Shown here piece after piece: positions 1 to 21,872 of a stretch of 21,872 nt of DNA. How positions within the stretch are numbered: position 1 is the first letter of the stretch; each line of letters begins with the position of its first letter. Location: NCBI GenBank assembly GCA_031409335.1, contig JANNWY010000235.1, forward strand, positions 1-21,872, in the 5' to 3' direction. This DNA comes from Chthoniobacteraceae bacterium (GTDB taxonomy: Bacteria; Verrucomicrobiota; Verrucomicrobiia; Chthoniobacterales; Chthoniobacteraceae). The position numbers and the translations under genes are program-made. The notes under the pieces were generated by a model. That model worked only from the letters and a program-made list of their open reading frames with translations. It did not search any database and was not told the DNA's origin.

Positions 1-199
1 GGCGGATTTTCGCCAGAACGTCCAGACCGCTCATGTCGGGCAGGCCAATGTCGATGATGACGAGGGCCCACTCCGCGGCAGCGATTTCTTCCAGGCCGCG
101 CGTGCCGCTGGAAACGGTGCGAGCTTCGTGACCGAGGCGGCGGCAGACGGTGGCGAGCGCGGAGGCGAGGGCGGACTCGTCTTCGATGATGAGAATCAT
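1..199 (-). CDS. Response regulator, N-terminal receiver domain (runs off the window edge); probably NtrC-type
   Basis: Not in the ORF track. Manual translation from ATG 199: MILIIEDESALASALATVCRRLGHEARTVSSGTRGLEEIAAAEWALVIIDIGLPDMSGLDVLAKIR, with acidic pocket ED and phosphoacceptor in DIGLPDMSG. Start overlaps the kinase stop (ATGA, 196-199). NtrC type is inferred from the neighbouring sigma-54 promoter. Confidence 0.9.
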   Translation of the reverse strand, partial: MILIIEDESALASALATVCRRLGHEARTVSSGTRGLEEIAAAEWALVIIDIGLPDMSGLDVLAKIR

Positions 200-1356
200 G
201 GGAGAATTTCTGATTTGTTTCCGGGCGGGAGAGTGATCGTGACGCGAGCACCGCCGGATTCACGGTTGGCGATTTGCAGATTTCCTTGATGCGCCTTCGC
301 GATTTCCGCTGCGACGTTCAGCCCGATGCCCATACCGCCTTCCTTTTCGGAGAAAAAAAGATCGGCCGCGTGCGCGAGGGCTTCGTGGGAAAAGCCGGGG
401 CCGGTGTCCTCGAAGATCAAGCGTGGAGGCTGTTCGGGCGGCGCGGTGATGCGGAGCGTGCCGCCGCGCGGCATGGCTTGGATGGCGTTGATGATGACGT
501 TGCCGATGGCTTGCGAAACTCGGCGCGCATCCACTTTGGCGGTGAGCGTGTCCGGGATTTCAGTCTCGATTTTCACGCCCGCGTGCTCCGCTTGCGCGGA
601 ATGCGTGCGCACGATTCCGGCGATGAGCGGCGCGAGTTCGGTGGACGCGGTTTGCGGCGGCGCGGGGCGCGCGAGGAACATCCACTGGTTGACGAGGCTC
701 TCGATGCGCTGCGTTTCGGAGCGGATGATGTCGAGCGATTCGCGTGCTTCCGGCGCGCTGGTTTCGAGGAGCTGCGCGTGCAGCCGGATGGCGGCGAGCG
801 GATTGTGAATCTCATGCGCGAGGCCGGTGGTCATGCGCCCGAGCAGCGCGGCGGGCCGCACGAGATTGCGCGTGAGCGCCCACGCGAGCGCGAACGACAG
901 CGCCCAAAACGCGGCGAGCACCCACAGCGTTTCGTTTCGCAAAAGGAGCGGGCGACCGGGCCACGCCGGCCGCGCGAGCACCAGCGCGGTCGTTTCATTG
1001 ACCGCCACTGCCACCGCCTCTTCGCCGCCGACGCGGATCGGGCGCGCATTCAGCGGAATTTTCGCGAAGCCCGCCAACCCGGCGTCTGGCGGGGGATTCA
1101 GGATTTCACCGCGCCGAAAGTACACCCGCATCCCGAGCACGGTGCCGAGGTTTCGCGCCGTGCGATCGCTGGTCGGCAGCCGCGCGGTGAGGATGAAATC
1201 CGCATTGCTGCGGGCCGTCGCCGAAAACACGGCTTCGCTCTCGCGCCGCGCCTGCGCATTCATCCACCACACGAGCGCGCTCGAACCGATCGCGACGAAG
1301 AGCGCGAAAGGCAGCGCGAGGCGGAGCCAGAGGCGGGGAAGTTGGGAGCGCGGCAT
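196..1356 (-). CDS. Membrane sensor histidine kinase (HisKA + HATPase_c)
   Basis: Two hydrophobic helices; H-box GLAHEIHNPL, N-box NVIINAIQAM, G1 EDTGPG, F/G2 FFSEKEGGMGIGL. Confidence 0.95.
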   Translation of the reverse strand: MPRSQLPRLWLRLALPFALFVAIGSSALVWWMNAQARRESEAVFSATARSNADFILTARLPTSDRTARNLGTVLGMRVYFRRGEILNPPPDAGLAGFAKIPLNARPIRVGGEEAVAVAVNETTALVLARPAWPGRPLLLRNETLWVLAAFWALSFALAWALTRNLVRPAALLGRMTTGLAHEIHNPLAAIRLHAQLLETSAPEARESLDIIRSETQRIESLVNQWMFLARPAPPQTASTELAPLIAGIVRTHSAQAEHAGVKIETEIPDTLTAKVDARRVSQAIGNVIINAIQAMPRGGTLRITAPPEQPPRLIFEDTGPGFSHEALAHAADLFFSEKEGGMGIGLNVAAEIAKAHQGNLQIANRESGGARVTITLPPGNKSEILP

Positions 1357-1482
1357 GTGGGAGTTGCACGGATAAAACTTGAGCGTCCTTAGATTTGACG
1401 AGGGTAAATTCTATCCACCGCTCGCGGCGCGGTCTCGACCCAACGCAGTATTCTCCAGAGTAAAACGAAGTGAAACCCACGA

Positions 1483-1499
1483 TGGCACTGGCTTTGCTA
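1483..1499 (+). promoter_or_regulatory. Sigma-54 (RpoN) -24/-12 promoter for the TonB-dependent receptor
   Basis: TGGCACTGGCTTTGCTA: GG (1484-1485)-N10-GC (1496-1497), matching TGGCAC-N5-TTGCW, about 25 nt upstream of ATG 1524. Confidence 0.85.
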
Positions 1500-1523
1500 A
1501 ACGGCGCGGCCAACCCAGCCTCC

Positions 1524-3719
1524 ATGAAAAACCCCACCCCGACGTTCATCCTCCTCGCTTCCATCGCCACCGCCGCCTTCGCGCAAACGGACGCGACCAC
1601 ATCGCGCGAAAGCAGTCCACTCGATGCGGTCGTCGTGACGGCCACGCGGCTCGATCAGGACATCCTTTCCACGCCGTACACGGCGCACGTCATCGACCGC
1701 GAGCGGTTCCTCGATCAGCGCGCGGCGCGCACGCTTCCCGATGCGCTTTTGGAAACCCCCGGGGTGATGGTGCAGCGCTCGGGCTACGGCCAGGCGTCGC
1801 CGTTCATCCGCGGCTTCACGGGCTTTCGCACGCTCACGCTGATCGACGGCATCCGGCTGAATAATGCGGTCTATCGCGAAGGACCGAATCAGTATTCCGC
1901 GACGCTCGATCTTTTCACGGTCGATCATCTCGAGGTGGTGAAAGGGCCAAGCTCGGTGCTTTACGGGAGCGATGCGATTGGCGGGACGATCAATGCGCTG
2001 ACGCTTTCGCCGGAGATGATCCCGTGGCCGGAAATCCACGAGGGAAAAAGCGCGAAGGGTCTCGTGGAAAAAGGCGGGCCGATTCAGGCGGCGGACGATT
2101 TTATCGCGCACGTCGGAGCGCGGTATCGCTACGCGACGGCGGAGGATTCGCACACGGTGCGCGGCGAATTCGCGCTCGGGATCACGCCGCATTTCGGGAT
2201 CATCGGCGGGGTGACGTGGAAGGATTTTGACGACTTGCGCGGCGGCGACGTGATCGGCCTTCAAGAGCAATCTGGCTACACCGACATCGACGGCGATATC
2301 AAACTGCTCTTTCGTCCAAACAAGGATGTCGATATCACCGCAGCCTTCCAGCGCGTGGAGCAAAACAACGTGCCGCGCTGGCACTCGACGGTTTTCAGCA
2401 AAAGCTTCGACGGCACCACGCTCGGCACGGATCTGCGGCGTGAACTCGATCAACTCCGCGAGCTGGCGTATTTGCAGACGGAAATCCGCGACGCCGCGCC
2501 GTGGCTCGACAAGGTGAAACTGAGCCTGAGTTTTCATCGCCAGGGCGAAGAGCAGGATCGCATCCGCGACAATGGCCGGCGCGAGATCGTCGGCTTTCAG
2601 GACGATCAATACGGCGTGCTGCTCGGGATGCAGAGCACGACGCGCGTCGGCACGCTGACTTACGGCGTCGAGTATTACCACGACGAGGTGCAATCGTGGG
2701 GCAGGCGATTCCGCGCGGATGGTTCTTTCGATCGCGTGCTGTCGCGCGGGCCGGTGGCGGACGATTCCAGCTACGATCTGCTCGGGCTGTATGTGCAGGA
2801 TCAATTCAAGATCACCGAGAAATTCGAGATCACCGCGGGGCTGCGCTACTCGTGGGCGCAGGTCGATGCGAAGAAGATCGATCCCGATCCGTCCGACGCG
2901 GTGGACTATCCCGACATCAATGAAAGCTTCGACGCCTTCACCGCGAGCCTGCGTTTCCGCTACGATCTGATGCCGTCGTGGAATCTGTTCGGCGGCGTGT
3001 CGCAAGGCTTTCGCGCGCCGAATTTGTCGGACGTCACCACGTTCGACCTCGCCCGCAGCGGTGAGCGCGAAGTGCCCGCGACGGGTCTCGATCCCGAAAA
3101 ATACGTCTCGTTCGAGATCGGCTCGAAGGCGCGCATCGACCAACTCAAGCTGTCGCTTTACGCCGCGTATTATTACACGCTGATCGACAACCAAATCATC
3201 GGCTTCCGCACCGGCCGCGTGCTCAATGGCAACGAGCCCGAAGTCTCCCGCACCAACGCCGGCGACGGTTTCATTCACGGCGTCGAGTTCGGCGCGGAGT
3301 GGCAGTTTTACAAGACGTTCACGCTGTTCGGAAATTTCAACTGGCAGGAGGGCGAGGTGGATACTTTCGTGAATGGCAGCATCACCGCGAAACCCGCATC
3401 GCGGATCGCGCCGCTCAGCGGGCTCGTCGGCCTGCGCTGGGCATCCGCGGATGGGCGCTTCTGGCTGGAGGGAACCGCGCAACTCGCGCGGCATCAGGAC
3501 CGGCTCTCCGTCGGCGACACCGCCGACACCCAGCGCATCCCGCCCGGCGGCACGCGCGGCTACTCGGTGTACTCGCTGCGCGGTGGCTGGAATATCTGCG
3601 CAAACGCGAAGCTGACCGCCGCTCTCGAAAACGTATCCGACGAAGACTACCGCATCCACGGCTCCGGCATCGCCGAGCCGGGCACGAACTTCGTCATCTC
3701 GACGCACATCCGGTTTTAG
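1524..3719 (+). CDS. TonB-dependent outer-membrane receptor
   Basis: Signal peptide from ATG 1524 (MKNPTPTFILLASIATAAFA), TonB box LDAVVVTATR, plug motifs PFIRGF/LIDGIRLN/EVVKGPSSVLYGSDAIGGTIN, barrel FRAPNL, ENVSDEDY, C-terminal Phe. The ORF-track start at 1470 lies upstream of the sigma-54 promoter, so 1524 is preferred. Confidence 0.95.
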   Translation: MKNPTPTFILLASIATAAFAQTDATTSRESSPLDAVVVTATRLDQDILSTPYTAHVIDRERFLDQRAARTLPDALLETPGVMVQRSGYGQASPFIRGFTGFRTLTLIDGIRLNNAVYREGPNQYSATLDLFTVDHLEVVKGPSSVLYGSDAIGGTINALTLSPEMIPWPEIHEGKSAKGLVEKGGPIQAADDFIAHVGARYRYATAEDSHTVRGEFALGITPHFGIIGGVTWKDFDDLRGGDVIGLQEQSGYTDIDGDIKLLFRPNKDVDITAAFQRVEQNNVPRWHSTVFSKSFDGTTLGTDLRRELDQLRELAYLQTEIRDAAPWLDKVKLSLSFHRQGEEQDRIRDNGRREIVGFQDDQYGVLLGMQSTTRVGTLTYGVEYYHDEVQSWGRRFRADGSFDRVLSRGPVADDSSYDLLGLYVQDQFKITEKFEITAGLRYSWAQVDAKKIDPDPSDAVDYPDINESFDAFTASLRFRYDLMPSWNLFGGVSQGFRAPNLSDVTTFDLARSGEREVPATGLDPEKYVSFEIGSKARIDQLKLSLYAAYYYTLIDNQIIGFRTGRVLNGNEPEVSRTNAGDGFIHGVEFGAEWQFYKTFTLFGNFNWQEGEVDTFVNGSITAKPASRIAPLSGLVGLRWASADGRFWLEGTAQLARHQDRLSVGDTADTQRIPPGGTRGYSVYSLRGGWNICANAKLTAALENVSDEDYRIHGSGIAEPGTNFVISTHIRF

Positions 3720-3783
3720 AAGACACAGCGCTCGCATCGTCGATTCTCGCCAACTCCCCGCAAATCCATTTGGGTGAACGCCC

Positions 3784-4419
3784 ATGCGCGTTCTCCGCAT
3801 CTTCCTAGTCCTCGCCGCGCTCGTCCTCATTCCGTTCCTGATTTGGGGCGGAAAACTGATGGCGCTATTCGATGGCGAGGCCGCGCGGAAGTTCGTGCTG
3901 GATTGCGGGCCGTGGGGTTGGGCGGCGGTCATCGGGCTGCTGATCGGCGATCTTTTTCTGCCGCTCCCCGCGACGGGAATCATGTCCGCCGCGGGCTACG
4001 TGTACGGGGCGTGGATCGGCGGCGTCATTTCGGTGACGGGCTCATTTCTCTCGGGAATGCTCGCGTTCACGCTGTGCCGCACGCTCGGGCATCGCGCTGC
4101 GCTCTGGGTCGCGGGAGAAAAGGGGCTGGCGGAAAATGAAGCGCTTTTCCGGCGGAGCGGCCCGTGGCTGATCGCACTTTCGCGCTGGCTGCCGATCCTG
4201 CCGGAAGTCATCGCCTGCCTCGCCGGGCTCACGCACATCCGCAAGCGCGTGTTCATCGTCGCGCTGCTTTGCGGCACGGTGCCGATGGGATTCTGCTACG
4301 CCGCAGTCGGCGCGATGTTCACGCGGGAACCGGCCTGGGCGCTGGGTTTGAGCATCGCGCTGCCCGTGGTGCTGTGGCTCGTGGTGCGGCCGCTGTTGCG
4401 GAGACGCGGCGAGGAGTAA
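3784..4419 (+). CDS. TVP38/TMEM64 (VTT domain, DedA superfamily) membrane protein
   Basis: Highly hydrophobic; motifs DLFLPLPAT, AAGYVYGAWIG, LSRWLPILPEVIACLAGLT. Confidence 0.88.
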   Translation: MRVLRIFLVLAALVLIPFLIWGGKLMALFDGEAARKFVLDCGPWGWAAVIGLLIGDLFLPLPATGIMSAAGYVYGAWIGGVISVTGSFLSGMLAFTLCRTLGHRAALWVAGEKGLAENEALFRRSGPWLIALSRWLPILPEVIACLAGLTHIRKRVFIVALLCGTVPMGFCYAAVGAMFTREPAWALGLSIALPVVLWLVVRPLLRRRGEE

Positions 4420-4420
4420 C

Positions 4421-4521
4421 GCCGAAGGCCCTGGGACTGCTGCGATTCCTTCACAGCTCTTCCCAACGGCGCGGTTTCCCAAAAGCTGTGAAGGAATCAC
4501 AGCAGCCCCAGAGCCTTCGGC
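4421..4521. repeat. REP-doublet (REPIN-like) inverted repeat, family 1; may also terminate transcription
   Basis: 38-bp arms 4421-4458 and 4484-4521 with 3 mismatches; each arm has an internal hairpin (GCTG(C/T)GA-TTCCT-TCACAGC). Lies between the VTT stop and a convergent gene tail. Confidence 0.85.
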
Positions 4522-4544
4522 GGCACTGGTCCACGTTCCGTGCG

Positions 4545-4613
4545 TCAATTCCCGATCACGCGCAGGCGGATGAAGCGATGCCTGCCGCTGGTGCTCGCTT
4601 CCGTGTCACGCCG
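4545..4613 (-). pseudogene. Orphan 3' end (22 codons + stop) of a CotH/LTD gene allele; diverged direct repeat of 15218-15286
   Basis: Encodes RRDTEASTSGRHRFIRLRVIGN* versus RRDTEASPGGMHRFIRLRVIGN* at the end of the 1857-aa gene; 60/69 nt identical by manual alignment. Confidence 0.9.
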
Positions 4614-4806
4614 GTCTGCGCGATTCGGTCCGCGCCGGTATCCCACGCGAAAGTGAGTGGCTTTTACGGCGGCGAGGCTCACGGCCGGGCCCGGTTCCGC
4701 CTTCTCCTGAAGGCGCTCCTTTGCCACCTCGGCATTCGGGGTGCGGGGAGTTTTGCCTCGCCTCCGCCGCACGCTTGGCTCAACTTTCCAGCCAATTCTC
4801 CCGGAA

Positions 4807-5556
4807 ATGCCGCTGCCCGATCCGTCATCCTGCGCTCCACAACAGGTGCGCGACTTCGCCACCACCCGTTGGAGCATCGTGCTCCTGGCTGGAGACGAGC
4901 GTTCATCCCGGTCGGGGCAAGCGTTGGAGACCCTCTGCCGGTCGTATTGGTATCCCCTTTACTCCTTTGTGCGGCGGCAGGGACACGATACTCACACGGC
5001 ACAAGATTTGACCCAGGAATTCTTCTCAAGGCTGCTGGCTGGACATGGACTCGAGACCGTGAACCCCAGCAAGGGCAAGTTTCGCTCATTCTTGTTAGCC
5101 TCGTTGAAGCATTTCCTGGCGAATGAATGGAACCGCTTGCAGACGCAAAGGCGTGGGGGTGGCCAGCTCCATTTCTCCCTTGATGCCGCCTCCGCGGAGG
5201 AACGCTATCGACTGGAGACAGCAGACGAGCTGACGCCGGAGAAGGTATTTGAGCGTCGCTGGGCGGAGACCGTGATCGACTCGGTGACTCGGCGGCTGGA
5301 GGAGGAATACATGGCAGCGGGCATGGTGAAGCGCTTCGAGGAGTTAAAAGGATTCCTGCTCGGCAGCTACGAGCCCACCTCCTACTCGGACGCCGCCGGG
5401 CGCTTGAATATCTCGGATGGCGCGGTGCGCACAGCCATCTATCGAATGCGCCAGCGTTATGGGGAATTGTTCCGCGCCGAGATCGCCGACACCGTGAATG
5501 GCCTGCGGGAAATGCAGGAAGAGGTTCGACATTTTTTGAAGGCGCTGGCGGGATGA
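4807..5556 (+). CDS. ECF-type RNA polymerase sigma factor of the kinase-associated PVC type
   Basis: N-terminal FATTRWSIVL, region 2 ALETLCRSYWYPLYSFVRR...AQDLTQEFF...KGKFRSFLL, PEKVFERRWA, region 4 SYSDAAGRLNISDGAVRTAIYRMRQRY. ATG 4807 preferred over GTG 4741. Confidence 0.92.
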   Translation: MPLPDPSSCAPQQVRDFATTRWSIVLLAGDERSSRSGQALETLCRSYWYPLYSFVRRQGHDTHTAQDLTQEFFSRLLAGHGLETVNPSKGKFRSFLLASLKHFLANEWNRLQTQRRGGGQLHFSLDAASAEERYRLETADELTPEKVFERRWAETVIDSVTRRLEEEYMAAGMVKRFEELKGFLLGSYEPTSYSDAAGRLNISDGAVRTAIYRMRQRYGELFRAEIADTVNGLREMQEEVRHFLKALAG

Positions 5557-5572
5557 ATTTAAGAGGCAGTCC

Positions 5573-8500
5573 GTGAGACCCGATGCGTTAGACTCCCAGT
5601 GCCCAAACTGCGGAGCGGTGGTGGCGTGGAGCGCCGTGGCGGGGCTTTGCCGCAAATGCCTCCTGCGCGGATTGATGGGTGAGGACCGTCCGACGGCGGC
5701 TGGGTTAGACATCTCTTCGAGTCCCATCGCTTCGTTCGGCGACTACGAGCTGCTCACCGAGATCGCCCGCGGTGGGATGGGCGTAGTCTATAAGGCCCGA
5801 CTGACCAACCTGAACCGCATCGTCGCGCTCAAGATGATTCAGGCGGGCCGGCTGGCGACCGATGCCGAAGTCAAACGTTTCCGCATGGAAGCCGAGGCTG
5901 CCGCACACTTGGAACACCCGAACATTGTCACGATTTACGGCGTCGGCGAGCACGAGGGCCTGCTTTACTTCACCATGCGGTTCATCGACGGCCCGAACCT
6001 GGCCCAGGAAATCGCGCGCCACCCCTCGCGCTTCGCGCCTTCGGAAATCGCGAGCCTTCTCATCAAAGTCTCCCGGGCCGTTCACTATGCCCATCAGCGC
6101 GGCATCCTGCATCGCGACCTCAAGCCGGCGAACATCCTCATTGATGCGCAAGGCGAACCGCACATTACGGACTATGGGTTGGCGAAGCAGCTTGAAAGCG
6201 CGAGCGATCTGACCCTGAGCGGCGCGGTGATCGGCACGCCGAACTATATGGCACCGGAGCAAGCCGCGGGGAAAAATAAGCAAGTTACCACGGCGTCGGA
6301 TGTCTATAGCCTCGGAGCTATCTTCTACGAACTGCTCGTCGGCTGCCCGCCGTTCCATGCTGAAACTCCGCTGGAAACGATGCGTCAAGTAGTCGAGCAG
6401 GAGCCTCGCCTTCCCCCTGCTGCGCGCATCGACCGCGACTTGGAAACGATCTGCTTAAAATGTTTGCAGAAAAGTCCGGCGCAACGCTACGCCTCCGCCG
6501 AGGCGCTTGCGGAAGATTTGGAGCGCTGGCTCCGACGCGAACCGATCCGCGCGCGGCCCAGCAATATCTGGGAACATGGCGTCAAGTGGGCCAAACGCTA
6601 TCCCGCCCGCGCCGGGGTCATCCTCCTGGCAGTGCTCGCACCAGCCATCGTCATCGTGGTGCTGATCGTCAGCGGCGCCAAGGTGCGCGGCGAGCGCAAC
6701 GTGGCCACCGCCGCGATGACCCGCGCGGAGGCGGGCGAACGCGCCGCCCGAGAGCGCGCTTATGCGGCGGACATCTATGCGACATTCCAGGCGCTGGCGG
6801 TGGATAACCTGGCGCTGGCCCGGCGGCTTCTGAATGAACACCGGCCTCAAAGAATCACCGATAGCTCTCAACTCTCTCCTGACTTGCGCGGCTTCGAGTG
6901 GCGGCTGCTTTGGGAACGCTCACGCGGCCAGGAAGATTACAGCTTTACCAACCTCACGCGACCTGCCGATTGCCTGTTGTTCGCTCCCGATGGCCGAACG
7001 CTGATTTCCGGAGGCGACGATGGCATTTACCTCTGGGACATCGTCGAGCGGCGGCCACTGGGCCTTTTCCCCGGCCCCGATCCGGGGGTGCCGCCGGACG
7101 ACCCCGCTCTGACCATTGAGAAACTGCGCCCGTTGTTAGACGTCTCGCCCGCGGTGGTGGAGTATCTCAAAGTCAAACCGGGAATCTTGGACTACCTCGA
7201 TGCGTTTGGCCATACCCACCGCACGCGCGGCGTCACGAGCCTTGCGTTGACGCCAGATGGCAACCATCTCCTCGTCGGCAGTGTGGACTTCGTTCGCAGT
7301 TGGAACTTTGCGACGCGCGCGTTCGATTTCGCCATTCCCGAGTCACATGCCACAGTGGCCGTGCCGGCCGCGGGCGACCTGTTCGTCATGGGAAACAATC
7401 AACTCGTGCCTCCCGGTGACGAACGCGAGTCGGCGCACCCGCAGAGTGCGCTCGTGTATAGCTTCACTCAGCGCGGCTTGGTGGCCACACTTCCTGGCTA
7501 TGGCTGGCAAGTGGCCGTATCACCCGATAGCCAGCTCGTGGCCGCCGCCAGCCGGACCAAAGGTTTGGTGCTTTGGCACCCCGCCACGGGGGAAACCGAA
7601 ACGATCAGCAAAGGCCCGTGGTATAATGCGCATCTGGCGTTCTCACCGGACGGAAAAACATTGTTCACGGCTTCGGATTCTGCGGGGCCCAAGCTCACGC
7701 TCTGGGACGTGGCTTCCAAGAGAATCAGAGCGTATCTTCAAGGCGATCACGTTCAGATTGAGACTGTGGCGTGGTCGCCAGTTGGTGGCTACTTTGCCGG
7801 TGGAGGGAGGAATCAGACCATTCAGCTCTGGTGGATACCGCCAGCTGAAACGAACGACGTGTCCTCCGCAGATACGCCCTTTCTTTCCCCACAGATCGTC
7901 CTGCACGGCCACGAAGCCACCGTGACGGCGCTGGCATTTTCTCCCGATGGCCAGTGGCTGGCTTCCGGCGCCAAAGACGATTCGATTCGTCTTTGGGCTG
8001 TCCGCGATGCCATCGCCGCCACCGACAACGATAGTCCAATCTTACAGGGCACAGTCCACGAAATTGGGCTGGATTCCGTCACCGGTTGCCTCTTCGGTCG
8101 GGCAGGGCGGACACTCGCATTGTGGAGTCCCAACCCCGGCCCACCATCACTGCATCCGCTGGCCGGCACCGAGAATCACCTCGCGGCGGGGTTCCTGGCT
8201 CACGGTGCGGGCCTCCTGACGGTGGAGTTGGCGACAAACGGCGCGCCAACCGCGTTTGAAATTCGCCGCCTGCCGGACGGTGCCGTGCAAACCCGGCGCG
8301 AAATGCTCCCGCCGCCGGGCGAGATTCAATCGAAAGCAATGTCAGGCGCAGGCCGTTCCCACCTGGCAGTGGCCCCGAATGGCCAATGGTTCGCGATCCC
8401 GCTATCCTTCCATACTCAACCGTATATCCATGTGTACAGCGTCGCCACGGGAGGGTTCATCACGCGGCTGAAGACACCCCTCGGGCATTTCTTTCATGAC

Positions 8501-9019
8501 GTGCGCGTGTCGCCGGACGGTCGCTGGCTGATCGTCACTGAGCATACCAGGGGTGAAAATACAATCGCGGTTTTCGATACGAGCAATTGGCAGCTTTTCC
8601 GCGCCATGCATTTTCGCAGCGCCGGTGACGATGTGATGGGTGCCGCCATCGATCCCACCAGCCGCCTGATCGCCACGGGCGGGCCTGGCGAGAATTCCAT
8701 CCGCATCTGGGAACTGCAAACGGGCCGCCTGCTGGGACAATGCAATGGCTCCTCCGCTCACACTCCAGTCTGGTCGCCGGACGGTCGCACTCTCGTGACT
8801 CATGATCGTGGCTCGCTCAAATTCTGGAGCACGACCGTCTTCCGCGAACTCGCCGCCCTGCCCACCGACCATGTTCCGCTCGGATTCATCGCCGAGGGCC
8901 GCGCGCTCGTGACGATCAATGCGCCCGGCGAGGTGAAAACCTGGTCGCCCCCCACGCTGGCCGAAATCGACGCCACGCTGGCCGATCCAGCCGCCGCGCC
9001 GCCGAGGCAGGAGCGGTAA
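5573..9019 (+). CDS. Hanks-type Ser/Thr protein kinase with N-terminal CxxC...CxxC motif, one TM helix and C-terminal WD40 repeats
   Basis: CPNC...CRKC; IARGGMGVVY, VALKMI, HRDLKPANIL, DYG, GTPNYMAPEQ, SDVYSLG; TM AGVILLAVLAPAIVIVVLIV; WD40 such as GHEATVTALAFSPDGQWLASGAKDDSIRLW. Confidence 0.95.
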   Translation: MRPDALDSQCPNCGAVVAWSAVAGLCRKCLLRGLMGEDRPTAAGLDISSSPIASFGDYELLTEIARGGMGVVYKARLTNLNRIVALKMIQAGRLATDAEVKRFRMEAEAAAHLEHPNIVTIYGVGEHEGLLYFTMRFIDGPNLAQEIARHPSRFAPSEIASLLIKVSRAVHYAHQRGILHRDLKPANILIDAQGEPHITDYGLAKQLESASDLTLSGAVIGTPNYMAPEQAAGKNKQVTTASDVYSLGAIFYELLVGCPPFHAETPLETMRQVVEQEPRLPPAARIDRDLETICLKCLQKSPAQRYASAEALAEDLERWLRREPIRARPSNIWEHGVKWAKRYPARAGVILLAVLAPAIVIVVLIVSGAKVRGERNVATAAMTRAEAGERAARERAYAADIYATFQALAVDNLALARRLLNEHRPQRITDSSQLSPDLRGFEWRLLWERSRGQEDYSFTNLTRPADCLLFAPDGRTLISGGDDGIYLWDIVERRPLGLFPGPDPGVPPDDPALTIEKLRPLLDVSPAVVEYLKVKPGILDYLDAFGHTHRTRGVTSLALTPDGNHLLVGSVDFVRSWNFATRAFDFAIPESHATVAVPAAGDLFVMGNNQLVPPGDERESAHPQSALVYSFTQRGLVATLPGYGWQVAVSPDSQLVAAASRTKGLVLWHPATGETETISKGPWYNAHLAFSPDGKTLFTASDSAGPKLTLWDVASKRIRAYLQGDHVQIETVAWSPVGGYFAGGGRNQTIQLWWIPPAETNDVSSADTPFLSPQIVLHGHEATVTALAFSPDGQWLASGAKDDSIRLWAVRDAIAATDNDSPILQGTVHEIGLDSVTGCLFGRAGRTLALWSPNPGPPSLHPLAGTENHLAAGFLAHGAGLLTVELATNGAPTAFEIRRLPDGAVQTRREMLPPPGEIQSKAMSGAGRSHLAVAPNGQWFAIPLSFHTQPYIHVYSVATGGFITRLKTPLGHFFHDVRVSPDGRWLIVTEHTRGENTIAVFDTSNWQLFRAMHFRSAGDDVMGAAIDPTSRLIATGGPGENSIRIWELQTGRLLGQCNGSSAHTPVWSPDGRTLVTHDRGSLKFWSTTVFRELAALPTDHVPLGFIAEGRALVTINAPGEVKTWSPPTLAEIDATLADPAAAPPRQER

Positions 9020-9089
9020 ACCGTGTATCTCCCGCCGTGAGATTCTTCCTCCCCTCCTTGAAAAGACGCTCCCATTGCGGCTGGCGCGC

Positions 9090-9250
9090 TATGGAGTGCG
9101 GTGGCGCCGCAACACCGCTTTGCGGATGGGCCGGAGGCCGCGGCGGCGAGCGCGTGCCGACTCCGAGCGCGCTCCGACTTCGGGCGCGCGTCCCCCCCGC
9201 GGCGCTCCACGCCCTCCAAAAGCGGTGTCGCCACGCCACCGCACTCCATA
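9090..9250. repeat. REP-doublet (REPIN-like) inverted repeat, family 2
   Basis: 32-bp arms 9090-9121 (TATGGAGTGCGGTGGCGCCGCAACACCGCTTT) and 9219-9250 with 3 mismatches; each arm is GGAG plus a GCGGTG...CACCGC hairpin. Confidence 0.88.
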
Positions 9251-9259
9251 ACTCCTCCC

Positions 9260-9325
9260 CAAAAAAAATTTCCCAAAATAGTGAAGAACTATTCCGGGAT
9301 AATCTTTCTGTAATCGGGTGGAATG
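9260..9325 (+). promoter_or_regulatory. AT-rich candidate promoter region for the secreted-protein genes
   Basis: A8 tract followed by GTGAAGAA...TCTGTAAT; the most AT-rich patch upstream of the 9571 gene. Sigma specificity not determined. Confidence 0.3.
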
Positions 9326-9570
9326 AATGCCTCATCTCCACATCACGATCGCCCCGGCAACCCCGAGCACGGGTCCGGAAATGCGTCTAAGCAGCTCACC
9401 TCGGAAATCTGCCTTCGGCGGCCCGGCGTCGCGTCCACACCGACAAAAGAAACACGAGGAACTCCGCACACTTTTGCAACCCAGACGGCGCAATCCCGAA
9501 GAAATCAGTGGAAGCCGTTCGCAAAATCAAAGCGGTCAGCCACCAAACTTCACCAATCCAGCAAGCTATC

Positions 9571-12500
9571 ATGAAAACCTTTTCCCATCTCCGCGTCCTC
9601 CGGTTCGCCATTCTCGTCGGAATCACCATTTCCGTGGCGGCACAGGCGCAATGGAGCGTCAGCACCTATAGCGCCGGTGGCACATTGATTAGCAATCTCG
9701 CCGACGCCGATCGCGTCATCAGTGGCGAAGGTCGGGCTTACCTTTCCTCCGCGAACTACCCTAATTCCAATACTCAGGATAACGGTACCTTGGGACTCCC
9801 GTTGTTCGGTCTCGGCACACAAGTTTTCGGTTTGCCCGCGGTTGACAACGATGACTTCGTCTTTCAAGCGAGAGCCAATTTCACCGTCACCACGGCCGAC
9901 TTTTACACGTTTTCCAACTACACCAATGACGGGTCGCGGCTCCTTTTCAGCATCAACGGCGGCAATTTCGCCCCCCTTATAGTTGACGATGTCGTTTCCG
10001 GAGGTCACATAGTAAATAGTCCCGCAAACTTTTTTGTCAGCGAACCAGACCATTACCCTAGAATGGACATGGTTCGAGCGCAACGGCGGTGCATCAGGTG
10101 AGACTTGGTACACCTCGACTCACAATATGTTTGCTGCCCTTTGGGGCACTCCAAGCGGGCTGACGCTTCAGCCGCCCGGCATTACGGGGACCGTTTATAA
10201 AGCTAGAACGACCGGAAACCCGGGCACCAACTCCAGCGGCCCGGACAATCTCGCGGAAGCGGATGCTTACCGGACCTTTGGCGACTATCGAGGTTCCGCT
10301 TCGTATCCGGTAATCAATCTGGGTTCCGGGGGGCGCGTCGGCGGCGACAGTGCTTTGCCGCTGGGAACCCCCAGCGATCACTTCGTCGTTTTGGCCATGG
10401 GGCTGATTCACGTCGCTCCTGGCCAGGAGGGCAACTGGACCTTCTTTACGAACAGCGACGATGGTTCCCGGCTCCGGATCAACGGGGTGAATGTGATCCT
10501 CGATAACTTTGTCCAAGGACCACAAGATTCCGCGTATGCCTCCTTCAATTTTCCGGTCGCAGGCGATTACCCGGTCGAATATACCGGATTCGACAAGGAC
10601 GGCGGCGAATCCTTTGAAGTGTGGTACTATCCGGGCCTTCCCAATTCCACCGTAAAGGGTCAAGGAATCCCGGGCCCAAATCTGCATCTGCTCGGAGATC
10701 CCGCCGGACCTCTTGCTGTGATCCAAACGCCGCCTGCGCCTGGTTTGCCTTTCCCTGGACTGAATCTTGAATTCACCACGGTGGGCGATCCTGGCAATCC
10801 CGCCGACACTGTGGATGGCGATGGGGCCACACCCGGCGTGCAGAACTACGGTGCCGTGGCTTATCCGTTTCTCATCGCTACCACGGAGGTCACGAATCAC
10901 GATTACGCGGCCTTTCTGAATGATGTGGACCCCTCTGGTTTGAACAACCCATTCGACGTCTGGAATGACGACATGGGCGGGACCGGTCCGAATAACGTCG
11001 CAGACGGTTGGATCGCACGGGATACAGCTTCCGGTATTGCCAACGGGAAACACTACTCGATCGCGCCGGATTCGTCGGTTAGCCCTTCGGCGACGTATCC
11101 CAACCGCCCCGTTGTCCATCTCACCTTCCTCTCCGCGATGCGTTTCGCAAACTGGCTGCACAACGGTGGACCGGGGGCATTTGGCCAGTTGGGTAACAGC
11201 GCGATGAATACTGGGGCTTACACTTTGACCGGGAATGTCATCACGGACGGAAATGCCGCGCGCAATGCACCAGCCAAATACTGGATTCCCAATGGAGATG
11301 AATGGTACAAGGCGGCCTACTACGATCCGACCCGCAAACCTTCCACGAACAGCACCGGACGGACGGGCAGCAACCCGGGGAATTACTGGGTTTATCCATA
11401 CCTCGCAGATAACAACCCGTATTCGGTGTTTGGTCCGCCGTTTCAGAAAATGCTGCTTCTGTCGAACAGCAAAAATATCTATAACACTATTGATGTGAAG
11501 TCCTACACGGACGGCACCAGCCATTACGGGACGTATGACCAGGGAGGCAATGCCGCCGAATGGATTGAAAATACGATCTTCGCCCCTACCCGACGGGGTG
11601 CGCGTGGCGGCGGCTACAGTAGCCAAGGCACTGACGACACGCCGAGCATTCGGTCCATAGGTCCTGTCTATTTTCTCGATCCGGCGAACTATCTGCCCGC
11701 CTCGGGACCCGAACCGTACCCAATCGGATTTCGCGTCGCGGCGACGGCGAGCGCGCAACCGCTGGGGTGTGTGAAGCCACCCTCAAACATGGTTTTGTGG
11801 CTGCCGTTCGACGAGTCATCTGGCTCAAAGACTAAAAATGCCGTCACCGCGTCGCCCGCGTACGATGGCACGCTGATCGGCAGCCCGGCTCATATCGCCG
11901 GCTATGTCAGCAACGCCCTGCAATTCGACGGTGCCACCCGCTATGTGAGCGTGCCGGACTATCCGGCGATCAACTTTGGAACGTCAACATCGGCTGCTCC
12001 CGATTTTTCGGTGGATGCCTGGATCATGCGGGATGCGAACGTGAACGGAGTGCAATCCATCATTGACAAGCGGGAGCAAACCCCTCCCGAAGGCGGCTAC
12101 CACATGTATCTATTTGACAACCGATTGGGGTTCCGGATCGCGGGCAATAACGTGGCGGGCAACTTCAACCTCCCAGGCACCATCCCCCTTGGGGTTTGGA
12201 CGCATGTCGCAGTGACCGTGAAGCGCAACGATGTTGCAGGCGGGCGTTTCTATGTCAACGGCGCGGAACAAGCGGCCAGCCGTTTTGACACCATCCCTTA
12301 CAACGGTTCCATGACCAACACGCGGCCCTTTGTCGTCGGTTCACGGTCCTCCTCGATCTCGGGGTTCATTCGCGCGAAGATTGATGAAGTGGAGGTATTC
12401 TCCCGTGCTCTCACTCCTGGGGAGGTAAAATCCATCTACGACGCCGGCATTGCCGGGAAGTGTCTGTATTCCTGTAGCGTCTCGCCGGTGTTGACCTTTG

Positions 12501-13753
12501 GCGGCGCCTCGCCGTCCACGATCACCGCCACTGCGCAAATCTGCAACGCTTCGGGAGTCGATCAGACATTCACATATTCGTTCGGGCCAGTGCGCAGAGG
12601 CCCGGGCTGCACTCGAAATGGTCCAACGATCTTCAGCCCCCCCTCGGGCACCATAACGGTGCTGGCTGGCAAGTGCGAATCGTTTCCCGTAACGATCAAC
12701 CGTCCTTTGGATTTCAACGGATCCAGTCAACTGCCCTTCTATAAAGTGACCGCCTGCTACGAGATGGTCCTGTCCAACGCGGCGGGGACGGTGGAATTCT
12801 CCCGATGCCGTGGGACGCTGGTGGACAGCAATGCTGTGCTCAAGGGCGGAGATTTGAATGGAGGCGGACTGATTGGCCTTTCGGCCTGTGACCTCATGGC
12901 TGGGTGCGCAGTTTCTGTCCAGCTCAAGGTCACGAACACGACTGGGTCTGCGATTTCTCAAATGAAGTATGAGTTCCTTGTGCTGCGTGAAGACAACACC
13001 GCGGATGTGCAAGCGGTTTCCCTCAACAACGAAGCTCCGGGAACTTCGGTGGCCGGCACCCTCTCACTGGCGGCGGGCGCATCGACCGACATTCCAGTGA
13101 ACGCCATGTTTATGCAGAACGATCCGCTGCACACTTACACGCTATTGATGCTGGCCGACATGGGAGGAAACGGCGTGATGCATCCTTTCGGCTCTTACAG
13201 ACTCGAAAACCTGGTTCTTCCCAATCCGCAACTGCAAAGCGCAGTTTCCCGAAAGACTCACGGAGCGGCCGGCATCTTTGATATTTCACTGCCACTCACT
13301 GGCAGTCCCGGAATCGAGTGCCGCGGGAGCGGTCCCGCTGGCACTCATACCCTTATCCTGACCTTTAATAACGAGATCCTCACCGGCAGCGTCAGCGTGA
13401 CGGCTGGCACCGGATCGGTCAGCGGAGCCCCGACGTTCAATTCCGTTACCAATGAAATGACGGTCAATCTGACCGGAATCAACAATCAGCAGGCGATTAC
13501 CGTGACCTTGAGCGGAATGAAGGACATTGCGGGCCAGGCTTTGGCGAACACAAGTGTGACGATGGGATTTTTGTTGGGAGACGCGAATGGGAATGGTGTG
13601 GTGAATTCTACTGACATCGTCCTGGTAAAGGCGCAATCTGGAGCCACAACTGATGCGAACAACTTTCGGCGTGACGTCAATGCGAGCGGCGGAGTAAACA
13701 TTACCGACGTTGTCCTGACCAAGTCCCGCTCCGGGGCCAGTTTGCCACCTTAG
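9571..13753 (+). CDS. Secreted multidomain protein split by a +1 frameshift at a T6 run (10030-10035): signal peptide, 2 x PA14, FGE-sulfatase/SUMF1-like domain, LamG-like domain, Cys-rich beta domains, C-terminal beta domain + type I dockerin (1393 aa if joined)
   Basis: Signal MKTFSH...VAAQA; PA14 motifs YTFSNYTNDGSRL and WTFFTNSDDGSRL; FGE-like TEVTNHDYAAFLN, DEWYKAAYYDP, DQGGNAAEW, RGG, IGFRVA; LamG WTHVAVT, FYVNG, IDEVEVFSRALT; dockerin GDANGNGVVNSTD / DVNASGGVNITD. Removing one T fuses the track ORFs 9508-10101 and 10034-13753 within PA14 number 1. Confidence 0.85.
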
Positions 13754-13800
13754 CAGATTTTGACCGAACTATTTCCCAACCACATCGACTCCCAATACCC

Positions 13801-14487
13801 ATGAAACCAACAAATAAAACCGTCCACAAACCCATCATCAATTCACTCCGACTTTGCGCCTTGCTGGCAGTTTGCGCGACATCTGCGGTTGCGCAGGTGG
13901 GAACGGCCGTCATCAGTCTCAAAGATACCAACGGCGATCCCGGCTCGGGCACAGTCGTCCCTGGTGAAACCTTTACTCTCTGCGTCTTTCTAACCTCCGA
14001 TCAAGAAACTTTCGGTTTGACCTATTTCCTGGAAACGCTCGAACCGGGGTGCAGTGGTCGCTTTCAAATCGAGGGTCGAAACACAACGAATTCGATTTAC
14101 ACCGATGTCACAAATTCGAATTCTTCAATCTTGGCACCCACCAATGCCTTGTTGGACCCGCGGACCGGGTCGCCCTCCGGTGCGGGTGGAGATCTCGGTG
14201 CGAATTCTTTTCCGCTCTTTGCACCACCGAACATTGAGCAGCTCGTCGCGTGCTTCACGATTAAAGATTTAGGTGGGCCGGAGGCGGGATTTTGCACGAT
14301 CCAAGTCGCATTGAAAGGCGTAACAGGCCGCGATGCCAATGGCGACCCTTACGACCTCCAGACCCAGAACATCGCGACGACAAACTACCGGGTTGAAATC
14401 GTGCCGGAGCCATCCGTCCCGATGTTACTATGCTTTGCAGCGGCATTTCTTGGTGCCGCGCGTCGCAAAGGCATTGCTAAGTGCTGA
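13801..14487 (+). CDS. PEP-CTERM sorting-domain protein with a single cohesin-like beta-sandwich body
   Basis: Signal peptide ending SAVA; C-terminal VPEPS + hydrophobic helix + RRK (14401-14484). Body has a VVPGETFTLCVFL...GLTYFLE...LVACFTI...GFCTIQV strand pattern reminiscent of cohesins (fold is inference; PEP-CTERM is clear). Confidence 0.85.
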   Translation: MKPTNKTVHKPIINSLRLCALLAVCATSAVAQVGTAVISLKDTNGDPGSGTVVPGETFTLCVFLTSDQETFGLTYFLETLEPGCSGRFQIEGRNTTNSIYTDVTNSNSSILAPTNALLDPRTGSPSGAGGDLGANSFPLFAPPNIEQLVACFTIKDLGGPEAGFCTIQVALKGVTGRDANGDPYDLQTQNIATTNYRVEIVPEPSVPMLLCFAAAFLGAARRKGIAKC

Positions 14488-14583
14488 GGAAACCTTGCTT
14501 TGGTTGAGTTCTGTTCAAGCAAACTTTAACCCTCGTGCTGCGTCCGCGCGAAACGCGGGAGCCGGGTCGATTTGTGAAACTAC

Positions 14584-14975
14584 TCACTTCAAAATCACCC
14601 CATCCCGCAGCACGCGCAGCACGAGTTCCTCGAACGGCGTCGCGGTGGTGACCTGCGCGTAGCCGACTCCGCGGCGCAGGCAGTAGGCTTCGGCTCCGGC
14701 GACGAAGGCGTCGATTTCGCGTTCATATCGGCGCAGCAGCGCATCGTTGGCGGTGACATCGAAGACCTCGCCGGTTTCCGCTTCGACGGGCCGCAGATCG
14801 CCGCTTTCGCGCACGCGCAATTCGGCGGGGTCGCGAGTTTGGATGAAGTGGACTTCGGACTGGTGGTAGCGGAGGAGGGCGAGAGCTTCCTCGTCGCCGG
14901 CCGTGTCGAAAAGGTCGGTGATGAGGAAGGTGAGGCTGCGGCGTTTCATGCGCTGGGAGAAGCCATGAGCCCTGA
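14584..14975 (-). pseudogene. C-terminal fragment of a DUF58 (MoxR-associated, vWA-like) protein
   Basis: KRRSLTFLITDLFD...LALLRYHQSEVHFIQTRDPAE...GDLRPVEAETGE...YCLRRGVGYAQVTT matches the DUF58 C-terminal half; the conserved N-terminal half is absent and upstream DNA is a REP hairpin. The 5' boundary is approximate. Confidence 0.75.
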
Positions 14976-15032
14976 GTTTGAGCGACGGGTGCCGGTCGTA
15001 CTTTGGCTCGCGGTGAGGCGGCTGATGCGGAA

Positions 15033-15204
15033 TTCCGGGTAGCACGTTTGTCCCGAGCGTTGGCGAAGGCGTCCCGCCTTCGTGGATTTTCCTGCGGTGC
15101 CAGCAAACCCGGGCAAGATCATTTCCTCTGCAATTCACGCAGGAGAAAGTTCGTTTCGGCGAGGACGCCGAAACCAACGCTCGGGACGAGCGGACTACCT
15201 GGAA
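15033..15204. repeat. REP-doublet (REPIN-like) inverted repeat, family 3, two hairpins per arm
   Basis: Outer arms 15033-15063 and 15174-15204 (26/31 match, GTAG near each outer end); inner hairpins CGAAGGCG-TCC-CGCCTTCG and TTTCGGCG-AGGA-CGCCGAAA. Confidence 0.85.
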
Positions 15205-15217
15205 CCTCAGCGGCCCG

Positions 15218-18200
15218 CTAATTTCCGATCACGCGCAGGCGGATGAAGCGATGCATTCCGCCGGGGCTCGCTTCGGTGTCACGGCGCGTGATGGTTTCGC
15301 TGCCGTCGCCATTGTTGACGGGCACGCCGACTGCGACGCCTGCGCCGAAATTCCACGTACCGGGAATCGCGGCGGTGTCGGCGAAATTTTGCAGCGAGAT
15401 CGCCGCGAGATTCCGGCGGTGGCGCAGCGTGAGATAAGGGCCGGTGCCGCTGTGCATTTCGAGGGTGGTGACGATTGCGCCCATCGCGTCGGTGGCGAGG
15501 GGATTCAGGCCGAGTGCCCATTCCCAGAAGTTGGTGAGGCCGTCGGAATCCGCATCCGCGCCGGGCGTGCCGACATTCGGATCGGTGAGCTGCGTGGGCG
15601 TGAAATGCTGCGCGAGCCATGCGCCGAACGAGAGCAGCGTCGGCGTGCCGATCGAGCCGCCGATCGCGCTGGCCTGCCAGTTTTGTGGATCGTCGGCAAA
15701 GGCGAGCGCGTTGACCCGTTCGAGTGCGCGGCCATTTGCGGCGACTGCGGGCCACGGCGCGATGTTGTCGTAGGTCACCGCATCCACGTCGATGTAGGGC
15801 ACGGTGATTTGGCTGAGGTCGTTGAGATACGGCACGCCCGGTTTTCCGAGTGACACGCGCTCGCCGCCGTTGTTGAGCGCGCCGGTGAACGGGCCGTGAA
15901 TCGCCACCGCGCCGGGCACATTGTATTTCGCGGAAAAAGTGGCGGGCGCGATCGGTGCGAGCAGGATGACCTGGCGTGGTTGGAGGGTGAGTCCCGCGGG
16001 CAAATTGTAGCCGATGCCATCGACTTTCCAGGTGTTGCCGGGATTCGCCGGATCGAAAAGCGGCACGGGCTGATCGCTCACGTTGCGCAGCTCGATGTAT
16101 TCATCATTGCCTGCGAGCGGATCGATCATGAGTTCGCTGATGACGATCGGGCCGATCTTCGGACCGGCATTTGCGGAGCCGAAAGTCGGCGTCTGTTGCA
16201 GGGTGAAAAACGCGGTGTTTTGCGAATTCAGATGCCGCCCGAAGGAGACGCCGGCCTCGGATGCGCCGAACTGCACGACGTGTTGATAGCCGGTGAGCGC
16301 ACCCGTCACGTCGCCGCTGGAAAGCACGGTTTCATCACCATTCGCGCTGAACGCAAACGGGTTCGCGCCGGAGTTGAAAGTGCTCTCCGTCAGTTCAAGA
16401 AATCCGCCCGCCGCGATGATGCTGCCCGCGGGAAAGCGGTATTTCTGCGGCAGCGCCACGTCGTCGCTCAGCCACCAATCGCTCACATCCACGGCGCTGG
16501 CGTTGGGATTGAAAAGCTCGACGCGATCGACCGATGGCGCGGAGTTTGCCAGCACTTCATTGATCAAGATTGGGAGCGTCGGCGGCGCGGGATCGTCCGC
16601 GCCGGGCGAGCCGCCGGGGTTCGTGCTCGCGCGCCAGTTGCTGGCGTTGTTCGGCGCGGGGATGGCGTTCGCATTCACCGGGACAAGCGACGGGCCGCTG
16701 CCGTCGGGCGCGATCGGCCACGGCGATTCATCGAGCCACGCCACGCTGAAGACAGTGCGGTTCGCGGCGTCGGTGAGTGTGAGCGTGTCGCCGCCATTCG
16801 CGAGGCTGGAGCCCGCGCCCCACGCATCGAGCAGCGTGACGGCGGGATACTTCGCGGCGAATTGCACCGCGTTCCGCGCGATCGTTTTGAACCCGCCCGC
16901 GCCAATGCTCGCGCCAGCGGGAAATTCATACGCGATGCCGGAGGTGAATTTCATCCCGAACAGATTCACCGCCTGCGCGCCGACGTTCTTGATCTCGATG
17001 AATTCGTATTCATCGCCGTTCACCGCGCCATTGTCTGGCGGGTGGTACATCACCTCGGTGATGAGCAGCGAGGGCACGACGCCCGTGTCGAAAAGCGCCT
17101 CGACCAGCGGGCTCCACACGCCGCCCGTGCTGCGCACGCGCGCCTTCACGATGGTTGGCGCATTGATCGTCACAGCCGTCCCCGCCGTGCCCTGGATCGC
17201 GCCGCCCTCCGCGCGCGGATCGCGTCCGTCGATGGTGAAATAGACGGTCCCCGATCCATTCAGATTGGTGATCGTGAGCGCGAAACCCGGCGCGACATTT
17301 CCACCAAAAGTGCTGAACGTCGGCGCGAGCACCGCGGGCCACAGCCCCTCCGCCACGAGATGCGCCTGCACAAACGCGCCGCCCGCCACGTCATCCGTGT
17401 AGCCATTGAAGAGCACATTCCGCCGGCTCGGCGTATTCGTCGCGCCGCTGGTCGTGTAGCGCGTCGCGTCGCCCACGCCGTTCGTCCACGGCGTCACGCG
17501 GTCGTTGAAAGCGGTGCCATTGAGCAGCGGCGTGAATTCCGTCCGCAGGCTGTTTAGCCGAGCGAGGATGCGCGCTTCGGTGAGTGCGCCGTTGTTGAAA
17601 AAATGCTTCTGCAGCCGGTCCGCGTAGAGCTGCTTGAACTCAGGGCTCGCGCGCAAAAGCGTGTAGAGGATGCGGATTCCCTCGTTCAATCCCACGGTGG
17701 TGGGCGCAGTCGTGATGAACGACGCGGTCGTGCCCGCGACGAAGGTATTAGTGCGCACATTCCCGCTGAAATCGCCGAACGCACCCTCGGCATCCCACAA
17801 ATAATAACGGTGCAAGCCGCTCGCGGAGCGCTCGCGCGCGCAGACGTAGTTGTTGTGCGGCCAGTCGCCCGTCACGCCGAAGCCATTCATGATCAGGTAG
17901 TCCACGAAATTGACCATATCGAGCCGTGTCTTCATCGCCTGATGGTTTACGAGCGTGGTCTGCGGGTTGTTGCGGAGGAAGGTGATCATCTCTTGGAAAG
18001 CGAGCCCGTCGCCGCTCGCGATCGTCGTGACCTGGCGCACATCCCACGCGAGATCGCTGCCGTGATGGCGCTGCATGAAGTCTTCGCGCAGGTGCTCGCA
18101 AAGGTTGTAGTAGCCTTTGTAAACGCCGTTCACGTAGAGCGTATTGATGATGCCGACGCTGCCGATCTGGCCGAGATCGACATAGAGGCGCCGCATCAGC

Positions 18201-20791
18201 TCGTCCTCGATGAAGGGATTGTTCGGATCGTTTTTTCCCGCGCGCAGGCGCAGATCGTGGAACTGCGTGACGGTGGTATTGGGGAAGAGCGGGAAATTCA
18301 CCGGATCGCCGCCGAGATCGTCACGGAAGTAAAAGTTGAACGACGGCTTTTGCGTAAAATCCGTCTGGCTCCACGCGCTAGTATTTGGCGACGCGGAGTT
18401 TTGGTTCGTCAGTTTGTAACGCGGCCGCGCGTGGCCGCTGCCCGAGATGCGCATCCCGAATTCGGTATTCAGCGACGGCCGGCCGTCGGGATAGACCAGC
18501 TCCATGATCGCGGGCCGCTCGATGAAACGCCCGCGGTGCAGCGGATTGTCATACGCGGAAAGATCCGCAATGGACGGTGCGCTCGACGCGGCCTGCGTCC
18601 ACACGCTGTTGAAATTCGTCGGCTGCGGCGCGGTGAGCGCGGTGTACGCGCCGCTGACGATCGCCATGACGCCGAACGGCCGGTAGAGCGAACGCTGCTG
18701 ATCGCCAGTGACGCAGAGCGCGGGCACGCTCTTGCGGCTTGCGGGTTCATTGATGAGGTAGGAGCGCGTCGCCGTGGCGGACGGCGTCGCGCCCGTTTTG
18801 AAAGCGCGCGCGCGGATCGATCGCGACGAGTTCACCGAGATCGCCGCCGAATACGCGGTGCCATTCGTCTCCGTCGGCTCCGTCCCGTCGATCGTGAAGC
18901 GGATCGTCGCGCCCGGCGTGAGCGTCGCCAGCGCGACCGTCTGCGTCCCCGTGTAAAAACCCGCGGCGCGATCGAACGTCGGCATTTCCACGATGCCGGA
19001 AAATGTCGCGCCCGCATTCGGCGCGAGCGGCGTCGGCGTCCCGAAGAGCGCGTATTGCCCGCCGCCAGCGCGCCCGTAGCTCTGCGTCGCCGGGAGCGCG
19101 GGCACCGCGATTTGCTGGAGCACCGCGCCAAATTGATTCCGCAGCGTGAGCGTTTCCCCGCCCGCGTTCAGTTTGAAATTCGCGTGCAAATAGCCGCCGC
19201 TCGCCGGTGCCGTGATGTCCGCCCCGTCGCAAACCACCAGCAGATGCCCGCCCGCGGGAATCTGCGTGCCCGCGGGAAAAATCCACTTCGCCGGATCGCC
19301 GAGTTCATCGCTCAACTGCCAGCCATCGAGCAAAACCGCCGCCGCTCCGTCGTTGTGAAATTCCACCCAGTCGAGCTGCGTGTCCGGCGGCTCGGGGTTG
19401 TCTTCGATCGCCTCGTCTTCCGAAACCTCCGGCTCCGACACGCCGACGAAGTATCTCCAAGTATCCGTGAAATTCACGAAGATCGCGCCGCCGCTGCGCT
19501 GGAGCCGGGCGCGCAGGAAAAGGTCCGCGTCGGCAACGGTCAGATTATGCACCTGCACGCCGAGCACGTTCTGGCCGAGCGTCAGCAGCTTTGCGGGTGG
19601 ATCGAGCGTGTAAGTCGTCGAGGTCCCGCCCGCGCGCGCGGCAGTCGTCACGGCATCGTGCGGGGTGAAAGCATTTGCCTCGGCCAGATTCGCGCGCGCC
19701 ACTTCCACGCCATTCACGTAGGCGACGAAGCCGTCGTCATAATCCATCAGCAGTTGCAGCGCCGCCGGGTCCGCGAGGTCCGCCGCGGTCACATTGAAAA
19801 CGATCCGGCAATAAACCGACGGCGTGATGCCGACGACCTGCGCGGTCACATTCGTCCCGAGCGTCACGCCCGCCGGCGGCGTGCCTGCGCCGATCGGTGC
19901 CGCGCCGGAACTCCACGCCGTATCCTGAAAACTCGCCCGGCCCCACTGCACGTTCTGCTTTCCCGAGAGCAGCAACGCCGGATCGTACACGCCGCCCGAT
20001 GGCTCCACGAGTCCGGGGAAATACCGCCACGCCGTGTTGTTCGCGACGAGGGTGACGGGCGACGCGCCGGCGATTCGCAAGTCCGCCTTGAGGAAAAAAT
20101 TGTTCCGATTGTCGATCGCGACGAACGAGCCGTTCCCGCTGTTTCCCGCGGGTTCGTACACCGACGTGGCTTCCCAATAATTCAACGCGTGAATCGCGAT
20201 CACATTCGTCCCGGCCACGAGCCGCGTATTCGCCGGACCCAGCGGCAGCGTGCGCGTCCGCGCATACGGCGTGGATTTATCCTCCGCGTTCGCGGGCGTG
20301 CCAAATGCGGCAAACTGGTCGTGGTAAAGAAACGCGTTAACCGCGCCCGCATTCTGCCGCGCGACTTCGACGCCGTTGATGTAGCAGACAAATCCATCGT
20401 TGAACTGCGCATCCAGCACGAGCGCATCCGTCCGCACCGCATCCGGCCCGGACACGACGAAGGTCTTCCGCAGATAAATCGTTGGCGTCAGATTTTGCAT
20501 CTGCGTCGCCACGTTTGTCCCAAAAGTGGGCGCCGGCGCGACATTCGTGAACGTCCCAAAACCGAACGGTCCCGGCCCCGTTTGCCAGCCCGCGTCGTTA
20601 AAAGCCGTCTCCGTCCACCGCGTCCCAAAGCCAAAACTCGCCACGCCTGCCGCCGACCATTGCAGCGCGCCCTCGGAGCCAGCGGACATCACTTCATTGA
20701 TCACCACATCGGCGCGGGTGAGCTCGGTGGTGAGGAGGAGAAAGAGCGCGATCAATCGCGGTCCAAAGCGGGAGGAGCGGAGGTAAATCAT
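15218..20791 (-). CDS. Large secreted lamin-tail-domain / CotH-kinase protein with galactose-binding-like and Fn3-associated domains
   Basis: Signal peptide; four LTD starts (VVINEVM, LLITEVMYHP, ILINEVLAN, IVISELMIDP); two YxRxxF...(N/D)DGFVxYxNGVEVAR domains; IRFTIDGTEPT and VYFTIDGRDPR Fn3-associated/CHB_HEX_C repeats; CotH motifs LYVNGVYKGYYNLCE, DWPHNN, WDAE; C-terminal DADSDGLTNFWEWALGLNP...FIRLRV. Confidence 0.93.
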   Translation of the reverse strand: MIYLRSSRFGPRLIALFLLLTTELTRADVVINEVMSAGSEGALQWSAAGVASFGFGTRWTETAFNDAGWQTGPGPFGFGTFTNVAPAPTFGTNVATQMQNLTPTIYLRKTFVVSGPDAVRTDALVLDAQFNDGFVCYINGVEVARQNAGAVNAFLYHDQFAAFGTPANAEDKSTPYARTRTLPLGPANTRLVAGTNVIAIHALNYWEATSVYEPAGNSGNGSFVAIDNRNNFFLKADLRIAGASPVTLVANNTAWRYFPGLVEPSGGVYDPALLLSGKQNVQWGRASFQDTAWSSGAAPIGAGTPPAGVTLGTNVTAQVVGITPSVYCRIVFNVTAADLADPAALQLLMDYDDGFVAYVNGVEVARANLAEANAFTPHDAVTTAARAGGTSTTYTLDPPAKLLTLGQNVLGVQVHNLTVADADLFLRARLQRSGGAIFVNFTDTWRYFVGVSEPEVSEDEAIEDNPEPPDTQLDWVEFHNDGAAAVLLDGWQLSDELGDPAKWIFPAGTQIPAGGHLLVVCDGADITAPASGGYLHANFKLNAGGETLTLRNQFGAVLQQIAVPALPATQSYGRAGGGQYALFGTPTPLAPNAGATFSGIVEMPTFDRAAGFYTGTQTVALATLTPGATIRFTIDGTEPTETNGTAYSAAISVNSSRSIRARAFKTGATPSATATRSYLINEPASRKSVPALCVTGDQQRSLYRPFGVMAIVSGAYTALTAPQPTNFNSVWTQAASSAPSIADLSAYDNPLHRGRFIERPAIMELVYPDGRPSLNTEFGMRISGSGHARPRYKLTNQNSASPNTSAWSQTDFTQKPSFNFYFRDDLGGDPVNFPLFPNTTVTQFHDLRLRAGKNDPNNPFIEDELMRRLYVDLGQIGSVGIINTLYVNGVYKGYYNLCEHLREDFMQRHHGSDLAWDVRQVTTIASGDGLAFQEMITFLRNNPQTTLVNHQAMKTRLDMVNFVDYLIMNGFGVTGDWPHNNYVCARERSASGLHRYYLWDAEGAFGDFSGNVRTNTFVAGTTASFITTAPTTVGLNEGIRILYTLLRASPEFKQLYADRLQKHFFNNGALTEARILARLNSLRTEFTPLLNGTAFNDRVTPWTNGVGDATRYTTSGATNTPSRRNVLFNGYTDDVAGGAFVQAHLVAEGLWPAVLAPTFSTFGGNVAPGFALTITNLNGSGTVYFTIDGRDPRAEGGAIQGTAGTAVTINAPTIVKARVRSTGGVWSPLVEALFDTGVVPSLLITEVMYHPPDNGAVNGDEYEFIEIKNVGAQAVNLFGMKFTSGIAYEFPAGASIGAGGFKTIARNAVQFAAKYPAVTLLDAWGAGSSLANGGDTLTLTDAANRTVFSVAWLDESPWPIAPDGSGPSLVPVNANAIPAPNNASNWRASTNPGGSPGADDPAPPTLPILINEVLANSAPSVDRVELFNPNASAVDVSDWWLSDDVALPQKYRFPAGSIIAAGGFLELTESTFNSGANPFAFSANGDETVLSSGDVTGALTGYQHVVQFGASEAGVSFGRHLNSQNTAFFTLQQTPTFGSANAGPKIGPIVISELMIDPLAGNDEYIELRNVSDQPVPLFDPANPGNTWKVDGIGYNLPAGLTLQPRQVILLAPIAPATFSAKYNVPGAVAIHGPFTGALNNGGERVSLGKPGVPYLNDLSQITVPYIDVDAVTYDNIAPWPAVAANGRALERVNALAFADDPQNWQASAIGGSIGTPTLLSFGAWLAQHFTPTQLTDPNVGTPGADADSDGLTNFWEWALGLNPLATDAMGAIVTTLEMHSGTGPYLTLRHRRNLAAISLQNFADTAAIPGTWNFGAGVAVGVPVNNGDGSETITRRDTEASPGGMHRFIRLRVIGN

Positions 20792-20862
20792 GTCGGGGGA
20801 CTACGCCGGGAAGGAACAGCCGAAAACCCAACCCGTCAACGAACCGCGCTCGGCGGAGGAAT

Positions 20863-21009
20863 ATGGTGAAATGGAACTGCGTCTTCCGCGTCCGCGACGC
20901 CGACGGAATCACGCCCGGCGACTACCCTTTTTGCCTGTTCGTCCTCGTCGGCGACCTCGCGACCGTCACCGATTCCCTCCGCGCGCTGCACCGCGAATTC
21001 GCGAACTAA
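20863..21009 (+). pseudogene. 48-codon ORF, probably the orphan C-terminus of a hypothetical protein
   Basis: MVKWNCVFRVRDADGITPGDYPFCLFVLVGDLATVTDSLRALHREFAN*; nearly all codons end in G/C like real host genes; below the ORF-track cutoff; no room for a longer 5' part before the divergent gene start at 20791. Confidence 0.5.
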
Positions 21010-21126
21010 CCGGGGTGTATGGCGTCGCTGAGTCGAAGAGGAGGTTACAAGGTAGGTTGGCATGCGGCAGAATGCGCCCTGTACACTGCGGGCGCTGGCG
21101 CCCTTTCCTCCTTCCCGTAGCCCTGT

Positions 21127-21413
21127 TCAAACTTCATCCACTAATTTGGAACGCCATTTCTCCGCGATCTCAGGCTGCATATGAGGAAGCAGGACGCGCA
21201 GCGTATAATTGCCAAACATCTTGCCATCGCGCACGTAGCTCCAGTCGGTGACATCCTCCAGTTTCGCGGTGGCTCGATCTCCTTTGCGGAGTTGCTTCAA
21301 TGATTGAATCTCGCAATCGAGGACACCGGCGAATCGGTCGTTCTCATACGTCGTATGCGATAACCATATGTGCTCGACGATATCGCCCTCTCGGAACGCA
21401 ACTTTGACGGTGA
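21127..21413 (-). pseudogene. 3' part of a DUF2314 / YegJ-family gene interrupted by the IS5 element
   Basis: Manual translation: TVKVAFREGDIVEHIWLSHTTYENDRFAGVLDCEIQSLKQLRKGDRATAKLEDVTDWSYVRDGKMFGNYTLRVLLPHMQPEIAEKWRSKLVDEV*; motifs VK, EHxW, DWxY, GxxT. No start codon; begins at the IS end. Confidence 0.8.
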
Positions 21414-21438
21414 GAGCGTATCCGGAAAGTGGGCGGAG

Positions 21439-21872
21439 CTAATTTCTGGCCAGTCGTTTGAGCATAAGGCGGGACATACAAAGGTAGATGTGGGACTCGG
21501 AGTGATCGGGTCGCTGCTCATAGTCGCGAGAGAGGCGGCGGGACTTGTAGAGCCAGCTGAAGGTGCGCTCGACAGCCGAGCGCAGCGAGACAGACTGCGC
21601 CGAAGGCCAGCCCGAAGGGTGAGCGCAGCGAATCAATCCAGCGTTTTCTGACGAGTTGAAAGCCCTTGGCGTCGTCGCTGCGGCGGACGATTGAGAGGTG
21701 GAGTTTTCCGAAGGGACGCAAGCTTTTGACCCAGGCGACCAGGGCACCTGCATAGCCTCCGTCAGCCCAGATGATCTGCAGCCTGCCAAAAAGAGCAGGT
21801 AAAGGCTCGCGAGGAGCAGGAAGGCCCCAGCGCGATCCTGGACACTGGCCGGCGTGACCTTCACGCCGAGGA
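21439..21872 (-). pseudogene. IS5-family DDE transposase, C-terminal part, disrupted by a frameshift and a 61-bp insertion
   Basis: Reconstructed VTPASVQDR...RLQIIWADGGYAG...GFQLVRKRWI/VERTFSWLYKSRRLSRDYE...MSRLMLKRLARN*; frameshift at A5 (21788-21792) and insert at 21575-21635. Confidence 0.88.
21575..21635. repeat. 61-bp palindromic mini-element inserted in the transposase with a CA duplication
   Basis: Removing it restores TGG ATT GTC GAG (W-I-V-E). Flanked by CA at 21573-21574 and 21634-21635; internal direct repeat GAGCGCAGCGA x2 and hairpins GCC-GAA-GGC, CCC-GAA-GGG. Confidence 0.85.

Follow-up and report, generated by a model that had tools for sequence, protein, structure and literature searches.

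The cargo and anchor genes of the locus

We analysed a window of 21,872 nucleotides (the whole stretch of DNA under study) from a Chthoniobacteraceae bacterium. Its forward strand carries two neighbouring genes, separated by exactly the 47 bp given in the initial annotation: a cargo gene that ends in a dockerin and is broken by a frameshift, and a small anchor gene for a PEP-CTERM protein with a predicted cohesin fold. The features are as follows.

9571..10101, + strand: 5' part of the cargo gene, carrying a signal-like N-terminus and the larger share of the first PA14-like domain (weak PA14 match, E 0.21)
10030..10035, + strand: T6 run at which the cargo frame shifts by +1 (ORF frames, run contigs, paralog alignment)
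10034..13753, + strand: 3' part of the cargo gene, 1239 aa, without an N-terminal hydrophobic stretch
10862..11575, + strand: FGE-sulfatase-like domain (PF03781, E 8.4e-12)
11927..12430, + strand: Laminin_G_3/concanavalin-A-like domain (PF13385, E 4.9e-23)
13232..13570, + strand: Ig-like "X" module of about 113 aa with the motif xSRKxHG, directly before the dockerin (pLDDT 97.7; Ig/CopC-like, Z up to 8.0)
13577..13750, + strand: dockerin at the very C-terminal end, built of two Ca-binding loop-helix repeats (Dockerin_1)
13801-14487, + strand: anchor gene, an ORF of 228 aa, PEP-CTERM protein with cohesin-fold body
13801..13893, + strand: Sec signal peptide predicted for residues 1-31 of the anchor protein (by eye and hydropathy)
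13894..14400, + strand: predicted cohesin-fold domain, of a family unnamed in Pfam and NCBIfam (model and fold search)
14401..14487, + strand: PEP-CTERM sorting signal, with VPEP, hydrophobic helix and RRK (TIGR02595, hydropathy)

The region 9571-13753 had been read as one large secreted protein; it holds two ORFs, 9571-10101 with the signal-like N-terminus and 10034-13753 with the rest. In order, the latter encodes the remainder of the first PA14-like domain, a second PA14-like domain, the FGE-sulfatase-like domain, the LamG/ConA-like domain, an unassigned Cys-containing region, the Ig-like module and the dockerin. The cargo frame departs from the first PA14-like domain at the T6 run and reaches a stop at 10101. 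Contigs from two sequencing runs, X2 (9725-13487) and X3 (9615-10255), cross this site without difference, which makes an assembly error unlikely, though all runs belong to one study and X2 may be the source sample. Since a paralog in the same genome (C198:59972-61246) aligns over the break at 52% identity, we consider this a single, frameshifted gene, so that full-length tagged cargo would require slippage at the T6 run. The intact cohesin gene at this locus could serve the three other tagged proteins of the genome.

The anchor protein is, as first described, a small single-domain protein with a PEP-CTERM tail. Hydropathy reveals an N-terminal hydrophobic stretch, and the tail scores 19 against the TIGR02595 cut-off of 16 (Pfam PF07589 gives 17.4, below its cut-off of 20.7). 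Signal peptide, PEP motif, hydrophobic helix and basic tail are thus all in place, and the genome encodes both exosortase (four matches above cut-off) and the GspD secretin (one match above cut-off). A scan for promoters and terminators gave chance-level matches only.

Dockerin and predicted cohesin modules

The duplicated Ca-binding loop-helix proposed earlier at the end of the cargo is confirmed: the repeats GDANGNGVVNSTDIVLVK and DVNASGGVNITDVVLTK both lie within 13577-13750, the predicted model has two helices, and the match to Dockerin_1 (PF00404) reaches 27.9 bits (cut-off 22.9). Across the family, 37 of 39 modules match Dockerin_1, and in both loops 37-39 of the 39 keep D/N/S/T/E at the Ca-ligand positions; the architecture is that of an F-hand dockerin, two loops with ligands at positions 1, 3, 5, 9 and 12 and a helix after each. 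The Ig-like module, absent from the initial annotation and without a Pfam family of its own, is fixed before the dockerin in all 39 aligned modules. As to any likeness to the X60 module of CipA in homology and packing, type II X-dockerins filled the top Foldseek rows, but weakly (E 5e-4, TM ~0.3). The cargo dockerin belongs to an X-dockerin-like Ig+dockerin dyad. By analogy, pairs of X-dockerin and anchoring cohesin such as ScaE are a closer parallel than the type I enzyme dockerins that had been suggested.

Published dockerin recognition positions are 10/11/17/18/22, and under the type I code of C. thermocellum each repeat is described as having S(T/S) at 10-11 plus K(R/K) at 17-18 (PMC3413522). 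The dockerin studied here departs from that code, with ST/KA in one repeat and IT/KS in the other. Ser10-Thr11 and Lys17, noted before for the first repeat, do occur in this protein, yet they are no family trait: just 3 of the 39 first repeats have Ser-Thr, and [ST][ST] occupies 10-11 in 7 of 39 modules per repeat. Position 17 is K/R in 32/39 and 29/39 modules in the two repeats. Repeat symmetry, in turn, has been described as a mark of dual binding (PMC5301203, PMC12484212). Identity between repeats at positions 10, 11, 14 and 17 amounts to 64, 72, 54 and 85% (n = 39), versus 29, 25, 18 and 33% in shuffled pairings, and the 10-11 pair is the same in both repeats in 18 of 39 modules against 2.5 shuffled; positions 2, 4, 8, 15 and 16 display no such excess (n = 39). 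The symmetry persists in 24 dereplicated sequences, and an excess is also found at positions 7, 9 and 13, with kin sequences not being independent. In this particular dockerin positions 11 and 17 match across repeats and 10 differs; the dual-binding (symmetric) pattern is thus seen at the family level. Codons are not homogenised (41/107 the same, 0.38 vs 0.34 shuffled), and recent gene conversion is rejected as the source of the symmetry. Recognition positions mirrored in amino acids but not in codons point to a selected binding face.

The body of the anchor protein had been proposed to be a divergent cohesin, and its predicted fold bears this out. An AF2 model built on an alignment of 132 sequences (pLDDT 91.1) adopts the elongated β-sandwich (jelly-roll) of cohesins across the whole domain. 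In a VIA comparison with 48,161 chains, cohesins or cohesin-like modules take all of the ranks 1-18 (Z 12.8-9.9, rmsd 2.5-3.3 Å over 127-137 residues, at only 7-18% identity), the first non-cohesin fold following at Z 9.6 and pilin and adhesin domains coming next at Z 8-9.6. Similarly, the first seven Foldseek rows are cohesins (E ~1e-6). By sequence, a profile on its own puts two R. flavefaciens cohesins at the top, though weakly (E 0.04); Pfam Cohesin (PF00963) has no match at its cut-off in the anchor protein or the genome and matches 4 of the 132 relatives weakly (best E 0.0099); no Pfam or NCBIfam family names the body. Searching with the single body sequence returned one relative, an Atlas search gave leads below 0.9 only, one of them a cohesin cluster, and a metagenome scan with this single query had no match. 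The body is thus predicted to fold as a cohesin, and a shared fold alone shows no function. Complex prediction of this body with the Ig-dockerin yielded scores of 0.26, 0.31 and 0.32 (median 0.31; mark 0.32), versus 0.00-0.01 in three controls, and is weighed neither for nor against binding.

Pairing of the two families

In its own genome, each of three cohesin genes stands directly behind one of four X-dockerin genes, and the cargoes of the three pairs are unrelated; among 219 PEP-CTERM-like ORFs, the three that follow an X-dockerin gene are these cohesin genes. The pair recurs, with swapped cargo, in related genomes of the order. Across 301 order genomes there are 55 cohesin genes, of which 39 directly follow an X-dockerin gene (≤650 bp, same strand), two are fused to one and 14 are neither; leaving out the four seed genes, 35 of 51 are adjacent, as are six of seven additional divergent full-length members recovered with a deeper profile. 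A PEP-CTERM end is present in 48 of 54 cohesin-family genes. The 34 genomes with a cohesin all fall within the 46 that bear X-dockerins, and the 255 order genomes without X-dockerin yielded no cohesin match. The co-occurrence and adjacency expected in the initial annotation thus go far beyond chance. In a phylum-wide search with a 5-sequence profile, 3 of 401 genomes matched, all within this order and none outside it. These counts leave aside the tally of profile A2 (107/301), which contains the PEP-CTERM tail and matches unrelated PEP-CTERM proteins; only its full-length matches were followed. One genome without the tag, G310, has a full-length but weak A2 match (E 6e-13) that a body-only profile did not recover. 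A match in G292 was dropped as not belonging to the family.

Nine of the 46 X-dockerin genomes had no cohesin match with a 34-sequence profile; among them are G115 and G204, 93-96% complete with 6-11 tagged proteins. In G131 the sole candidate, next to an X-dockerin gene on its downstream side, is fragmented and matches weakly. Of 25 loci selected by their X-dockerin, none contains a cohesin gene. In fact, the majority of X-dockerin genes lack an adjoining cohesin, so that many clients would share few monovalent anchors. Distances among cohesins correlate with those among their dockerins (0.48) about as well as do distances among Ig modules (0.44), which speaks for linked descent only, binding not being separable from linkage.

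Proposed surface display, its alternatives and known systems

We judge it likely that the product of the small gene, one predicted cohesin bearing a PEP-CTERM tail, pins exported, Ig-dockerin-tagged proteins to the cell surface through Ca-dependent binding. Both proteins would be exported by Sec; exosortase likely cleaves the PEP-CTERM tail, and the cohesin would be retained at the cell envelope. Passage across the outer membrane would probably rely on type II secretion, the route of GlyGly-CTERM proteins, and the Ca-loaded dockerin would bind the cohesin in either of two orientations, orphan X-dockerin proteins being served in trans. Diverse exported proteins tagged at their end may thereby be held on the surface. 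A paralog of the cargo's PA14-like pair (C198), which ends directly in PEP-CTERM, suggests that dockerin tag and PEP-CTERM tail may lead to the same place. X-dockerin and cohesin gene together appear to be a unit that moves between loci and is fused behind new cargo. We lean, with somewhat more reserve, toward a general two-step display system in Chthoniobacterales: a portable Ig-dockerin tag on tens of secreted hydrolases and adhesins, a few exosortase-anchored cohesins as shared sockets, and pair-specific codes symmetric in both dockerin halves. Ca-dependent binding and surface display of the pair are what we infer from these data.

Three other readings have to be weighed. It is unlikely that the two proteins bind but that the complex stays in the periplasm or is released to the extracellular matrix, the cohesin holding or ferrying cargo there. 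The final location of PEP-CTERM proteins has been little tested, levels of those of Akkermansia are reported as higher in intracellular than in outer-membrane fractions (PMC4960237), and exosortase genes are described as often lying in exopolysaccharide loci (bioRxiv 10.1101/2023.06.07.544157); yet polymer-attacking or adhesin-type cargoes (GH81, S8, M10, M14, PKD, Kelch) fit an outer surface, as does the encoded GspD, and the loss of floc formation without PEP-CTERM proteins is cited in favor of surface anchoring (bioRxiv 10.1101/2023.06.07.544157). It also seems improbable that the genes merely travel together, the cohesin-fold protein serving as a PEP-CTERM adhesin or glycan binder and the Ig-dockerin as a Ca-binding cap or a sorting tag for another receptor. 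The near-complete genomes with many tagged proteins in which no cohesin was found, the 14 of 55 cohesin genes neither adjacent nor fused, and the adhesin and pilin domains next in the fold ranking would all suit such an arrangement. However, the gene conserved next door, out of all conceivable neighbors, has the fold of the dockerin's textbook partner, the link persists through cargo exchange, recognition positions are mirrored without codon identity, and the 255 tagless genomes gave no cohesin match.

A true multi-enzyme scaffold, cellulosome- or "planctosome"-like, with proteins bearing both modules as adaptors that chain several cargoes on one anchor, is very improbable. Two ORFs do combine a cohesin-family match with X-dockerin (L046, and L050 with two X-dockerins), P0078 joins cohesin, dockerin-like repeat and PEP-CTERM in one protein, and some genomes hold at least 12 tagged proteins against 1-5 anchors; yet no protein with two or more cohesins occurs in the best 150 of 618 relatives (one matched stretch each), a search among longer proteins found none either (weak evidence), and the own genome has three single-cohesin proteins and no adaptor with both modules. 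The anchor is thus monovalent, as first proposed, whereas "mini-cellulosome" overstated what is an anchoring system and no cellulosome. Nor is the cargo generally multi-lectin, as had been supposed. The 31 tagged proteins scanned include proteases, a phosphodiesterase, a lipase and a glucanase, with one glycoside hydrolase (GH81) and no cellulase family among the matches listed.

To our knowledge, cohesin-dockerin pairs outside cellulosomes have long been without a function, and PEP-CTERM proteins are mostly without an assigned one. In the literature searched we found no paper linking cohesin, X-dockerin and PEP-CTERM. If correct, the display reading would give a PEP-CTERM protein family its first defined biochemical job, bring cohesin-dockerin anchoring, by way of exosortase, to bacteria with two membranes, and explain how secreted proteases, phosphodiesterases and glucanases stay on the cell instead of being lost, in an abundant, major uncultured lineage of soil and sediment bacteria. 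It would also supply new, possibly orthogonal pairs for surface display, and it is open to concrete testing at low cost, with two soluble domains of small size, three cognate pairs from a single genome and named residues.

The system would be a Gram-negative counterpart of the sortase-anchored ScaE of R. flavefaciens, described as a single-cohesin protein whose C-terminal sorting signal is cleaved and whose X-dockerin clients extend to non-cellulases, a peptidase among them (PMC12484212). The ScaE cohesin (2zf9) matches the anchor body at Z 8.6; the body is nearer to compact type I-like cohesins (Z 12), PEP-CTERM/exosortase in a double-membraned host replaces LPXTG/sortase and peptidoglycan, there is no primary scaffoldin, and the genes for anchor and client recur together as a two-gene cassette. 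OlpA and OlpC are single-cohesin surface proteins of C. (Acetivibrio) thermocellum, held in a Gram-positive wall by SLH domains; their cohesins match at Z 11.8 and 11.5. Type II X-dockerins are the top, if weak, fold matches to the tag; unlike in the C. thermocellum pairs, the Ser-Thr code is not kept (3/39), and the X module is CopC-like/Ig and placed differently against the dockerin. In Planctomycetota, the "planctosome" of freshwater Nemodlikiaceae is likewise a proposal, for a PVC bacterium, that peptidases are tethered through cohesin and dockerin; it is hypothetical, with the lamin-tail domain of a 2,210-aa protein as anchor plus an adaptor, and its account describes neither PEP-CTERM nor an X-dockerin cassette (PMC6461901). 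Known PEP-CTERM/exosortase substrates share the tail, above the TIGR02595 cut-off here, and are regarded as structural or floc proteins in their own right (bioRxiv 10.1101/2023.06.07.544157); the substrate at this locus would instead offer other proteins a place to dock. The best fold matches of all, 2vo8, 2w1n and 2xdh (Z 11.8-12.8), come from Clostridium perfringens glycoside hydrolases and Archaeoglobus fulgidus modules, again a non-cellulase context; there the cohesin lies inside secreted enzymes or archaeal proteins, whereas here it is a stand-alone exosortase substrate.

The cargo gene and the small protein behind it

Three features described in the initial annotation were recovered on this contig, C235: the dockerin-like repeats (13577-13750), a spacer of 47 bp and, behind it, a PEP-CTERM ORF of 228 aa. 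The contig belongs to a 7.9-Mb genome (98% complete) present in freshwater-sediment runs. The large protein had also been taken for one intact gene; its frame is in fact broken (9571-10101 vs 10034-13753), the two frames differing by one at a T6 run (10030-10035). Given that the sequence of this region is identical in contigs from two runs (both of one study), and that the break is spanned by the alignment with a paralog on contig C198 (52% identity), the cargo is a single gene that carries a frameshift in the population sampled. Phase variation or slippage at the T6 run is possible, although the contigs show one allele only.

Features of the window
4741-5556, strand of the cargo gene, ECF sigma factor (domain match)
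5573-9019, strand of the cargo gene, Ser/Thr kinase-WD40 protein (domain match)
9571-13753, +, cargo gene, read through: signal-like start, two PA14-like domains, FGE-sulfatase-like domain, LamG, unassigned region, Ig-like module, dockerin
13801-14487, +, small protein, predicted cohesin fold
14584-15177, -, short ORF whose DUF58 match is confined to the second half of that family
15218-20791, -, CotH-kinase/lamin-tail/Fn3 protein, 1857 aa, with an 'RFIRLRV' tail
21370-21864, transposase-like fragment (identified by eye) at the end of the contig

The sigma factor and kinase pair (4741-9019), directly upstream, could regulate the cargo gene. Both PA14-like domains of the cargo score under the Pfam cut-off, and its designation as a candidate 'multi-lectin' protein is plausible. 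The small protein is predicted to adopt a cohesin fold, as the initial annotation had proposed. Its body matches no named family in Pfam or NCBIfam, and Pfam Cohesin is matched weakly by four of 132 family members; an AlphaFold2 model built from the 132 sequences (pLDDT 91.1), compared with 48,161 solved chains, placed cohesins or cohesin-like modules at ranks 1-18 (Z 12.8-9.9, rmsd 2.5-3.3 A), followed by adhesin and pilin domains from Z 9.6 downward. Foldseek returned cohesins in the top seven rows, and the sequence profile by itself ranked two R. flavefaciens cohesins first (E 0.04).

The C-terminal Ig-like module and dockerin, hereafter the tag, form a conserved unit of 173 residues (39 aligned; model pLDDT 97.7). 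Dockerin_1 is matched by 37/39, and 37-39 of the 39 retain the Ca ligands at all five positions in both loops. Foldseek ranks type II X-dockerins first, a weak likeness (E 5e-4, TM ~0.3), and the Ig part resembles CopC-like domains in fold (Z <= 8). The closest named records to the tag sequence come from Verrucomicrobiae and Chthoniobacterales MAGs, which suggests Chthoniobacterales as the order of this genome. Betaproteobacterial MAGs also carry it (loci L067, L069 and L071, in which no cohesin of this family was found), in L067 as the N-terminal part of a protein of 1114 aa.

Conservation of the pair in Chthoniobacterales

Tagged gene and cohesin gene constitute a conserved cassette. The genome itself encodes four tagged proteins, and a cohesin gene lies directly behind three of these genes; it has no other cohesin gene. 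The three cohesins share 26-35% identity. Their cargoes are unrelated: the PA14/FGE/LamG protein of this contig, a phosphodiesterase and a peptidase of family M10. No other of the genome's 219 PEP-CTERM-like ORFs lies behind a tagged gene. The initial annotation had proposed co-occurrence and adjacency as a check. Among 301 genomes of the order, all 34 with a cohesin lie within the 46 with a tag; the reverse link is loose. With one split gene counted once, 39 of all 55 cohesin places examined have a tagged gene on the same strand at most 650 bp upstream, two share an ORF with the tag and 14 do neither; without the four seed genes, 35/51 adjoin a tagged gene. Seven more full-length members, six of them adjacent, came from a deeper profile, which raised co-occurrence to 37/46. 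All these counts are descriptive, since kin are not independent. An island on one contig (G183:C11; loci L039, L010) packs four tagged genes into 19.5 kb, three with their own cohesin gene behind and one further cohesin gene close by.

Neither cohesin nor tag was found in 39 other genomes of the same family, and GC content is 55-58% over 9001-15000 vs 60-66% elsewhere in the window; to judge from sequence, the cassette was likely acquired by transfer.

Clients outnumber anchors: at least 12 tags scored in each of fourteen genomes, cohesin matches reached five at most in any genome, and 25 loci selected by tag held no cohesin gene. The 31 cargoes scanned include S8, M10 and M14 peptidases, GDSL lipase, arylsulfotransferase, GH81, Kelch, NHL and PKD/BNR proteins. 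An orphan tagged protein (L003:1258-3108, contig G000:C15), without a Pfam match at E 1e-4, has an N-terminus that we take to resemble planctomycete-type extracellular repeats.

Dockerin symmetry, proposed mechanism and alternatives

Although dockerin positions 10, 11, 14 and 17 differ from one family member to another, the two repeats of a given protein tend to agree at them (identical in 64, 72, 54 and 85% of 39 tags vs 29, 25, 18 and 33% when shuffled). This symmetry persists in 24 dereplicated sequences and extends to positions 7, 9 and 13, but not to 18, nor to 2, 4, 8, 15 and 16. Codons at residue-matched positions are the same in 41/107 cases, which is chance level and favours selection over a recent conversion event. 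Excerpts of the literature give the recognition positions as 10, 11, 17, 18 and 22 (PMC3413522) and treat between-repeat symmetry as a mark of dual-mode binding (PMC5301203, PMC12484212). The Ser-Thr pair once singled out for recognition is incidental, occurring in repeat 1 of 3/39 tags and repeat 2 of 2/39.

We consider it probable that Sec would export both proteins, that exosortase (four matches over cut-off in the genome) would act on the PEP-CTERM tail so that the cohesin stays attached to the envelope, that outer-membrane passage would proceed, likely via type II secretion (GspD also matches over cut-off), by analogy with GlyGly-CTERM proteins as outlined in part of bioRxiv 10.1101/2023.06.07.544157, and that the Ca-loaded dockerin would then dock onto the cohesin. 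The C198 paralog, with the same PA14-like pair as the cargo but a direct PEP-CTERM end, swaps one tail for the other, a hint that both share a destination. That cohesin and tag bind at another location is unlikely. Linkage of the genes without binding between their products, next in rank, is improbable. What speaks most against an obligate partnership is that nine of the 46 tagged genomes gave no cohesin match; one of the nine, G131, has a fragmented, weak candidate behind a tag. A chained scaffold is very improbable, no multi-cohesin scaffold having been found among the best 150 of 618 relatives or in the genome itself; these relatives are clusters at 50% identity gathered from five seed sequences, 361 with E <= 1e-10.

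Known systems and variant architectures

In its proposed mode of action the small protein resembles R. flavefaciens ScaE, which has a single cohesin, a sortase signal and X-dockerin clients, and likewise the single-cohesin proteins OlpA and OlpC. The system is not a cellulosome: besides the lack of a multi-cohesin scaffold in the set just described, no cellulase family occurred among the matches listed for the 31 cargoes scanned, and the 'mini-cellulosome' label overstates it. The 'planctosome' hypothesis (PMC6461901) uses a different anchor. Open PMC and bioRxiv full text contained nothing joining dockerin or cohesin with PEP-CTERM; cohesin and exosortase met only in one review, which names each in separate places, and 'dockerin' was absent from open papers on Udaeobacter or Chthoniobacter among the matches listed. 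The gene pair is a real and, it appears, unpublished variant of cohesin-dockerin anchoring.

Candidate adaptors, ORFs joining a cohesin-family match to the tag, occur at L046:3712-4818 and L050:3065-5845, the latter with two tags, the first dockerin overlapping the cohesin match. In L011 and P0033 the cohesin-family protein ends in 'RFYRL' instead of PEP-CTERM, similar to the 'RFIRLRV' tail encoded at 15218-20791. Three relatives (P0073, P0097, P0116) continue from the cohesin-family domain into a long acidic low-complexity linker, Cys-Gly-x-Gly, a hydrophobic helix and a basic end, a candidate alternative sorting tail that appears to resemble Cys-containing CTERM signals.
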